Position numbers and translations under genes: made by a program. Positions 1 to 64,000 of a stretch of DNA of 64,000 bases are shown here, piece after piece (positions within the stretch are counted from its first letter, which is position 1; the number at the start of each line of letters is the position of its first letter). The stretch spans positions 1 through 64,000 of IMG/VR virus record IMGVR_UViG_3300025865_000006; one strand, given 5' to 3'. The notes under the pieces are model-generated. The model was given only the letters and a program-made list of their open reading frames with translations, was not told the DNA's origin and searched no databases. The DNA comes from a virus.

Positions 1-57
1 GGCTATGCCGAAAAGGCCGGCATGACCAACACCGTCGTGAACAACGTAAGCGCATAG
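1..57 (+). CDS. 3' end of a CDS truncated by the window edge
   Basis: Open frame GYAEKAGMTNTVVNNVSA* ending TAG at 55-57. Confidence 0.4.
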   Translation, partial: GYAEKAGMTNTVVNNVSA

Positions 58-244
58 GCGCTCTTGGAGGTTATCGTGCGCTTCAAAATAAGAGATAAAA
101 GTGAGTTGAAGTGCTCACTCTGTTTATGTTATAGTATGTATGTGGGATGAGAGAGCCGCAGTTGCAAATGGTTGAGTGCCTTTCTTCCACAACTAGATGC
201 CATATCTTTTGTTTGTTTTTCAACGGGCGAGGGTATGGCTTTAT

Positions 245-321
245 GGCCTCGTATCCCAATCGGTAGAGGAACCAGACTTAAAATCTGCACAGTGACAGTT
301 CGAATCTGTCCGAGGCTACCA
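245..321 (+). tRNA. trnL: tRNA-Leu(TAA), short variable loop
   Basis: GGCCTCG/CGAGGCT acceptor, loop CTTAAAA, T-arm GACAG-TTCGAAT-CTGTC, ACCA end. Confidence 0.85.
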
Positions 322-340
322 AATTTTGGAGGTAATTTAA

Positions 341-523
341 ATGGCTAATGTACAAACCGAAGCTGGTAAGAAATGGCTAAAAGATTTTCAAGGCTCAGAA
401 AAGCAAATGCGAGATAGAATTATCGCAATTGAGGATGAAATAAGACTAAAGGTATTAGCAGAAACTAGCCCATATCAGCATCAACAAGGCAATCCCCAAG
501 GGGGGCCAAGGAATAATCCGTAA
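341..523 (+). CDS. hypothetical protein
   Basis: GGAGGT RBS; stop abuts next ATG. Confidence 0.7.
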   Translation: MANVQTEAGKKWLKDFQGSEKQMRDRIIAIEDEIRLKVLAETSPYQHQQGNPQGGPRNNP

Positions 524-1075
524 ATGATCAAGTTAGACATAGGAAGCGGGGGTAAATCATCAGATTCCTCTTTTATAGGTATTGATGCATTTACCGAAGC
601 AGATGTAAATGCTCTTATGTGGGATTTACCCTATAAAGATGGGGAAGTTGATGTTATATATTGTGATAATGCACTAGAGCACGTATCTAAGTTTGAGATT
701 GTGCCCACTTTACGTGAGTGGAAACGGGTATTAAAAGTAGGGGGCAAGTTAGAGATAGTTGTTCCTGATTTAGAATGGGCCTGTGCTTGGTGGTTAAAGC
801 ACCAGCAAACTGATTGGAGTATGGATATTCTCTTTGGTAATCAGCGTCATGAGGGAGAGTTTCATAAGACAGGTTTTACTGTTGATATCATGCACCAGTA
901 TTTGGAAGTGTGCCGGGGATTTGAAATCAAGGATATCAAGTACATGGGTACTACTGTAGCAGATATCATGAATGATACGTTTCCAGCACTTGGTCCACAG
1001 GATGGATATCCTGAAAGCTTTATAAGAGTGACACAAAGATGCTTTGATTTTGAGATATTAAGGGTTACAGAATAA
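524..1075 (+). CDS. class I SAM-dependent methyltransferase (Methyltransf_11-like)
   Basis: LDIGSG motif I, DLPYKDGEVDVIY, LEHV, RVLKVGGKL. Confidence 0.85.
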   Translation: MIKLDIGSGGKSSDSSFIGIDAFTEADVNALMWDLPYKDGEVDVIYCDNALEHVSKFEIVPTLREWKRVLKVGGKLEIVVPDLEWACAWWLKHQQTDWSMDILFGNQRHEGEFHKTGFTVDIMHQYLEVCRGFEIKDIKYMGTTVADIMNDTFPALGPQDGYPESFIRVTQRCFDFEILRVTE

Positions 1076-1090
1076 AAACAGTTGAAAGAC

Positions 1091-1175
1091 GGTCCGGTGG
1101 TGGAATGGTATACACACCTGATTCAAAATCAGGCGCTTAAAATGCATGAGAGTTCGAATCTCTCTCGGACTACCA
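1091..1175 (+). tRNA. trnL: tRNA-Leu(CAA)
   Basis: CCTGA-TTCAAAA-TCAGG anticodon arm, long variable arm, ACCA. Confidence 0.9.
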
Positions 1176-1193
1176 AAATTAGAGGATGATAAA

Positions 1194-1331
1194 ATGGAGT
1201 TTCAGCAGTTATCAATGTTTAACCTAAAGTCGGTAGTAACATCGGTAACAAAAGCAGAAATTCAGCCAAAGAAAAAAAGAGTTGTTAAAAAGCAACTGAA
1301 AGTTTGGCCTGATCTTAGGAGAGGAACGTAG
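1194..1331 (+). CDS. small basic hypothetical protein
   Basis: GAGGA RBS before ATG 1194; track start 1146 lies inside the tRNA. Confidence 0.55.
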   Translation: MEFQQLSMFNLKSVVTSVTKAEIQPKKKRVVKKQLKVWPDLRRGT

Positions 1332-1388
1332 TAGAGCATACTTAGCCCATTGTGGCTAACCAAAAGGTCAAGGAGTAACTTAAACTGT

Positions 1389-1465
1389 GGTTTCGTAGCC
1401 CAACTGGTAGAGGCGCTTGCCTTAGGAGCAAGTTAGTGAGAGTTCGAATCTCTCCGAAACCACCA
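1389..1465 (+). tRNA. trnL: tRNA-Leu(TAG), short variable loop
   Basis: GGTTTCG/CGAAACC acceptor, CTTGC-CTTAGGA-GCAAG, ACCA. Confidence 0.88.
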
Positions 1466-1491
1466 TTTTACCATGCTCGGAGTTGAGGTAA

Positions 1492-2046
1492 GTGCCCATT
1501 GAGAACAATAAAGATTACAAAGAAGACACAGTTGATACACAAAATTACGTAGATAGAAGAATAATTCACGAAAGGGAGCTTACTGATGCAAGGGATAAGT
1601 TTATAGACGAGAAACTTAGCTCTATTGAAGAGGCCCGTCGTCTTGCTAAAATAGAGCAAGATCGTAGACTCGATACTATGAATGAGTTTCGTGGACAACT
1701 TAAGGATCAAGCAGCTACTTTTATAACAAAAGATGCTGTAGAAGCTAAGCTTACTAGTGTAGAACTTGAAATAGATACTTTAAGTAAAGACTCTAATAAA
1801 TATATGACCGTTGAGAGATTTGATCAGTCGCATAAAGCTTTAATAGAAAAAATAGAGAGTAAGTTTGAGGTTTATGATAGTAAACTTTTAAATGAAGAAA
1901 AGGTTACAATTAGACAGGACGCTACGCAACAATTATTAGATAAACTTGCTGTTAATAGCCGTTGGCTAATTGGTTTATCTATCGCTACAGCTATATCACT
2001 TGCTGGTCTTTTGGTTGCTGTGATAAAGATATTTGCGGGAGTTTAA
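1492..2046 (+). CDS. coiled-coil protein with C-terminal transmembrane helix
   Basis: GAGGT RBS + GTG; charged helical body, hydrophobic tail WLIGLSIATAISLAGLLVAVI. Confidence 0.75.
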   Translation: MPIENNKDYKEDTVDTQNYVDRRIIHERELTDARDKFIDEKLSSIEEARRLAKIEQDRRLDTMNEFRGQLKDQAATFITKDAVEAKLTSVELEIDTLSKDSNKYMTVERFDQSHKALIEKIESKFEVYDSKLLNEEKVTIRQDATQQLLDKLAVNSRWLIGLSIATAISLAGLLVAVIKIFAGV

Positions 2047-2051
2047 TATAT

Positions 2052-2129
2052 GCGCCTGTAGCTCAACGGACTAGAGCAGGACGGTTCTAACGTCAAGGTT
2101 TGAAGGTTCGAATCCTTTCAGGCGCGCCA
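2052..2129 (+). tRNA. trnR: tRNA-Arg(TCT)
   Basis: GCGCCTG/CAGGCGC, loop GTTCTAA, GCCA. Confidence 0.85.
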
Positions 2130-2147
2130 AACCTTCGGGGGTATAAA

Positions 2148-2342
2148 ATGATACTAGATACAGTTAATAATCAACTCCTGTTAAATAGGTATGACCTTGC
2201 TTGTAAAGAGATACGGGAATGTAAAGCCAAGGATAATGGTGGATCAGCAGCAGAGATACGTTTTGGTAAGTCCTATCAGAATTTAGTGAGAGCAGGATTA
2301 GCAATGCAGATTAAATCTAAGTATAGGAGCCATAATGGTTAG
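2148..2342 (+). CDS. hypothetical protein
   Basis: ATG 2148 after GGGGG; overlaps next start. Confidence 0.6.
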   Translation: MILDTVNNQLLLNRYDLACKEIRECKAKDNGGSAAEIRFGKSYQNLVRAGLAMQIKSKYRSHNG

Positions 2343-2538
2343 TCTAGTAAGGGATGGAAGGCTTGTTTGGCCCTACTGCGTAGAGTGTGGTTGTAGATTA
2401 GACTTTAGGGTAATGGATGAGTGGACTTGGTTAATGCATTATGGACGTGGCCTTGTAGACCCAAGAGGCCATATGTGCAATAAGATTTTGGAAACTGCAT
2501 GGGTTGAAACAGACTCAATATATCAGGGTGTAGTGTAA
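2335..2538 (+). CDS. small CxxC zinc-binding hypothetical protein
   Basis: AGGAG RBS; CVECG; stop lies inside tRNA-Pro. Confidence 0.65.
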   Translation: MVSLVRDGRLVWPYCVECGCRLDFRVMDEWTWLMHYGRGLVDPRGHMCNKILETAWVETDSIYQGVV

Positions 2539-2598
2539 AGGACTGCACATGACGTTTGGGGCGTTACAGAGAAGGTTCGATTCCTTTCACCTTGACCA
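2524..2598 (+). tRNA. trnP: tRNA-Pro(TGG)
   Basis: CAGGGTG/CACCTTG, TGACG-TTTGGGG-CGTTA, ACCA. Confidence 0.88.
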
Positions 2599-2745
2599 TT
2601 TTAATATAAGGAGGTTGTAACCTGAATTTAGCCCAATATTGGGTGCAAATCAGCAGTAATAATTATGGTAAAGAAACGAAGAATGCGTACTTCGTGGTTA
2701 TTCGCGGCAAAGATAACCGGGAACTTTCCCTTCGACTTTCATTTC

Positions 2746-3018
2746 ATGTGGGATGAACGGACCAATCAGATTCAATGCTCATATTGTGGAAGATTCCTTC
2801 CGCAGGATGAGGTAACGAGGGATCATGTATACCCTAAGAGTTTGGAAGGTACGTATACAACACCGAGTTGTAATCCCTGCAATATTGCCAAGGAGAATAA
2901 ATTGCCTATAGAATGGGCGGTATTTGCAACAGAGAATGGGATTGCGTTTGGAAAGGTATGGGTATCTAAAAGCAGAATAAAAAGGGAACAAGAACAACAA
3001 AGCGCCATTAATGTCTAA
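2746..3018 (+). CDS. HNH endonuclease (start 2665 or 2746)
   Basis: CSYCG...TRDHVYPKS...SCNPCNIAK. Confidence 0.85.
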   Translation: MWDERTNQIQCSYCGRFLPQDEVTRDHVYPKSLEGTYTTPSCNPCNIAKENKLPIEWAVFATENGIAFGKVWVSKSRIKREQEQQSAINV

Positions 3019-3077
3019 CGGCAGCATGTCAGTCTTCCAAATTGAATGTGTCGGTTCGAATCCGGCATGGCGCACCA
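3002..3077 (+). tRNA. trnG: tRNA-Gly(TCC)
   Basis: GCGCCAT/ATGGCGC, loop CTTCCAA, ACCA. Confidence 0.85.
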
Positions 3078-3079
3078 AT

Positions 3080-3154
3080 ACTGTAGTAATATAACGGTTA
3101 TTATATTGGCTTGCCAAGTCGAAGATCGGGGTTCGACTCCCCGTTACAGTACCA
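3080..3154 (+). tRNA. trnG: tRNA-Gly(GCC)
   Basis: ACTGTAG/TTACAGT, loop TTGCCAA, CGGGG-TTCGACT-CCCCG, ACCA. Confidence 0.85.
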
Positions 3155-3161
3155 AACCCGC

Positions 3162-3235
3162 ATGGTGATGGTGTAATGGAAACATGATAGTCTCCAAAAC
3201 TATTGATCAGAGTTCGAGTCTCTGTCGCCATGCCA
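3162..3235 (+). tRNA. trnW: tRNA-Trp(CCA)
   Basis: ATGGTGA/TCGCCAT, ATAGT-CTCCAAA-ACTAT, GCCA. Confidence 0.88.
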
Positions 3236-3260
3236 AACTATAGAAAGCGAACAGTTATAT

Positions 3261-3335
3261 GCCGAGGTAGCTCATTGGTAGAGCGGTGGTTTGAAGGTCC
3301 GCGCGTAGTCAGTTCGATTCTGACTCTTGGCACCA
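3261..3335 (+). tRNA. trnF: tRNA-Phe(GAA)
   Basis: GCCGAGG/TCTTGGC, loop TTGAAGG, ACCA. Confidence 0.85.
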
Positions 3336-3356
3336 AATTTAAAGCGAGGTAAGGAA

Positions 3357-3689
3357 ATGGGAAACTATGATTATAGCTATACAATAAATAGTGATAGTGG
3401 AAAAGAAACACTGGTTACAAATAGTCTTACAGTAGATAGTACCTCTGGCACTTCAACTAGTTGTACCGTTTATGGGTGTGGTTGTACTGGATGGCATTAT
3501 TGGTATCCATATACTTATGGTTATACTACCCCTACTACTAAGTATTTATATCAAATCTTTTGCCCCAAGCCGTTATGCCCTGGAAAGTTTTGGGCCGAAT
3601 TAAATGAAGTTAAAGCTTGCCCAGTCTGCAAGTCTAGAATTAAGGTAACAGATAAAGAAAGTGATTATGAGGTAGCAGTTACAAAGTAA
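3357..3689 (+). CDS. Cys-rich zinc-ribbon hypothetical protein
   Basis: GAGGT/AAGGA RBS; CPKPLC and CPVC pairs. Confidence 0.65.
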   Translation: MGNYDYSYTINSDSGKETLVTNSLTVDSTSGTSTSCTVYGCGCTGWHYWYPYTYGYTTPTTKYLYQIFCPKPLCPGKFWAELNEVKACPVCKSRIKVTDKESDYEVAVTK

Positions 3690-3693
3690 AAGC

Positions 3694-3768
3694 GCTGGCG
3701 TGTAGAAAGTCCGTAACATTTATCGGCATAGCGGTAGACAGTCCGACGTGCTCTGGATAGGGGCCAGT
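3694..3768 (+). ncRNA. candidate structured RNA with two tandem hairpin units
   Basis: Closing stem GCTGGC/GCCAGT around two GTAGA(A/C)AGTCCG...GG(C)ATAG units. Confidence 0.4.
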
Positions 3769-3774
3769 AATTAT

Positions 3775-3849
3775 GGGCCGGTAACTCAATGGCAGAGTAA
3801 GGGACTTTTAATCCATAAGTTGGGAGTTCGATTCTCCCGCGGCTCACCA
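3775..3849 (+). tRNA. trnK: tRNA-Lys(TTT)
   Basis: Loop CTTTTAA, GGGAG-TTCGATT-CTCCC, ACCA. Confidence 0.85.
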
Positions 3850-3940
3850 AAAACTTTATTAGGTTTACATGCGAAAGAGACGATAAGGGTGCCACGCCTA
3901 TCGGGTAGAAGAAAGATGTAAATAGGGTCTACCAACTATT

Positions 3941-4017
3941 GGGCCAGTAGTTCAAATGGATGAACGACGGACTCTTAATCCGTGCGCATGAGGGTTCAAG
4001 TCCCTTCTGGCTCACCA
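3941..4017 (+). tRNA. trnK: tRNA-Lys(CTT)
   Basis: GGGCCAG/CTGGCTC, ACGGA-CTCTTAA-TCCGT, ACCA. Confidence 0.9.
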
Positions 4018-4037
4018 AACTTCTTGGAGGTAACAAA

Positions 4038-4106
4038 ATGGAGCTATTAGTAATAGTCTTAATTCTCTTACTTGTCTTCGGTGGATTTGGAATTTCACGA
4101 AGATAA
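4038..4106 (+). CDS. 22-aa single-pass membrane peptide
   Basis: GGAGGT RBS; MELLVIVLILLLVFGGFGISRR*. Confidence 0.65.
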   Translation: MELLVIVLILLLVFGGFGISRR

Positions 4107-4112
4107 TAACTT

Positions 4113-4188
4113 GGTGTTCTTAGTGTAATGGTTAGCACTTTAGTCTGTGGCACTAACAGTACGGGTTCAAGTCCCGTAGATCACCCCA
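4113..4188 (+). tRNA. trnH: tRNA-His(GTG)
   Basis: G-1:C73, TTAGT-CTGTGGC-ACTAA, CCCA. Confidence 0.9.
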
Positions 4189-4192
4189 ATAT

Positions 4193-4268
4193 CCCGCTGT
4201 AGTATAACGGTCTAGTACGTTTGACTGTCGATCATAAAGCGCCGGTTCGACTCCGGTCAGTGGGACCA
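4193..4268 (+). tRNA. trnD: tRNA-Asp(GTC)
   Basis: CCCGCTG/CAGTGGG, loop CTGTCGA, ACCA. Confidence 0.85.
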
Positions 4269-4288
4269 AATTTTTATAGAGGATTAAA

Positions 4289-4495
4289 ATGGCTAAATGG
4301 TCTTTAGAAGAAGTCACTGCAAAAGTAGACTGGGAAGGTGGAGTTTACTCAGCTTTGCAGTGGGGTCTTAAATCGAGTGATATAGCGGATGAAGAGTTAT
4401 CGCCCCTTTGGGCTAAAATAGAGGAAGTCCTTCCTATTTTTGATAGGATAGAAGAAATCTTATCCGTTGTAACTATACCAGATGAATTATTATAG
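4289..4495 (+). CDS. hypothetical protein
   Basis: GAGGA RBS, 68 aa between tRNAs. Confidence 0.7.
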   Translation: MAKWSLEEVTAKVDWEGGVYSALQWGLKSSDIADEELSPLWAKIEEVLPIFDRIEEILSVVTIPDELL

Positions 4496-4568
4496 CCCTG
4501 TAGTTTAACGGTTAGAACGCTACTCTGATAAAGTAAAAATACAAGTTCGATTCTCGTTGGGGCTACCA
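4494..4568 (+). tRNA. trnI: tRNA-Ile(GAT)
   Basis: AGCCCTG/TGGGGCT, TACT-CTGATAA-AGTA, ACCA. Confidence 0.8.
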
Positions 4569-4572
4569 CCTT

Positions 4573-4647
4573 CCGCTTATCGTCTAATGGTGAGGACGGT
4601 TGCTTCTCAGGCAGCAAATCAGAGTTCAATTCTCTGTGAGCGGACCA
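4573..4647 (+). tRNA. trnE: tRNA-Glu(CTC)
   Basis: CCGCTTA/TGAGCGG, GTTGC-TTCTCAG-GCAGC, ACCA. Confidence 0.85.
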
Positions 4648-4651
4648 TCGC

Positions 4652-4725
4652 TGGCCCATCGTTTAATGGTAGGACGATTGGCTCTGGACCAATAAATTGA
4701 GGTTCGAATCCTTGTAGGCCAGCCA
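4652..4725 (+). tRNA. trnQ: tRNA-Gln(CTG)
   Basis: TGGCCCA/TAGGCCA, ATTGG-CTCTGGA-CCAAT, GCCA. Confidence 0.88.
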
Positions 4726-4809
4726 AAAATTATGCCGAAGATAGTCTGTATGAAAGCTCTTGAAAGATGGCTATAAGGTAGCGGGGGCCTTGTCACACAC
4801 CCACATAAT

Positions 4810-4886
4810 GCGCTTGTAGCACAATGGATTTAGTGTAAGAGAGTTCGATCCTCTTGATGCGGGTTCGAATCCTGCCAAGCGCGCCA
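4810..4886 (+). tRNA. trnR: tRNA-Arg(TCG)
   Basis: GCGCTTG/CAAGCGC, loop GTTCGAT, GCCA. Confidence 0.82.
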
Positions 4887-4922
4887 AACTTTTAGTAAGG
4901 CACAGGGGGTTGCTAATGACAA

Positions 4923-5648
4923 ATGGTAAAGGTATATTACTGGAAGAATAGAAAAAATTTTGGCGATCTTTTAACCTCCTTATTATTAACTAGATTTGCA
5001 CATTTAGATTCCGAGTGGTCTGAACCTGAGTATGCAGAATTGGTTATGGCTGGTTCTGTAATGGACAGACTTCCCAATGAGTGGGAAGGGGTTATTGCAG
5101 GGGCCGGAAAGTTACACGAGAAAACAGAACGTACCTTTCCAAATGCTAAAATTCTAGCAGCACGCGGACCCCTTTCGGCAAAGGGGCTAAAGGGAAATTT
5201 TGTTCTAGCTGATATCGGTTTATTAGCAGATGAGCTAGTACCAAGGGGAGAAAAGAAATATAACCTTGGACTTGTTCCACATTGGACAGATAATGTATTA
5301 GAACATGATCCTAGATTTATTAAGTTTAATCCTAAGATCATCCGCGTTGCAGACGATCCTCTAGATGTTATAAGAGAGATAGGGGAATGTAAAAAGATAG
5401 TTAGTTCATCTTTACACGGAATTATTTTAGCAGACGCCTTTGGTATACCGAGAAGAATTGAAATTGCTCCTAGAATATTAAGCCATGCACATCAAGAGGG
5501 TGGCTTATTTAAATGGTATGACTACTCAGCCTCCTTGAATATGCCCCTAGAAATAGGCTTGACACAAGAGGTAGATAGGAATATAGTAATGGAAAAGGAG
5601 TATGAGTTGTTTGATGTTATGGAAGAAGTTAAAGGGATACTTGGTTAG
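4923..5648 (+). CDS. polysaccharide pyruvyltransferase-like protein (ExoV-like)
   Basis: NFGDLL, GS, ARGPLS, LGLVPHW, VSSSLHGIILADAFGIP. Confidence 0.85.
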   Translation: MVKVYYWKNRKNFGDLLTSLLLTRFAHLDSEWSEPEYAELVMAGSVMDRLPNEWEGVIAGAGKLHEKTERTFPNAKILAARGPLSAKGLKGNFVLADIGLLADELVPRGEKKYNLGLVPHWTDNVLEHDPRFIKFNPKIIRVADDPLDVIREIGECKKIVSSSLHGIILADAFGIPRRIEIAPRILSHAHQEGGLFKWYDYSASLNMPLEIGLTQEVDRNIVMEKEYELFDVMEEVKGILG

Positions 5649-5649
5649 G

Positions 5650-6510
5650 ATGTTTAGAAGATTTTTAGAGTTTTTTAGGTTTGGGGACTGGCGTCATGAG
5701 GAACCCCATAAGCATTATGAACGTCCCAAGATAAGTTTACTTATACCCTTTACTACTAAAAGTGCTGAGAGAAAAGCCGAATTTAAATGGCTTCTTAAAT
5801 ATTGGAGGCACGAACTTCCAGATGCAGAGATTATAGTTGGCGAATCCCACAATAAAGTATTCTGTAAAGGCGAAGCATTAAATCAAGCAGCTAGAAAATC
5901 AACTGGAAAAGTTCTAGTAATTCTTGATGCCGATGCCTATATATCGGGAAGAGTTATTGAACGATGTGCTAACCGAATTCTTGAAGAGATGCAAGACCAT
6001 CTATGGTATGTTCCATACCGTCATTTATACCGTTTAAAAAGGGAAGCGAGTAAAAAGATTATAGCTTCTGATCCAGAGCACCCTCTTAGATTACCTTCAC
6101 CCCCATTGATGGAAGATGTTGAAAATGGTAAACAGAGTAATTATGGTCATCGTTATGGCGCAATGATTATGATCTTTCCTAGAGAGGCGCTTGACGCGGT
6201 AGGTGGATGCTTTGATGAACGATTCAAAGGATGGGGCGGGGAGGATGTAGCATTACTTAGGGCACTAGATACCCTATATGGAAAACACAAGACTGTTAAT
6301 ACTGATATAATTCATCTCTGGCATCCTGTTATTGGGGATAGTTATAAGACCCGAATTTGGAAAGGCCAGAAAGGGTCGCAACCTAATAGTAACTTAGCAA
6401 TGGCTTATCATAGAGCTACAAGAAAGCCCGATCAGATGAGGGCGCTAGTAGAAGTAGGGTGTAGATATAGTAAACGTGGTCATTCTAGATTTAATCGAAA
6501 AGGTAAATAA
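5650..6510 (+). CDS. GT-A glycosyltransferase (GT2/GT7-like)
   Basis: ISLLIPF, KGEALN, ILDAD (DxD), FDERFKGWGGED, HLWH. Confidence 0.9.
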   Translation: MFRRFLEFFRFGDWRHEEPHKHYERPKISLLIPFTTKSAERKAEFKWLLKYWRHELPDAEIIVGESHNKVFCKGEALNQAARKSTGKVLVILDADAYISGRVIERCANRILEEMQDHLWYVPYRHLYRLKREASKKIIASDPEHPLRLPSPPLMEDVENGKQSNYGHRYGAMIMIFPREALDAVGGCFDERFKGWGGEDVALLRALDTLYGKHKTVNTDIIHLWHPVIGDSYKTRIWKGQKGSQPNSNLAMAYHRATRKPDQMRALVEVGCRYSKRGHSRFNRKGK

Positions 6511-6515
6511 TCATA

Positions 6516-6633
6516 GGGGTGTGCGAAGCTAATAACTTCCTCCGTAGAGTCTAGTCAGGACTTATACTAGAACGAGCCGGGTGTACAACAACTGTCAACA
6601 GTAATGACTATCTTAGGCTGGTTAGTCGCCCCA
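6516..6633 (+). ncRNA. candidate structured RNA
   Basis: GGGGTG/CGCCCC closing stem, internal TCTAGT/ACTAGA hairpin, no RBS-led ORF seen. Confidence 0.35.
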
Positions 6634-6642
6634 ATAAAATTA

Positions 6643-6728
6643 GGATCGGTTGAGCAATTGGCTGGCTCGCCTGACTGTAAATCAGGTCCCTTTAGGGCGT
6701 GTAGGTTCAAGTCCTATCCGGTCCACCA
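6643..6728 (+). tRNA. trnY: tRNA-Tyr(GTA)
   Basis: GGATCGG/CCGGTCC, CCTGA-CTGTAAA-TCAGG, long variable arm, ACCA. Confidence 0.9.
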
Positions 6729-6730
6729 AT

Positions 6731-6814
6731 GGGGTTGACTTAGAAGTTCCCACGGGGGGATTAAGTTCTTGCCAAAGGAAAAACTCGGGGGGCAGCGCCC
6801 CGACAACTCCACCA
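6731..6814 (+). ncRNA. Ala-acceptor tRNA-like RNA (resembles the tmRNA tRNA-like domain, no mRNA domain)
   Basis: GGGGTTG/CAACTCC with G3:U70, A73-CCA, T-arm TCGGGG-GGCAGCG-CCCCGA. Confidence 0.65.
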
Positions 6815-6815
6815 T

Positions 6816-6892
6816 TGCGGGATAGAGAAGTGGTCTATCTCATCTGTTTCATAAGCAGCTAATCGTGGGTCCGAATCCCACTCCCGCAACCA
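6816..6892 (+). tRNA. trnM: tRNA-Met(CAT)
   Basis: TGCGGGA/TCCCGCA, loop TTCATAA, ACCA; lacks the three G-C anticodon-stem pairs of initiators. Confidence 0.82.
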
Positions 6893-6917
6893 CTCTTTCT
6901 AGTAGTGAGGTCATACG

Positions 6918-7175
6918 ATGACAGAACTTAGACACAGTAGAGATATTACTAGATTTCAAAGAGACAGAATGATTAAAAAGCGAAAGCAGAATCCCATCGC
7001 GGAGTTCTTTAATGTCCCTTACGATAACTGGTATTCCAAGCACCACTTCTCAGATTGTAGTTGTGATATGTGTAAGAGCCCAAGATATATAAGACCTAAG
7101 TTTGATTGGCGTCGTGCTTTATACGATCAAGATTACGCAACATTAGAGAAGAGAATAATACAGAACGGTTGGTAA
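6918..7175 (+). CDS. hypothetical protein
   Basis: GAGGT RBS; CSCDMC motif. Confidence 0.7.
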   Translation: MTELRHSRDITRFQRDRMIKKRKQNPIAEFFNVPYDNWYSKHHFSDCSCDMCKSPRYIRPKFDWRRALYDQDYATLEKRIIQNGW

Positions 7176-7179
7176 ACAT

Positions 7180-7206
7180 AAGCCCTGAGAAATCAGGGCT
7201 TTTTTA
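7180..7206 (+). terminator. intrinsic terminator closing the tRNA region
   Basis: AAGCCCTGA-GAAA-TCAGGGCTT followed by T-run. Confidence 0.85.
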
Positions 7207-7219
7207 TTTGGGGTTTGAA

Positions 7220-7882
7220 ATGGAAGAAGAACAGCACAAAATACCGGCAGGGTATGAAGGGAAGATAAAAAGACTTAGAAACATTCCTAGGTTCAAAGAT
7301 TTTACTGACTGGCAACTGTTTCAGATGATCTTACGTAAAGAGCAGATCAAGGAAGAACAGAAGTTAGTTACTCTTAGTGAACCTTCTGCTAAACTCGATA
7401 AGAGATTTGAGCAGAAACTTGCTAAACTACAAACAGAGTATGGAATCGATATGAACGAATCCAATGACTCAGAAGCACTAAAACAGTTAGTTAGATACCT
7501 TATCCAGCAAGAAGACTTTGATAAGGATATGACAAGTGTTAAAGAAACACTCAAAGCCGATCCTGTTAATCTTTCTAGAACGTTAAAATCTTACGGCGAC
7601 CTACAGCGCAGCCTAACAATGTCTATCAATGAATTACAGGATAGACTCGGTATTACACGGAAGGCGCGAAAGGAAAAGCAAGTAGATGATATTCCCCAGT
7701 ATATAGACTCTATCAGAACAAGGGCGCTAGAGTATTGGAAACGAACAACGACAGGAATTACTTGCCCTAGTTGCAATATAGAGTTGGCACGATACTGGCT
7801 CAATTTTCCAGACCAAGAAAGCAGTATTAATATTAATCTTGTCTGCTGGAAATGTAGTGAACAGGTAATATTTGTGAGATAG
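7220..7882 (+). CDS. putative terminase small subunit or hypothetical with C-terminal zinc ribbon
   Basis: Directly upstream of TerL; helical; CPSC...CWKC. Confidence 0.5.
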   Translation: MEEEQHKIPAGYEGKIKRLRNIPRFKDFTDWQLFQMILRKEQIKEEQKLVTLSEPSAKLDKRFEQKLAKLQTEYGIDMNESNDSEALKQLVRYLIQQEDFDKDMTSVKETLKADPVNLSRTLKSYGDLQRSLTMSINELQDRLGITRKARKEKQVDDIPQYIDSIRTRALEYWKRTTTGITCPSCNIELARYWLNFPDQESSININLVCWKCSEQVIFVR

Positions 7883-9457
7883 ATGGAAGACGAAGAAGTA
7901 TTCGAACAGGAGTGGGCGCTGGCACAAATCCTTGCGCACCCAGTCCTATTTAGAGAATTTATAAATCAGGATGATCCTAACTGGCACGGCCTAGAGTTAC
8001 ACGAAAGGGCTTGGTCAACCTGTACATCTAGCTATGTTTCAATGTGCTGTGGGCGATCTGTGCACAAAACAACCACCATGATAGAGTTACTTTATTATTG
8101 GATGGTTAATAAGATGTTTATCCCCGGTGATCCGGGGCTTTTTGTTTTGGTTCCTAATAAGGCACAGAAGGATTTGGCGTTCTTTAGAATTCGATCAGCG
8201 TGCCTTACACACTGGCTTATAAAACAGTATGGTTCCTCAATAAATGTATCCGAAGGAAAGATAGACTTCGCCAACGGGTTCCAGCTATTGATGCGTATTG
8301 CGGGTTCAGCAGGATCGGAAGCAAACGTTATTGGTGTACACACATTCCGTATATGGGTAGACGAGGCTCAGGACTTGCCGTGGAGAACATGGCTCTCCCT
8401 ACAAAACTGTCTAAAGCCTGAAATAGATGGCTACCAGATGCTAACTTCTGGTGTACCTAATGGTGAACGAAGAGAAAACGTTCTCTATACAACAGACCAG
8501 TTAGATGAGAAGTATATTAAGTTTAATGCTCCCCAAACTATTATGAGTTGGTGGACCCCCGAACTAGAATATACAAGACGAAAAGAATATTTCTCACTCC
8601 AAGAAGATTCAGAAGATTTCAAGCACTACGTTCTTGGTCAGCACGGAGTACCTACATTCTCTGTATTCGATAGAACACGATTCCTAACCGATGATTACGA
8701 AGTACAGCTAATAGTACTTAATCACCATATGTTTGAAGGGTGCAAGAGAAAGGATATTGATGGGCAGGTACGCTACCACCTAGAGGAAATCCTCGCACCA
8801 CCGCCTATAGAGCCTTACAGAGGCGCTATACCGAGAGTCGGATTGGGATATGATGTAGGGTTCTCTCCTGATCCCGGTGTCTTTTTTATCATGTATGAAG
8901 ATTTACAGACAGGTAAATGGAGGAATCTTGCCCGAATAGTTATGCAACGTGTAGAGTATGCTTTACAGAGAGAGGTATTAATCTGGCTAGATAGAATATA
9001 TAAATTTGAATTCATCGGTATTGATATGGGTGGACCGGGCAAGGTTCAGTATCAAGACCTAGCCGGTGATCTAACCCAGTATGGAGAATATAACTATATT
9101 CAAAGACTATACCCTGTAGAGTTTGGTTCCTTTATTGTTGTTGCTGTTGATGAAGACGGCGTAGAGAAAAAGGAGCAGATGAAGAAGCACTCTGTTGAGA
9201 CATTATCTAGATGGGTACAGCAAGACAGGTCTTTCGTATTCTCAAAGGATGACGATAACCTGATGGCGGAACTGGAAAGAACAAAATTCCGACGAACTAT
9301 TACAGGAGAGCCGGTCTATTTCACAGACGATGACCACCAAATGGCCGCAATGATGTGCGCTGTTATGGCATATGAAAACTCATACGGTGTTCCCGTGTTA
9401 CATTTAAAGGAAGAAGTCAAAATTAGGCTCATACCTGCTAAGTGGTTAGTGGCTTAA
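7883..9457 (+). CDS. terL: terminase large subunit
   Basis: Walker A-like GRSVHKT, Walker B IWVDEAQD, SGVPNG, nuclease GYDVG, GIDMG, DDDH; upstream of portal. Confidence 0.85.
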   Translation: MEDEEVFEQEWALAQILAHPVLFREFINQDDPNWHGLELHERAWSTCTSSYVSMCCGRSVHKTTTMIELLYYWMVNKMFIPGDPGLFVLVPNKAQKDLAFFRIRSACLTHWLIKQYGSSINVSEGKIDFANGFQLLMRIAGSAGSEANVIGVHTFRIWVDEAQDLPWRTWLSLQNCLKPEIDGYQMLTSGVPNGERRENVLYTTDQLDEKYIKFNAPQTIMSWWTPELEYTRRKEYFSLQEDSEDFKHYVLGQHGVPTFSVFDRTRFLTDDYEVQLIVLNHHMFEGCKRKDIDGQVRYHLEEILAPPPIEPYRGAIPRVGLGYDVGFSPDPGVFFIMYEDLQTGKWRNLARIVMQRVEYALQREVLIWLDRIYKFEFIGIDMGGPGKVQYQDLAGDLTQYGEYNYIQRLYPVEFGSFIVVAVDEDGVEKKEQMKKHSVETLSRWVQQDRSFVFSKDDDNLMAELERTKFRRTITGEPVYFTDDDHQMAAMMCAVMAYENSYGVPVLHLKEEVKIRLIPAKWLVA

Positions 9458-9475
9458 TAATAGGAGTGTTATATA

Positions 9476-11176
9476 GTGGAAGAGAAAGCAGTAGTTAAAC
9501 TGGCCAAAGCGTCGGTACTAAATGGCGCTACCTCTCCTTTCGAGGGGGGAGATTCATTTTATATGCCCGGTGGTATGGTAGATCAGCAGTTTCAGATAGC
9601 AGGACTATCCCCTGAGAAGCTGATTATTCCACGAAACTATCACTCCGTAATAAAGATGTGTTATGATTTCTATCAACGTGGGGGATCGGTTGGAACAGTT
9701 ATAAACCGTTTACAGGAATTCTCAATAACAGATATTAGAAACGGTCAAGTTAGAAAGACGACTGACGAGGCTAATGTTTTCTATAAGACTATTCTTACTC
9801 GTAACCCTTCTAAAATGTCTAGATTTCTTAGTAACATGGCCTTGGAATATTACCTATCAGGGCTGCTACTTCCTAGAACTGATTATCAAGAAATAAAGGG
9901 ACGTGACCTTTCTCCTGATCTAAAGCCTAACAAGACCTACAAGATGCCGACCTTTGATTGGTATCCACCCTTACTTACATACGTAGAGTGGATTGGGTGG
10001 GGAAAGCGAGCCTTCTTTGTAAAGGTACCTTCCACAGATATTAAATTGATACGCGGAAAGGACATAAAAAATCAGCAGCTTAAACAACGATTGAGTATGT
10101 ATGAAACGCAGTTTCCTATGTGGGTAGAGGATATTAGAAACGGTGCAGATAAGATTCAGATTCCTGAACCTGTTAACTATATAATGAGAAAGGAAACATC
10201 TTATAGTCCCTATCCTACCCCATATCTTTACAACGTTCTAGAGCCGCTTACATATAAGCAGCAACTTAGACGGATGGACTTTGCAGTTGCATCCCGAGTT
10301 ATCAATGCCATCCTTCTTGTTCAGGAAGGATCGGATATGTTCCCCCTTACAGAAGAGACAAGAGAGAATCTTGATGAGTTGAAGGCTCAAATTTTGGCGC
10401 GTGCCAATAATCCTAAACTCATGGAAAGACTATTCATCTTATTCTCTAACCATACCACACAACTAACGTGGATTCATCCAGACGTTTCTGCGATGTTAAA
10501 TCAGGACAAGTATCGTCAGGTTAATGAGGAACTATCCGAAGGATTAGGGTTCGCAGGAATTCTAGGCGGCGGCGGCTCGGGAGGTTCAGCGAGGGGAGCA
10601 GCAGCAGAGGTAAGTACGTGGGGAATACTCCCAATGATGGACCAGTTACGTGTTGAGTTAATAGACTGGGTTACAACGGAGTATGAACTTGTTGGGGATA
10701 TGAATGGATTTAGAAACATCCCTGTTCCTGAGTTTAGGCCCATCAAACTACAAGATGCTGTAAAGACAGCAGCGGTATTTGCTCAGGCATTTAAAGAGGG
10801 TAACATCAGTAGATCAACCAGAGATGATATGTTAGGACTTAACTTCACTTCTGAAATTGAATTAATGAAGGACGAGTTAGTCAGTATGAAAAACATGCCC
10901 CCATTCCCACCAATGCCTTATAGCCCACTTCCACCGGGAGGCGCGTTTGGGCAACCCCCACCGGGACAGGGACCGGGAGCAAAAACAATTAATGGTAGAC
11001 CAGTAGGGAAGCAGAATCCTGCGGTCAGTCCAAGGTCTACAGGCACACCTAAAATTGGTGCAGAGCTAATGGAAGATGAGGAAGTACTAAACTTAATAAA
11101 CAAGATAGCCTTATCTACGGGGATCGAGATTACAGATGAGAAGCTAGAAGCTATAGGCGGAATATTAGAAGAGTGA
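9476..11176 (+). CDS. portal protein
   Basis: 566 aa after TerL; PYPTPYL, ISRST; Pro/Gly-rich tail. Confidence 0.75.
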   Translation: MEEKAVVKLAKASVLNGATSPFEGGDSFYMPGGMVDQQFQIAGLSPEKLIIPRNYHSVIKMCYDFYQRGGSVGTVINRLQEFSITDIRNGQVRKTTDEANVFYKTILTRNPSKMSRFLSNMALEYYLSGLLLPRTDYQEIKGRDLSPDLKPNKTYKMPTFDWYPPLLTYVEWIGWGKRAFFVKVPSTDIKLIRGKDIKNQQLKQRLSMYETQFPMWVEDIRNGADKIQIPEPVNYIMRKETSYSPYPTPYLYNVLEPLTYKQQLRRMDFAVASRVINAILLVQEGSDMFPLTEETRENLDELKAQILARANNPKLMERLFILFSNHTTQLTWIHPDVSAMLNQDKYRQVNEELSEGLGFAGILGGGGSGGSARGAAAEVSTWGILPMMDQLRVELIDWVTTEYELVGDMNGFRNIPVPEFRPIKLQDAVKTAAVFAQAFKEGNISRSTRDDMLGLNFTSEIELMKDELVSMKNMPPFPPMPYSPLPPGGAFGQPPPGQGPGAKTINGRPVGKQNPAVSPRSTGTPKIGAELMEDEEVLNLINKIALSTGIEITDEKLEAIGGILEE

Positions 11177-11436
11177 AATATCCAGTAGTTGTAGTATTAT
11201 GGGAGGATCACATTCACTTTGATCGAACCCCAATATTAGAAAGCCCTAGTGCGGCATTCACAACACCTGTTCTGACAGCAGGTATTTTATATAAAGAGGA
11301 TAAGAAAGCAATCATAGTTGTATCCGATATTGAGCGATACCAGGAGTATGACGATGCATCATACACAGTCATATTAAAGAACGCTATAATCGCTACCAAG
11401 GTTTTTGGTAAGGTCAAAATAAAGTCTTTACGATAA
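11173..11436 (+). CDS. hypothetical phage protein
   Basis: GTGA overlap with portal; VVLWED motif. Confidence 0.65.
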   Translation: MKYPVVVVLWEDHIHFDRTPILESPSAAFTTPVLTAGILYKEDKKAIIVVSDIERYQEYDDASYTVILKNAIIATKVFGKVKIKSLR

Positions 11437-11516
11437 AATCGCCCAAGTTTACGATGTATTAAAGAATATTAATAGTGGGTGGCACTCACAGGTAACCATC
11501 TTTAAGGGGTGATTCA

Positions 11517-12581
11517 ATGAAGAGTTCAATTTTTAAGGTTGTGCTTGCGTCTATTGATGCTACACCAGCTATGAATAACCCATTCTTGGTTACTGCCAGA
11601 TTTATTTTTGCAGATGATCAACCGAATGAAAATAACATGGGAATTGAGTTTGATGATTTCTCTACAGTAGCGGCTAGCGCAATCAACATGCCTGTTAAGA
11701 TGAGATATCTTGGGGAGGGTGTTGGAAACCACGCTGGCTCAATCCCTATTGGGCATATCACTCATATGAGTATTGATGCTACTGGGGAAGTAAAGAAATT
11801 AATAGGCACAGCAGCACTTTATGCAGAAGAATATCCAGACGAAATAAGTTATCTTACGGATGCATTTAATGCTGGTGACGCTCCCGGTATATCTTGGGAG
11901 TTAGGATATGAGGACAGTATTTTAAAAAATGGAATACAGTGGCTTAAAGGCATAATTACAATGGCAGCCACATTTGTTAGACAGCCAGCATACGGAAAGC
12001 GAACAGCATTACTTGCTTTGGCTTCCGATCAAAAGCTAACTAACGAAGAATTGGATATTGAGATACTAAAACTTGCCGAAGTATCTGTACCTAAAGAAAA
12101 AACGGGAGGTAAAACAGTGAACGAAGAAGAACTAAAGGTAGAAGTTGAAAGACTAAAGGGAGTTCTGGCTGCAAAAGAAATAGAGTTGGCTACGAAGTCA
12201 GCAGATTTAACAACATTGCAGACTACTCACAGTTCGGTAGTAGAGGAAAACACTACGCTAAAAGAAAAAGTAGCGGCCAGTGAAAAAAGTGCACAGGCAG
12301 AAGAAAGATCAAGAAAGTACATTGAGGCTGGATTTACATTTGATGAGGATGCGCCTAAGGCCGCAGCAAAGAAGGAATTTCTTGCAAATCTCTCAGAGGA
12401 AGTATTTACAGAGTATGTTGCTGATCTTGTAACAGCAAAGGCATCGGCTAAACCCGGTTCGTCTGCGGCTGCTTCATTAAAGCTTCTGATTCCTAAGCCT
12501 ACTCTAGTAGATGGGGACAAGGAAATTACATTTGATGATCTACGTGCTCAGGTAAGAGAAGCAGCAAGATCAAATGACTAA
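11517..12581 (+). CDS. prohead protease fused to scaffold
   Basis: PNEN, H-x4-IG, GISWE, PAY; C-terminal coiled coil. Confidence 0.75.
   Translation: MKSSIFKVVLASIDATPAMNNPFLVTARFIFADDQPNENNMGIEFDDFSTVAASAINMPVKMRYLGEGVGNHAGSIPIGHITHMSIDATGEVKKLIGTAALYAEEYPDEISYLTDAFNAGDAPGISWELGYEDSILKNGIQWLKGIITMAATFVRQPAYGKRTALLALASDQKLTNEELDIEILKLAEVSVPKEKTGGKTVNEEELKVEVERLKGVLAAKEIELATKSADLTTLQTTHSSVVEENTTLKEKVAASEKSAQAEERSRKYIEAGFTFDEDAPKAAAKKEFLANLSEEVFTEYVADLVTAKASAKPGSSAAASLKLLIPKPTLVDGDKEITFDDLRAQVREAARSND
12117..12581 (+). CDS. nested in-frame scaffolding protein
   Basis: Internal GGAGGT RBS 6 nt before in-frame GTG at codon 201. Confidence 0.6.
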   Translation: MNEEELKVEVERLKGVLAAKEIELATKSADLTTLQTTHSSVVEENTTLKEKVAASEKSAQAEERSRKYIEAGFTFDEDAPKAAAKKEFLANLSEEVFTEYVADLVTAKASAKPGSSAAASLKLLIPKPTLVDGDKEITFDDLRAQVREAARSND

Positions 12582-12604
12582 ATTCAAAGGAGGTTGAAGT
12601 ATAA

Positions 12605-13237
12605 ATGGTAGACGCAATTAACACTGTTAATCGAGTACAGACACTATTCGTAGTAAATAAGTACGATGATATCGATGGCAGCCGAGTAGCACAGGAAACA
12701 CCAAGAGGCCGATTCTGCTTTAGGGGAGCGGATGGGCGAATGCATCTTCCTGCAAGTGCAGGAGAGGCAGACTTGTCTATGTACCCCGTAGATTGGGCAA
12801 AGCCGCTAAATCCCCCACCGTATTTCGATGGAGCCGGACTTAACGGAGAAACACTATATCCATTTGATGATGGTTCAAAGGATTCATCTGAGTCAACGTT
12901 CCTAATGGACCCTGATTTGGCGTATCAGACACCTTGGCCAGCAGCAATCAAGGTGTACGAGTTGCCGCCAGCACTTTATGGTATTCCAGTAACATCTGGT
13001 AACAAGTGCTTGGTGTACGACGAAGGTACGTTCACATACGGCTCTGGAAACTATACTGGTTACATTGGTGACTATGCAATAGGATCAGTCGTATACGCAG
13101 GAAACGGAGCTACAGACGGCGGAAAACTTTCATATACAGCAAACGGCGCTTCCGTAACAGTTGGAGTAGTTGTTGGGCTAGAAATTTTCGGCGCAAAGAC
13201 CGTTACTGTTAAGACTAAGGGAACAAATGGTTTATAA
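12605..13237 (+). CDS. capsid decoration/cement protein
   Basis: Strong RBS; between scaffold and major capsid; beta/Gly-rich. Confidence 0.6.
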   Translation: MVDAINTVNRVQTLFVVNKYDDIDGSRVAQETPRGRFCFRGADGRMHLPASAGEADLSMYPVDWAKPLNPPPYFDGAGLNGETLYPFDDGSKDSSESTFLMDPDLAYQTPWPAAIKVYELPPALYGIPVTSGNKCLVYDEGTFTYGSGNYTGYIGDYAIGSVVYAGNGATDGGKLSYTANGASVTVGVVVGLEIFGAKTVTVKTKGTNGL

Positions 13238-13270
13238 TAATATAAATCTAAAAAAGGAGGCGAAGACTAG

Positions 13271-14281
13271 ATGAAGAAATTAACTCCCGAATTGCGAACA
13301 GCATTAGCTGAACTAGCAAAGAAGGATAAGAACGCTTTTGCGGCAATTATTACAGAGTATGTAGACCCCGTGTATTTGTCATTTGATCTTTTGGCCCAGT
13401 TCATGGGCACTAGAGAAATGCAATTTGGCGATATCTTGGTTAAGCGATTTAAGGGCAAGTACAATGTACAGCAAATCGTTCCCGGCCAGATCACGCTAGG
13501 TCAGCAGATTCAGGTACGAGACAAGGCTTTTAGCATTAACCTCGATATCTTGTCAGCAAAGGCAGAATATAACACACTAGAATTAGAGCACGGTGGACCG
13601 TCATTCACACCGGAAACAGTCCGAAGCGACATTCAGAAGGCGCTCAACGAAAAGTTGATCCTACGAACATGGAACGCTTTAGGAAATATCTGGAATGCCG
13701 GAAATGCAGCAGCACTAACACTACCGGGTTCCGCGTTTTCTAACTTTATAGATGCCGCAGGACCACTAACTTCTACTGCTCTTGACAACGCTATTGACCA
13801 TGTTAACTACTGGTCTGGTGGAGTAAAGGCAATTATAGGGACAGAGGCAGCGTTAGCACCACTAACAACATTCGGACAGTATAAGATATTTGCAGGAAAC
13901 GTTAACGGAGTAACGGGAACAGGCGATCAGTATGTAACAATTAATGGTCAGCCCCCACTTTCATTCAATAATGTTTCACCATTTGGCAATGGCACTAAGG
14001 GTGTCGAGTCATACAGAGGCGTAAGCAATATTGTACGACTAAAGCAGATTTTCGATCAGACTGAGTATCCGCCACTTCCTCTTCTACCGTCAGATTTTGT
14101 GCTGGTAGTAGGAGACAATATCGGAGAATTCATAACTTATGGTGGCCCACAGTATAAGGAATATGTCGATAATCGACCTACCCCTCCGTACTGGAACTAT
14201 GAGACATGGATTCAGTTTGGAATGATCCTTTGGAATGCTAGAGGAATAACCAAGGTTAAGGTTACATCTCAGGTTCCGTAA
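13271..14281 (+). CDS. major capsid protein
   Basis: 336 aa, AAGGAGG RBS, synteny, followed by terminator. Confidence 0.8.
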   Translation: MKKLTPELRTALAELAKKDKNAFAAIITEYVDPVYLSFDLLAQFMGTREMQFGDILVKRFKGKYNVQQIVPGQITLGQQIQVRDKAFSINLDILSAKAEYNTLELEHGGPSFTPETVRSDIQKALNEKLILRTWNALGNIWNAGNAAALTLPGSAFSNFIDAAGPLTSTALDNAIDHVNYWSGGVKAIIGTEAALAPLTTFGQYKIFAGNVNGVTGTGDQYVTINGQPPLSFNNVSPFGNGTKGVESYRGVSNIVRLKQIFDQTEYPPLPLLPSDFVLVVGDNIGEFITYGGPQYKEYVDNRPTPPYWNYETWIQFGMILWNARGITKVKVTSQVP

Positions 14282-14320
14282 GCAGTCCCACAGTATGTGG
14301 TAATTGAATATTAGTAGATG

Positions 14321-14362
14321 GGGGCCATTCGGTCAGTTATGGCCGGATGGCCCTTTACTTTC
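14321..14362 (+). terminator. terminator after capsid gene
   Basis: GGGCCATTCGGTCA-GTTA-TGGCCGGATGGCCC + TTTACTTTC. Confidence 0.7.
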
Positions 14363-14420
14363 TTTATGTGCCGGTAGACCGGCTTGGATGCATCTTTAGG
14401 GTGCTAGGGAGATTTTTGAG

Positions 14421-14849
14421 ATGAGTGAGGAACTTACATTTTATAAGAAGAACGTACCTTTCAACGTGGGTATCAGATTTAATATACAGGACTCAACTGG
14501 AATGGTATTATCAAATGCCAACTCCTATGTTGCAATTGAGAACACCAAGTTACGCGACTTTAAGATGGCTAATAGACATGCCATTGAAAAAGGATTAATT
14601 CTTGAGTCTAAAGAACCCGCAATGAATATAGAAAATGCTAACACCATTGATGACGAACAGGCAGCAGTAATTGTTAAGAACGTATTTGTTCTTAAAAAGA
14701 AGCTGACTGAGATATCATCTGATACTGCTTTGCTTAAACTTTACACAGCGGCTAAGGCCGCGAAGCGTTCTAGCCAAGTGTTAGAAATGATTGAGAATCG
14801 TTTAGCGGAAGTATCGCCCATACTAATGCAGGGCGCAGGAGTGGAGTAA
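14421..14849 (+). CDS. hypothetical virion-associated protein
   Basis: Synteny. Confidence 0.6.
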   Translation: MSEELTFYKKNVPFNVGIRFNIQDSTGMVLSNANSYVAIENTKLRDFKMANRHAIEKGLILESKEPAMNIENANTIDDEQAAVIVKNVFVLKKKLTEISSDTALLKLYTAAKAAKRSSQVLEMIENRLAEVSPILMQGAGVE

Positions 14850-14851
14850 AT

Positions 14852-15343
14852 TTGGAAAATATGCTAGATATAGTTCCGCCCTTTAAGCGGCACCTTGGGG
14901 TATACCAAGAGGCTAAGGATACTGATTCTACTTTAGCCGCCTATCTTTCCGACGCTGTAGAGGCACTACAGTTTAGATGGTCACGAACGTATGCAATTAC
15001 TTTTATTCCACCTAACTCGTATTCGGTAGAACCGATGATTGCAAGTAAGGATAAGCGGCCTATCATATTGATGGGATCAGTTATCTATAAGATGGGTAAT
15101 CTTCAACTTGCCAACTTCCGTGATCAGGATTTCTCGTATAACCCACAACAGGGCCGACAGAACCCTATCCAAGTAGACGTTGAGGAATTGGCACGATATC
15201 TACCAATATATAGACTGGCAAAAGCCGTTACTGCCCCACTAAATGGCTACAGCAACATATACTCGTCAGAAAGTTATAACAGTTTTATCGCTGGCCTAAT
15301 GAGCGATGGTGGAGCGATTTGGGATAACTACAGCCTATTCTAA
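14852..15343 (+). CDS. putative head-tail adaptor
   Basis: Synteny; DSTLAAYLSDAV helix; FRDQDFSY. Confidence 0.55.
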   Translation: MENMLDIVPPFKRHLGVYQEAKDTDSTLAAYLSDAVEALQFRWSRTYAITFIPPNSYSVEPMIASKDKRPIILMGSVIYKMGNLQLANFRDQDFSYNPQQGRQNPIQVDVEELARYLPIYRLAKAVTAPLNGYSNIYSSESYNSFIAGLMSDGGAIWDNYSLF

Positions 15344-15358
15344 AAATGAGGTAAAGGT

Positions 15359-16012
15359 ATGGATGTTACAATTCTAGTTCCAACATATTTTGGAGCGCCC
15401 CTAGTTACTAACTGTGTTAATTCGATAATGCAGCAAGTCATAAATCCGCGCATTCTAGTCTATAAAAACGATATTGGATGGTTGAAAGCATGTAACGAAC
15501 TAATGTCTTCGACTTTAACGGATGTTATTGTATTAAACGATGATACTATTATTCTTTCTGATATTGTGCAAGAGATGAGAACCCTAGCTTATTCCGATCC
15601 CAAAATTGGAATTGTTGGGGGAAAGTCTATCTCTCCTGACGGGCAGCACGTAAATAATTATGGGATATTCATAGCACCTGACGGTAATACTGCCCATAAA
15701 TATTACGGGGAAGATAAAAGCAATGTTACCGAAGTTGTTACTCAAAAGTCTGTAGAGGGTTCCTGCATGTATATAAAACGGCAGGTAATCAATGATATAG
15801 GACTGTTCGATGAGAACTTTGGTATGGGCTATCGGGAAGAAATTGATTATTGCTATAGAGCTAGAGAGAAAGGGTATGACGTTGTATCCTGTCCCACCGC
15901 TGAGTACATACACTTGGTTGGACAAACCTCTGCAAGACTCGGTATATGGAGCAATAAGCACGAGTACTTCATGTCAAAATGGGGCGATAAACTCGCCACT
16001 GGAAAAATATAG
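15359..16012 (+). CDS. GT2 glycosyltransferase
   Basis: VTILVPTY, GWLKACN, LNDD, GSCMYI, FDENFGMGYREEIDYC. Confidence 0.9.
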   Translation: MDVTILVPTYFGAPLVTNCVNSIMQQVINPRILVYKNDIGWLKACNELMSSTLTDVIVLNDDTIILSDIVQEMRTLAYSDPKIGIVGGKSISPDGQHVNNYGIFIAPDGNTAHKYYGEDKSNVTEVVTQKSVEGSCMYIKRQVINDIGLFDENFGMGYREEIDYCYRAREKGYDVVSCPTAEYIHLVGQTSARLGIWSNKHEYFMSKWGDKLATGKI

Positions 16013-16021
16013 GAGAAGGAA

Positions 16022-17002
16022 ATGGGCAAGGTTCCAGTTAAGGGTGATTTAGCCATGTTTTATGGTGATATGCCGAACAATGGCAGCTATGACAATGGTG
16101 TGTGGCTTGACATTTTACAGGTTCCATTCATACAAAAAATTGACGAAGCACGAGATTATAATACCGTCATCCGAACGCTGTGGATTGACGCGAGTGGGTG
16201 GAGTAAGGAATTACGTGCCAGATATCCCGAAATGGTACAGATAGGGTTATCAGATCATCCACTATCTTCTCATATAAGTCGGCTGCCAGCCGATAAACAG
16301 TTTGATTACATTACAGATTTACAGTATTTAAATGGGCTAATGGCTTTGACCGAAGAGGAACGAAGCTGGTATGCAAGTGCCGTTCCCAGTATTCCAGTAA
16401 TCAAAGTTGGTCTACCCTTCCCTGTAGAGAAATATACTATAAAGTATAGCCATCTACAGGACTCCAAGAAAGAGTACGTAGGGCTAGGTGTGGGTGCGGC
16501 AGACAATGATAGAAACTTTATCTCTAACCTCCTAATCTTTAGAGCTTTGAGAAAGGAAAATCCAAATCTTGTTGGGGTATTTTTATCCGTTCCAGATAAG
16601 TTGATGGCTTATTGTACTTACATGGCCGACCACTTTGACGGTGTTTATATCCATAAGCGAGAGAGCATGGATTCATATATGGAGATGCTATCAAGATGCA
16701 AACTCGTCATCAGTATGACAGATAGAAACTCCCCCGGCAGGGTACAGGGTGAAGCAGCGTTTTTTAAAATTCCTGTTGTTGGGTCTAATAGATTAGAGTT
16801 ACAAAATGAGTTGTATCCTAATTATTCTTGGAGTCCCTTTGATCTTGAACCGGCTTTTGAATCGGCGCGGTGTATTTTAAAGGATCAAGTATCAGCAGAT
16901 TTCTATTCGCAGATTGCGCATGATACTCTAGTAGCGAACTATGACTATGTACCAAGTAAGAAGAAGTTTATGGACTTCTTAGCCAAAGTAAGAGGCGATT
17001 AG
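16022..17002 (+). CDS. GT-B fold glycosyltransferase-like protein
   Basis: C-terminal SPGRVQGEAAFFKIPVVGSN resembles the GT4 donor-binding segment. Confidence 0.65.
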   Translation: MGKVPVKGDLAMFYGDMPNNGSYDNGVWLDILQVPFIQKIDEARDYNTVIRTLWIDASGWSKELRARYPEMVQIGLSDHPLSSHISRLPADKQFDYITDLQYLNGLMALTEEERSWYASAVPSIPVIKVGLPFPVEKYTIKYSHLQDSKKEYVGLGVGAADNDRNFISNLLIFRALRKENPNLVGVFLSVPDKLMAYCTYMADHFDGVYIHKRESMDSYMEMLSRCKLVISMTDRNSPGRVQGEAAFFKIPVVGSNRLELQNELYPNYSWSPFDLEPAFESARCILKDQVSADFYSQIAHDTLVANYDYVPSKKKFMDFLAKVRGD

Positions 17003-17003
17003 T

Positions 17004-17471
17004 GTGCCCTACACATTTAAGATAAACAAGGCATGGATGGAGAGAACCATCGTTGCTGTACGGGAAACCATAGGGCGTAACGTTACCTTCTACAATGTTG
17101 CCAGAGCGTCCTGCGGCCTCTGTACGGCCTCTGGATACTATGACGTGACTAATGACACCACTTTCTTTTTTAATTGTCCTATATGCAGTGGCCAGTACTG
17201 GATTAATACAGAGGTTGGGACAGAGGTTTTAGCCAGAGTTAGATGGTCCAGCGATCAGGCAATTACAGCAACTCCGGGCGGGAGATACTATTTAGGAGAT
17301 GCTACTGCAACAATAGAAGATAAATATTTACCCATAGCAGAAAAGGCATTTGCAGAAACGGGCAAGGTAGTCGTGGATGATAAGGAGATGCAAATCATCA
17401 AAATCATTCCCGAAGGCGCTATGGCTATTAACAGATACAAAGTAATCTTGAAAGGTTACGGAGATAAATAA
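17004..17471 (+). CDS. putative head closure protein with zinc-finger insert
   Basis: Synteny; CGLC...CPICSG. Confidence 0.55.
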   Translation: MPYTFKINKAWMERTIVAVRETIGRNVTFYNVARASCGLCTASGYYDVTNDTTFFFNCPICSGQYWINTEVGTEVLARVRWSSDQAITATPGGRYYLGDATATIEDKYLPIAEKAFAETGKVVVDDKEMQIIKIIPEGAMAINRYKVILKGYGDK

Positions 17472-17485
17472 GGTGAGGTAAGGAT

Positions 17486-17743
17486 ATGCAAGCAAACATA
17501 GTAGTTTGTCCCCATTGTGATAAAGAGTTTGTTCATAATAAAGTAAATGGAATTTCTTTAATCCAGGGGGCACAAGATATAGAAGCAAGAAAACGAGTAT
17601 ATATAAAGTTAATGCTTGACATGCTAGAGAGTAGAACAGATGCTAAAGCCTTTCCGGCAATCAAGAAGATTGTTCTGGATCATTTCAATGATATGATTCG
17701 TGACGTTCACACAATCTTGGGCTTCGGTGTAGATGCTGAATAG
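17486..17743 (+). CDS. hypothetical protein
   Basis: GAGGT RBS; CPHC. Confidence 0.65.
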   Translation: MQANIVVCPHCDKEFVHNKVNGISLIQGAQDIEARKRVYIKLMLDMLESRTDAKAFPAIKKIVLDHFNDMIRDVHTILGFGVDAE

Positions 17744-17754
17744 GAGATGATCGT

Positions 17755-18450
17755 ATGCTATCGTATACAATCGATTATTCAGATACAGCGATGTTTCTAA
17801 GTAAGCTTGCTCTTGAATCCGAGGCAGCTACCAGACTATTTTTTGCAAGCGCTGCCGGGCGTCTAAAAGAACTTCTTATAGAAACTGTTATGGAAGTAAC
17901 ACAAGATGGATTTCCACCAATATATAAAGATCATTTAATAGAGGTTATCAATGCTACTCCACCCATTGTGCTAACAAGTGCAGGGGTTGATGTTGATCTT
18001 ATGCTGTTGGGCTCTTATGAAGATTACACCAAGGGATTCCACAGACATGCTATTGATACAGAAAAACAGAGAATAGAACTTCCTTATGCAGGTCAGGGAT
18101 TAAAAAACGATGTTACTACAAGAGCAACTTATTGGGAAGATGAAGTTGCTCCTACATTTCTTTATGATGATACGCTATATAATAGAATAGAAGTGTGGGG
18201 TGCTTTAGCACCTGAATGGTGGGTGCTTCAAAACGGGTCAGAGTATGAGCCTAACGTAGACCCACAACCATTAGCAGAATTAATTGCTGCTAAGGCAGCG
18301 TACGAATTACCCGCGTTGTATGAAGAAATGCTACAAGAAGCAGTTAACTTAGCAGATCAGGGATTGGGGGTTAGACCCGGCGGTGGAACATACCACAATA
18401 TCCGTGGTGGGTTTGCTCAGAATACTGGACAGTTTTCACCAAGGGGGTAA
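17755..18450 (+). CDS. putative neck/tail completion protein
   Basis: Synteny. Confidence 0.5.
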   Translation: MLSYTIDYSDTAMFLSKLALESEAATRLFFASAAGRLKELLIETVMEVTQDGFPPIYKDHLIEVINATPPIVLTSAGVDVDLMLLGSYEDYTKGFHRHAIDTEKQRIELPYAGQGLKNDVTTRATYWEDEVAPTFLYDDTLYNRIEVWGALAPEWWVLQNGSEYEPNVDPQPLAELIAAKAAYELPALYEEMLQEAVNLADQGLGVRPGGGTYHNIRGGFAQNTGQFSPRG

Positions 18451-18456
18451 TAAATT

Positions 18457-18897
18457 ATGCCAAGTAAGTACATGGAACGGCGTTCCATTAGAAACAAACT
18501 AGAGAGCAATCTAGGCTGGACTGGAATAAATTACAGGGAAGGCTTTCTCAAAGACGCTGAAATCGTTGTGCCGTGTGTATCTGTATTCTTTCTACCCTCT
18601 AACTTTAAGGCACTACAAATGGGGCACGATAGTACTAATAGCGTTACCCGTATAGTGCAGATAGATTGCTATATGGAGAGCGAACCAAGAGCAGACGCTA
18701 TCTCAGAAGCAATAGCAACCTATATAGAAGCTAACCCCATCTCTATCAAAGATCAAAATGAAAATGAGGTAGGAGTGCTCTCTTCTGATACAGAATCAAT
18801 AACTTGGCAAACCGTGCCCCCGATTTTAACTAATCCGAAGATTATTAGATGGCGATCTATAATTAGAGCTACATTTCATGCTTATTATTATGAGTAG
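18457..18897 (+). CDS. putative tail terminator
   Basis: 146 aa just before major tail; VQIDCY. Confidence 0.6.
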   Translation: MPSKYMERRSIRNKLESNLGWTGINYREGFLKDAEIVVPCVSVFFLPSNFKALQMGHDSTNSVTRIVQIDCYMESEPRADAISEAIATYIEANPISIKDQNENEVGVLSSDTESITWQTVPPILTNPKIIRWRSIIRATFHAYYYE

Positions 18898-18972
18898 TCC
18901 GATACACTTAATTGGGCGGACTCTTTAGGAAAGGAAAGGTCTTATTTAGAATTTTAAAGGAGGAAGAGTCAC

Positions 18973-20151
18973 ATGGCAAGACGCCCAAGAATACATAGTA
19001 GAGACATTCAGCCGCTTTTGGCTACACCACAAGGTATGGTAGCAGTTGCAAGAGTGCAGCGATTCGATTGGCCACTAACTCTACCTACCACAACTATCGA
19101 TGAGTTAGGTCGAAAGTTACACGTAGGAAAGACACAGGAAACACCAACCGTAACAGTAACAGTGGAAGCGTTTGACGTTTCCCATAATACAGTTTCGTAT
19201 CTTACTGGATACACTCCCTCAACATTTCCGGCATCTGGTGTATCAATTACCCAGTTAAAGAATGTTGATGTTATAGGACAGATTAGAGATTCAAGTACCC
19301 TAGGTATTGTTAATGCTTTGTATGTTCCAAGAGGAACAGTAACAGGCATGGATGCTTCATTCGGAGTTACAACAAACTCTACGGTTACTTATACAGTTTC
19401 AGCAAACGCTAAGAAAGAATTAAAGAACCCCGTATACTATGAGTTACTTACTACAGGATCGGGTACAGCAGCACTAACCAGAGCACCATCATGGTTGCCC
19501 GTCACATCTGGATATCTTCTAAGTGCATTTAGAACATCAACAAATGGACAGGGAGTTTATCTAGACAATGAAATAGACTATACTGTAACAGGAAGCAATG
19601 TTAACTTCATAGGCGGCGCAGCAGGGGATGTTACTTGGGTTACTTACACAAGCACAGCAAATCCAACAGTACTGTTCCAGCCTCTTAATGATACTGATAC
19701 TGCTGCTGTTCAGGGCAAGTACGTACCGCTATCTATTTCCGTAAGTAGCATTCCTAGAGTGCAGACTGCAACTATTAAACTAGCCTACGCAGTAGAAACA
19801 CTCTACGAAATGGGTGGACTAGGAAAGCCAATTGGTAATGAGCTAGGAGTACCCAATGTAACAGGTGACGTATCCGTATTCAAGACAGATAACGATCTTG
19901 TTAATATTCTAACCGGCACACCATCAGCAGTAGAAACAAATATGGAGTTTGCTAGAATGGACCTTCCATTAAAGGTTCAGTTGAAAGACCCAAGAAATAC
20001 TGCAAACGTATTACTTACTTACTACGTGCCTTCAATCACAGTAGTAAGTGAGAGCGATACATCTCAGGTTAACGCATCGGTAATGGAAACATTCGCATGG
20101 GAATCAACAACAGGAGAGCTATTCGTAGTATCCGGTGTTGGTCCTTGGTAA
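18973..20151 (+). CDS. major tail protein
   Basis: Strong RBS, Thr/Ser/Val-rich, followed by terminator and chaperones. Confidence 0.8.
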   Translation: MARRPRIHSRDIQPLLATPQGMVAVARVQRFDWPLTLPTTTIDELGRKLHVGKTQETPTVTVTVEAFDVSHNTVSYLTGYTPSTFPASGVSITQLKNVDVIGQIRDSSTLGIVNALYVPRGTVTGMDASFGVTTNSTVTYTVSANAKKELKNPVYYELLTTGSGTAALTRAPSWLPVTSGYLLSAFRTSTNGQGVYLDNEIDYTVTGSNVNFIGGAAGDVTWVTYTSTANPTVLFQPLNDTDTAAVQGKYVPLSISVSSIPRVQTATIKLAYAVETLYEMGGLGKPIGNELGVPNVTGDVSVFKTDNDLVNILTGTPSAVETNMEFARMDLPLKVQLKDPRNTANVLLTYYVPSITVVSESDTSQVNASVMETFAWESTTGELFVVSGVGPW

Positions 20152-20193
20152 GATTTATTAGCAGCTAATTGGATAGTTTAGGTTACTAAACTT

Positions 20194-20237
20194 TAAAGGG
20201 TAGTTGGGCGTGAGCCTAACTACCCTTTATTATTTTT
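20194..20237 (+). terminator. terminator after major tail gene
   Basis: TAAAGGGTAGTTGGGC-GTGA-GCCTAACTACCCTTTA + T-rich tail. Confidence 0.85.
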
Positions 20238-20250
20238 AGGAGGAAAAGGC

Positions 20251-20961
20251 ATGGGAAGTATTCAAGACCTATTTAAATATAAAAGACCAGTAGAAATAAA
20301 GGACCCAAAAGGAAATACCGTAATGACGTTATGGGTAAGACTCCTTGGTGATCATGATTTAACTGAGTCCTATAGAATGGGACGCCTCGCTTCAGCAAGG
20401 ACAAGAAGGGAATTACGTAATACTGAATCCGACGAGTATATTGCTGAGGTATCACTTATAGAGGAAGGAGCATCTAAAGATTTAATCGAGTTAATTAAAC
20501 AATCTCAACAATCTGATGTAGTAACACAGGCTTCCTCAGCCATAGATCGAGAGGATATTCCTAAGATAGAAAATTTTGCTACTGATCCTGACGCTCCCAC
20601 TCTTGAAGAACAGGAGAAAAGAGATATAGAAGAGTTACAGAATGAGTTAGATTACCAGAATAAGGTTCGTGAGTATATAGATACCAGAAATTTAGAGATA
20701 GTTGAAAGACTACAGGCTATGGATAGAGGGCAGTTAATAGACGAATCTCGAAAGGCCATGTCAAATTTAAGGGCCTTAACTACATTTATTCAAGAAGTAG
20801 TAAATCAAAAATCATTTCGAGGAACTTATTTAGATAAGGAATGTAAAAAGAGAGCCTTCCAAGATTATGATGATTATCTTAATCAGCATTCTTCCTTGAA
20901 GACACAAATTGAGGCTGCATACCAAGACCTAGAAGTTAGCCCGGACGAATTAAAAAACTAG
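20251..20961 (+). CDS. tail assembly chaperone (gpG-like)
   Basis: Between major tail and tape measure; ends at slippery site. Confidence 0.75.
   Translation: MGSIQDLFKYKRPVEIKDPKGNTVMTLWVRLLGDHDLTESYRMGRLASARTRRELRNTESDEYIAEVSLIEEGASKDLIELIKQSQQSDVVTQASSAIDREDIPKIENFATDPDAPTLEEQEKRDIEELQNELDYQNKVREYIDTRNLEIVERLQAMDRGQLIDESRKAMSNLRALTTFIQEVVNQKSFRGTYLDKECKKRAFQDYDDYLNQHSSLKTQIEAAYQDLEVSPDELKN
20952..20958 (+). other. -1 programmed frameshift site A AAA AAC
   Basis: -1 frame reads KKLAEGGILNMAIT into ORF 20982. Confidence 0.8.
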
Positions 20962-20981
20962 CAGAGGGTGGTATACTTAAT

Positions 20982-21251
20982 ATGGCTATTACCACTCATA
21001 AAGAAACAGGGTTGCCGTTCATAAAAGATATTGAGACAACTTCCGAGTTACCCCACACTATTTCTTTTGCTATAATGTTTGCTGCCAAATTAAATTCTTT
21101 TAACGAGTTGCCCAAAGATAAGCAGCCCCCTAGAGGAATTTATGATAAGCCATATAGGTTAGAGCAGTGGTTTGATGAGGTATTTGACAATAAAAATCCT
21201 AGAGAAAAGGAGAACACATCGATTGAATTTGATCCAAATGAGGTGGAATAA
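20982..21251 (+). CDS. tail assembly chaperone extension (gpT-like)
   Basis: In the -1 frame of the upstream gene. Confidence 0.7.
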   Translation: MAITTHKETGLPFIKDIETTSELPHTISFAIMFAAKLNSFNELPKDKQPPRGIYDKPYRLEQWFDEVFDNKNPREKENTSIEFDPNEVE

Positions 21252-21254
21252 TCT

Positions 21255-24200
21255 GTGCCTGATATTGCGTTTAGGTTAACATCAGCAGGAGCATCAGCGG
21301 TATTGTCTAGCGTGGGCGATGTTGCTACGTTTGTTAGAACACAGAATGAGGCTTTACAGGCTTCAGCTAAATCGATGTTTGGGGCGGGAATGGGGATTAG
21401 TGGTTTAGGTAGTCAGGTACAGGCTCTTGGACCCACAATCAGAAGTGCTAGAGTAGAGTTTGATGCCCTTAACAAGTCGGCCAAAGTTTTTCAAGAGACA
21501 GGAATAAATCTTCCAACTACTAAGGCGGGAGTATTTGATTTCATGTCCACTGGTTGGGTACAAACTGCGACTGTAAACAGTGAAAAAGTAATTGGGGCAA
21601 TGAAAGGTGTTTCTGACGCTTCTCTAGAAATGGAAAGAGTGCAGAAAACTGTTGCTGCATCGACTGCTGCGCCATACCAGTCACAGATTGCTGCACTTCA
21701 GCAATCAACCACTGCAAGAGCCAGTATATTAGCAGGCTCTAAAGCTGAGGTAGCCGCTTATCAAGCAAGTGGAAAAGAAGTTACCGCAGCGATGAAAGGC
21801 AGAGTGGGAGGACTTACAACCTTCCAAAATGCCGAAACTGCTCAATTAGTTGCCTTACAGACAGAATCGGCAGCAAAAGTTGCAGGAGCAATCGAGGTTG
21901 GTGGTACAGAACAAGCTGATGCTATTAAAGCGCAAGCAGAAAAAATAAGGTTAGCAGAAGCACAGATGAAGTCTGCATATATAACGGCTGCTAATCCCGC
22001 ACCTACCCCTGCAAATGTTTCATCCACTCTTGCAGCCTCTCCGCAACTATCCACCATGCTGCAAAAGGCTGGCTTACAAATGGGAAACCTTTCCGGCACT
22101 GCCAACTTCAACCAACCATATGAAGACTTAGTTAGAAACGTAACTAAGGTTGGTGGATCGTTCACAGATACGGCAGGAAAGGTAAAGAGTTTCGGAGCAG
22201 AAATTGGGGCTAATGGACAAGTTATTACAAGATTTGGTGGTCAGTTATCTGGTATGAGCAACTTCTTAGCTCAGATACAGAGAGACTTTGTAAAGGTTAT
22301 TGAGTGGACTATTGCTACAACCTTTGTTATCGGTGCATTAGGTGCTGCAATGGGTGGCCTTAAAAATATCAACCTGATAGATCAGTTAGTTCAGAAGCTT
22401 GGAATTACTTCCCAAATGAGTACCGCACAAGCTAGAACATATTTTGATACCGTAGCACAAGTGGCATATGAAACAGCAACCCCATTAAATGAGATGTTGT
22501 CTTCTGTTGACGATATAGCCTTAGCAACCAAGAGAGCCGGGCAATCAACTGATGAATGGCGTGCTCAAATGAATAACTTGATGTTTGCTGTAGGTGTTTA
22601 TACTAATATTGCTGGTGTCGATACTGTTGCAGCGACAGACGATTTAACTGCTGCTATGAAGCAGTTAGGCTTACATGCTGATGATATGATAAACGTTCTA
22701 AATAAAGTTTCAGCGGTTGCTAGTGGTCAGGCCAACGCTATTGCAGAAATTATGAAGGGCCTATCAGTAATGGGTGAAACTGCTTCAACAGCAGGATTAA
22801 GCCTTGATCAAATGATTGGCTTCCTACAGGTATTAGGTCAGGTAACAGGCAAGTCTGCATCAGAAGTTGCGGTTTCTTTCAAGAACCTTGTTGGATCAAT
22901 TGACTCTACTGCATCTATTAAGATGCTAGATAAATTTAAGATTCAGGTAAAGGATGCACAGGGAAATGCTAGAGACTTCCTATCTATTCTACAGGATGTT
23001 TATACCGCTATACAAACAGGAGAAATACCTGCGGGACAAGTAAAAGCAGTTGAAAAGGCTATGGCCGGTGGACCTAGACGAGCACCTGATTTAGCAGCTA
23101 TTCTATCAAACTTTGCACCAATAGCGGATTCAACGACAATTGCTGCCAATGCTCAAAACAATGCCTTGCTTGCAAATGCTAAGATACTTGAAACAAACAG
23201 TGCTAAAATAGTCCAACTAAAGACTAAGTTAGATTCCCTTATGTTCGATACCTTTGGCCCTGCTATTAGGGATGCTATTACAAGTGTTTCATCTGCAATA
23301 ATAAAACTTATTAATGTTATTCAGGGCATTCCTTCGGGATGGATAGAGGGCGCAGTAAAAGTTGTTGCCTTTATAGCGGCTATTAAGATAGCCCAAATAG
23401 CAGTAAGCTTAATAACAAGTACATATAATGGCCTTAGTGGAATGCTAACAGGCATAATAGCAAAGACAGCAGAGTGGGGTGTAACTCAAAAAGCTGTTGC
23501 AGCAGCAGCTATGGATACAGAAGGCTTTCTTGCTGGTGGAGCAATGGGCGCAGCAGCAGGAACAAGAACCGCAGCGCAGTTAGCAACAAAAAATACAGGT
23601 GCAGGATTCTCAGTATCAGGATTAGTAGGTATGGCATCTAAAGCAATAATGCCTGCAATGATTGGTGCAACAGCAGTACAAGCAGTAGGCGGAAATATGC
23701 TTCAAACAATTGGTGGAGGAATAGGCGCTGCTGGTATCGCAATGACTGGTGCGGCACTTACGGCAACTGGTGTTCTATCTCCACTTGGAATTGCACTAAT
23801 AGCAGCGGGTGGGGCATTAGCACTATTTGCAGGAGATTCCAAAAAGGCTTCGGATGCTTTAAACGGTACTTCGGATGCTGTTCTATCGGCCGCTACAGCG
23901 TACACTACGGCTAAACTTAATACTACCTTGTTAATAGATGAGCAAAATAGTCTAATAGCACAGGTTGGTCAGTTAGGATCAGCTAAAGATACAGCTTCTA
24001 TGTATGCTAAAATAGATGCTGAAACCAATTTAGCGGATGTTTCCGCTAAGTTATCTGTTGCCAATGATGATCTAACCAAATCATATAGTGACCTTAGTGC
24101 TGCTATGGCAGAATCGGGAGGAAATATCCCCGGAATGGGTCCGGGGTATGCCGATCTAATTGCAGCCGTATCAGCAGGAACAGCAACCGCAGAACAGATT

Positions 24201-26210
24201 TCTCAGGTATATTCAACGCTTCAATTGCTATATCTAAAGGCTGCTTATCCTAACATGTATGTTAGTCCAACAGAGTTAGGTAAAGGGCCACCAACGCTCA
24301 CATTCCAATCTAGTCTTCCTGACGCTATTCCTACGCCAGCACGCACCAGCCCCCAACTGGCCACCGATAACTTGGGAGATATACAAGGATTAACTGATGC
24401 ACAAAGGGCAGATATTATAAAGCACATGAATCCTGGTGCAACCTCACAGTCTCCGCTAGAAGCATTTAAATCTAGTTTTCAAGATAATGGATCAGGTGGC
24501 CTAAAATTAAACCCCGGAACAGTTATAGACAAGAGTTCAGCCGCTTCACTTTGGGGCGGAACTACTCAATTTGCAGATCAAATCTCTAATATGAAAGACT
24601 ATACAAATGCTTTAACTGATGCTAAGGTACCCACTGGTGATCTTACAGCGGCAACAGAGTATTTAGCGAAGGCTAAAGCGTATCTTAATACGGAAGTAAT
24701 CGCTGGCGTTTCCGGTATGACTCAGGATAAGGTTAACTTAGTAATGGGCAACCTTAGTTTTGCAAGTACTTTGCTAACCAAGCTAGAGTCCCAACCCATA
24801 AAGCCGGACTCTGCCGGTAGAGTCGATGCAACTACAACAAATAGTTCAATAAAAATGGTACAGGAGTACATGAAAGCGGTATCTACGTTAAATGGTGAGC
24901 CAATTAAAACAGACACCCAAGCTTGGAAAGACTTAGTAGCAGCCGAATCTTTAGTAAGTCCAGCATTTGGTAATATGGATTTACCCACACAGGTTATGAT
25001 GCTTAGAAACTTGGGCGCAACAGTTGACTATTTAGGAACAGCAACCAATCAAGCCGCAGTAGATTATAGTGTATTAGCACAAGCTATTGATGATTCCACA
25101 GTCGCCGCAAAAGGTAAAATAGCTGCGGACATATTAAGCGTAAAGTCGCAAGTAGTTAGTAAAGCAATAACTCCATCTGTGGGGGCATCACAGTTGAGTC
25201 AATTAACAGCCATGCAGACTGGCTATGCTAAATTAGATGCTGCCTTTCAAGAAAATACAGATATTGTCCCTGTCTTACAGGAGCAACTTGGAAGTCTAGC
25301 AGGGATGGAAAGCATATTATATGGTAAGACTGAGGATACTGGTATAGCAATACTAGATATGGCTAGAACGATGGGAATGACTGGGCCTCAAATAAATAAC
25401 CTTATAACAATGCTTATAAAGCTATCTACTGCTCTACAGCTAATCAAAGATACACCAGATATAGTTAAAACTATAACGGTACAAGTAAGTACGATAGGAT
25501 CAGCAGCAGGGAATAATCCTTCACCGGGCTTCCTGATCGGGGACCCGACCGTAATGGCCCTTATGGACAAGCAAGCAGCAGCGGTAGCCGCTGGTAAAAA
25601 AGCCGCAGCAGATGCAGCGAGTTACGAAAAAACACTTCAGGGGATGTTAATGAGTGGGGGTCCGATGAATGTTAGTACTAAAGCATCTAAAGCTGCCACC
25701 ACACCTAAGGCTGCTGCTCCTGCATTAGTTGTTCCCAGTACGGTCGAGATTCCCCAACAGTGGATAGATACAAAGATGAATATTATGGATACAATGAATA
25801 AAGCAATAGCTTGGGCTACGAAGTATGAGGCTGCTATCCCGAATGCAACAGCCGCCAGTAAAAACGACATAGTTGCAGTAATGGAAGGTAACACAAGAGT
25901 TCTACTAAAGGTAGGCTTATCATCCGATGCTCTAAGTAAGGGAATGGCTGCTCAAACAGACGCAATTAAAGCTAATACTGACGTTCTTACTAAGGCAGAT
26001 ACCATTCGTAGAATTCGTGTGGGAGCAGGAGACTTTGCAGCTTTGGCAAATGTTCCTACCAACAAGACAAGTGGAGTCAGCGTGGGTAGTCCACAGGGAC
26101 CAATCACAGTAAGCCTAAACATAACTGGTCAGGTTCTTACCAAAGCACAAATGGAACAACTAGGTAATGCCGTTGCTGCTGGATTAGGCAGTCAAATATC
26201 TGGCGGATAG
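21255..26210 (+). CDS. tape measure protein
   Basis: 1651 aa, Ala/Gly-rich helical, TP901-like core, hydrophobic central segments. Confidence 0.9.
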   Translation: MPDIAFRLTSAGASAVLSSVGDVATFVRTQNEALQASAKSMFGAGMGISGLGSQVQALGPTIRSARVEFDALNKSAKVFQETGINLPTTKAGVFDFMSTGWVQTATVNSEKVIGAMKGVSDASLEMERVQKTVAASTAAPYQSQIAALQQSTTARASILAGSKAEVAAYQASGKEVTAAMKGRVGGLTTFQNAETAQLVALQTESAAKVAGAIEVGGTEQADAIKAQAEKIRLAEAQMKSAYITAANPAPTPANVSSTLAASPQLSTMLQKAGLQMGNLSGTANFNQPYEDLVRNVTKVGGSFTDTAGKVKSFGAEIGANGQVITRFGGQLSGMSNFLAQIQRDFVKVIEWTIATTFVIGALGAAMGGLKNINLIDQLVQKLGITSQMSTAQARTYFDTVAQVAYETATPLNEMLSSVDDIALATKRAGQSTDEWRAQMNNLMFAVGVYTNIAGVDTVAATDDLTAAMKQLGLHADDMINVLNKVSAVASGQANAIAEIMKGLSVMGETASTAGLSLDQMIGFLQVLGQVTGKSASEVAVSFKNLVGSIDSTASIKMLDKFKIQVKDAQGNARDFLSILQDVYTAIQTGEIPAGQVKAVEKAMAGGPRRAPDLAAILSNFAPIADSTTIAANAQNNALLANAKILETNSAKIVQLKTKLDSLMFDTFGPAIRDAITSVSSAIIKLINVIQGIPSGWIEGAVKVVAFIAAIKIAQIAVSLITSTYNGLSGMLTGIIAKTAEWGVTQKAVAAAAMDTEGFLAGGAMGAAAGTRTAAQLATKNTGAGFSVSGLVGMASKAIMPAMIGATAVQAVGGNMLQTIGGGIGAAGIAMTGAALTATGVLSPLGIALIAAGGALALFAGDSKKASDALNGTSDAVLSAATAYTTAKLNTTLLIDEQNSLIAQVGQLGSAKDTASMYAKIDAETNLADVSAKLSVANDDLTKSYSDLSAAMAESGGNIPGMGPGYADLIAAVSAGTATAEQISQVYSTLQLLYLKAAYPNMYVSPTELGKGPPTLTFQSSLPDAIPTPARTSPQLATDNLGDIQGLTDAQRADIIKHMNPGATSQSPLEAFKSSFQDNGSGGLKLNPGTVIDKSSAASLWGGTTQFADQISNMKDYTNALTDAKVPTGDLTAATEYLAKAKAYLNTEVIAGVSGMTQDKVNLVMGNLSFASTLLTKLESQPIKPDSAGRVDATTTNSSIKMVQEYMKAVSTLNGEPIKTDTQAWKDLVAAESLVSPAFGNMDLPTQVMMLRNLGATVDYLGTATNQAAVDYSVLAQAIDDSTVAAKGKIAADILSVKSQVVSKAITPSVGASQLSQLTAMQTGYAKLDAAFQENTDIVPVLQEQLGSLAGMESILYGKTEDTGIAILDMARTMGMTGPQINNLITMLIKLSTALQLIKDTPDIVKTITVQVSTIGSAAGNNPSPGFLIGDPTVMALMDKQAAAVAAGKKAAADAASYEKTLQGMLMSGGPMNVSTKASKAATTPKAAAPALVVPSTVEIPQQWIDTKMNIMDTMNKAIAWATKYEAAIPNATAASKNDIVAVMEGNTRVLLKVGLSSDALSKGMAAQTDAIKANTDVLTKADTIRRIRVGAGDFAALANVPTNKTSGVSVGSPQGPITVSLNITGQVLTKAQMEQLGNAVAAGLGSQISGG

Positions 26211-26224
26211 GGAGAGAGATAATT

Positions 26225-26953
26225 ATGAGTCCTTTAGGTCCAGCGCAGCAATATCTTGCTCGTTATAACAATTACGTACTTCCCGGCTATGTTCAATCAG
26301 AGAGCTTTGACTCTATGATGAATGTTGTACAACATTATGGAGCTTACATCGACGGAAGCCCTTCAGAAGAGACTGGGTTAGCAAATAAAGTTATTTCTTT
26401 GACGTTACTGGTGTGGGAAACAGACTACCTAACCTGTAAACAACAAGTAGAGTTAGCTGCTACGTATCTACGAAGTTATAGAGGCGGATGGGCAAATTTG
26501 TACGTACAATATGCGGATAAACATTATTCTGCAATGGTTAAATCTATTACTACGGATAAGGCTACTGGAAGTTCTGTGCGCCAGCTTACTTATAAGGTAG
26601 ATTTTGAATGCCGCCCTTGGTTAATTGGTGAGGAACTTCATGTGATAAGTAGTGACACTGATGAAGTAGGGCGCACAATATATAGTGGAGGCTGGACACC
26701 TACTATCGTAACACTAACAGGGAATAGCATAAGCGGTATGACTGCGGATAGCCAGTCTACAGGCAGTATTGTAACAACTGGCGTTACCGGATTGGTTGTG
26801 GATACAGAAGCCTTCACGGCTACAATTGGGGGCGTTAATAAGAACGCGCTTGTTACTACAAAGGACTACCGCTTATATGTGGGGCCGGGAAGAACAACCT
26901 TTACAGTAGATGGATCAGCAAGTATAAGTTACTACGATCATTGGTACATATAA
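26225..26953 (+). CDS. distal tail protein (Dit)
   Basis: Follows tape measure; FECRPW, LYVGPG, terminal YYDHWYI. Confidence 0.75.
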   Translation: MSPLGPAQQYLARYNNYVLPGYVQSESFDSMMNVVQHYGAYIDGSPSEETGLANKVISLTLLVWETDYLTCKQQVELAATYLRSYRGGWANLYVQYADKHYSAMVKSITTDKATGSSVRQLTYKVDFECRPWLIGEELHVISSDTDEVGRTIYSGGWTPTIVTLTGNSISGMTADSQSTGSIVTTGVTGLVVDTEAFTATIGGVNKNALVTTKDYRLYVGPGRTTFTVDGSASISYYDHWYI

Positions 26954-26970
26954 AATAAAGGAGAAATATA

Positions 26971-27678
26971 ATGGCTGATACAAAAATTAGCGCTCTTACT
27001 GCTGCTTCCTCTGCTCTTGGTACTCAGGAAATTCCTGTCAACGAGGGTGGAACACCAAAGAAATTAACAGTTGCACAGATTCAGACGCTCTTTGGCGGCG
27101 TCTCGCCGGACACCCGGCCGTCATCGCCCAGTGCCTATGACAATGAGTTCGACACGCTCTCGGGCTGGACAACGCTCGGCACGCTCGACACGGCGAACGT
27201 CACCGACTTCCCGAGCCACGTCCACATCGGGCGGACGGCGGGGGAGTGGCGACTGGACGGCACCTACAAGGCGGCGCCCACGATGCCGTACACGGTGACG
27301 GCCAAACTCAGCGACACGACGGTGGGCGCCGACTATCAGTCCGCGGGCATCTTCGTTGGGGAGGCGTCGCCGGGCAAGCTGCTCACTTGGGGCCAATACT
27401 GGGAATCCGGCCGCGGATTGAGTCGCCAGATATGGACAGACCCGACAACGCGATTAGACAATGCCGCCTTTGCAGCGGGTTGGCCGCCGTTGTACCTGCG
27501 GATGATCGTCACGTCCTCGACTGACGTTGTGTGCCAATACTCCTATACCGGCTTCCTCTGGACGGAGGGGGCCGCCACAATCGACCCGGAGATGACCCTT
27601 GCCAGTGTCGGCTTCGTCGTGAGTGACTACTACGGCGCTAAGGTCGAAGCTGCCTTCGACTGGATCAGGTTCGTGTAG
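26971..27678 (+). CDS. tail fibre/receptor-binding protein with GC-rich lectin-like C-terminal domain
   Basis: MADTKISAL N-terminus; YDNEFD...FDWIRF beta-sandwich. Confidence 0.65.
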   Translation: MADTKISALTAASSALGTQEIPVNEGGTPKKLTVAQIQTLFGGVSPDTRPSSPSAYDNEFDTLSGWTTLGTLDTANVTDFPSHVHIGRTAGEWRLDGTYKAAPTMPYTVTAKLSDTTVGADYQSAGIFVGEASPGKLLTWGQYWESGRGLSRQIWTDPTTRLDNAAFAAGWPPLYLRMIVTSSTDVVCQYSYTGFLWTEGAATIDPEMTLASVGFVVSDYYGAKVEAAFDWIRFV

Positions 27679-27759
27679 TAGCCTGATAAACAAAGTTAAT
27701 AAGGTCAATTTAATGGCCTAAAACTCAATACAATGGGGATGGTTTGGTTGAATAACATG

Positions 27760-27799
27760 ATAGAAACCCTTGAAGGATATTCAGGGGTTTCTATTTTTA
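27760..27799 (+). terminator. terminator inside the tail operon
   Basis: ATAGAAACCCTTGAA-GGATA-TTCAGGGGTTTCTAT + TTTT. Confidence 0.8.
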
Positions 27800-27821
27800 T
27801 GCCCAAATCAGGTGATTTGTA

Positions 27822-30800
27822 ATGTCTAAATATCTTCTTGAAGACAGTTCTGGTGGGTATCTACTTGAAGATGGTTCTGGCGTTTTATTGCTAGAGTCCG
27901 TAATTAGTAGTGTATACGCACAAACTGCTGTACAAGTACTATCTAATCAATCCTATTATGCTCAATCCCAAGGGCAGATATTAGTTACATATCGAAATAG
28001 TAGCCAGTCTCGGGTTAAAATAGCTGTAAGTAGTACTTTCCAATCTTATGCCCAAACTAATTCCCAAATTATTTATATTTATACTGCTCCATATGGAAAG
28101 GGGCAGGCGCAGGCACAGATCATCTCCTTTGACGTGCCCCAATATGCCCAGTCACAAACTAGTATATTAATTTCCCAACAAGTTTATGCCCAAGCAACTG
28201 CTTGGATATCAATCCAGCGGTATACTACTGTATTTCAGGATACGTTTAGTCGTACTACAACTGCGCCCCCATTTGCTATAGGTAATGCCGATACAGGGCA
28301 ACCGTGGGTCTGGTCAGGTTGGGATACTAGGTGGAATGCAAGTACTACCCCTATATATGTTAATGGCTCTGTGCTGGTTATGCCTATACCTAGTGGGCAA
28401 ACTTATGACTCCCTATATAATACTGGTGCTACTACAGGTAATAATGATGGCGAGTTCTTTATGGATATATGGATTCCTGCATCCGGTGATAATGGTGCTT
28501 ATACATATTGGTATGATCGTAACTGGTATTTTCGTGCAACTAATACTGAAACCTCCTACAATATATCAGGCCCCAATAGTAATGGATCATGGCCTATTTC
28601 AACTAGAAGTGCTTGGTACACAACACACGTTGTAATAAGTACTACAGATTCCAATCACGTTAAGATACATTTTTGGAAAGTAGGAGATACTGAACCTGTT
28701 ACGTGGACAGTAATTCAGACCTCATGGCCTGTAAATCAATTAGGCAGCAATAGCCCCGGCCTTCTTGATATCTATGAGTCTAGTGTTAATGAGGCTTCAA
28801 AGTTTGATAATATTATTGTTAAGGGTGTTGGCGCGTTCTTATATAATCAATCTAATGCTCAGGTTAACGCTAATATACTTGTCGTATCTAGTGTATTTTC
28901 CCAAGCATTAGCCGTAGTAAATCAATCACAGTGGGTTGGACAGGCACAAACAGATATTCTAGTATTTGATAATAATACTTTTTCCCAAACACAGGCATTC
29001 ATTAAAAAGGGCGCAGGATATGCTAATGCACAAGCATGGCTTGATATTGGCCCTTATAACAGCTATGCATATAAGGTAAAGCAAGACGGTGCTGTAAGCT
29101 TTTGGCCAATGGAGGGACCTAAATCTAGTGGCCCACAAGATATTATTGGTAATTATACTCTAACAAAATACTATGATAACTACTTTAATTACGGTTCCCC
29201 TTATGGTGGTATAAATCCCCCATATAGACAGGCTCATAGTTTCTATTATTACTACGGATATCTTTATTCCCCAACTTATTCTAGGTTCCAAGGTACCCAA
29301 TGGACGTTTGAAGGGTGGGTACAATTCTATACGGGTTATGGCATTTCAGGTAAAGCTCCAATATTCTCAATAGGCTCTAGTGTTGTTGTTGGACAGGGCG
29401 GAACCACCCCTAACTCGTTGGGTAACTATGTTACTACTATGTGGGGAAGTACCGTTTATAACTCTAATGTTACAGTAGATGCTGGTAACGGATGGTCTTC
29501 TTGGTACTATCTTGCTCTTACTTACGATAATGGAACAGTTACTTTCTATGTAAATGGTGTACAAACAAATCAATGGAATGGGTCTTCTGTTGCCGGTAAT
29601 TATTTCTATTTAGACTACTCACCTTATCAGGGTTCAAACGTTTCTCAAAACTATTACCCTATATATGACAGTATAGCCGCTTATAATACGGTATTAACTT
29701 CTGCTCAAGTAGCCGACCACTATATTGCAGGTAAGCTACAGGCTTATGCCCAAGCAGGGGCCTTAATTACTTGGCGTTGGGGATTTGCTGGTGCTTCTTG
29801 GTATATATATAACCTGACACCGGGAGCAATGAATATTTTCCAACAGATTAGTCAGGCTGCTGTTGCTATATTTGCTACCACTAATCACTATGCACAAGCA
29901 AGAGTAAAAGTAATATATAAAGATACTTCTAAGTCTGCACAGGCACAAGCTGCTTTTAATCCTTTCTATGTCCCAACATTCAATATGGGGTTGTATGTAA
30001 ATCAGGATGATACTACCTATTACATTGTAAATACACCCGGATGGCCTAACTTTCCTGAATACTCAATGCCTGATAATGCCCAGTGGTGGGCAACAGGAAC
30101 CTTCGTTGCTGATGTATCGGGTACATGGCAATTCCAAATGTTTGCCGACTATTCAGGGTATCTAAATATAGATGCCACCACTGTTCTAACTGCAAGTGCA
30201 GAAGTTGATGGTGGATATGCAACCGGCTCTATCTCCCTTACTGAGGGAACTACGTACCAAATCACTACAAATTGGTATGGGGATTGGACAATAAATGGCT
30301 GGATTGTACAATATATGCGACCAGCAGACACATATTGGAACATATTAACCAGTAACAATCCTCCGTGGACTCCCTATTATCTAGGGCTTTCACAATATTC
30401 ACAGGTTAATGCAGAGATAAGTTCCACCATTGCTCGCAGCCAAGCCCAAGTATACATAAAGGTAACAGATATTGCTGTATCTGGTCAGGCACAATTACAG
30501 ATCGGTGGATTTAGACCGGGCCAAGCAATTGCGCAAATTGGATACAATGTTCTAGGGTATAGAAAGGCTGTTCTTACTGATAGACCTATACTCTATTATC
30601 CGCTAGATGAAACATATTATGGTGGAGAAGTAGCTTATAGTGCTTATAACTTTTATGACGGAGGTTATTTACCAGAATTTGCGGCAGACGGTAATACCGA
30701 TAATGGTTGGGCAAGTGCAGGCTACACTATAGGTGAGTGGTGGCAAGTAACTTGGGGTGCTCCACAAAGCATACTAACAGTAAAAGTAACTAATAGGCCC

Positions 30801-33611
30801 GACTATACGTTTGGGTCTGGTAGAATTTTATATAGCAATGGTACTTCTTATAATGTAACATTCCCTTCTACTAGTGGGGAGGTTTCAACCTACACTGCCC
30901 CTGCTACAAATGTTACATGGATGCGTTTAATAAGCGATTCGGATGGAAATGGTGATCCTGGATTCTCAGAAGTAGAAGCCTATAATGGGGATGCAACAAA
31001 TCTTGTTAGATTTGCTTTGGGTGTTTCAGTAGGACAAGAGGCAGGTATTCTTCATACCTTAGTAGGTAGAGGGGATGCTGTTTGGAATAAAAGCGGTGCC
31101 ACTTTTGGTGTAACTGGTAGCCTATCAAATCAAGGAACATCAATCTTCTGGCCTTATGGTGGTGGGTGGGGTGTAGGGCAATTAAACGCACACAAGATAC
31201 TAGCTCAACAAATAGGAAGCGACTATGGATGGATTCCTACAACCGTTGGAAGTGCCATTACTGTTGAATTCTGGATGTACTGGACCGGAACAGACGATGT
31301 TGCGGCATATTATCTTGGTAGTAGTGGCTCCCCTTGGGGAGGTCTCTATTTCTATGGGGGCAACTACGGATTTAATTCAAATGGTGGAGATATTTACGGT
31401 CTTGCCTCAACAGGTCTTGATAATAAATGGCTCCATGTTGCAATGGTATGGTACTCAGGTCAAGACGAAGCAATAGCAAACAAGATTTATATTAATGGGG
31501 TTTCGCAAGCTCTATCGCAAGTGAGAGGGTCCCGTACTGCCAGAACCTTTGGGCAAGATGTGTGGTTAGGTTATGACGAATACTCATGGAATGGTGGATT
31601 GGATGAATTTGCGATCTTCGATCACGAACTGTCTGCCGGTCAAATTCTCACACACTTCCAAGCCCGAACAACGCGCCCTCCACAAACGTACAGTGGGTTT
31701 GGTCAGGCACAATTCTGGTACCTAACCCCTGTTGTAACGGGACAAGCACAGACTCGGATTAAGCAAACATATCCGTTAATGAGTATGGATACAAATTATG
31801 CCCTGACTACTATGGGTGCTACAGCAATAGATTCGATGGGGCAGTTAACCCCGATAAACGTTATAGATGGAAATGACGCCGGACCAGTGTGGGAAATCTT
31901 TGGTCCTCAAGCCTATTTCGAGAACGGTGTCTGGATTCAGGATGATGAATGGCTACAAATAGACTTTGGGCAAGATAGAACTGTTAACTATTACCGAATA
32001 GTTCCAGTTAGGTATGATGCTACTGTAAGTTTACAGTATTGGGATGGTGCTTGGCAGGAGCTTATACAGGGTATATCGTTTAACGTAGGAATCTTCGATC
32101 CGATTGATGCTTCAAAAGCTATAGCAGGGGAGCTACCTTCTATAACAACAAGTCTTTGGAGATTACTGGTAGATAATCTTGGTACAAATAATGGGGTATC
32201 TATTCTAACGTTTGAGTTAGGATTTGCTACAGTTAAATCTGGAACATTTGCTCAGGCACAAGCATCCTTTGGACACTTTGCTGTAGGACAAGCTGGAACC
32301 CTCTTGTGGCCCGCTTTTGGCCTTACCGCCTTTGGACAGGCCCTAGTAACTATTATCACTACGTACCAAACGAGCAGTCAATCCAATACATGGGTAATCC
32401 CACCTACAGTAACAGGACTTACCACTGTTGATATTTTACAAACATTTAATACATATAACCAAGCAAATACTTGGATTATACCCCCTACTGTTATTGCTAA
32501 TGCGCAAGCACGGATAATAGCTTATGATGTTTCTCAATTTGGGCAGGCTAAGGCTAGGGTATTGCAAACATATGTAAAGACAGGTTATGCAAAGGTATGG
32601 ATTACTAAGCCACAATGGGCTGGACAGGCCCTAGTAACTATTTTGGATAGGAGACACGGTAAAAGCTATGGTCAAACCAAAGTTTATATAGGCCACTTCC
32701 AATTTGCTAGTACCCAAGCATACATTACCAAGAACTGGAAATGGGCGCAAGCAAAAGCTCTTATTAGAGGGGTAGGTATACAGAGATACGCACAGGCAAC
32801 TGTATATATTTATCCTTGGCCTAGTTCCCAAGTACAGGCAGCTATTAGGCAAACCTATAGAGAAATTGGCGGGGCGGTAGCACTATTAAATACAGGTCTA
32901 GAAACAGCGCAGGCACAAGCAGATATGGTGCAAACCTATTATTCGGAGGGTAATTCACGAGTTTGGATTAAACAAGTATACTCTCCGATTGCACAAGCCT
33001 TGGCAGTGTTGTTTGAGAGACATTGGGTAGGGGCACAAGCCAGAACGCGGATATCCAAGCAATACAAAGTCACAGGACAAGCTATGGTTTGGGTAGGGTA
33101 CCATAAGTTTAGTCAGGCCCAAGCACGCATAATAGCCTTCAATGTCCCTAAATTTGGCCTAGCAGCGGGTTATATAGTAGTGGGACAGGCTATTCCCCCC
33201 GGTATAGGGCCAACTAGTGACTATTATACATATCTTGTGCGATTCAATGGTCACGACTTGCCGGGGTATGCCCAGTCAGAATCCTACTCAAATGAAGTAA
33301 GTCTTAACTCATATCCTGCACCATATATTGATGGTGCATTATCTGAAGATACAGGGCTTAAAAATACTGTAATAACAATAGAAATGCTTGTATGGGAACC
33401 AACCTATGAAGCATGTAAGGATAAGGTTAGATTAGCAGCTACAATTATGCGGTCAGCACGGGGATTTGCTCCGCTATATATACAGCATAGAGATAAGTAC
33501 TATTTAGCCATTGCAAACTCTTTGGCTGTTTCAAAGCAGGTACCAGAGAGTTCTACAATTCTAAAGTACACTCTAACATTCGAGGCACGTCCAGTTAAAA
33601 TAGATAGTTAA
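27822..33611 (+). CDS. giant multidomain adhesin (LamG x2, PA14-like, F5/8-like x2, AQAQ repeats, C-terminal Dit-like domain)
   Basis: WTFEGWV, LDEFAIFDHELSAGQI, FQMFADYSG, EWLQIDFG; C-terminus aligns with 26225. Confidence 0.75.
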   Translation: MSKYLLEDSSGGYLLEDGSGVLLLESVISSVYAQTAVQVLSNQSYYAQSQGQILVTYRNSSQSRVKIAVSSTFQSYAQTNSQIIYIYTAPYGKGQAQAQIISFDVPQYAQSQTSILISQQVYAQATAWISIQRYTTVFQDTFSRTTTAPPFAIGNADTGQPWVWSGWDTRWNASTTPIYVNGSVLVMPIPSGQTYDSLYNTGATTGNNDGEFFMDIWIPASGDNGAYTYWYDRNWYFRATNTETSYNISGPNSNGSWPISTRSAWYTTHVVISTTDSNHVKIHFWKVGDTEPVTWTVIQTSWPVNQLGSNSPGLLDIYESSVNEASKFDNIIVKGVGAFLYNQSNAQVNANILVVSSVFSQALAVVNQSQWVGQAQTDILVFDNNTFSQTQAFIKKGAGYANAQAWLDIGPYNSYAYKVKQDGAVSFWPMEGPKSSGPQDIIGNYTLTKYYDNYFNYGSPYGGINPPYRQAHSFYYYYGYLYSPTYSRFQGTQWTFEGWVQFYTGYGISGKAPIFSIGSSVVVGQGGTTPNSLGNYVTTMWGSTVYNSNVTVDAGNGWSSWYYLALTYDNGTVTFYVNGVQTNQWNGSSVAGNYFYLDYSPYQGSNVSQNYYPIYDSIAAYNTVLTSAQVADHYIAGKLQAYAQAGALITWRWGFAGASWYIYNLTPGAMNIFQQISQAAVAIFATTNHYAQARVKVIYKDTSKSAQAQAAFNPFYVPTFNMGLYVNQDDTTYYIVNTPGWPNFPEYSMPDNAQWWATGTFVADVSGTWQFQMFADYSGYLNIDATTVLTASAEVDGGYATGSISLTEGTTYQITTNWYGDWTINGWIVQYMRPADTYWNILTSNNPPWTPYYLGLSQYSQVNAEISSTIARSQAQVYIKVTDIAVSGQAQLQIGGFRPGQAIAQIGYNVLGYRKAVLTDRPILYYPLDETYYGGEVAYSAYNFYDGGYLPEFAADGNTDNGWASAGYTIGEWWQVTWGAPQSILTVKVTNRPDYTFGSGRILYSNGTSYNVTFPSTSGEVSTYTAPATNVTWMRLISDSDGNGDPGFSEVEAYNGDATNLVRFALGVSVGQEAGILHTLVGRGDAVWNKSGATFGVTGSLSNQGTSIFWPYGGGWGVGQLNAHKILAQQIGSDYGWIPTTVGSAITVEFWMYWTGTDDVAAYYLGSSGSPWGGLYFYGGNYGFNSNGGDIYGLASTGLDNKWLHVAMVWYSGQDEAIANKIYINGVSQALSQVRGSRTARTFGQDVWLGYDEYSWNGGLDEFAIFDHELSAGQILTHFQARTTRPPQTYSGFGQAQFWYLTPVVTGQAQTRIKQTYPLMSMDTNYALTTMGATAIDSMGQLTPINVIDGNDAGPVWEIFGPQAYFENGVWIQDDEWLQIDFGQDRTVNYYRIVPVRYDATVSLQYWDGAWQELIQGISFNVGIFDPIDASKAIAGELPSITTSLWRLLVDNLGTNNGVSILTFELGFATVKSGTFAQAQASFGHFAVGQAGTLLWPAFGLTAFGQALVTIITTYQTSSQSNTWVIPPTVTGLTTVDILQTFNTYNQANTWIIPPTVIANAQARIIAYDVSQFGQAKARVLQTYVKTGYAKVWITKPQWAGQALVTILDRRHGKSYGQTKVYIGHFQFASTQAYITKNWKWAQAKALIRGVGIQRYAQATVYIYPWPSSQVQAAIRQTYREIGGAVALLNTGLETAQAQADMVQTYYSEGNSRVWIKQVYSPIAQALAVLFERHWVGAQARTRISKQYKVTGQAMVWVGYHKFSQAQARIIAFNVPKFGLAAGYIVVGQAIPPGIGPTSDYYTYLVRFNGHDLPGYAQSESYSNEVSLNSYPAPYIDGALSEDTGLKNTVITIEMLVWEPTYEACKDKVRLAATIMRSARGFAPLYIQHRDKYYLAIANSLAVSKQVPESSTILKYTLTFEARPVKIDS

Positions 33612-33618
33612 GGTAAGG

Positions 33619-36363
33619 GTGAATACGATTCTACAGATTAGGCTTTCGTTACCAAATTTTGCCAGCGGGGTAAGCTTTGTAGACCCGGTAATTATTGAGC
33701 GGGCGGAAAATGTTTCACTAGTTAAGACAGTAAGCTCTAGTGACGAAACTATTACATTTGAGATGCCCCTTAATGATCCCAAGATGCAGTATGTTACTTA
33801 TATCCGTTGGTGGGAATGTTGGGATACAGATACAAACGTGCGACTAAATTATGGGCCAATTACTGCAATTAGTTATACTAGTGGACAAACTAAAAAGATA
33901 TCTGGTCCCGGTAGATCGGCCTTACTGGAAGAGTTTTATAAGAGCACCCAAACATTCTATTATCCAATTAACCAGTTCTTTGATGACCTGCGTTACGAAA
34001 ATATTGCTGGTGAGCCTCGTACTTCAACTATCATTAACAAGGCTACTAGTTCTGATTACTACGGCTTAAGTCTACGTACCAAAGATTTTGCCATTGATGA
34101 GCAAACAGGGTTTATCTCTATTGGTAGAGATACGCCAGAGCGAGGAACAAAAAAGAGCGATGCTTTCTGGACAGGGATAGACAAAGCAGATTATCTTACA
34201 GTTAATCTAGGGGACAAGTATACCATTTCTAAAGCCCTAGTGTTACTTCCTTGGTGGGGTGGGCCAACAGTTTGGAATACTAGAACATACGAGTGGGATT
34301 GGTCACACTCAGATAGTCCTGATAGCGGATTTACTACTGATTTTACTACTGTTGGACCTCATGATGGTGCTTGGATGGACCCGGCTATTGGTGGGACACC
34401 TATTTACTATGGGGGGGAAACAGGATTTGATAATCATCAGATAGCGGTAGATGGGGATGCAGTAGAAGCACAATATTGGAAGGTAAATATAAGGGATGCA
34501 CATGCTTGGTATGGAAATGCCCTAGCTGGTGTCTCTTCTGATGAGTGGGGTTGGGAATGTGGGGAAAGTAATGTGCTGTTTGGAAATAGTGCTATTTCCC
34601 CAACAGTAAGTGGGGGAATTATTCCTAAAACTGACTTAAATCCATCAAGTAACTGCCATGCTTCGGTAGTAGAATTAGGTGTATATAGAAAAATTCTAGG
34701 TAGGGATAACATCCCTAACCTAGCATACCACCAAATACAAGATGATAATAGACAGATTACTTATTATCATGTACCCGACGCTAGTGAAATGATTAGTGCT
34801 GGTTCCGGTACTAAGTTTGAACCGGGTGGATTTTTTAGAAGGGTTACATACACATCTGGTGGGGGAAATATAGTAAAGAGTGAGTTTAATAATATTTTAT
34901 ATACAGGTGGAAGTTATACCTTATCGTGCCCCGCTTATTCTAGACTGCTGTTATTTAGCGATGCCTCTACCCAAGTAACGCAAGCTGACGCATGGATAAG
35001 TACTGTAGATGCCTTTTCTTATGGGGGAAGTTACTCCCACACTATTGTACAGAATGATACGGCTGTTCTACACTTTAGGGGAGTCTCACTAAAATGGTTT
35101 GCCACCATACCCGAAGGCTCTACAGCAGGTCGAGTATCCATTGAATTGCGATCCAAGGATGGTGCAGGTATATGGACTGACTGGGACACATTAGAAGCTG
35201 GTCTTACGCTTCCTGTAGGTGTTTCAGCAGAAAAGGTCTATGAGATAACCTATGAGTCTGCTCTACTTCAAGACGACACAAATTATGAATTAAAAATTAC
35301 CAATCTAAATGGTGGTTATGTATCTATTGATGCCTTTGCAGGATATTGGTCAGCCTCTTTCTCAGAAATTAATGAGGATGATAATAGGTTTGGAATAGCG
35401 GCGCTAACTGAAGCAACACAGCTTTTTAATTCAGCAGACTCCTTCGGTAGTGTATATGAGTTTAAGGATGTAGGGCATGTTGCGAAGATGGGCTTCACCT
35501 TTACAGGGGATAGGATTATTGTTTATGCTAAGAAGGGTCCGAACTCTGGCAAGATTCAGGTATTCTTATGGAATCCCTTTGGACCGGGTACGTATCCCAT
35601 TCCCGGTGGGGAAGCAGATGGCTCACTCATAGTTGACCTACAGAGTGCCTATGAGGTTCCACAAGTGGTCATCTTTGATTCTAATGATTTCTTTACTGAT
35701 ACCGGCTTACCTTGGGCACATCACCAACTTTATATTTGGAAACCGGATGATACTGCTCCTATGTATGTAGATGGCCTAGGGGTTCATGAGACAAGCGGAC
35801 TTAGCGTTAAGTTTGTAAACACAACACATCTAGAGATACTAAAAAATACATGTGAAGCACTACAACTAGAGTGGGATGTAACGGAAAACGGTATTTTAGT
35901 TGTCCCAAGAATTGGAACGGATACAGATGTAATCTTTGCAGAGGGCAGGGGAACTACGATTAGTATCCAAGATGATGAGGATTCTAGCCAAGTAGCAACT
36001 ATGCTTATATCTTCAGGCTCAGATATTGATGGATTACCCTTAACAACGGTAGTAGAGAACAAGGTAACTAGAAAGCTGTTTGGAAGAACCATTCAGCGTT
36101 TGTATGACTTTAGAAATATTGGAGATTACTTTACACTTATTGGGGCATCTAGAGCAGAGTTATTAAAGCGTAGAACACCGCAGAAGAAAATTATAGTTAC
36201 CTATGCCCCCGGTCCCCTACCTGTAAACTTAGGTGATAGTTTTATAGTCAAGAACACTGATTTGGAAGTTCGTGTTAGAGCAATAACAATTACAAGGAAT
36301 CAATCTTCCAGTGCGGGTACAGACTATTCAATGGAGTGTATAACATGGCCGCAGATCATATAA
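33619..36363 (+). CDS. tail tip hub protein (Tal-like) with inserted carbohydrate-binding modules
   Basis: Hub-like N- and C-termini (TFEMPLNDPK; VNLGDSFIV) around discoidin/galactose-binding-like domains. Confidence 0.7.
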   Translation: MNTILQIRLSLPNFASGVSFVDPVIIERAENVSLVKTVSSSDETITFEMPLNDPKMQYVTYIRWWECWDTDTNVRLNYGPITAISYTSGQTKKISGPGRSALLEEFYKSTQTFYYPINQFFDDLRYENIAGEPRTSTIINKATSSDYYGLSLRTKDFAIDEQTGFISIGRDTPERGTKKSDAFWTGIDKADYLTVNLGDKYTISKALVLLPWWGGPTVWNTRTYEWDWSHSDSPDSGFTTDFTTVGPHDGAWMDPAIGGTPIYYGGETGFDNHQIAVDGDAVEAQYWKVNIRDAHAWYGNALAGVSSDEWGWECGESNVLFGNSAISPTVSGGIIPKTDLNPSSNCHASVVELGVYRKILGRDNIPNLAYHQIQDDNRQITYYHVPDASEMISAGSGTKFEPGGFFRRVTYTSGGGNIVKSEFNNILYTGGSYTLSCPAYSRLLLFSDASTQVTQADAWISTVDAFSYGGSYSHTIVQNDTAVLHFRGVSLKWFATIPEGSTAGRVSIELRSKDGAGIWTDWDTLEAGLTLPVGVSAEKVYEITYESALLQDDTNYELKITNLNGGYVSIDAFAGYWSASFSEINEDDNRFGIAALTEATQLFNSADSFGSVYEFKDVGHVAKMGFTFTGDRIIVYAKKGPNSGKIQVFLWNPFGPGTYPIPGGEADGSLIVDLQSAYEVPQVVIFDSNDFFTDTGLPWAHHQLYIWKPDDTAPMYVDGLGVHETSGLSVKFVNTTHLEILKNTCEALQLEWDVTENGILVVPRIGTDTDVIFAEGRGTTISIQDDEDSSQVATMLISSGSDIDGLPLTTVVENKVTRKLFGRTIQRLYDFRNIGDYFTLIGASRAELLKRRTPQKKIIVTYAPGPLPVNLGDSFIVKNTDLEVRVRAITITRNQSSSAGTDYSMECITWPQII

Positions 36364-36599
36364 TAAGAGTTGGGAATAAGATAAGGCGCTTTCAGGATGA
36401 GACAAGGGATACCACTAATTACATTGCTGAAAATCTTAACCTGATAGAAAAATCAAACGACTTACTTGGTGTTCTATACCCTTATACCCTGGAATTTAAA
36501 ATATATGGGGGCGGTAGTGCCTATCTAACTTTAACCTTTTACGAAAAATTTAGGTCGCTTAGAGCAATTCACCCTGCGGGTGTACTATGGACAAAGTAA
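36345..36599 (+). CDS. tail tip protein, paralogue 1
   Basis: Shares N-terminal motif with the next two ORFs. Confidence 0.6.
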   Translation: MAADHIIRVGNKIRRFQDETRDTTNYIAENLNLIEKSNDLLGVLYPYTLEFKIYGGGSAYLTLTFYEKFRSLRAIHPAGVLWTK

Positions 36600-37309
36600 A
36601 AGATACAGGCCAGAAAATAGATAAGATACGTAAAGAATCGGGACTTAATGCTAAGCGTATATCTGAAAATTTTCTACAGCCCCACAGAACAGTAGAGAAC
36701 TTTAATAAAATTACCCCTCATCTAACTACGTTTACTGCAACCCCCGGTTCATCTGCAATATTAAACCTTAAAGTAACAGAGTTTCCTATACTCTGCACAG
36801 TTAATCCTCCACTTCTTCATATTTCTACAGACGCAGCCTTTAGCTACTCTAATCCGGGTAGTGTAACAAGTCTCGCTAGTAGCAACCTAATAGACCCCCC
36901 TAATAACGATTTTGTACTAGCAGGGGGTGGGGTACAAGTACCTGTAGATGGTTGTTATAGTGTGTTTTGGACTTCTAATGCGTGGGGGATGGGATATTTT
37001 GATGATAAGGTTGTTAATGTAACAATAACAAGAATACGTGGGGGTTCCGTATATGGCATTAGAACAGTAGGACAAACTCCTACTGGTGTCCTTATTCTAT
37101 TCGGTCCGGGGATTTATTGTTATGCCCCTGCCTCACCAGTATGGGCGGTTGTAGAGTGCATGGCGGGGGATATTATTTCTGCTGCCTTGACAGAAAATGA
37201 TATAGGCCAAACGTATCCTTGGATTGGTGGTGGACTCGGGGGATTCTTCAGCGCCGGTTTAGGCGATAGTAACATGTTAATTACTCTAATAGCGGAGTTT
37301 GAAACGTAA
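36587..37309 (+). CDS. tail tip protein, paralogue 2, C1q/TNF-like C-terminus
   Basis: GVQVPVDGCYSVF...AGDII. Confidence 0.6.
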   Translation: MDKVKDTGQKIDKIRKESGLNAKRISENFLQPHRTVENFNKITPHLTTFTATPGSSAILNLKVTEFPILCTVNPPLLHISTDAAFSYSNPGSVTSLASSNLIDPPNNDFVLAGGGVQVPVDGCYSVFWTSNAWGMGYFDDKVVNVTITRIRGGSVYGIRTVGQTPTGVLILFGPGIYCYAPASPVWAVVECMAGDIISAALTENDIGQTYPWIGGGLGGFFSAGLGDSNMLITLIAEFET

Positions 37310-38409
37310 TGAAAAGATTAGATCAATTAGCCAAAGGAATTTCTAACACACGAAAAGAAGCAGCTTTAAATACAAGGCAGTATCAGACTAATTTTCCACT
37401 TGTAGAAAGAAAACTTGACATACTATCAAATAATAATAGCTATACTTTAGAATTTCCTCTGACCAAAACCAACCATTCCGCACTTCTTACCATAAATATA
37501 AAACCAGATAATTGCTGTGAGTGTGAGCCGGGAGCCGCAACAACGGGCAGAGATTGCGAAGGTTACTTTAAGGCGGAATCATTTGGACCCCCTGATGCAC
37601 TGGATTACGAGTTTAATAAGCCCTATCCAGCTATATACGAAGGGGATGCTACTCCTGCTTGGGAATATAACGTATGGGAGCCTACAACAACTAGAACTCA
37701 TATGGGGCTAATTCAAACAGGAGCTAATTTTAACTACGGGTATCAAAGTCCCTTTGTTGTTCCTATATATCAGCCTTTTGATGATATTGCAGGCTACTCT
37801 ATTGCCCCTAATGGAAGGATAAAAATACCAACTGATGGTGTCTACTCAGTTTTGTTCCAGTGTACCATAGGGGGAACAGCTATGAGTGACGCAGCCTTCT
37901 TTACTCAGTCAATTAGGGTAGATCGCTCAGATGCTTATCCCCTTATAGAAACCTTATCAAAAAAGATTTACTCGGTAGCCAATAATAAGCTTTCTTTTCC
38001 TACTAACTCTATTCTATACGCTACGTGCGTTAATCTCTATCAAGGCGATACAGTAGCGGGCTGGGTAGAAATTAATGATATTGCTGGATTTTCTGTTGGC
38101 TCCGGCTGGGGGGACGAGCAAAATAATACCCATATTAATTTGCTAGGAGTAGGTTATGGTTATTTAATAGGGCATGTTTACGATATAGCTAGTGGTACCC
38201 CATTAACGGGGGTAGCTATGTCATTTAGTAATCTGTTTGGTGGTCACGCTACAACAGATGAGTTTGGAGGTTATGGTTTTTATAGCCTAGCCCCCGGAAC
38301 GTACTCTGTTACAGCAACTTATGATGGCTACATAACCCAAACACAGTCAGCAACAGTTAGTTTTAATAATATAACAGAGTTAGATTATAACCTTACAGGG
38401 GGTGGTTAA
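37309..38409 (+). CDS. tail tip protein, paralogue 3, C1q-like plus carboxypeptidase-regulatory-like domain
   Basis: GRIKIPTDGVYSV; TTDEFGGYGFYSLAPGTYSVTATYDGY. Confidence 0.65.
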   Translation: MKRLDQLAKGISNTRKEAALNTRQYQTNFPLVERKLDILSNNNSYTLEFPLTKTNHSALLTINIKPDNCCECEPGAATTGRDCEGYFKAESFGPPDALDYEFNKPYPAIYEGDATPAWEYNVWEPTTTRTHMGLIQTGANFNYGYQSPFVVPIYQPFDDIAGYSIAPNGRIKIPTDGVYSVLFQCTIGGTAMSDAAFFTQSIRVDRSDAYPLIETLSKKIYSVANNKLSFPTNSILYATCVNLYQGDTVAGWVEINDIAGFSVGSGWGDEQNNTHINLLGVGYGYLIGHVYDIASGTPLTGVAMSFSNLFGGHATTDEFGGYGFYSLAPGTYSVTATYDGYITQTQSATVSFNNITELDYNLTGGG

Positions 38410-38677
38410 TTTGGCCTATCCGAGTGGCTTGAAAATATACATTGATGGTCAAGATGCAACTTATTTCCTTTTTAATTCTAATACGTTTAATCCTACATCA
38501 GAGAGAAACATTCTTCGTGATATAAACATAACCGCGTTCTTACGAAAGGCTACTTCTCCTATGAAGATAAAGGATCGTAATTATAAAGGGGACGCTGGAA
38601 ATTCCTCTGTACACACAATCGAGATTACTGCTGAGGATGGAAACGGCCGCGTGGAATGTCGTGTTGAAGTTAGGTAG
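38402..38677 (+). CDS. small tail tip protein
   Basis: IYIDG...DINIT...HTIEIT. Confidence 0.55.
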   Translation: MVNLAYPSGLKIYIDGQDATYFLFNSNTFNPTSERNILRDINITAFLRKATSPMKIKDRNYKGDAGNSSVHTIEITAEDGNGRVECRVEVR

Positions 38678-38690
38678 GTAATGTGATACA

Positions 38691-38885
38691 ATGATTAAGT
38701 GGCAAATAGCGTCATCAATGGACCGAGACTATATACTTGAACTGGCAAAGTCCAAGGGGTGGCTTGAACAGCCTCCTAGGGTACAGGTAAAGAGGATACG
38801 GATGGATGAAGTATGGTGGGTAATAGAGCCTTATGAAGATGACTGCAACTGCCCTGATCTTGTTTATCCGGGGAGTTATGCATGA
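38691..38885 (+). CDS. hypothetical protein
   Basis: ATGA overlap with next gene. Confidence 0.6.
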   Translation: MIKWQIASSMDRDYILELAKSKGWLEQPPRVQVKRIRMDEVWWVIEPYEDDCNCPDLVYPGSYA

Positions 38886-40084
38886 GTGGTTTAAAAATTC
38901 TGTGGGTGGGTGATTCGCCTACAGTCAACACAGGCTTTGGGGTTGTTAGTAAAAATATACTAAAACAATTACATAATAGGGGATACAAAATTACCTGCCT
39001 CGCGGTGAATCACCACGGAGAACCATACAATAGGGAAGAATTCCCTTATGATATTCACCCATGTGAGAGTGGCGGGGGACCAGAAGGGATATATGGTATG
39101 AACAGGTTGTGGCATATACTGCCCCAAGTTCAGCCAGATTTACTATTCCTATTCAATGACCCTTGGATTATTCGTAGTTACTTAGAGCATCGTCCTGACA
39201 ATATCTCTGCCCCCTACTTGAAGACCGTGGGCTACTATCCCGTAGATGCTGGCCCAATAAAGCCTGACACAGCCCGTTTACTAAGCGAAGAATTAGATGC
39301 TCAGGTCTGTTACTCCCACTATGCCGAAAGAATTATCATAGAGGCAAATGATGGGAAGCGTCCAGATAATCTTCATCAAGTATATCATGGGGTAGATACC
39401 AAAGTTTATCGCCCCCTTAATCAACAAGCTGTTAGAGAAGAGTTAGGAATTCCCCTCGATTCGTGGGTTGTTGGAATGGTAGCAAGGAATCAGTATCGCA
39501 AGAGGTTTGATATCCTTATAAGTGCCTTCGCAAAGTTTGCCAAGGACAAGGATGATGCTAGACTATACTTACATACGGTGCTATCAGATGTAGGTTATGA
39601 TATCAACGACTTAATAAATCAGTTTAAGATAGGGGGTAAAGTCATACTTACACAAGGTATGAACTCTCCTGCTAAGGGTGTGTCAGATACCGAGTTGAAT
39701 CTTATCTATAATTCCTTCGATGCTAACGCACTGATCAGTCTTGGAGACGGTTTTGGACTTCCAGTAGCCGAGAGTATGGCCGTTGGATGCCCACAAATCG
39801 TAAGTGACCATTCATGTTTGAAAGAGTTAGTAGAGGGTCATGGCGGAATTACCGTTAAGAACGCTGCTTGGTTACTCCACACTGCCGGAATAAATACTTG
39901 GGGTGGGGTAACAGATGAAGATGATCTTGTGGCTAAGTTAGAGTGGGCTTATAGCCATAGAGATATTATGAGAAAGTACGGAGAAGAGGGGTACAAATTT
40001 ATTATGAAAGATCAATTTAATTGGAACGAAATAGGGGATAAATTCGATTCTATAATCAAGAATCTATTCCACATTATAAATTAG
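38882..40084 (+). CDS. GT4 glycosyltransferase
   Basis: WVGDSP..TGFG, YHGVD, ARNQYRKRFD, DGFGLPVAESMAVGCP. Confidence 0.9.
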   Translation: MSGLKILWVGDSPTVNTGFGVVSKNILKQLHNRGYKITCLAVNHHGEPYNREEFPYDIHPCESGGGPEGIYGMNRLWHILPQVQPDLLFLFNDPWIIRSYLEHRPDNISAPYLKTVGYYPVDAGPIKPDTARLLSEELDAQVCYSHYAERIIIEANDGKRPDNLHQVYHGVDTKVYRPLNQQAVREELGIPLDSWVVGMVARNQYRKRFDILISAFAKFAKDKDDARLYLHTVLSDVGYDINDLINQFKIGGKVILTQGMNSPAKGVSDTELNLIYNSFDANALISLGDGFGLPVAESMAVGCPQIVSDHSCLKELVEGHGGITVKNAAWLLHTAGINTWGGVTDEDDLVAKLEWAYSHRDIMRKYGEEGYKFIMKDQFNWNEIGDKFDSIIKNLFHIIN

Positions 40085-40087
40085 GGG

Positions 40088-40894
40088 GTGAAAAGTATGG
40101 TTCAAGCAAAAAATATTTTAGACAGATCGGCGCAGTTTCAATGGGATAGTGATTCTAATTGTAAAAGCACTAATTGTCGCCCTACTTCAGAAGCTATGAT
40201 AGCAGGGTACTATAAAGATACACATATTTCTCCTAACAGTATGCGACAAGCTATGGGCTATTCTAGCTGTGGCGGAACAGATACGGTCCACGGAGTAGCA
40301 GGATTGCAGCATTTTGGTGTTACTGCTTCATGGGGGCAATTAACATCTGCACAAGTTATATCCAAGGTTAATCAAAATATTCCTGTAGATTTAGCGGTAC
40401 TGTATAGCAAGATTCCAAGAAGCTATGTACAGGATACAGGTTTCTATGGACTACATTCAGTAGTCGCGTGTAAAAGGGCACTCTCAGGAACAACATATGG
40501 GTTGTTTGTTCGTGATCCTGATAGATGGGGTACGGGACAGGTAGACCACGTATTTTGGCCAGATAGTATCTGGATACCAGCATTTGCTGGTTCTAATTAT
40601 GTAGCAGTGTGGCCTAATAATACTAAGGTAATTACAGTAGCTACAGCAGCAAATTATAAGTTAACTATAGCTGCTAATACAAATGTAATGTTTGCAAGTT
40701 TAGGTACAGGAGGATGCATATCAGGGTGGTCTTATTATAAATGGGGACCAACTGCAAGTGCTGCACCAGCACAAGCACCTATAGTTAGAAAAGGATGCTC
40801 ATCTGGTAGCGCCACTACAGCTTACGTAACAGCGGGAGTATTCGCAGGAAAGCATGTAAGAATTGGTAATGGAACTAATATAGTAAAAATATAA
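40088..40894 (+). CDS. C39-like cysteine peptidase, putative endolysin
   Basis: Q...NCRPTS, HSVV, VRDP; adjacent to holin. Confidence 0.65.
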   Translation: MKSMVQAKNILDRSAQFQWDSDSNCKSTNCRPTSEAMIAGYYKDTHISPNSMRQAMGYSSCGGTDTVHGVAGLQHFGVTASWGQLTSAQVISKVNQNIPVDLAVLYSKIPRSYVQDTGFYGLHSVVACKRALSGTTYGLFVRDPDRWGTGQVDHVFWPDSIWIPAFAGSNYVAVWPNNTKVITVATAANYKLTIAANTNVMFASLGTGGCISGWSYYKWGPTASAAPAQAPIVRKGCSSGSATTAYVTAGVFAGKHVRIGNGTNIVKI

Positions 40895-40908
40895 GGTGGT
40901 GATATATT

Positions 40909-41241
40909 ATGCCAAGTTTATTTGGCTGGTTAGATTCAATTCCGTGGTGGAGAGATTTATCTTATCCTGTCAAGGGTGCGCTACTAAGGGCACTAAAATC
41001 AGGTCTATCAGTAATTGTAGGAATTCTTTTAGCAGCAGCAACGGGTGGAGTACTATTTCCTGTAACATATAGTCCTTTAATAGTTTTAGTTGTTACAATG
41101 GTTCTACAATCTATTGATAAATTCTTACGAGAGACACAGGTTGTAAATGAGGTTAAGGCAACAGATTCGACTTTGGGACCCGTAGTGGGGGAGAATACTG
41201 TGGTTAACACGGATGCTACTGTGGTTACACCAAAAGTCTAA
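40909..41241 (+). CDS. putative holin
   Basis: 110 aa, two hydrophobic helices, end of late operon. Confidence 0.65.
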   Translation: MPSLFGWLDSIPWWRDLSYPVKGALLRALKSGLSVIVGILLAAATGGVLFPVTYSPLIVLVVTMVLQSIDKFLRETQVVNEVKATDSTLGPVVGENTVVNTDATVVTPKV

Positions 41242-41257
41242 GGGGAATTAATTATTG

Positions 41258-41286
41258 TTGAACTAATCCCTACAGATTGCTATACT
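41258..41286 (+). promoter_or_regulatory. sigma70-type promoter
   Basis: TTGAAC-17-TATACT with TG extension. Confidence 0.7.
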
Positions 41287-41330
41287 GTGCAATATAGAGC
41301 AGAGTAACACTACTCTGTACAGGATAAAGA

Positions 41331-41371
41331 GAGGTTCTTATATATAAATATATATAGGGGCCTCCTTTTTT
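41331..41371 (+). terminator. terminator-like hairpin with (TA)n core
   Basis: GAGGTTCTTATATA.../...TATATAGGGGCCTC + CTTTTTT. Confidence 0.6.
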
Positions 41372-41490
41372 CCAAATCTGACCGTGAAAGAAGGTGATGC
41401 GATTGACTTGAACCTCGCCCCGCGCAAAGTGTACTATCCAAAGGAAGCCCCGGCTAGTGGGCCAAATGATCAGCTAAAGGAGACAGCGTA

Positions 41491-42243
41491 ATGTCATTCT
41501 CAGACGAACTACAAACAAAATCTTTCGATGAAACTAGAAAGCGCACAGGCGCTCAGTATGTAAAGTTTACCGAAGACCACCGTACTGTCCTACGTATTCT
41601 TGATACACATGCAAGAACCGTATGGAAGCATTGGATTGGAGAAGCCAATGGTGGCAGGGGCATGATGGCAAACTGCCCAAATACTCCGAGTAACCGTATC
41701 TGTCCGGTATGTAAGCAGATTGATGGGCTATCAAATGATGATCCTACCAAGATGGAGCGTAAGGCAAAGCGTCGATTTATTGTTAACGCATTAGACAGAA
41801 CTCCAACCACAGTATGTACCTCCTGTAATACAGTTGTATCTGGAAAGGTTTGCTCTAACTGCCAAGCCAATCTTAAGAAGAACGATTTTGTTCCGCTGAA
41901 CAAGATCAAGATTCTTGAAGGTGGACCGAACCTATTTAACCAGACACTTAATGCTGTTGAAAAGATTCAGGCTGAGGATTTTGAGGTTGATATCACCGGC
42001 TATGATATTAATTTCACATCTACTGGTAAGTTGCGTGATCGAAAGATTGCCGCGCTGCCACAAAGTCCGTCTGAATTGTCAGAGGATGCATTAAATGATC
42101 CCGAGACAGATGAGCCGCAGAAGATTTATGATCTTGATTTACTTTCAGAGCCTACTCCTGTGGAAGAGATTGAAGCCATGTTGCGTGGTGCAACAATGGA
42201 CGAACTAAACGCTCTCCGTGGAGTGGTACCGACTCCTTTCTAA
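41491..42243 (+). CDS. single-stranded DNA-binding protein (gp32-like)
   Basis: VLRIL, KHW, CPVC, RFIVNALDR, GYDI, acidic tail ending PF. Confidence 0.75.
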   Translation: MSFSDELQTKSFDETRKRTGAQYVKFTEDHRTVLRILDTHARTVWKHWIGEANGGRGMMANCPNTPSNRICPVCKQIDGLSNDDPTKMERKAKRRFIVNALDRTPTTVCTSCNTVVSGKVCSNCQANLKKNDFVPLNKIKILEGGPNLFNQTLNAVEKIQAEDFEVDITGYDINFTSTGKLRDRKIAALPQSPSELSEDALNDPETDEPQKIYDLDLLSEPTPVEEIEAMLRGATMDELNALRGVVPTPF

Positions 42244-42256
42244 TTAGAGGCTAGCC

Positions 42257-42640
42257 ATGACAGAGGATACAAAAAAATCTCTGTCACAATGGCGCTTTGA
42301 GATAAAAAGATTTGGAAAGCCTATTTGGAGTAAGTTCTATACTTCCCAAGTAGGCTTTCCAGTATCTAATTATCCTAGATTCTATCAGGCTCTTAATCGT
42401 TATGGGGAATCTATTCTCTTTGAGGCAATCCTATCTTCATCTGATCGTACCTTTGATAATGATCCTTTAGCCTACGTGCTAAAGGTAGCGTTTAATAAGT
42501 GGAAAGAGGCAGAGGATGAGGCGGATGCTAGTGAGGAATACGAAGAGGAAATAACCAAGGCAAAGAAAGAGAGCCGTCGCCAAAGTGACGCATTACAGAA
42601 GAGATTAGAGAAGGCGCGGAGAGTGAAGAGTGATAAATAA
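42257..42640 (+). CDS. hypothetical, possible DnaD-like replication protein
   Basis: PLAYVLKVAFNKW; upstream of DnaB. Confidence 0.45.
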   Translation: MTEDTKKSLSQWRFEIKRFGKPIWSKFYTSQVGFPVSNYPRFYQALNRYGESILFEAILSSSDRTFDNDPLAYVLKVAFNKWKEAEDEADASEEYEEEITKAKKESRRQSDALQKRLEKARRVKSDK

Positions 42641-42860
42641 GTATGACCCATCGGATTGCCCCAAATGTGGTGATTGGCGTGACGGTCCACAATCTGATTG
42701 TGCTAATTGCGGTTATCATGGGCACCGTGCTTCCGAAGAGGATGATCGTGGTGGAGCAATGGACGCAAAGTGTATTGATTGTGGAGTAGTAATTTGGCGT
42801 TCAGGCTTTGGGCTTGTTGGTCCGTGGAGGGTAAAAATTGATAAACGAGATACCATTTAA
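42630..42860 (+). CDS. small zinc-finger protein
   Basis: Three CxxC pairs. Confidence 0.6.
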   Translation: MINKYDPSDCPKCGDWRDGPQSDCANCGYHGHRASEEDDRGGAMDAKCIDCGVVIWRSGFGLVGPWRVKIDKRDTI

Positions 42861-44139
42861 CGAAGAGATGGAGCGGGCATTAGTTGTAGGCGTGTTACAA
42901 GACCCTTTGATCCTCCCGAAGATTATAACAGTAGTATCATCGGATGATTTCTTTAAAGAAGTCCACAGAGAAATATTTCGGGCTATAGAAAATAGCGAAA
43001 CAATAGATTCTCTTACCATAAAGAACGCATTGAAGCCAGAGACAAAAGAATACTTTCAGAAGTTAGTAGACAATGCAGATAGGTTGCTTCCCAATATTTC
43101 TAATATCTTCTATTACGCAGAAGAAATCCGGGGCAAGTCAAGGTTACGATCTGGTATCGAATTGGGTAGGCAGATAGCAACCTTGTGCTATGAGGAAGCA
43201 TCATCCGAAGAGGCGATGCACAAGTTAGAGGAAATGTTCTCATCATTCTTGTCACGTCAGGTAGTTAGCGACTACTTAGTGTCTACTAAGGAAGCGTTTG
43301 TCGAGTTTACAAAAGAGATTCACGAAAGAATTAAGAAGAAGGCTACGGGTATTGAGACAGGGTTTAATCAGATTGACCTGTTAATCAACAGACTAGAAGA
43401 TTTAGTAATCCTAGCAGCCCGGCCCGGAATGGGAAAAACAGCACTAGCAATCAACATCGCTAGAAATGTAGCAGTAAGTAAATCTGTTCTGTTCTTTTCA
43501 TTAGAGCAGTCTAGGGACCAGATATTTGAAAGAATTCTGGCAGCGGAATCAGAAGTAAATCATGAGGACATTAGAACTGGTGCATTTATTGCTGAACCGA
43601 AGGATAAAGAGAAGGTAGAGAAGGCGCAGGAAGCGCTCCTAAAGGTATTCGAAAGAATACATGTAGACGATAAGCCCGGCGTTAACGCCGCGTATATTGC
43701 CTCAGTTGCTAGACAAAAGAAGTATGAGTGGGGAGAGATAGGATTAATCATTGTTGACTATCTCCATATCATGCGCATGAGCGATAAGTTAAACACGGTA
43801 GAGGCTCTTGGAGAGGCTACTAAAGACCTTCGCAATCTAGGTAAGGAACTAGGTTGTCCGGTCTTGCTACTTGCACAGTTATCACGTCAGAATGAGAACC
43901 GGGAAGTTAATAAGAAACCTAATAAGCGGCCACAACTGTCAGACTTACGTGCTTCGGGTGAAATCGAACAGACAGCAGACATTGTAATGTTTCTCTATCG
44001 AGATAGTTACTATGATCTAGCAGGGATGGGTCCAGAAGATGACTCAATGGAAGTCATCGTGCAGAAGCATAGGAATGGACGCACAGGTATAGCAACAATT
44101 AGATGGCTTCCTCGCTTTGTCTTGTTTAAAGACTTTTAA
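42838..44139 (+). CDS. dnaB: replicative DNA helicase
   Basis: AARPGMGKT, FSLEQ, IVDYL, AQLSR, LSDLRASGEIEQTAD, KHRNG. Confidence 0.95.
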   Translation: MINEIPFNEEMERALVVGVLQDPLILPKIITVVSSDDFFKEVHREIFRAIENSETIDSLTIKNALKPETKEYFQKLVDNADRLLPNISNIFYYAEEIRGKSRLRSGIELGRQIATLCYEEASSEEAMHKLEEMFSSFLSRQVVSDYLVSTKEAFVEFTKEIHERIKKKATGIETGFNQIDLLINRLEDLVILAARPGMGKTALAINIARNVAVSKSVLFFSLEQSRDQIFERILAAESEVNHEDIRTGAFIAEPKDKEKVEKAQEALLKVFERIHVDDKPGVNAAYIASVARQKKYEWGEIGLIIVDYLHIMRMSDKLNTVEALGEATKDLRNLGKELGCPVLLLAQLSRQNENREVNKKPNKRPQLSDLRASGEIEQTADIVMFLYRDSYYDLAGMGPEDDSMEVIVQKHRNGRTGIATIRWLPRFVLFKDF

Positions 44140-44150
44140 CGAGGTAGATT

Positions 44151-44792
44151 ATGTATAATAAAAATCAAAGGGTAAGGAAGCAGTATAAGTGCAGTATATG
44201 TAGTAAGGTATATTACCGATGGCAAGCAATGTGTTCTGCTTGTAAGAAGGCAGGAACATTAGAAGTTGATAATCAGATTGTTCCTAAAGTTAAAGCATCT
44301 CCATCACAAAGATCATTGATACGAAGATCAAAGCAGTCGGAGCGTGATATTGGTAAGAGAATGCTGGATGCCGATGGGCCTGATCCTATGTTCTCTAAGA
44401 TTGCCTCTTCTACAGGAAGGGTAGGGCACATTACAAGCCTTAGATTTGATACTGTTTCTAGGACATACGCAACAGAGAATAAGAATAGGAAGTTACCTGT
44501 CTGGCTAATTAAAGCATGGATACTGATCCAACAACGGGCACACGATTTTAATAAGAACGCTCTGCTACATATAGAGCCACCTAACCTTCCAAAAACTGTT
44601 CCCATTAATGGGCAGCAGCTAAAGATGGGAAATATGGCTATCATAACTCAGGAGCATCATGAAGAATTAATACACCATGAACAGGCACTAGCAGCAGTGA
44701 TAGGGATTTTACAGGAAGAAACATCTTCACTTAACGACAAGTTCTCTAGGATCACCGGCTACCTATTAACTAGCGACCATCTAAAGAAATAA
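44151..44792 (+). CDS. RadA-type zinc ribbon fused to putative PD-(D/E)XK resolvase
   Basis: YKCSICSKVYYRWQAMCSACKKAGTL; SKQSERDI...FD...ENKNR. Confidence 0.55.
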   Translation: MYNKNQRVRKQYKCSICSKVYYRWQAMCSACKKAGTLEVDNQIVPKVKASPSQRSLIRRSKQSERDIGKRMLDADGPDPMFSKIASSTGRVGHITSLRFDTVSRTYATENKNRKLPVWLIKAWILIQQRAHDFNKNALLHIEPPNLPKTVPINGQQLKMGNMAIITQEHHEELIHHEQALAAVIGILQEETSSLNDKFSRITGYLLTSDHLKK

Positions 44793-44800
44793 ATCGGGAG

Positions 44801-44829
44801 TTGCATTGTACGCCCTGTTCTGCTAGAAT
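44801..44829 (+). promoter_or_regulatory. sigma70-type promoter
   Basis: TTGCAT-17-TAGAAT with TG extension. Confidence 0.6.
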
Positions 44830-44869
44830 AGGGGGAGCCAGAAAGGGCAAAGAAGAAAAGGAGCAGCAA

Positions 44870-45031
44870 ATGAAAGAAGACGATAGCAGGGTTATCGTAT
44901 TGCTTGATGACTTGCTACACGACCTGAGGTACCAGATCAATGCAGCCGATAGCGGCGATGTGATCCGGCTAATTTCAACACTGGAGAATTTTTTCGCAGA
45001 TATTCTAGCTACGCTTAACGAAAGGACGTGA
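44870..45031 (+). CDS. hypothetical protein
   Basis: AAGGAG RBS before ATG 44870. Confidence 0.6.
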   Translation: MKEDDSRVIVLLDDLLHDLRYQINAADSGDVIRLISTLENFFADILATLNERT

Positions 45032-45032
45032 A

Positions 45033-45263
45033 ATGAAATACAAAGCTGATATTGAAGTTGGAAATATATTTGGTTGGGCGGATGAAAAACGTCCCATGAT
45101 CTTTATAAAGAAGGGAAATCACATACTTATTCATGATGGATACTTTCTTGCACGTAAGCGCCCCCTACGTTGGTGGCACGTAGCATCTTGGTATCGTGTA
45201 TGCAAAGCCCTTTGGAAGATGCCTTTTGTGGAGGAAAGCAAGCCACTAAAGAGGGGGGTATAA
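45033..45263 (+). CDS. hypothetical protein
   Basis: Tight operon packing. Confidence 0.6.
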   Translation: MKYKADIEVGNIFGWADEKRPMIFIKKGNHILIHDGYFLARKRPLRWWHVASWYRVCKALWKMPFVEESKPLKRGV

Positions 45264-45398
45264 ATGGAGCACATTAGGTTCGGAGACTATATTGGCAGAA
45301 TGCTGCACTACTTCAAAGGGGATATCCGTTTCTATGGTGTTATCACAAGCAAGTGGGGCTTTGGCGCTATTCATTGGATACGAAAGGATGATGAATGA
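45264..45398 (+). CDS. 44-aa hypothetical protein
   Basis: GAGGGGG RBS; fills gap; ATGA overlap. Confidence 0.55.
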   Translation: MEHIRFGDYIGRMLHYFKGDIRFYGVITSKWGFGAIHWIRKDDE

Positions 45399-45715
45399 AG
45401 ATAGTTTATATTGCTCATGCCCTAAGTGGAGCATGGGATGAAGGTATTTTAGCAGCCAAGCAGTATGCTTTACGAGCAGCGGTTCTTGGGTACATGCCTA
45501 TTGCTCCCTACATTCTTATGGACGGCGTTTTGGATGACACGGATATACAGGATAGAAACCTTGGGATGCAGTTAGATTTAAAGCAACTTACAAACTGCGA
45601 AGAAATCTGGCTCTGTGGGGAAAGAATTAGTAATGGTATGGAGAAGGAGCAAGAGTTAGCAGCCCTAATACATCTTACAGAAAAGAGATTTCTTAGCCCA
45701 TCGGAGTGTGTATGA
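45395..45715 (+). CDS. nucleoside 2-deoxyribosyltransferase-like protein (DUF4406-like)
   Basis: VYIAHAL, PIAPY, CEEIWLCG, SNGMEKE. Confidence 0.7.
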   Translation: MKIVYIAHALSGAWDEGILAAKQYALRAAVLGYMPIAPYILMDGVLDDTDIQDRNLGMQLDLKQLTNCEEIWLCGERISNGMEKEQELAALIHLTEKRFLSPSECV

Positions 45716-45924
45716 AAATCTGCGAAGACTTTTGGGATGAGTTTCTTGTTACAGCGAAGATGCTGTATTACATCGATAAGGAAGCAGAGGTCTATGACGT
45801 ATTCGAATTTATCCGCTCTCACCAGCAGGGTGCAAGTCCCTACGGTGTAAACTTTCTAAAGCGGATCGATGGGGAGATTGAGAAAGAGGAAGGACCATTT
45901 GAATATCACGGACTTATGGGATGA
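45712..45924 (+). CDS. hypothetical protein
   Basis: ATGA overlap. Confidence 0.55.
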   Translation: MKICEDFWDEFLVTAKMLYYIDKEAEVYDVFEFIRSHQQGASPYGVNFLKRIDGEIEKEEGPFEYHGLMG

Positions 45925-46192
45925 GGTAGAGACTTATCTTAGGCAAGTGAATGTGCATGAGGATGGAGAACACGTGTGGACTAACTACCAGAACGTGGTA
46001 GCCATTATCATGCGCCTACAGGAGATACACAATCAACTAGCACTAATGGAAGTAAAGAGTGAATCTACTGTAGAGATTAAAAGGTTTCGCACTATGATCG
46101 TTGATCCAACCATAGAACGTTTGGAAAAGGTAGCAGCGTTTGAGTCCCGCAAAATGACGGGCAAATCAATTGAAGCACAGTTAGAAAGGTAA
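45869..46192 (+). CDS. hypothetical helical protein
   Basis: Operon packing; start uncertain. Confidence 0.6.
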   Translation: MGRLRKRKDHLNITDLWDEVETYLRQVNVHEDGEHVWTNYQNVVAIIMRLQEIHNQLALMEVKSESTVEIKRFRTMIVDPTIERLEKVAAFESRKMTGKSIEAQLER

Positions 46193-46196
46193 AGAA

Positions 46197-46454
46197 ATGC
46201 AAACAGCCATGCGGAACACGGATCGAGTAGTTGTTGAAATGGATACCGCCAGTCGTTATAGCTATGTTATCAAGAAGCCAGTTGTTCGGGTAGAAATTTT
46301 AGACCTAGAAACAGGTTTACATGCTAATGGTAATGCTCGGTGTACTCCCGATGATGATTGGGACGAAGATTTTGGTATTAGCCTTGCTACTACACGGGCA
46401 ACTAAGCGGCTTTGTGGTAAGCAGGAAAAGTATTTAGTGCGAAGTACAGACTAG
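46197..46454 (+). CDS. hypothetical phage protein
   Basis: GNARCTPDDDWDEDFGISLA, a common phage small-protein motif. Confidence 0.7.
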   Translation: MQTAMRNTDRVVVEMDTASRYSYVIKKPVVRVEILDLETGLHANGNARCTPDDDWDEDFGISLATTRATKRLCGKQEKYLVRSTD

Positions 46455-46457
46455 GAG

Positions 46458-46646
46458 ATGCTGTTTATGGCGAGGGAATTATCCAAGACTAAGATTGGCA
46501 AGCATTCTATGAATGCTTTTAGACTTACAAGCTTGGCTGGCCAATTAGGTCGCCAAGGGGTAAAAGGGCCGGTGGAATTATTTGATAAGGCGTCTAAGCC
46601 CCCTCGTCCAAAGAAGAAAAGAACGCCTAGGGCGAGGGCTAACTAA
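46458..46646 (+). CDS. basic hypothetical protein
   Basis: Operon packing. Confidence 0.55.
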   Translation: MLFMARELSKTKIGKHSMNAFRLTSLAGQLGRQGVKGPVELFDKASKPPRPKKKRTPRARAN

Positions 46647-46909
46647 TGCAAAGAAGGTTCCCCATTGGATTCTTTACGATTTTTGGAGAGGCACTAGCAG
46701 CCAAGACCAAGGAAATGTTGGAGAATCCAAACAACACATATCAGATCAGAAAGAGTTCGACGGGAGGCAAGAAAGGTAGCTCTGCCGCCCCTAAAGATGT
46801 ATTTAATTTGGTGCAAAGGGTAACAGCCAGTGAGGCTGATCAGGTTATCCATACAGCACAGAAGTTGAAGAGAAGGAAGAAACACCGTGTCAAAAATTAC
46901 CAAGGCTAA
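46646..46909 (+). CDS. basic hypothetical protein
   Basis: TAATG overlap. Confidence 0.6.
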   Translation: MQRRFPIGFFTIFGEALAAKTKEMLENPNNTYQIRKSSTGGKKGSSAAPKDVFNLVQRVTASEADQVIHTAQKLKRRKKHRVKNYQG

Positions 46910-47183
46910 TTATAAAGCTATGACGGACACCCCCGGTAAAATCCAGTTGATTGCAGCCAACAGCATGTATGAGACTGTTATCTCTGATTCCTTGCAGTCT
47001 CTTTATAAGAGTGGTAGTAGGGTGAAGGCGCAGTTTTCCTTCAATGCAAACAAGCTTAACGTGCATCCGCTTACATACGTGTTCCTTGTTATTGGTGGGG
47101 ATATTACGGGAAGCTATTTATTGAAGCCCTCGATCACGGATATCACTGCTGTTCGTGCTCTCAATGTAGAGTGGGAGATTTAA
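46887..47183 (+). CDS. hypothetical protein
   Basis: Operon packing. Confidence 0.6.
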   Translation: MSKITKANYKAMTDTPGKIQLIAANSMYETVISDSLQSLYKSGSRVKAQFSFNANKLNVHPLTYVFLVIGGDITGSYLLKPSITDITAVRALNVEWEI

Positions 47184-47828
47184 ATGGGCTACCAGCATTG
47201 TATCTGTGGTTGTGATAGTAAGTATGAGCGGAGTCACATCGAACAGTATCTCAAAGGCTCGGATCAAATGATTGACGATGATACTGAGCGCAAGGGGTTT
47301 AAATCAGGCATTCAAAGTGCCCTTAACGAATTGGATATGATGATGCCAGCAGAAATTAAGAAGCAGCAGGAATGCCTCTGGCCGGAATTCGGATGTGCTT
47401 ACCTTCAGAAATTTTGGCCGGAGGGAGTTAAGGCTAAGGAAGAACCAATGCCTAAGGAAACAATGTGGGAGCCACAAATGCAAGAGAAAACATTAGTAGA
47501 AAAGGGATGGGAGTACGCAAAAATGTTATCAGATAGAGAGGATCAGGACCTATTCGGTATACTGGTTGGCCCTGATAGGTATAAATTTAAGGTTGAGGTT
47601 TGGAAAGGTGACTGGAATAGTTGTCCTCCCGAAGAGGAACCTATCGAGTTAAAGGTAACTCGTGCAATGAGTTGGAAGCTTAATGATTGGAATAACGATG
47701 AGAGCGGCGGTCCGGGCCTATTGTTTTCCTCTGTATTTGAGACTCCGAATGGAAAGCCTTATACCTTTAATGTTGTTATTCCTAAGGGTGATTTAATTAA
47801 GGCACTAGCAACGTTAGAGAGAGATTAA
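47184..47828 (+). CDS. hypothetical protein
   Basis: 214-aa ORF abutting upstream stop. Confidence 0.65.
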   Translation: MGYQHCICGCDSKYERSHIEQYLKGSDQMIDDDTERKGFKSGIQSALNELDMMMPAEIKKQQECLWPEFGCAYLQKFWPEGVKAKEEPMPKETMWEPQMQEKTLVEKGWEYAKMLSDREDQDLFGILVGPDRYKFKVEVWKGDWNSCPPEEEPIELKVTRAMSWKLNDWNNDESGGPGLLFSSVFETPNGKPYTFNVVIPKGDLIKALATLERD

Positions 47829-47834
47829 TGGTAC

Positions 47835-48269
47835 ATGCTCGCTATTAATGAGCAGTTAGAGATTGCCTATTTAGCAGGGTTTTTTGATGGGGAGGGCTGT
47901 ATACTTATAGCCAAAACTAAAACTAAGTTAGGTAGAGCCTCTTATGAATTAAGAATTGGTGCTACCCAAGTAGATACTAGACCGATATTGCTATTAGAAC
48001 AACAGTTTGGGGGGCTAGTTAGAAAAAGGACTTATAAAAATCAGCCGAAATGGAATGATCAGTATACGTGGAACCAAGTTTCACAAAAGGCTGCTTACAC
48101 ATTAAAATTACTACTACCATATTTGGTGGTGAAGTATGATCAGGCTGTATTTGCCCTAGAATTTGCTAATGTATGCAGTACTTATCATGCTAAAGTAAAG
48201 ACAGAAGAGGATTTAATTTGGTTCGAGGAACAAAAACGAATCCTTTCTAAGATGAAAGGAAGACTATAA
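47835..48269 (+). CDS. free-standing LAGLIDADG homing endonuclease
   Basis: YLAGFFDGEGCI; LLPYLVVKYDQA. Confidence 0.9.
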   Translation: MLAINEQLEIAYLAGFFDGEGCILIAKTKTKLGRASYELRIGATQVDTRPILLLEQQFGGLVRKRTYKNQPKWNDQYTWNQVSQKAAYTLKLLLPYLVVKYDQAVFALEFANVCSTYHAKVKTEEDLIWFEEQKRILSKMKGRL

Positions 48270-48270
48270 G

Positions 48271-49056
48271 ATGGTTACACATGTAAGCTATAGTTGGCTT
48301 CATACTTTTGCTTGTCCATATGCAAATTTCCTAAGGTATGACGGAAAATTTCGTGGGTCTACCACTAGATTCCTTGCCTTAGGAAGCGCATTACACTTGG
48401 CGTTAGAGCTATGCCATACACCTGAAAAGGACTTCAATCTAACAGGAGCAATTAAAACATTCAAGACAGAGTTTAGTCGTATTATTCAGGATGAAGAAGT
48501 ATTCATTACGTACCCTAATATGATCAAGGCCAATGCAGAAGGTGCAGAGATGCTTGGTCTGTATCAGCATGGGCTAGACACAGGAAAGATTAATCCAATC
48601 CTCATTGATGTAGAGAAAGAGTTTGCTATTCCATTTGAGGGTATTGAGATTGTGGGTAAGATCGACAAAGTTGAGGGAACGGAAGACGGTTCAGGATATA
48701 GTATCGTGGACTACAAATCAGGAAGTAAGAAGCCTGATCCTTGGTTCCTAAATCACAATCTACAGTTTACCGCTTACGCATGGGCTGGTTTGTTGTCTTA
48801 TGGGGATTTGCCACAGAAATTAGTGTGGCACCATCTACGTACAGGAGAATTACTAGAGACTACAAGAACCCTACAGGATATTGAAGAGTTAAAGCAGATG
48901 ATCCGTGACACACAACATATGCGGGAGCAGGGTATTCGTTACCGTGTCTACCACGAGCAGGTATGTGGGTGGTGTGAATTCAAGGGACCAGTCTGTGACG
49001 ATAGAGAGCTAGAGAAGAAGATTCTAAATGGCCAGAAAACTTCTACCCGCCGATGA
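48271..49056 (+). CDS. RecB/Cas4-like PD-(D/E)XK exonuclease
   Basis: SYS..CP, GSALH, GKIDK, IVDYKSG, QFTAY, CGWCEF..C. Confidence 0.88.
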   Translation: MVTHVSYSWLHTFACPYANFLRYDGKFRGSTTRFLALGSALHLALELCHTPEKDFNLTGAIKTFKTEFSRIIQDEEVFITYPNMIKANAEGAEMLGLYQHGLDTGKINPILIDVEKEFAIPFEGIEIVGKIDKVEGTEDGSGYSIVDYKSGSKKPDPWFLNHNLQFTAYAWAGLLSYGDLPQKLVWHHLRTGELLETTRTLQDIEELKQMIRDTQHMREQGIRYRVYHEQVCGWCEFKGPVCDDRELEKKILNGQKTSTRR

Positions 49057-49270
49057 GTACCAAAGGATATTAGATAGTCAGGAAGGCTATTGTGCAATTT
49101 GTAGAATGTATAGATGTGGACACCCTTTGCGCCCGGATTATGACGCAGATGCCAAAATCGTTAGAGGTCTACTTTGTGATCGCTGTTCTCGTATTATATA
49201 TACTCTGTGGGAAAGTCCTACTGTCCTGCGTCAAGCAATTGGATATCTAGAGAAGTTTGGATGTGTCTAA
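49028..49270 (+). CDS. endonuclease VII-like protein, possibly degenerate
   Basis: QEGYCAIC, VRGLLCDRC; DH replaced by DY. Confidence 0.7.
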   Translation: MARKLLPADEYQRILDSQEGYCAICRMYRCGHPLRPDYDADAKIVRGLLCDRCSRIIYTLWESPTVLRQAIGYLEKFGCV

Positions 49271-49353
49271 GATTAAGTGTAGCCATCCCCTACCTCTTAT
49301 GAAGTATGGCTACATTCGTTGGTGCGTTACATGCGGAAAGTGGTGGAACATAA

Positions 49354-49902
49354 ATGGATAATCTACCCAAGCGATTAGAGCCTTACTTTAAGATAGCCCT
49401 AAAGGAAACTGATAAGTCTCCCTGCGTAAGACGTAAGTATGCAGCGATGATTGTTTATGATTGGTATGGTGACATTGGTGACGAGGGAACTGAATGGAAT
49501 CCTTGGCATCTAGCATATAATGAGGGAGTAACTAATCAATGTAAGGATCACTGTATTCGTGATCGTTACTCGACTGTTCATGGGCAAAATATGGAACGTG
49601 GAGCAGAAATCCATGCAGAGCAAGCCGCTCTGATCAAGGCAGGAATTCACCACCTTCATTCTTATTTTCTTGTTGTAGGAATAGGTAAGGAAGGAGTGGA
49701 ATTGCTTGGTAATTATAATCTTCCTTGCCATGCTTGTGCGGTAATGTTAAAGTGGGCAGGATATACGTATATCTATCACAAGGATGAGAACGGAGCAATT
49801 AGTCCCATTTCCGTTACTGACATTATCGAGTATCGGGAAGCTGAGACAGACGCCTTGTTAAGTAACTTCACATACAGGAAAGACGCTCCAAATGACTACT
49901 AA
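49354..49902 (+). CDS. dCMP deaminase-like protein
   Basis: SPCVRR, HAEQ, PCHAC. Confidence 0.85.
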   Translation: MDNLPKRLEPYFKIALKETDKSPCVRRKYAAMIVYDWYGDIGDEGTEWNPWHLAYNEGVTNQCKDHCIRDRYSTVHGQNMERGAEIHAEQAALIKAGIHHLHSYFLVVGIGKEGVELLGNYNLPCHACAVMLKWAGYTYIYHKDENGAISPISVTDIIEYREAETDALLSNFTYRKDAPNDY

Positions 49903-50113
49903 GATGTATGAAAGTTTCTACGATTGTATGGTTGACCTAGGGAATACTTTAGGGATCAGCAAGGTAGAAGATTTGGATATAGCAATCAAGTTTATGGACC
50001 AGAATAACTTTAAAGAGATGGCTGACTACCTACGGAAACAGTCCCTTAAATTTGCTAGGCATACCAAAAAGGAGATGGAAGATGGGCCTTCGGTTACTAC
50101 ATGTCGAACTTAA
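49892..50113 (+). CDS. hypothetical protein
   Basis: Operon packing. Confidence 0.55.
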   Translation: MTTKMYESFYDCMVDLGNTLGISKVEDLDIAIKFMDQNNFKEMADYLRKQSLKFARHTKKEMEDGPSVTTCRT

Positions 50114-50534
50114 GGAAGCTAATGCCTTCGTGGAAGAGTTTCATCGTCATCATCAGCGTGTTCAGGGCCATAGATTCTCGTTGGGTGCGTATGAAGAAGA
50201 TCACCTTGTTGGAGTGGCCATTGTTGGGCGACCAGTTGGTGGGCAGCACCAAGGCGATTGGCTTGAAATCACGAGACTTTGTACTGACGGTACTCATAAC
50301 GCTTGCTCCTTTCTATACGGCGCAGCAGCACGAGCAGGCAAAGTTTTGGGGTATAAACGCATTCAGACCTATATCCTATCGGATGAGCGAGGGACATCTT
50401 TACAAGCGGCTGGCTGGAAGTTTGATCGAATGTCGCATCCGATTGGGTGGCACCATGACGGTCCTACGCGATCTGCTCGGTCCGTTGAGCAACATTTGAT
50501 GGGGCCTAAGCAACTTTGGTATCGAGATATTTGA
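50082..50534 (+). CDS. XF1762-like/Mom-like GNAT-fold protein
   Basis: EANAFV..HRHH, GVAIVGRPV, EITRLCTDG..NACSFLY, GTSLQAAGW. Confidence 0.7.
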   Translation: MGLRLLHVELKEANAFVEEFHRHHQRVQGHRFSLGAYEEDHLVGVAIVGRPVGGQHQGDWLEITRLCTDGTHNACSFLYGAAARAGKVLGYKRIQTYILSDERGTSLQAAGWKFDRMSHPIGWHHDGPTRSARSVEQHLMGPKQLWYRDI

Positions 50535-50535
50535 T

Positions 50536-51084
50536 ATGTTAGCAACACCTAAACTGGCACCGGCAACCTATGTAAAACGGTATGCTTTCATGGGACCAAT
50601 GTGTTCAGGCAAGTCCTACTGCGCCGACTATCTTGTAGAAAACTACGGGTTTTACAAGATGGGCTTTGCCAGCAAGCTAAAGGCCATCGCCTATGACCTG
50701 TACGGGATCAAGGGAAAGGACGGCGACTCCCGTAGGATACTTCAAGAGTTAGCAGACGATTTAAAAAAGTACGATAAAGATTTATTTATTAAACACCTTT
50801 TATTTCGTGCTAAGAAGGAAGAAGATATGTCTATTGTAGTAGACGATCTTCGTTTCAAACCAGAAGCCGATGCTTTACGCAATAACGGTTTCAAAATCAT
50901 AAAGGTCACTTGTGAGGACTCACTGCGGCAGGAACGCATATCCCGCCTCTACCCTACGGCCCCACAGAGCGCGCAGGAGCACCGTTCGGAACAGGAGTGG
51001 ACCAGCATACCGGCGGACTATTCACTTGTGAGCAACAACATCAATGCAACATTTGACATGATCGATATGTTGGGGCTAGAATGA
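50536..51084 (+). CDS. deoxynucleoside monophosphate kinase
   Basis: GPMCSGKS, FASKLK, RRILQ, VDDLRF..E, HRSE. Confidence 0.85.
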   Translation: MLATPKLAPATYVKRYAFMGPMCSGKSYCADYLVENYGFYKMGFASKLKAIAYDLYGIKGKDGDSRRILQELADDLKKYDKDLFIKHLLFRAKKEEDMSIVVDDLRFKPEADALRNNGFKIIKVTCEDSLRQERISRLYPTAPQSAQEHRSEQEWTSIPADYSLVSNNINATFDMIDMLGLE

Positions 51085-51713
51085 CGTACACGCGCATTGT
51101 ATTCGTTGGAAAGCGTAAGCAGACCATAGTGTGGGCGTCTAATTACTTGTATCGTCGCCACAAATTAGCGCGGTGGAGATTACTAGACGGTGTTGGTCGT
51201 ATTTTGAATTTGATCTACGGTCATATCAGATACTATAAGTATCCGTGGGAGAAAAGGTTTAATGTTTACAACGCTTTATACAAACACGATCACGAAGTTT
51301 GGGTGCAGTATCTTGAACGAAGGCTTCGGAAACTTTATAGGGGGGTTACTGTTGACGATCCTCATTATAGCAATGAAGTTAACTACCTTGCTGACAAGTT
51401 AGGGTTTGTCGTAGTTCGAATAACAGTGGACACAGATAAGAAACCCGCTATCGGTAGGGCTTTATTGGATTCCGAACCGGGTACTGTTCTGTTGCAGGAG
51501 TACTATGGGGGAGAGAAGATAGCATACAAGGTAGACTATTCTATCTCTGTATCAGATCGTAAAGGATTATACATAGCGTTAGACGACCTTATGGAAAAGT
51601 TGAAGTTAAGGAATCTTAACATGTATAATACAAAGGAAGGTTCCCAAGAGGAATCGATTTTGGAGGTTATACATGAAGAAAACGGAGATAGCGTGGGCGG
51701 CGGGCTTCTTTGA
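51081..51713 (+). CDS. dNMP kinase paralogue with degenerate P-loop
   Basis: IVFVGKRKQT; VDDPHYSNE; GFVVVRI, colinear with upstream kinase. Confidence 0.6.
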   Translation: MTYTRIVFVGKRKQTIVWASNYLYRRHKLARWRLLDGVGRILNLIYGHIRYYKYPWEKRFNVYNALYKHDHEVWVQYLERRLRKLYRGVTVDDPHYSNEVNYLADKLGFVVVRITVDTDKKPAIGRALLDSEPGTVLLQEYYGGEKIAYKVDYSISVSDRKGLYIALDDLMEKLKLRNLNMYNTKEGSQEESILEVIHEENGDSVGGGLL

Positions 51714-52077
51714 TGGAGAGGGCTGTATCTTAATCCGTAGCCACCACCACGAAAAGTACTATAGTTTAGAGATAAAGATAAGTCAAAAGAGGTTAGCACC
51801 CCTTACTTACTTCGCCAAACTATTTGGGAATGGGGGTAGTATATGGAGAAGTCCCTTAGGGGTATATCAATGGTCAGTTGAGGGCGCGAAGGCTGCCCGT
51901 ATTCTAACAATTATGTATCCATACTTTCAGATTAAGAAAGAAGAAGCAGACGTAGCATTTAAATTTAGAGAGGGTGTTCCTCCTTATCAACGATGGACGG
52001 ATAAGCAAAGACTTCTTTCGGCCTCCTTTAAACAGCAACTATCTGATATGAAAAAGGAGGCTTACGCAAATGGTTAA
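51673..52077 (+). CDS. free-standing LAGLIDADG homing endonuclease
   Basis: WAAGFFDGEGCI; YPYFQIKKEEA. Confidence 0.9.
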   Translation: MKKTEIAWAAGFFDGEGCILIRSHHHEKYYSLEIKISQKRLAPLTYFAKLFGNGGSIWRSPLGVYQWSVEGAKAARILTIMYPYFQIKKEEADVAFKFREGVPPYQRWTDKQRLLSASFKQQLSDMKKEAYANG

Positions 52078-52543
52078 GAAAAGATCGGCGCATCTTACCA
52101 GAGTTTTAATAGAGGGTATATCAAACTTTTCGCCGTTCAAGGGAGGCCGCTTATCGTATGTTAGAGAATATGATTCGCAGCCAATGATTCAAATTGATCT
52201 AGCGACGAAAATGGATATTGAAAGAGCCATAAAGATACTCTATAAACGCAGGGAATTAAGTAAGCAAGAGATACAAATGTTACGCTATGTAATGTCCGAT
52301 GGAAGATTAAGTAGAAGAGATATTTCTGCTATGATCGAGAAGGACGAGGGATTCTATGTTGACCAGCGAACAATTAGTCGAAGGCTTGAATCTGCTTACC
52401 TTAAAATATCAAGGTTCCTTGGCTTCGACTATAGCGATGGTAGAGTCTTTAAGATGGTTGCAAGAAAATTGGGGTATCCCCCACCCTACGTGTTATCTGA
52501 TGAAGAAATTGAAAAGTATCAGACTATCATGGAGCGGGTTTAA
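52070..52543 (+). CDS. sigma region-4-like HTH transcription factor
   Basis: LSKQEIQML...SRRDIS...QRTISRRLESAYLKI. Confidence 0.6.
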   Translation: MVKKRSAHLTRVLIEGISNFSPFKGGRLSYVREYDSQPMIQIDLATKMDIERAIKILYKRRELSKQEIQMLRYVMSDGRLSRRDISAMIEKDEGFYVDQRTISRRLESAYLKISRFLGFDYSDGRVFKMVARKLGYPPPYVLSDEEIEKYQTIMERV

Positions 52544-52836
52544 TGGTTAGTAAATTTACATACTCTCCCGCAGCACAGAAGGAGTTTAAAGTGTTGGGTG
52601 GTGTAAGACCATCGGGTGCCAATGCTAGAGCGCAAGAGGCCCTAGAGAGTGCGCGTAAGCCAAGAGGTAGACCGCGTAAAGTCGTAATAGAAGTCCCACG
52701 GAATGGTAGTTTAGAGTTTGAAGTATCAAACATGCTATCTCATTTTTGTGGTATACCCGGATGCGGGCCTAAGTTTCATCTAGATGACGCATCAAGAGTA
52801 ATAGAGTTAGTAAGAAAAAAACTGGAAGGTGATTAA
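52543..52836 (+). CDS. hypothetical protein with AT-hook-like KPRGRPRK
   Basis: Motif in translation. Confidence 0.6.
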   Translation: MVSKFTYSPAAQKEFKVLGGVRPSGANARAQEALESARKPRGRPRKVVIEVPRNGSLEFEVSNMLSHFCGIPGCGPKFHLDDASRVIELVRKKLEGD

Positions 52837-53050
52837 AATTAGCCGCTGCGTCGTTTGTGAAAGGCCAACATCAGGATCATTAGAATTCTGTAAGAATCAT
52901 TACAATGAGTTCAAAGAAGAAATTTTAGACAAGAAGCCTTGGGTTAAGGCCCTAAAAAATGAGGCTCAAAGAGAGCGTAGACGTAGAGATAAAGAATACA
53001 GCGATGTATCTCTCGATGCTATGCTTGAAAGCCAAACAAATAATTATTAG
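52829..53050 (+). CDS. small zinc-finger protein
   Basis: CVVC...FCKNH. Confidence 0.6.
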   Translation: MIKISRCVVCERPTSGSLEFCKNHYNEFKEEILDKKPWVKALKNEAQRERRRRDKEYSDVSLDAMLESQTNNY

Positions 53051-53153
53051 TTATGACAAATAACTTAAAGAAATATAAAACTAAAGTCAAACAAAAGGCT
53101 CTTAGAAATCATAAGGATTATAAGAGAGAGCTAAGAACTAAGAAGGATGAGTT

Positions 53154-53915
53154 ATGTCAAAATGGACAGAGAAGGAGTTAGCCGCTCTAGATGAAGTAGA
53201 AGATGCCAGTATGGCGTCCTATCATAGATTTGGCGCACTAACAGATTACAGCAAGCCTTATAATGCTTTCGAAGTAAAGCGTAGACGAGTAGTTGGGGAG
53301 TCCCCTGCTAATATAAAAGCATCCGCATATGCTATTTCCCCTGAACAACTAGCACCCGTATTCTATAATGCTAGTTTTGGTAGCTTACAAACCTTTGTAG
53401 GATTAACAATGGGCTATTGGGATTTAGAGACAACGTTTTCTAATCAGCCCCTCGTTCTATGTGGGGCGATTGCTAACCAATTTGGGGATGTACAACAGTT
53501 TTCTAAAGGTAAGGATATAACTGACGATAAAAAGTTAGTGCATGATATAGCTGCCGCTTTGGGAGAGTATGATGTTTGGGTTACTTGGAATGGGAAGCTC
53601 TTTGACGTACCTGTGTTGAATGGTAGGCTCCGTTATCATGGGTTGCAGCCTCTTCCATTAGTAAAGCATATCGATGCTATGTACTATGCTACTGGCGGAT
53701 CGATGAGAATAGGGCGCAGATCGTTACAGTCGGTAAGTGAATACTTTGATGTACCCAACAGAAAGACTCCATTGACCGTTCGTAATTGGGACAAGGCAAT
53801 GAGCGGGGATAAAGAAGCTTATAACTTAATTTTAGAGCATAATTATGCAGACGTGCTTGTAACACGCGATGTATTTAATGTACTAAAAACACAAGTCGCA
53901 AACATACATAGGTAG
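53154..53915 (+). CDS. DEDD/RNase_H_2-type 3'-5' exonuclease
   Basis: WDLET, TWNGKLFDVP, HIDA, HNYADV. Confidence 0.85.
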   Translation: MSKWTEKELAALDEVEDASMASYHRFGALTDYSKPYNAFEVKRRRVVGESPANIKASAYAISPEQLAPVFYNASFGSLQTFVGLTMGYWDLETTFSNQPLVLCGAIANQFGDVQQFSKGKDITDDKKLVHDIAAALGEYDVWVTWNGKLFDVPVLNGRLRYHGLQPLPLVKHIDAMYYATGGSMRIGRRSLQSVSEYFDVPNRKTPLTVRNWDKAMSGDKEAYNLILEHNYADVLVTRDVFNVLKTQVANIHR

Positions 53916-53920
53916 ATTAT

Positions 53921-54262
53921 ATGGAAATAGGAATAGCTATCATAGTTGTATTGGTTGTTATACTGCTTGGTGTACTCCTGGTGGAGACAAAAGAATACAG
54001 CGAGCATAAGAAAATAGTTGTGCGTTATAATGAAGCAAATTTGCAGTTTATTGCGGCCTTTGAAACTGTCAAGGGCGCAATAAATCACAACGCTGATATC
54101 CAGAAGGATGTATTGGAAAAAGTAATGGTCCTAGAGAAGGCGATGGAAGTAGTGTTCACAATACTGGACCTACACGACAAAGCACTAGGACAGAAAGTAG
54201 CAACTAATCTGAAACGGATGTTAGATGAACCGTTTCTACCGCTTAAAAAGCTAGAAGATTAA
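53921..54262 (+). CDS. membrane-anchored coiled-coil protein
   Basis: N-terminal TM helix. Confidence 0.65.
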   Translation: MEIGIAIIVVLVVILLGVLLVETKEYSEHKKIVVRYNEANLQFIAAFETVKGAINHNADIQKDVLEKVMVLEKAMEVVFTILDLHDKALGQKVATNLKRMLDEPFLPLKKLED

Positions 54263-54304
54263 AAAAAGAGAGCCGGGATCAAAACCCCGGCTCTCTTTCT
54301 GTTT
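54261..54304. terminator. bidirectional terminator between convergent gene blocks
   Basis: AAAGAGAGCCGGG-ATCAAAAC-CCCGGCTCTCTTT. Confidence 0.85.
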
Positions 54305-54560
54305 ACCTGTATTGCTCAATCCAGTCTTTTACTTTCTCGGGTGATCCCCAACATCCCTGAGGGGCTTCATTGAAAAGCCATTCAGCCCATACATACATGT
54401 TTGCTTTATTAGTCCGGTCGGCTCTGCCGAATGCCTCTACTAGTTGATTACAGAGAACTGCATAAAGAAAGTCTCCGGGGGCTCTTCCCAATTCAATATA
54501 TTCCCGTGCAGCACTCTGCATATGTTCGGGAAGGTTGCTATAATTAATATCTGTGCCCAT
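54303..54560 (-). CDS. conserved hypothetical phage protein
   Basis: PGDFLYAVLCN..AFGRAD..CWGSPEKV. Confidence 0.75.
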   Translation of the reverse strand: MGTDINYSNLPEHMQSAAREYIELGRAPGDFLYAVLCNQLVEAFGRADRTNKANMYVWAEWLFNEAPQGCWGSPEKVKDWIEQYR

Positions 54561-54778
54561 TACTCAACCTCAAATTGTTCCATGACTTTTTGCAGCAACT
54601 CATCATAGTTTCCGGCTGTTGCCTCAACAAAGAAATCATCCCTTATGTCTTTGTCTACTCCTGCCCTCTTCATGGCTCTATCACAGATGCCAAGGATGGA
54701 GAAGGCATTGCCGTTGGCCCCTACAATTTTAACCTTAATCCTTTCTCCATTTCTATCCAGTATTGGCTCCATTGTCAT
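54560..54778 (-). CDS. conserved hypothetical phage protein
   Basis: GNAFSILG...ATAGNYDELL. Confidence 0.75.
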   Translation of the reverse strand: MTMEPILDRNGERIKVKIVGANGNAFSILGICDRAMKRAGVDKDIRDDFFVEATAGNYDELLQKVMEQFEVE

Positions 54779-55028
54779 CCTCCTTGTTTAGGACTTCCTT
54801 ATAAAACACTACCATGCCATGAAGAAAATCCTCATAACAACCTGCTAGGTGAAAGTAAAGCGGACGCTGTAGAGCAGCAGCTACGATAATGTACTTCTCG
54901 TTTTCCTCTCTAATAATGGAGGTACTACAATGGTAACAAACCACTGTCAGGTCGGACTCCATTGATGGGGGTGTTGCAAAATAGATTTGGTACTTGTTGT
55001 AGTCACGATCCCCGCCATAATTATACAC
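54753..55028 (-). CDS. hypothetical protein
   Basis: Operon packing; CYHC. Confidence 0.55.
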   Translation of the reverse strand: MYNYGGDRDYNKYQIYFATPPSMESDLTVVCYHCSTSIIREENEKYIIVAAALQRPLYFHLAGCYEDFLHGMVVFYKEVLNKEDDNGANTG

Positions 55029-55187
55029 TACGCCTCCTGCGTTTTATGCGGCTTGGGCTTCCGGCTCATGCGTCGGCAGTTGCAGCGTTCACCCATCCAG
55101 ATAACGGAGCACGATCCGGTGGCACCGGACGGGTGCCACCAATGCCCACAGTTGGGGCAGCTTATTAGGTTGCGCGAGTCCATCGGA

Positions 55188-55595
55188 TCAATCCTCCTGC
55201 GTGTCCATCATGCGGCGGCCCCGCAGCCCTGCCCAAATCTCTGCAAAAGAATCTGGATTGCCTAGATCAATGTTGAAGTGACCGTTATCTCCATTGTCAC
55301 CATCGCTCTCATTAATACCAAGATAGATATCATGGCTGATCCGATGCTTATCATTCGTTACAGCCCAATACTTATCTACATTGAAGAGAAAGTCACAGGT
55401 AACTGTTCGAGGTTCAAGTCTATCAAGAGGCTCATAACCATAGTCTCCGCTCGCAGCAATCTCATCAGTCAAATCCTTGGCATAGTTGATCCCTGCCTCT
55501 ACAAAATCTGTACCGCCCCAATGACTAAAGATCACTGGGGCATCAAAATCATTTTCCTTGCTGTTAGTAAATCGAATGCTAACCCTGTCACCCAT
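55188..55595 (-). CDS. hypothetical protein
   Basis: MGDR..HWGG..DNGDNG. Confidence 0.7.
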   Translation of the reverse strand: MGDRVSIRFTNSKENDFDAPVIFSHWGGTDFVEAGINYAKDLTDEIAASGDYGYEPLDRLEPRTVTCDFLFNVDKYWAVTNDKHRISHDIYLGINESDGDNGDNGHFNIDLGNPDSFAEIWAGLRGRRMMDTQED

Positions 55596-55682
55596 TATAC
55601 TGCCTTCCGTACTTAATTCGCCAAGGACAGTAAGTTAGATGGTAAAACCACCACCCACTCTTAGTGTCACAAATACAATCCT

Positions 55683-55895
55683 TCATTCTTTAAACCATTC
55701 CGTATCATCTTCTAGATCGTCCAAAAACTCTGGATCACAAGCCCCTACCATATAGGGCTGTCCCTCAGTTTCCTCCCCCTCTTCACCTGTTTCTAGATAG
55801 GTATTATAAAATTGCTTAGCTTCTTCTAGACTTTCAGCTTGAATTAGATATCGTCGATGCCAACGCTCTGCTTGGCTAACCTTAAAGAGTGGCAT
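55683..55895 (-). CDS. acidic hypothetical protein
   Basis: GAGGA RBS; IQAESLEEAK. Confidence 0.65.
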   Translation of the reverse strand: MPLFKVSQAERWHRRYLIQAESLEEAKQFYNTYLETGEEGEETEGQPYMVGACDPEFLDDLEDDTEWFKE

Positions 55896-56102
55896 TTAAT
55901 CCTCTTTCAGAGTAATTTCCCAAATTCCTGCGCCCAAGTGCTTACCAACAATAAGCCACATGGCTCCACAGGCCAGTATTCTTCCTTGTTCAGCCAGCAT
56001 TACCTTACGATAGGTTTTAATGTCAACGACGGCTCGATAATATCGGGGCAGTCTAAAAGCGTTATCAGGTAATCGTCCATCAACAATATCAATTTGAGCC
56101 AT
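55896..56102 (-). CDS. hypothetical protein
   Basis: Operon packing. Confidence 0.6.
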   Translation of the reverse strand: MAQIDIVDGRLPDNAFRLPRYYRAVVDIKTYRKVMLAEQGRILACGAMWLIVGKHLGAGIWEITLKED

Positions 56103-56104
56103 AC

Positions 56105-56314
56105 TTACTCACTCTCTTTCTCAAACTCAAAGCGATGAAGCTCTTTTCCGTCACGATACACCGTGACATATCCTGATCCATCCCTATGAATGGTTGCGGT
56201 TGTAAACGTTCTCCATGTATTAGCCTGTGCTTCGGCCCATTCAGAACCTAGTCTATGAGTTTCCTTGATGCGGGAGCTATCGTATCCGATAGCCTTAGCG
56301 ATTGTTGCTGCCAT
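56105..56314 (-). CDS. hypothetical protein
   Basis: AGGAG RBS; TAATG overlap. Confidence 0.65.
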   Translation of the reverse strand: MAATIAKAIGYDSSRIKETHRLGSEWAEAQANTWRTFTTATIHRDGSGYVTVYRDGKELHRFEFEKESE

Positions 56315-57207
56315 TAGATTTCTCCTAACTTAACTCGTCCTCTACCTGTCCTATCAATCAAGCCTGTTTGCATGAGATAGGGTTCGATTTCTGTTTCGAT
56401 TGTAACTACGTCCATGCTGGTGACTGCTGAGATATACTGAATACCAACAGGTCTATCGTCAGGCATGGCCGCAAGATATTGCTTATCCCTATCAGTAAAT
56501 CCAAGCTTGTCAACCCCAAGCCTGTAGAATACGCTATCAGTAACATACTTGTTGATTACTCTGGTAGAGGTTACTGCCATATAATCAAAGACTGTGGCAA
56601 GATACATCAATCCAGTTCTTGGATTGAACCTACTGCGTGCTGCAATTCCTGTCAACTCATCATTAGGCTCGTAGCCCTTGCGTCTTGTAGTGTAGGCTAG
56701 GATAGTTGCAATATCACTTACACTGTACGGAGTTAAATTCACAGCCCTAAATCTACTTCGAAATGCCGATGATAGAAGCCCCGGATTTGTTGTGCATCCA
56801 ATGATGCTTAGTTTGCCACTGTCAATTACAAGGTTCAAACTATCGGCTGTCTCAGGATTTAGGTTGTGAATTTCGTCTACGATGATCGTGCCTTTAGTCG
56901 GAGTGGCACGGTTGACCGCCGCTGCGTCAAACAGGGCACCAGAGCCATTGTAGGCCGTCAGGGCGAGCCGCGCAAGGGTGGTCTTGCCCGTGCCGTACGG
57001 CCCTGTTATCATAATGTTGGGGAGAAGACGATGTTCAATCTTAGCCGCATCAATAATGATACGAATAATATCTTTCGCATTCTCTTGGCCAACATAATCC
57101 CCAAAGGTTTGGGGGGCAAAGATATCTGTAATTGGTTCTACATAACGTACCTTGTGTTGTACTGCGCTTTTATTTAGATTGCTGAGATACCTGTCTCGGA
57201 ATGTCAT
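56314..57207 (-). CDS. ruvB: RuvB-like Holliday junction branch-migration ATPase
   Basis: PQTFGDYVGQ, GPYGTGKTT, VDEIH, GCTT, FRSRF, SRFNPR, EPYLMQTGLIDRTGRGR. Confidence 0.85.
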   Translation of the reverse strand: MTFRDRYLSNLNKSAVQHKVRYVEPITDIFAPQTFGDYVGQENAKDIIRIIIDAAKIEHRLLPNIMITGPYGTGKTTLARLALTAYNGSGALFDAAAVNRATPTKGTIIVDEIHNLNPETADSLNLVIDSGKLSIIGCTTNPGLLSSAFRSRFRAVNLTPYSVSDIATILAYTTRRKGYEPNDELTGIAARSRFNPRTGLMYLATVFDYMAVTSTRVINKYVTDSVFYRLGVDKLGFTDRDKQYLAAMPDDRPVGIQYISAVTSMDVVTIETEIEPYLMQTGLIDRTGRGRVKLGEI

Positions 57208-57474
57208 TGACCGGGCAACCTTTCTGCCCACAATTAACAGTTTTGCAAAACGTATGTGGGTTTGCTTCTAGGTGACGTTGATTATGTCTATCCATTGGTT
57301 CTTTAACCCACTTAAAACAGGTGGGACATGGTTGCCCACTCATACTTCACTCTTTCTTAGATGCCGTGTCTAAACTTTGATTGTTGCATAGCTTAATGTG
57401 CCAGAGCCATCCGTCAAGTGACCATCGCTTTGAGTAGCCACACTTGGGACAAACTAAGTCTTTCGACTTCCTAC

Positions 57475-57672
57475 TCATACCTCACTCTTCTTCTTTACTG
57501 GCTCAATGAAATCGTGTTCCTTAACACAAACTTCATGAAAGGACTCCAAATCAGGCACACTTACAATGGTTCCCCCATCCTTAGGGCATTGCTTAATAAC
57601 CCAACCATATTTATGACCTCTAAATGCAGAAGAAACTGCAACTTCTACAAAAGTTCCGTTCTTAATTGTCAT
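57475..57672 (-). CDS. hypothetical protein
   Basis: Operon packing. Confidence 0.55.
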   Translation of the reverse strand: MTIKNGTFVEVAVSSAFRGHKYGWVIKQCPKDGGTIVSVPDLESFHEVCVKEHDFIEPVKKKSEV

Positions 57673-57983
57673 TTGATTATAATCTTTGTCGCTTCGGAGG
57701 GGGGAACATGAACAAAGAAGCCTTGAAGTTGTAGCTGCTCACAAATCTCGTTAATATCACCGTCCTCACCCCAACCAATATAGAATGCCCCTCCAAACGG
57801 AAACATCCCATCGATAAGATGCTCTGTATCCTGAGTAACATAGTAAACGTACTTATTGGTATGAAATTCGGATGTAGAGCAGGTATTACAATCCCCTGTC
57901 GTATTGACTTCGTAACCCTTACTCTTTAGGGTAGCGAAAGCAAGATCGACTCGGGCAAGATCAGACAACTGCATTTTCGGCAT
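57669..57983 (-). CDS. hypothetical protein
   Basis: AF..L...GY, CNTC, YIGW. Confidence 0.65.
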   Translation of the reverse strand: MPKMQLSDLARVDLAFATLKSKGYEVNTTGDCNTCSTSEFHTNKYVYYVTQDTEHLIDGMFPFGGAFYIGWGEDGDINEICEQLQLQGFFVHVPPSEATKIIIK

Positions 57984-58410
57984 CCCTCTTTTCCTTTCGC
58001 AGAATTTTGAATGCGTGCTGCCTTGCCTCTCTAATATACTTATCGCAAAAAGCGCGTGAATGGTAAGTGTTTTCCGGTTCGGCCCACTTTACTTTGCAGA
58101 TAAAGCGCATCTCTTCCGCAGCAAGCTTATCACTATACCGCTGACTAAGAGTTTCCCCACGAGTCTGAACAATCCAAGTCTCGCTGCCGGGCGATCCCCA
58201 CATAAGGAAATCTTCGATATTAGTTACATGGTATCCCCTCACACACATCATTAAAGGTAGCTTTACTGCCGGAAGCCAAGGACCGGGCTCATTCCTACTG
58301 CCAAGCCAGCCCTCATATTTAAAGAACGAATATGGGCCTATATGCTTTCCGGCCCAAGTCGAAGCGAGAACCTTAACGTACAGATTGCAATCATCTTTGC
58401 GCATTTTCAT
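57961..58410 (-). CDS. hypothetical protein
   Basis: MCVRGYH..GE..DKLAA, a common phage motif. Confidence 0.65.
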   Translation of the reverse strand: MKMRKDDCNLYVKVLASTWAGKHIGPYSFFKYEGWLGSRNEPGPWLPAVKLPLMMCVRGYHVTNIEDFLMWGSPGSETWIVQTRGETLSQRYSDKLAAEEMRFICKVKWAEPENTYHSRAFCDKYIREARQHAFKILRKEKRDAENAVV

Positions 58411-59171
58411 TATCCTCTCAAAAGATTTCCATTACCGTGAGTACCACCAGCACCCATGCCCTGTTTGAAGGAAATTGTTTTGCCTGTTTCTTTTCCTGAA
58501 TTATACGCAGACCCGTACAAATTAAAGTTAGAGGAAGAGTTGCTTAGTCGTGGCCAAGTAGCCTTAACATATCGCTCAACTTCTTTATCGTTAAAGACGA
58601 TAACCGCGTTGATATTCTTATCCTCGCTTAGATTCTTCTTAGTCTCATTAAGGCGCTCCCCAATCGTATTGAGAGCACCATAATAGAAAGAATTCTTCCA
58701 AGTCTTGCCGTGGATATAACGCAGCGAGTAGTCTGTAAATAGACCTTGGCCGTACTTATCTTCAAGACTACGAAGCTTTAGAATGTCATTCCAACGCTTG
58801 GCACAGATATCTTCAAGGTCACGCGCCAAAGTTTCCCAAAGAAATTGCGCAACTTCAATATTACTTTTCTTTCCAATCCAAATAAGACTACGCCCGCTTG
58901 TTAGAATCCTACAGAGATTAGCACTAGAAACGCTGTTTGCAAGATCAACCTTCCAGTTAATCTTATTCTGTTGGAAGATTTCCTGATACTCGTGACTAAC
59001 CCGTTCTCGCTTTTCAAAGTCTGCCGAATCAATACGAGACATATCCAGATTATACTGGATGAGCAGCGCTTGCGCCTTTGCAGCCGCAGCAGCAGCCTCA
59101 TTCTCGTTGCTATTCTTCTTTGATAGCGCCAGAAGCTTCTTGATCTTTAGAATGATACTATCTTCAACCAT
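58410..59171 (-). CDS. DUF2786-domain protein
   Basis: ILKIKKLLALS..NENEAAAAAAKAQALLIQYNL. Confidence 0.8.
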   Translation of the reverse strand: MVEDSIILKIKKLLALSKKNSNENEAAAAAAKAQALLIQYNLDMSRIDSADFEKRERVSHEYQEIFQQNKINWKVDLANSVSSANLCRILTSGRSLIWIGKKSNIEVAQFLWETLARDLEDICAKRWNDILKLRSLEDKYGQGLFTDYSLRYIHGKTWKNSFYYGALNTIGERLNETKKNLSEDKNINAVIVFNDKEVERYVKATWPRLSNSSSNFNLYGSAYNSGKETGKTISFKQGMGAGGTHGNGNLLRG

Positions 59172-59275
59172 ATCCTAACTTTCCTTTCGTCCACGTTCGT
59201 ATCCTAGTGAGTAACAGTAGATGCCCACATTAAGGGACGTAAATAAAACCATGAGCAGGAGAAAAGTTCCGTCAC

Positions 59276-59605
59276 TCATTCAATTCTCTCAACACAGCCA
59301 CAATAATAGGTATCAACTTGCCTTCCCGGCATATACCGGAACATATTCAGGCTTAGGTTTGATTGAGTCTCGCCATGCCGAATTCCACCGGGCTGTTCAC
59401 CCACCCAACATGCAGCCATTCGACTGCGCAATGCTTTTAGCGGTACAATGGTTTTAGCCTCTTTACGAGACTCTGCATTGGCATAGGTAGCGGTATAACA
59501 CTTACCACAGACTGGCGATCTATTTCCTTCGGGGTCAGTATAATTTGAGTCAGAAACATGCCCGCAAGCCATAAGGCTGCGCAATGACAAAGTGTAATTA
59601 TCCAT
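59276..59605 (-). CDS. Cys-containing hypothetical protein
   Basis: LMACGH, CGKC, DTYYCGC. Confidence 0.65.
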   Translation of the reverse strand: MDNYTLSLRSLMACGHVSDSNYTDPEGNRSPVCGKCYTATYANAESRKEAKTIVPLKALRSRMAACWVGEQPGGIRHGETQSNLSLNMFRYMPGRQVDTYYCGCVERIE

Positions 59606-59657
59606 TTCTCCAAACCGATTTAGCTAATTTTTTGGGGGAGTAATTTTCCCTAGTTTT

Positions 59658-59963
59658 TCAATCTACCACAACAATTCTGCCAATTCGAATCCAATGACGA
59701 GTCATATCGTTTGCTTCTAGACGCATCGCCTCATAGTATTCTTTTTGAATCTCCCTCGGCACATCAGGCTCATCAATCATTCCAGCGATTTTTGCGCCAA
59801 TATACAATTCGTGATAATGCTCTTTTTCAGTCTCATTGGTAATTCGGGCACTTTCAGCATCATAGAAGTAGCCGCAATTATTACAGCGCCAAAGACCGTC
59901 CTCGATCATTGTAGCGCCCCATTCACCTTCGCATTTTACACAGCTAACGGTATATCTATCCAT
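59658..59963 (-). CDS. zinc-ribbon hypothetical protein
   Basis: AAAGGA RBS; CVKC..CNNC. Confidence 0.6.
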   Translation of the reverse strand: MDRYTVSCVKCEGEWGATMIEDGLWRCNNCGYFYDAESARITNETEKEHYHELYIGAKIAGMIDEPDVPREIQKEYYEAMRLEANDMTRHWIRIGRIVVVD

Positions 59964-60023
59964 ATCATCCTTTCCGCAAAGTACCCTCTGAAAAGTCCGC
60001 AAAATACCCCCTCGGACGCCCTG

Positions 60024-60052
60024 AGCGTATCACAAAACGTAGTGGGTGTCAA
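60024..60052 (-). promoter_or_regulatory. sigma70-type promoter
   Basis: TTGACA-17-TACGCT on minus strand. Confidence 0.65.
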
Positions 60053-60234
60053 GACTTTTCATTTTCCGCTGATTTAAGGTGCCACAAGAGGTCGGCCAAA
60101 CCGATTTCGGTAAAACCGTCCTTCTGTAACTCAACAATTGTTGCCCTTACATCATTAAGGTTAACCCTAACAAGATTTAGAACTCTATAATTAGGATCAT
60201 TGGGATCAATTTCTGTCACTTTAAGTTTCTCCAT
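60049..60234 (-). CDS. hypothetical protein
   Basis: Overlap packing. Confidence 0.5.
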   Translation of the reverse strand: MEKLKVTEIDPNDPNYRVLNLVRVNLNDVRATIVELQKDGFTEIGLADLLWHLKSAENEKS

Positions 60235-60790
60235 ATTTAGCCCAACGTTCTGCTTCCCATTCTGCTTCCCACTTATCCTCCCATGCTTGGGCTTCTGCAA
60301 GGGATTTGGGGGCACCCATAGTATAAATCCCTGTATACTTGTCATTATGCTCATGAGTCAATTGACGCCATGAATGCCAAAATGTAGGCTTAATCCCATC
60401 ATTGAGATAGCCAAAAGTAATCATTCCGTATCTAGGTTTACAGGTTGATACAATACCCTCTTCCATGACAGAGTGCCAAAATCTATAAACATAGCTTAGA
60501 ACCGGCCATTTCATCCACGGAATATGGTTATATAGAGAGAATGTGATTTTAAAAACTTTCATGCTGCGATCAGAGTTACGTCTAGCAGCAGGAGACATAG
60601 AATTACGCAGGCTATCCCAATTAAAGGGTGTATATCTGGTCCAGCCGCAAATGCCACACTCAATCTCTTCGGGCATATCTTTGGCACAAACATGCTCATT
60701 TATATAGCATTCCACACACACGTCTGGCGAAGGCTCACCTACATGGTCGTGTGTTGCTCTATTCGCATCTTCTTGTTCAATCTCATTCAC
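60221..60790 (-). CDS. hypothetical protein
   Basis: AGGAG RBS + GTG; CxxC pairs. Confidence 0.65.
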   Translation of the reverse strand: MNEIEQEDANRATHDHVGEPSPDVCVECYINEHVCAKDMPEEIECGICGWTRYTPFNWDSLRNSMSPAARRNSDRSMKVFKITFSLYNHIPWMKWPVLSYVYRFWHSVMEEGIVSTCKPRYGMITFGYLNDGIKPTFWHSWRQLTHEHNDKYTGIYTMGAPKSLAEAQAWEDKWEAEWEAERWAKYGET

Positions 60791-60791
60791 G

Positions 60792-61031
60792 CTATTCTCC
60801 TAAATGCTCTAAAAGATTTTCAATTGCGGCTGCTGGTCCGCGTCTAAATTTTTCTGTGCCCATTCCATCAAACCCGTATATGCGAGGATTACTGGTACGA
60901 GAAGGATTTACTACCCATATTGTCCAGTTCCCTCCAATACTTCGACGTAAATTAATCTCCCACCCTTCTATTTTTCGGTGTAGCCTAATCTCTAAGAGAG
61001 CCATTGCTTCATCTAGACTCATGTTTATCAC
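60792..61031 (-). CDS. hypothetical protein
   Basis: Operon packing. Confidence 0.55.
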   Translation of the reverse strand: MINMSLDEAMALLEIRLHRKIEGWEINLRRSIGGNWTIWVVNPSRTSNPRIYGFDGMGTEKFRRGPAAAIENLLEHLGE

Positions 61032-61200
61032 ACAACGGTCCTATATAAATACCATTACTCATCAACCAATGAGCGTGTTTTCGCGCAATATGAAGATAAA
61101 ACTCTTTGGATGGGCAATCCTCCCATTTATGGGGATACTCCTTAGTTGCACAGCCTTTATGTAAGATTACCTGTGCATAGGTAATAAGATACGGAGTCAT
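61009..61200 (-). CDS. hypothetical protein
   Basis: ATGA overlap. Confidence 0.5.
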   Translation of the reverse strand: MTPYLITYAQVILHKGCATKEYPHKWEDCPSKEFYLHIARKHAHWLMSNGIYIGPLCDKHESR

Positions 61201-61412
61201 ATAATCTTCTTGAAGGAGCGACGAATATTGATAAACACTTTAAACTCAATGGCGAAGAGATACTTAGGTTTATGGGAAGGGGCAGTTTCCAGCACCTTAA
61301 ATAGGAGCGGACCAAACCAAAGATAAGCTGCTCCAAAGGAGGGAGATTTTGTAACGTGTAGAGCAATCATTTTATATGCGGCCACGCCATGAGGGACATA
61401 ATCACTCCCCAA
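61197..61412 (-). CDS. hypothetical protein
   Basis: Operon packing; start uncertain. Confidence 0.45.
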   Translation of the reverse strand: MGSDYVPHGVAAYKMIALHVTKSPSFGAAYLWFGPLLFKVLETAPSHKPKYLFAIEFKVFINIRRSFKKII

Positions 61413-61533
61413 AACGCCCCACTAATAAGGCAAAAAATTTCATATGGCATAAATGGGGGATGGAAAATCGCCCCTAATAGACCAACTATAGCTGGCCAAA
61501 TAAGGAAAACTGCCACTCTCTTAATTGCTACTT

Positions 61534-61833
61534 TCACAGTTGCCCTGCCATTTCAAACTTACAGATACAATGATCAAGACAGTTTCCACAATTAGTGCAG
61601 TGGTCACTGGTGTAGTAAGTAATATATGCCCTATTACAGTCATCGCACTGACCAACATACTCCATATCATAATGCTCTTTATTGTCTCCATATTCATCGG
61701 AGACAAAGAGAATAGAGGCACCAGCATTCCTACTGGTTGCATCGTCAAGCATTCCCCATGCTTGCTTTGCAGCATCTAGACTGTTTTCTGCTTCCACAAT
61801 AACAGACCACTCAACACAAAATGTAGTTTCCAT
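61534..61833 (-). CDS. hypothetical protein
   Basis: VEAENSLDAA; Cys-rich tail. Confidence 0.65.
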   Translation of the reverse strand: METTFCVEWSVIVEAENSLDAAKQAWGMLDDATSRNAGASILFVSDEYGDNKEHYDMEYVGQCDDCNRAYITYYTSDHCTNCGNCLDHCICKFEMAGQL

Positions 61834-62048
61834 TAATCATCTTCCCCATTAAATTCTTCTGGACCAAAATACTCATCTAGATGCGTCTGGCAGAAAATCT
61901 CTTTCCTAAATTTCCCTCTTTTACAGTCCTTTTCCTCACATAGCGGTTCGTCACATCTACACGTACCATTAGCTCGGTAGTGGGACGGAAGAAGGATTAC
62001 CATAGGGCATCTCATAATGTCTTTAATGTTAATAATCTTGATTTCCAT
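61833..62048 (-). CDS. Cys-rich hypothetical protein
   Basis: AAGGAG RBS. Confidence 0.65.
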   Translation of the reverse strand: MEIKIINIKDIMRCPMVILLPSHYRANGTCRCDEPLCEEKDCKRGKFRKEIFCQTHLDEYFGPEEFNGEDD

Positions 62049-62070
62049 TTTTTCTCCTTTTTGGGTAAAT

Positions 62071-62101
62071 AAAAAGGGCCGAAAACTCTTCCGGCCCTCT
62101 T
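62071..62101 (-). terminator. intrinsic terminator after the orphan gene
   Basis: Minus strand AGAGGGCCGGAA-GAGT-TTTCGGCCCTTTTT. Confidence 0.85.
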
Positions 62102-62109
62102 TACTTTGT

Positions 62110-62137
62110 AAGTGGGAATACCGTGGAATTGTTGGAA
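62110..62137. repeat. left arm of imperfect inverted repeat bracketing ORF 62139-62708
   Basis: AAGTGGGAATACCGTGGAATTGTTGGAA. Confidence 0.8.
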
Positions 62138-62138
62138 A

Positions 62139-62708
62139 TTACTGGTTGCCCATCGCTGCGTTAACCGCTGCACGAAGGCGAGAAAGAGCCTCAGGGTTAA
62201 TTCCCTTAAGAGTAGTCTCATCGATATCGTCCAGACTATCGAGGCGGAAAATCTTCCGCTTGGGACCACGCTTTTTCAGGAGATTGCGATTAGCCTTATA
62301 ATTGGCAACCGCATCCTTAAGATATGCGGGAGTCTTAGAGGTATTATCCTCAACAGACCCGCGCCAATACTGGACCATGAGTGCCGTAATTGCAGCCACA
62401 TCTGCAAAATCGGCAGGAGCCTCACCCTGCACCCAAAAGAGTGTAGGAATGAGTTCCAGACGCCGATTATGCTTGCTGATATCCTCGACAATGGTATCCA
62501 CATCGTACTGCGGATCACACGTCAGACTATCAACAAAAACACCCTCCGGCGTCACCCGGAAACTAGCACGCGCCCCAAACAGGTGATAAAGGCCCTGCCA
62601 AGCGGCAAGGATTGCACTACCCTTATCGGGACCGTAAAACTTGACCGGAGTACCATCAACCAAAGTCTCGGTATCGGTAGCCGGTGCGGGAGCAGTAGAC
62701 CTAGCCAT
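62139..62708 (-). CDS. orphan protein in its own transcription unit
   Basis: AAAGGA RBS; own promoter and terminator. Confidence 0.8.
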   Translation of the reverse strand: MARSTAPAPATDTETLVDGTPVKFYGPDKGSAILAAWQGLYHLFGARASFRVTPEGVFVDSLTCDPQYDVDTIVEDISKHNRRLELIPTLFWVQGEAPADFADVAAITALMVQYWRGSVEDNTSKTPAYLKDAVANYKANRNLLKKRGPKRKIFRLDSLDDIDETTLKGINPEALSRLRAAVNAAMGNQ

Positions 62709-62739
62709 TGGAATAAATATCCTTTCTTTAGATATCTAC

Positions 62740-62765
62740 TTCCAACTTTCCCACGGTATTCACTT
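62740..62765. repeat. right arm of imperfect inverted repeat
   Basis: TTCCAACTTTCCCACGGTATTCACTT (revcomp AAGTGAATACCGTGGGAAAGTTGGAA). Confidence 0.8.
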
Positions 62766-62774
62766 GTTAAGTTT

Positions 62775-62904
62775 CGACGGCTATCGTAGCACTCGATATC
62801 TAGGAAGATCAACTCCTGAGTTTTGTAGATCGATACTTGTTTGTTTGATCGACCCTATTCACGAGAGCTACTTTCTAGCGTTTTCGAGCCATCCCCGCCG
62901 CTGT
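62775..62904 (-). ncRNA. multibranch structured 5' leader or ncRNA
   Basis: CGGCGG/CCGTCG and GCTCGA/TCGAGT stems enclosing three hairpins. Confidence 0.5.
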
Positions 62905-62911
62905 AAGAGGT

Positions 62912-62940
62912 ACACTAGCACAACGGGTTATGAGCGTCAA
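62912..62940 (-). promoter_or_regulatory. sigma70-type promoter
   Basis: TTGACG-17-TAGTGT with TG extension and A-rich upstream sequence. Confidence 0.6.
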
Positions 62941-63323
62941 CATTTTCTTTCAAAGTAGCCTTTAGGCGTGGCTTATTTCCTAATTAGAGTTACGACGAAC
63001 TTTCTGTTACCATTTGGTAGTTCATTTATGATTTTAGAGTATAAAACTTTCTGCTGTTACCCTGTGGAAACTGGGAATAATTATAGGCTGTAAAAACATT
63101 TCTTTTTACCACTCATTTTTTCCCGTACAATAGCTCAGGCTTCTATTCCTATACTATTACGTATCACCTAAGCCTAGGCAAATTTACAGTCGAACTTTCC
63201 AGTCCACAACCTCCCTCGCGCGGGCGCATAAACTGCTCCCGCGTGCAGTTTATATGGCACGCCGTTGTCAGTTCCCATTTCTAGGCAATTGTTGCGAACT
63301 ACAAAACATCCCCCTATTGTCTA

Positions 63324-63351
63324 TTGACATGGCGGATATTTGTGGTATGAT
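63324..63351 (+). promoter_or_regulatory. sigma70-type promoter
   Basis: TTGACA-16-TATGAT with TG extension. Confidence 0.65.
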
Positions 63352-63444
63352 TCTCGTAGAGATTTGATCTGGTGGTATTGCAGCGTTTCTACGGCGGGAA
63401 AAGCCGGTCGGCCATAATGTTGAGAAAAAAGAAAGGGAATATAA

Positions 63445-63999
63445 ATGACACCGCAAGAAATGGCTGATTTGCTGAAAAACTATGGTACTCAGCAAAGGAC
63501 TGTGGAAAAGCAAATTGTCCATCGGTTGTATAATGTTGTGATTAGGGACGGCAATCATAGCATTGTGGAAATCGAAGAGTTGGTTTCTCTGCGAAAGGCC
63601 CGAGAAATCAAGAATGAGGCTCATGCAAACGGATGTACAGCCGATATTCTTGAAGATTGGACCATTGATTGCAATGATCGAGAAATCAATCCGAAGCCGA
63701 TTATTTGCAGTCCTATTCCTGCACCACGGGTTACGGCAATGAATACGCCGAGAATTCCCGAAAAGAAAGGACAACTTCGAACTCAGCAGAATATGGCTAA
63801 GGCTCAGGATAAGTTTTCTCGAAGCCATAAGAATGTGGAAAGCGAATTCCACATGTTTCGCATTGTGAATAAGGTCTTAGAAATCGATATCCAAGATACT
63901 GAAGCGAAGATTGCTGAGTATCTGGATGGGCGCAAGGATATCAAGGACTTCAAGATCATCTATTGTGGAATTGCAACTTCGTGGGGAGTGGATGCATAA
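63445..63999 (+). CDS. hypothetical protein
   Basis: AAAGGGA RBS, upstream promoter, 184 aa. Confidence 0.6.
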   Translation: MTPQEMADLLKNYGTQQRTVEKQIVHRLYNVVIRDGNHSIVEIEELVSLRKAREIKNEAHANGCTADILEDWTIDCNDREINPKPIICSPIPAPRVTAMNTPRIPEKKGQLRTQQNMAKAQDKFSRSHKNVESEFHMFRIVNKVLEIDIQDTEAKIAEYLDGRKDIKDFKIIYCGIATSWGVDA

Positions 64000-64000
64000 A

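What the first reader, a model, noticed from the sequence alone, without database searches (positions are those of the whole stretch)
6731..6814. 84-nt alanine-acceptor RNA resembling a tmRNA without its mRNA domain
Seen: packed 2 nt after tRNA-Tyr and 1 nt before tRNA-Met; acceptor GGGGTTG/CAACTCC with G3:U70, A73 and CCA; 5' GGGGTTGA start; 6-bp T-stem with loop GGCAGCG instead of TTCRA; an extended CTTAG..TTCCC/GGGGG..TTAAG arm instead of a D-arm; a stunted TTCTT-GCCAA-AGGAA hairpin (containing TGC) instead of an anticodon arm; no tag frame. Known: G3:U70 plus A73 is the AlaRS identity, GGCRGUA is the alphaproteobacterial tmRNA T-loop signature, and jakobid mitochondrial tmRNAs lack the mRNA domain. 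Inference: a chargeable non-decoding RNA acting as an SmpB/tmRNA decoy, a tag-free rescue RNA, an Ala donor for RqcH or Fem/MprF-type transfer, or a nuclease decoy. No canonical tRNA-Ala is in the window.
Basis: partly seen in the sequence, partly recalled or inferred. Interest (0 to 1): 0.8.

Follow-up and report, generated by a model that had tools for sequence, protein, structure and literature searches.

The report
Phage mini-tmRNA without a message
An uncultured peat phage carries, among its tRNA genes, an 84-base RNA gene that keeps only the alanine-accepting, tRNA-like end of the bacterial ribosome-rescue RNA (tmRNA); one such gene is already in print from a mycobacteriophage, and this copy is an unusual variant whose loop matches the tmRNA of alphaproteobacteria.

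Summary
Window 6731-6814 is a discrete 84-nt gene, 2 nt after tRNA-Tyr and 1 nt before tRNA-Met. It has a 7-bp acceptor stem with G3:U70, A73, an encoded CCA, a 6-bp T stem, the T-loop GGCAGCG and no anticodon loop.

It is not a decayed tRNA-Ala. The phage has a normal tRNA-Ala(TGC) outside the window. Relatives hold, just before tRNA-Met, 88-125-nt homologues with the same 7+6 helix. Two of these hit Rfam tmRNA end to end, below threshold (20-22 bits).

A covariance model built without the window finds the element end to end (37.5 bits, E 3e-6). All 65 stem cells pair, and 6 of 13 pairs change on both sides.

The odd T-loop is the alphaproteobacterial tmRNA type: 29 of 29 parsed alphaproteobacterial tmRNA genes read GGCRG. 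A near relative has flanks about 95% alike but a standard-type element.

The kind is in print as the 'TLD only' ssrA of mycobacteriophage DS6A, suggested there to inhibit tmRNA by titrating SmpB. Restrictive pattern scans found about 18 further short forms in viral contigs, and earlier notes of this scan report similar genes on other DNA.

The function is untested. My best guess is interference with, or tag-free use of, host trans-translation. I class it as a new variant of a known kind.

The parts
6643..6728 (+). tRNA-Tyr(GTA) with encoded CCA. It is the upstream neighbour; cleavage at the element's 5' end frees its 3' trailer.
   Evidence: ARAGORN; Rfam tRNA 51.2 bits
6731..6814 (+). The whole 84-nt non-decoding, alanine-identity, tmRNA-TLD-like RNA gene
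   Evidence: Sequence; fold; family model R1 37.5 bits, E 3.4e-6; syntenic homologues
6731..6737 (+). Acceptor stem, 5' strand (GGGGTTG). G3 is at 6733.
   Evidence: Pairs with 6804-6810. All 7 pairs hold in 5 of 5 sequences, and 3 pairs change on both sides
6738..6746 (+). D-loop analogue (a UAGA motif where relatives have UGGA). In the minimum-energy fold it is partly paired with 6762-6766.
   Evidence: L075, the other copy with a GGCAGCG T-loop, also has UAGA. The tertiary role is inferred.
6746..6761 (+). G+C-rich inner hairpin of the extended arm
   Evidence: Minimum-energy fold only. No sequence variants were available to test it.
6766..6780 (+). Small hairpin with a 5-bp stem and 5-nt loop GCCAA. 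It is not an anticodon loop.
   Evidence: No 7-nt loop with U33 can be drawn, and relatives have 4-6-nt loops at their hairpin (and reading).
6781..6784 (+). Linker AAAC before the T stem. 'AC' is kept in all clade members, where tmRNA has GGAC.
   Evidence: Alignments; tmRNA consensus
6785..6803 (+). T arm: a 6-bp stem (TCGGGG/CCCCGA) and the 7-nt loop GGCAGCG
   Evidence: 6 of 6 pairs hold in 5 of 5 sequences, and the outer two pairs change on both sides. The loop is the alphaproteobacterial tmRNA type.
6804..6814 (+). Acceptor 3' strand (CAACTCC, U70 at 6808), discriminator A73 (6811) and encoded CCA (6812-6814)
6816..6892 (+). tRNA-Met(CAT). It is the downstream neighbour in every clade member that has the element.
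   Evidence: ARAGORN; Rfam 57.3 bits; the L011 tRNA-Met missed by ARAGORN was found

Best explanation
The 84-nt gene is a reduced, message-less relative of the tRNA-like domain (TLD) of tmRNA. The kind is known from mycobacteriophage DS6A as 'TLD only' ssrA.

Inferred from context and from the known substrate rules of the enzymes:
- It is transcribed with the tRNA array.
- RNase P cutting at its own 5' end and at the 5' end of tRNA-Met releases it, and its CCA is already encoded.
- Its acceptor/T helix with G3:U70 and A73 makes it a likely substrate of the host alanyl-tRNA synthetase.

Shown: it has no anticodon loop and no tag frame, so it cannot decode.

Inferred mechanism, untested: it engages the host factors that normally serve tmRNA (SmpB, and EF-Tu once charged). 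It thereby competes with the host tmRNA and damps tagging of stalled-ribosome products during infection.

Its T-loop is the alphaproteobacterial tmRNA type, while near relatives carry the standard type. This suggests the mimic is fitted to the tmRNA/SmpB of the particular host.
For: Identity:
- Homologues lie in the same position (directly before tRNA-Met) in relatives. These are L002, L004 and L006 (identical to each other), L005, L011, L018 and L026.
- L002 and L005 match RF00023 over model positions 1-374 at 19.9 and 21.7 bits. The tRNA model scored lower and was dropped by clan competition.
- The published comparator DS6A behaves alike: 34.7 bits against a threshold of 47.
- Model R1, built without the window, finds 6731-6814 at 37.5 bits, E 3.4e-6.
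- Stems are under selection. 65 of 65 cells pair, 6 of 13 pairs change on both sides, 0 of 500 shuffles reach the covariation score, and slid controls pair at 55-71%.
- G3:U70 is kept in 5 of 5 aligned sequences, and also in L026 and L075.
- The hairpin in L002 versus L005 shows compensatory changes (reading).
- The phage has a separate normal tRNA-Ala, so this gene is not its decoder.

T-loop:
- All 29 parsed alphaproteobacterial tmRNA genes read GGCRG, and one reads GGCAGCG. That one is a genuine alpha_tmRNA at 199 bits.
- A second phage copy, L075 (130 nt), has the same T-loop and the same 7+6 helix.

Fast local turnover:
- A soil-run relative has flanks with 11 differences in 210 nt and 8 in 163 nt.
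- Its element interior does not align at 80% likeness. Its loose ends show the standard T-loop, a GGA-CGA 5' motif and a compensated acceptor stem.

Mechanism:
- Hudson et al. 2014 (passages read) state that a TLD-like molecule, chargeable or not, strongly inhibits tmRNA, perhaps by titrating SmpB. They cite Mao et al. 2009, which I could not read.
- The phage encodes no SmpB, RF-1/ArfB-type domain, peptidyl-tRNA hydrolase or AlaRS. Any action must therefore go through host factors.
Against: - The window copy gets no Rfam hit at all: tmRNA and tRNA at E<=10, alpha_tmRNA 0 matches, mt-tmRNA no match at the element.
- It lacks the tmRNA D-loop motif (GGA..UCGAC) and has AAAC instead of GGAC before the T arm. 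These are regions I recall as SmpB contact sites, so SmpB binding is not assured.
- Its T stem has 6 pairs rather than the usual 5. However, 6-bp T stems also occur in full-length tmRNAs of viral contigs.
- One clade member, L020, has G3:C70 and an offset CCA. Another, L026, ends TCA. Alanine charging is therefore not kept everywhere.
- The gene is missing from many relatives. L010 and L027 have Tyr directly followed by Met. L021, L022, L024 and L025 have tRNA-Thr in the slot. L007 and L008 have Arg followed by Met. It is therefore dispensable.
- The two central hairpins rest on energy alone. Runs X4 and X5 carry the identical sequence, so there is no variation to test them.
- There is no evidence of expression, processing, charging or SmpB binding.
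- The host is unknown, so 'fitted to the host tmRNA' is untested.
Confidence: 0.45

Rival explanations
1. Tag-free ribosome rescue. Ala-charged RNA enters stalled ribosomes with host SmpB and EF-Tu and accepts the nascent chain. The ribosome is then freed without a degradation tag, so truncated phage proteins are not destroyed. This is what has been proposed for the message-less tmRNAs of jakobid mitochondria.
For: - The alanine identity marks and encoded CCA are kept in most members.
- PMC11915505 (passages) lists CDS-less plastid tmRNAs and 2-aa tags.
Against: - With no resume codon or stop codon, the peptidyl-RNA would need a separate release step. The phage encodes no RF-1/ArfB-type or Pth domain.
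- A 13-bp acceptor/T helix and the missing D-loop motif make normal A-site accommodation uncertain (inference).
- L020 has lost G3:U70.
Confidence: 0.2
2. The RNA has no function in trans. It is a processing punctuation element (an RNase P/Z handle between tRNA-Tyr and tRNA-Met) or a slowly decaying remnant of a longer TLD gene.
For: - Spacers of 2 nt and 1 nt.
- Only the acceptor/T helix is conserved, and the interior is replaced between near relatives.
- The gene is lost in many relatives.
- Lengths range from 118-125 nt (L011, L018, L026) through 88-89 nt to 84 nt here.
- L020 and L026 have blemished ends.
Against: - Adjacent tRNAs elsewhere in the same array are separated by 2-4 nt with no such spacer, so no handle is needed.
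- G3:U70 and A73-CCA are irrelevant to punctuation, yet they are kept in 7 distinct sequences.
- Compensatory changes show continued selection on a 13-bp helix.
- The T-loop is not random decay. It equals a natural tmRNA loop class and recurs in L075.
Confidence: 0.15
3. Another use of a charged or uncharged alanine-type mimic. It could be a decoy for host tRNA-targeting defence nucleases or RNase R, or an Ala donor for non-ribosomal aminoacyl transferases.
For: - The gene sits in a large phage tRNA array (29 tRNAs).
- PMC11662646 (passages) shows a phage protein loading tRNA and tmRNA fragments that bind RNase R, so tmRNA-like RNAs can serve in counter-defence.
Against: - No linked nuclease-, ligase- or transferase-type gene was found next to it. 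The neighbours are glycosyl- and pyruvyl-transferase-like genes, an HNH endonuclease, a methyltransferase and the terminase.
- Nothing ties alanine identity to a known anticodon nuclease (recalled).
Confidence: 0.1
4. A minus-strand intrinsic terminator. The T arm followed by the A-run reads, on the other strand, as a G+C-rich hairpin followed by a T-run.
For: The consensus scan lists 6803-6785 on the minus strand: a 6-bp stem, 5 G-C pairs, and the tail GTTTTTCC.
Against: - 4 terminator-like sites were found against 1.9 +/- 1.4 expected in shuffles, so this is weak.
- All credible genes here are on the + strand.
- This reading does not explain the acceptor stem, the CCA or the homologues, whose A-runs are broken.
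Confidence: 0.02

Closest known systems
'TLD only' (CDS-less) ssrA of mycobacteriophage DS6A (Hudson, Lau & Williams 2014, PMC4131195; repeated in PMC11915505). Located here at JN698994 28478-28560 = L251:679-761.
   Same: - A phage-borne RNA gene of about 83 nt.
- It consists of the tmRNA acceptor stem with G3:U70, a T arm and a short hairpin in place of the message and pseudoknots.
- It scores below the Rfam tmRNA threshold (34.7 against 47 bits) and is unannotated in its record.
   Different: - DS6A keeps the tmRNA 5' motif (UGG..CGAC), a 5-bp T stem and a standard UUCGAUU T-loop. It ends ACUA and stands alone between protein genes.
- The window copy has a UAGA-type D-loop analogue, a 6-bp T stem, a GGCAGCG T-loop, two hairpins and an encoded CCA. 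It sits inside a tRNA array and gets no Rfam hit.
tRNA-like domain of bacterial tmRNA (Rfam RF00023), and in particular of the two-piece alphaproteobacterial tmRNA (RF01849)
   Same: - GGGG start, 7-bp acceptor stem with G3:U70, A73-CCA, T arm directly stacked on the acceptor stem, and no anticodon arm.
- The T-loop GGCAGCG fits the GGCRG loop seen in 29 of 29 alphaproteobacterial genes, and equals that of G001.
   Different: - No message, tag frame or pseudoknots.
- Contiguous rather than permuted.
- AAAC instead of GGAC, and no UCGAC.
- A 6-bp rather than 5-bp T stem. All 29 alphaproteobacterial genes parsed under my 5-bp criterion.
- 84 nt against roughly 300-390 nt.
Message-less tmRNAs of jakobid mitochondria (Jacob et al. 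2004, cited in PMC3590771) and CDS-less plastid tmRNAs of about 65 bp (PMC11915505)
   Same: - Reduced to the tRNA-like part and keeping the alanine identity marks.
- Some have unusual T-loops. Reclinomonas has GG in place of UU (PMC1168896).
   Different: - Organellar, mostly two-piece, and partnered by a nucleus-encoded SmpB.
- The Rfam mt-tmRNA model does not match the element.
tRNA-Ala and the alanine acceptor minihelix
   Same: G3:U70, A73 and CCA, which are sufficient marks for AlaRS (established knowledge; PMC3590771 passage).
   Different: - No D arm and no anticodon arm.
- 13 rather than 12 stacked pairs.
- The Rfam tRNA model gives no hit.
- The phage's true tRNA-Ala(TGC) is a separate, normal gene.

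Membership tests
tmRNA (Rfam RF00023 / ssrA) | 7-bp acceptor stem starting GGG(G), with G3:U70, discriminator A and CCA | tested here: met
tmRNA (Rfam RF00023 / ssrA) | T arm stacked on the acceptor stem, with a tmRNA-type T-loop (UUCRANY, or GGCRGUA in alphaproteobacteria) | tested here: met
   The loop GGCAGCG is the GGCRG type found in 29 of 29 alphaproteobacterial tmRNA genes. The stem has 6 rather than 5 pairs, which is also seen in full-length tmRNAs of viral contigs.
tmRNA (Rfam RF00023 / ssrA) | 5' D-loop analogue GGA(U)UCGAC and 3' GGAC forming helix 2a | tested here: not met
   The window has ACUUAGAAG and AAAC. Relatives L002 and L005 keep GGACGA and AAC.
tmRNA (Rfam RF00023 / ssrA) | mRNA-like domain with resume codon, tag frame and stop, plus pseudoknots | tested here: not met
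   - Only 47 nt lie between the acceptor stem and the T arm.
- ARAGORN calls no tmRNA or tag.
- The apparent short frame shared by L002 and L005 is explained by compensatory changes in a hairpin (reading).
tmRNA (Rfam RF00023 / ssrA) | Score at or above the Rfam gathering threshold (47 bits) | tested here: not met
   No hit at E<=10. Relatives score 19.9 and 21.7 bits.
tmRNA (Rfam RF00023 / ssrA) | Alanylation, SmpB and EF-Tu binding | not testable with these tools
   Needs bench work.
Phage 'TLD only' mini-tmRNA (DS6A type) | A phage gene of about 65-130 nt made of the tmRNA acceptor stem and T arm joined by a short hairpin, with no tag frame | tested here: met
   - Architecture.
- DS6A comparator.
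- Further short forms in viral contigs: 15 genuine loci, about 12 distinct forms, plus 6 with a 6-bp T stem.
Phage 'TLD only' mini-tmRNA (DS6A type) | Demonstrable sequence kinship to tmRNA | tested here: inconclusive
   The link is indirect. The window copy is tied by synteny and model R1 (37.5 bits) to L002 and L005, which hit RF00023 only below threshold.
The window phage clade's 7+6 family (model R1) | 7-bp acceptor plus 6-bp T stem, 'AC' before the T stem, G3:U70, and a position directly before tRNA-Met | tested here: met
tRNA (RF00005), decayed tRNA-Ala | Cloverleaf with a D arm and a 7-nt anticodon loop (U33, anticodon NGC) | tested here: not met
   No Rfam tRNA hit at E<=10 and no ARAGORN call. 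Homologues have no cloverleaf either.

The most novel reading that the evidence does not exclude
The phage keeps a small molecular mimic of its host's tmRNA and re-fits it when the host changes. Between phages whose flanking DNA is about 95% alike, the interior of the gene has been swapped. The elbow (T-loop plus D-loop analogue) went from the standard UUCGA/UGGA type to the alphaproteobacterial GGCRG/UAGA type, while the 13-bp alanine-type helix was kept by compensatory changes. If so, mini-tmRNAs are host-specific inhibitors or hijackers of trans-translation, and their loop type could be read as a host marker for uncultured phages.
Probability: 0.2. Interest if true: 0.75.

Novelty: new variant of a known kind. 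Interest (0 to 1): 0.5.

Why it matters
Phage genes for message-less tmRNA mimics have been noted in print once (DS6A) and, as far as my searches show, never studied at the bench in a phage.

What this case adds:
- They form conserved families inside the tRNA arrays of large soil and peat phages.
- Standard finders miss them (ARAGORN, Rfam).
- Their loops can switch between tmRNA classes over very short evolutionary distances.

If they block or redirect the host's ribosome-rescue and protein-tagging system, they are a compact RNA-only way of host takeover. They would also be a possible tool for switching off trans-translation. If loop type follows host class, they would help assign hosts to uncultured phages.

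For annotation, the practical point is that such genes are left unannotated, or are mis-called as long tmRNAs running over protein genes (L052).

Tried and rejected
**Decayed tRNA-Ala.** Rejected. Homologues show no cloverleaf, and the genome has a normal tRNA-Ala.

**A very short tag frame.** In L002 and L005 a frame ends at a stop in the same place, with differences that look third-position-like. I rejected this for three reasons.
- The same differences are compensatory within a hairpin.
- The conserved A+U-rich loop of L018 and L026 has no shared frame.
- Stops are expected by chance in about 45 nt.

**8+5 reading of the 13-bp helix.** Rejected. Position 8 pairs with the extra 3' base in only 1 of 5 sequences (reading).

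**Direct similarity searches with the 84 nt.** nhmmer and blastn-short against 28 relative loci gave nothing meaningful. Megablast of 6000-9000 against phages hit only a tRNA-Tyr.

**blastn of the L002 element against phages.** It found only shared 3' ends:
- an alanine-type amber-suppressor tRNA in Aeromonas phages;
- an unannotated permuted tmRNA in Synechococcus phage S-CRM01.

blastn of the L052 element found one partial hit.

**Junction-pattern scans.** Scans of viral and metagenome contigs returned only contigs already held.

**A mis-typed spacing.** One search returned only coding-sequence noise. One search corrected it and gave L075 plus two false hits.

**Genome-contig scan for the T-loop.** Of these, 21 had complementary flanks, and nearly all were a conserved protein-coding motif. 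Only L115, and perhaps L143, look like RNA genes.

**Rfam alpha_tmRNA and mt-tmRNA on the genome.** No match at the element. The permuted models cannot align a contiguous form, so this is a weak test.

**Sequencing runs.** No RNA holder was listed, so nothing can be said about expression. Runs X4 and X5 carry the identical element.

**Minus-strand terminator.** Rejected.

**Papers not held.** I could not read Mao et al. 2009, Keiler et al. 2000, the ARAGORN paper or Jacob et al. 2004. The claim about TLD inhibition therefore rests on the sentence in PMC4131195. Supplements were not consulted. The tmRNA database tables may list more phage TLD-only genes than the main texts name.

**Searches behind 'in print once'.** ('mini-tmRNA': 0 papers).
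Full report
**What is there**

The window is the first 64 kb of a 117-kb IMG/VR phage record that is estimated 98% complete. It has 41-46% G+C. ARAGORN finds 29 tRNA genes in the genome, 19 of them at the start of the window.

The element lies between tRNA-Tyr (6643-6728) and tRNA-Met (6816-6892). It runs from 6731 to 6814 and has these parts:
- a 7-bp acceptor stem with G3:U70, A73 and an encoded CCA;
- a 6-bp T stem around the loop GGCAGCG;
- a 47-nt interior that folds into one extended arm and one 5-bp hairpin with a 5-nt loop.

ARAGORN calls nothing there. Rfam gives no match, even at E<=10 on a 351-nt slice. No 7-nt anticodon loop can be drawn.

**It is not the phage's tRNA-Ala**

The genome has a normal tRNA-Ala(TGC) at 101469-101542, outside the window. 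It encodes no SmpB, RF-1/ArfB-type domain, peptidyl-tRNA hydrolase or AlaRS.

**Relatives**

The large terminase (7883-9457) recovered 28 related loci from viral contigs. A homologous element sits in the same slot in several of them.
- The nearest relatives have terminases 85-87% identical to the window's. L002, L004 and L006 carry the same 89-nt gene, and L005 carries an 88-nt gene.
- These have a GGGG start, a compensated acceptor stem, G3:U70, a 6-bp T stem, AAC before the T stem, and ACCA.
- They differ from the window in having the standard T-loop UUCGACU and a GGACGA motif after the acceptor stem.
- Both match Rfam tmRNA across the whole model, at 19.9 and 21.7 bits. The threshold is 47 bits, and both outscore the tRNA model.

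More distant relatives (terminase about 60% identical) carry longer versions of 118-125 nt, each directly before tRNA-Met. These are L011, L018 and L026. They fold as acceptor stem, single-stranded D-loop analogue, one long irregular hairpin, and T arm.

L020 has a clear homologue of the L018 type, but with G3:C70 and an offset CCA.

Other relatives lack the gene:
- L021, L022, L024 and L025 have tRNA-Thr(TGT) in the slot.
- L010 and L027 have nothing there.
- L007 and L008 have tRNA-Arg next to tRNA-Met.

**Tests of kinship and of selection**

An alignment of the window with L002, L005, L011 and L018 gave these counts:
- 65 of 65 stem cells paired;
- 6 of 13 pairs changed on both sides;
- 0 of 500 shuffles reached the covariation score;
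- only 55-71% pairing when partners are slid by 1-3 columns;
- G3:U70 in 5 of 5 sequences;
- the sixth T-stem pair reading A:U, A:U, G:C, G:U and U:A.

A covariance model (R1) was built from L002, L005, L011, L018 and L075, without the window. It finds 6731-6814 end to end at 37.5 bits, E 3.4e-6. The best ordinary tRNA scores 18 bits.

I first suspected a tiny tag frame shared by L002 and L005. The same differences turned out to be compensatory changes in a hairpin, so I dropped that idea.

**The odd T-loop**

The loop looked like decay, but it is a known natural class. I sampled 41 genomes of the class of a genome whose record title names an alphaproteobacterium. Of these, 40 had an alpha_tmRNA above threshold.

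I took 30 loci, leaving out the one from an unpublished genome. My script parsed 29 of them:
- all 29 have a T-loop starting GGCRG;
- 13 read GGCAGTA and 12 read GGCGGTA;
- 1 each reads GGCAGCG, GGCAGAG, GGCAGTG and GGCGGAA.

A second phage contig, L075 (from a 176-kb record), has a 130-nt gene with the same 7+6 helix, the same AAAC and the same loop. It has UAGA where the standard-loop copies have UGGA, as does the window. Loop and D-loop analogue thus change together, which fits a kept elbow contact. That last step is inference.

Six-pair T stems are not unique to these genes. Several full-length tmRNAs in viral contigs have them.

**Fast local turnover**

Public runs X4 and X5 carry the window's element unchanged. 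Run X6 holds a relative with these features:
- its flanks differ at 11 of 210 and 8 of 163 positions;
- its contigs stop aligning at 6735 and resume at 6814;
- the unaligned ends show a GGA-CGA 5' motif, the standard T-loop and an acceptor 3' strand that compensates its 5' strand.

So the interior of the gene has been replaced, or has diverged very fast, between phages that are otherwise about 95% alike.

**How common, and what is known**

Two restrictive pattern scans of IMG/VR found short tmRNA-like genes in unrelated viral contigs.
- One search listed 26 stretches.
- 4 of the 26 are the window's relatives.
- 4 are false: one full-length tmRNA (L057), two tRNA-Ala genes (L053, L056) and L051.
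- 15 of the remaining 18 are the genuine short genes of 79-104 nt aligned. They group into about 12 distinct forms.
- The other 3 (L054, L069, L072) are identical copies left out of that alignment.
- One search added 6 more short genes with a 6-bp T stem (L254, L255, L256, L261, L263, L264), beside full-length tmRNAs.

ARAGORN either misses these genes or, in L052, extends the call over a protein gene.

In print:
- Hudson et al. 2014 list 'Mycobacterium phage DS6A (TLD only)'. They write that a similar molecule, chargeable or not, strongly inhibits tmRNA, perhaps by titrating SmpB (passages).
- The 2025 tmRNA database paper repeats this and adds CDS-less plastid forms (passages).
- I located the DS6A gene (83 nt, unannotated). 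It scores 34.7 bits on RF00023, also below threshold.
- A search for 'mini-tmRNA' found no paper.

Earlier notes of this scan report similar alanine-type mimics on other phage DNA. They are unchecked leads. They agree with the DS6A comparison, which I had reached independently from the literature.

**How it most likely works**

Shown:
- The gene is real and conserved as a 13-bp alanine-type helix.
- It is non-decoding and is related to tmRNA-like genes.

Inferred from context and from known substrate rules:
- It is co-transcribed with the tRNAs and released by RNase P.
- It is charged by AlaRS.

Inferred from one sentence in the literature, and untested here: it competes with host tmRNA for SmpB and EF-Tu.

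Points against the SmpB part:
- The window copy lacks the tmRNA D-loop and GAC motifs.
- One relative has lost G3:U70.
- Many relatives do without the gene.

I put 0.45 on the stated explanation. Kinship alone is about 0.8, and the decoy mechanism alone about 0.35-0.4. The rivals are tag-free rescue (0.2), no trans function (0.15), other mimic uses (0.1) and a minus-strand terminator (0.02).

**Verdict**

This is a real and well-supported gene. The most interesting open point is whether the switch of loop class tracks the host's tmRNA.

Noticed in passing
G000 100716-100799 (outside the window; L218): An 84-nt tRNA-like gene lies 5 nt after tRNA-Ser(TGA) and is missed by ARAGORN. It has a class-II shape, an anticodon-loop-like CCGCUAA (GCU with C33), the unusual T-loop AUCGUCA and discriminator G. 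It may be a non-canonical tRNA-Ser(GCU).
   Followed up: no
In L002 and L005 the corresponding place holds tRNA-Arg(TCG), 2 nt before tRNA-Tyr. In run X6 the stretch is about 95% conserved.
   Followed up: partly
L074 1466-1560 (Synechococcus phage S-CRM01, HQ615693 about 88440-88540): An unannotated permuted (two-piece type) tmRNA gene lies after tRNA-Leu. The acceptor piece ends ...CUCCA and is followed within 6 nt by a GGGGAUG...UUCGAC 5' piece.
   Followed up: no
L073 2452-2523 (Aeromonas phage Akh-2 and relatives): An amber-suppressor tRNA (anticodon CTA) carries alanine identity marks (G3:U70, A73). It is annotated variously as tRNA-TERM, tRNA-Pyl or tRNA-OTHER in related records.
   Followed up: no
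L052 2976-3318 (also L054, L069): ARAGORN calls a 343-nt tmRNA with a 30-aa tag that runs over a protein-coding gene. The real gene is an 85-nt TLD-only form at 3234-3318.
   Followed up: partly
L007, L017, L024, L025: Relatives of this phage carry a tRNA with anticodon CTA (called tRNA-Pyl by ARAGORN), that is, an amber suppressor. The window's phage has none.
   Followed up: no
L010 6586-6660, L027, L011 1730-1802: The tRNA-Met(CAT) genes of these relatives are missed by ARAGORN.
   Followed up: partly
window 35323-35399: A weak full-length match to the Rfam mt-tmRNA model (22.9 bits, threshold 65). It is probably chance.
   Followed up: no
L143 (Chloroflexia MAG): A T arm with loop GGCAGCG and a ...GGUCCACCA end lies about 12 nt before a tRNA gene. 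It may be another alanine-type mimic, in a bacterial genome.
   Followed up: no
L017 8505-8599: A 95-nt tRNA-like element (7-bp acceptor stem, T loop UUAGAUU, ends UCCA) sits 1 nt before tRNA-Gln and is not called by ARAGORN.
   Followed up: no
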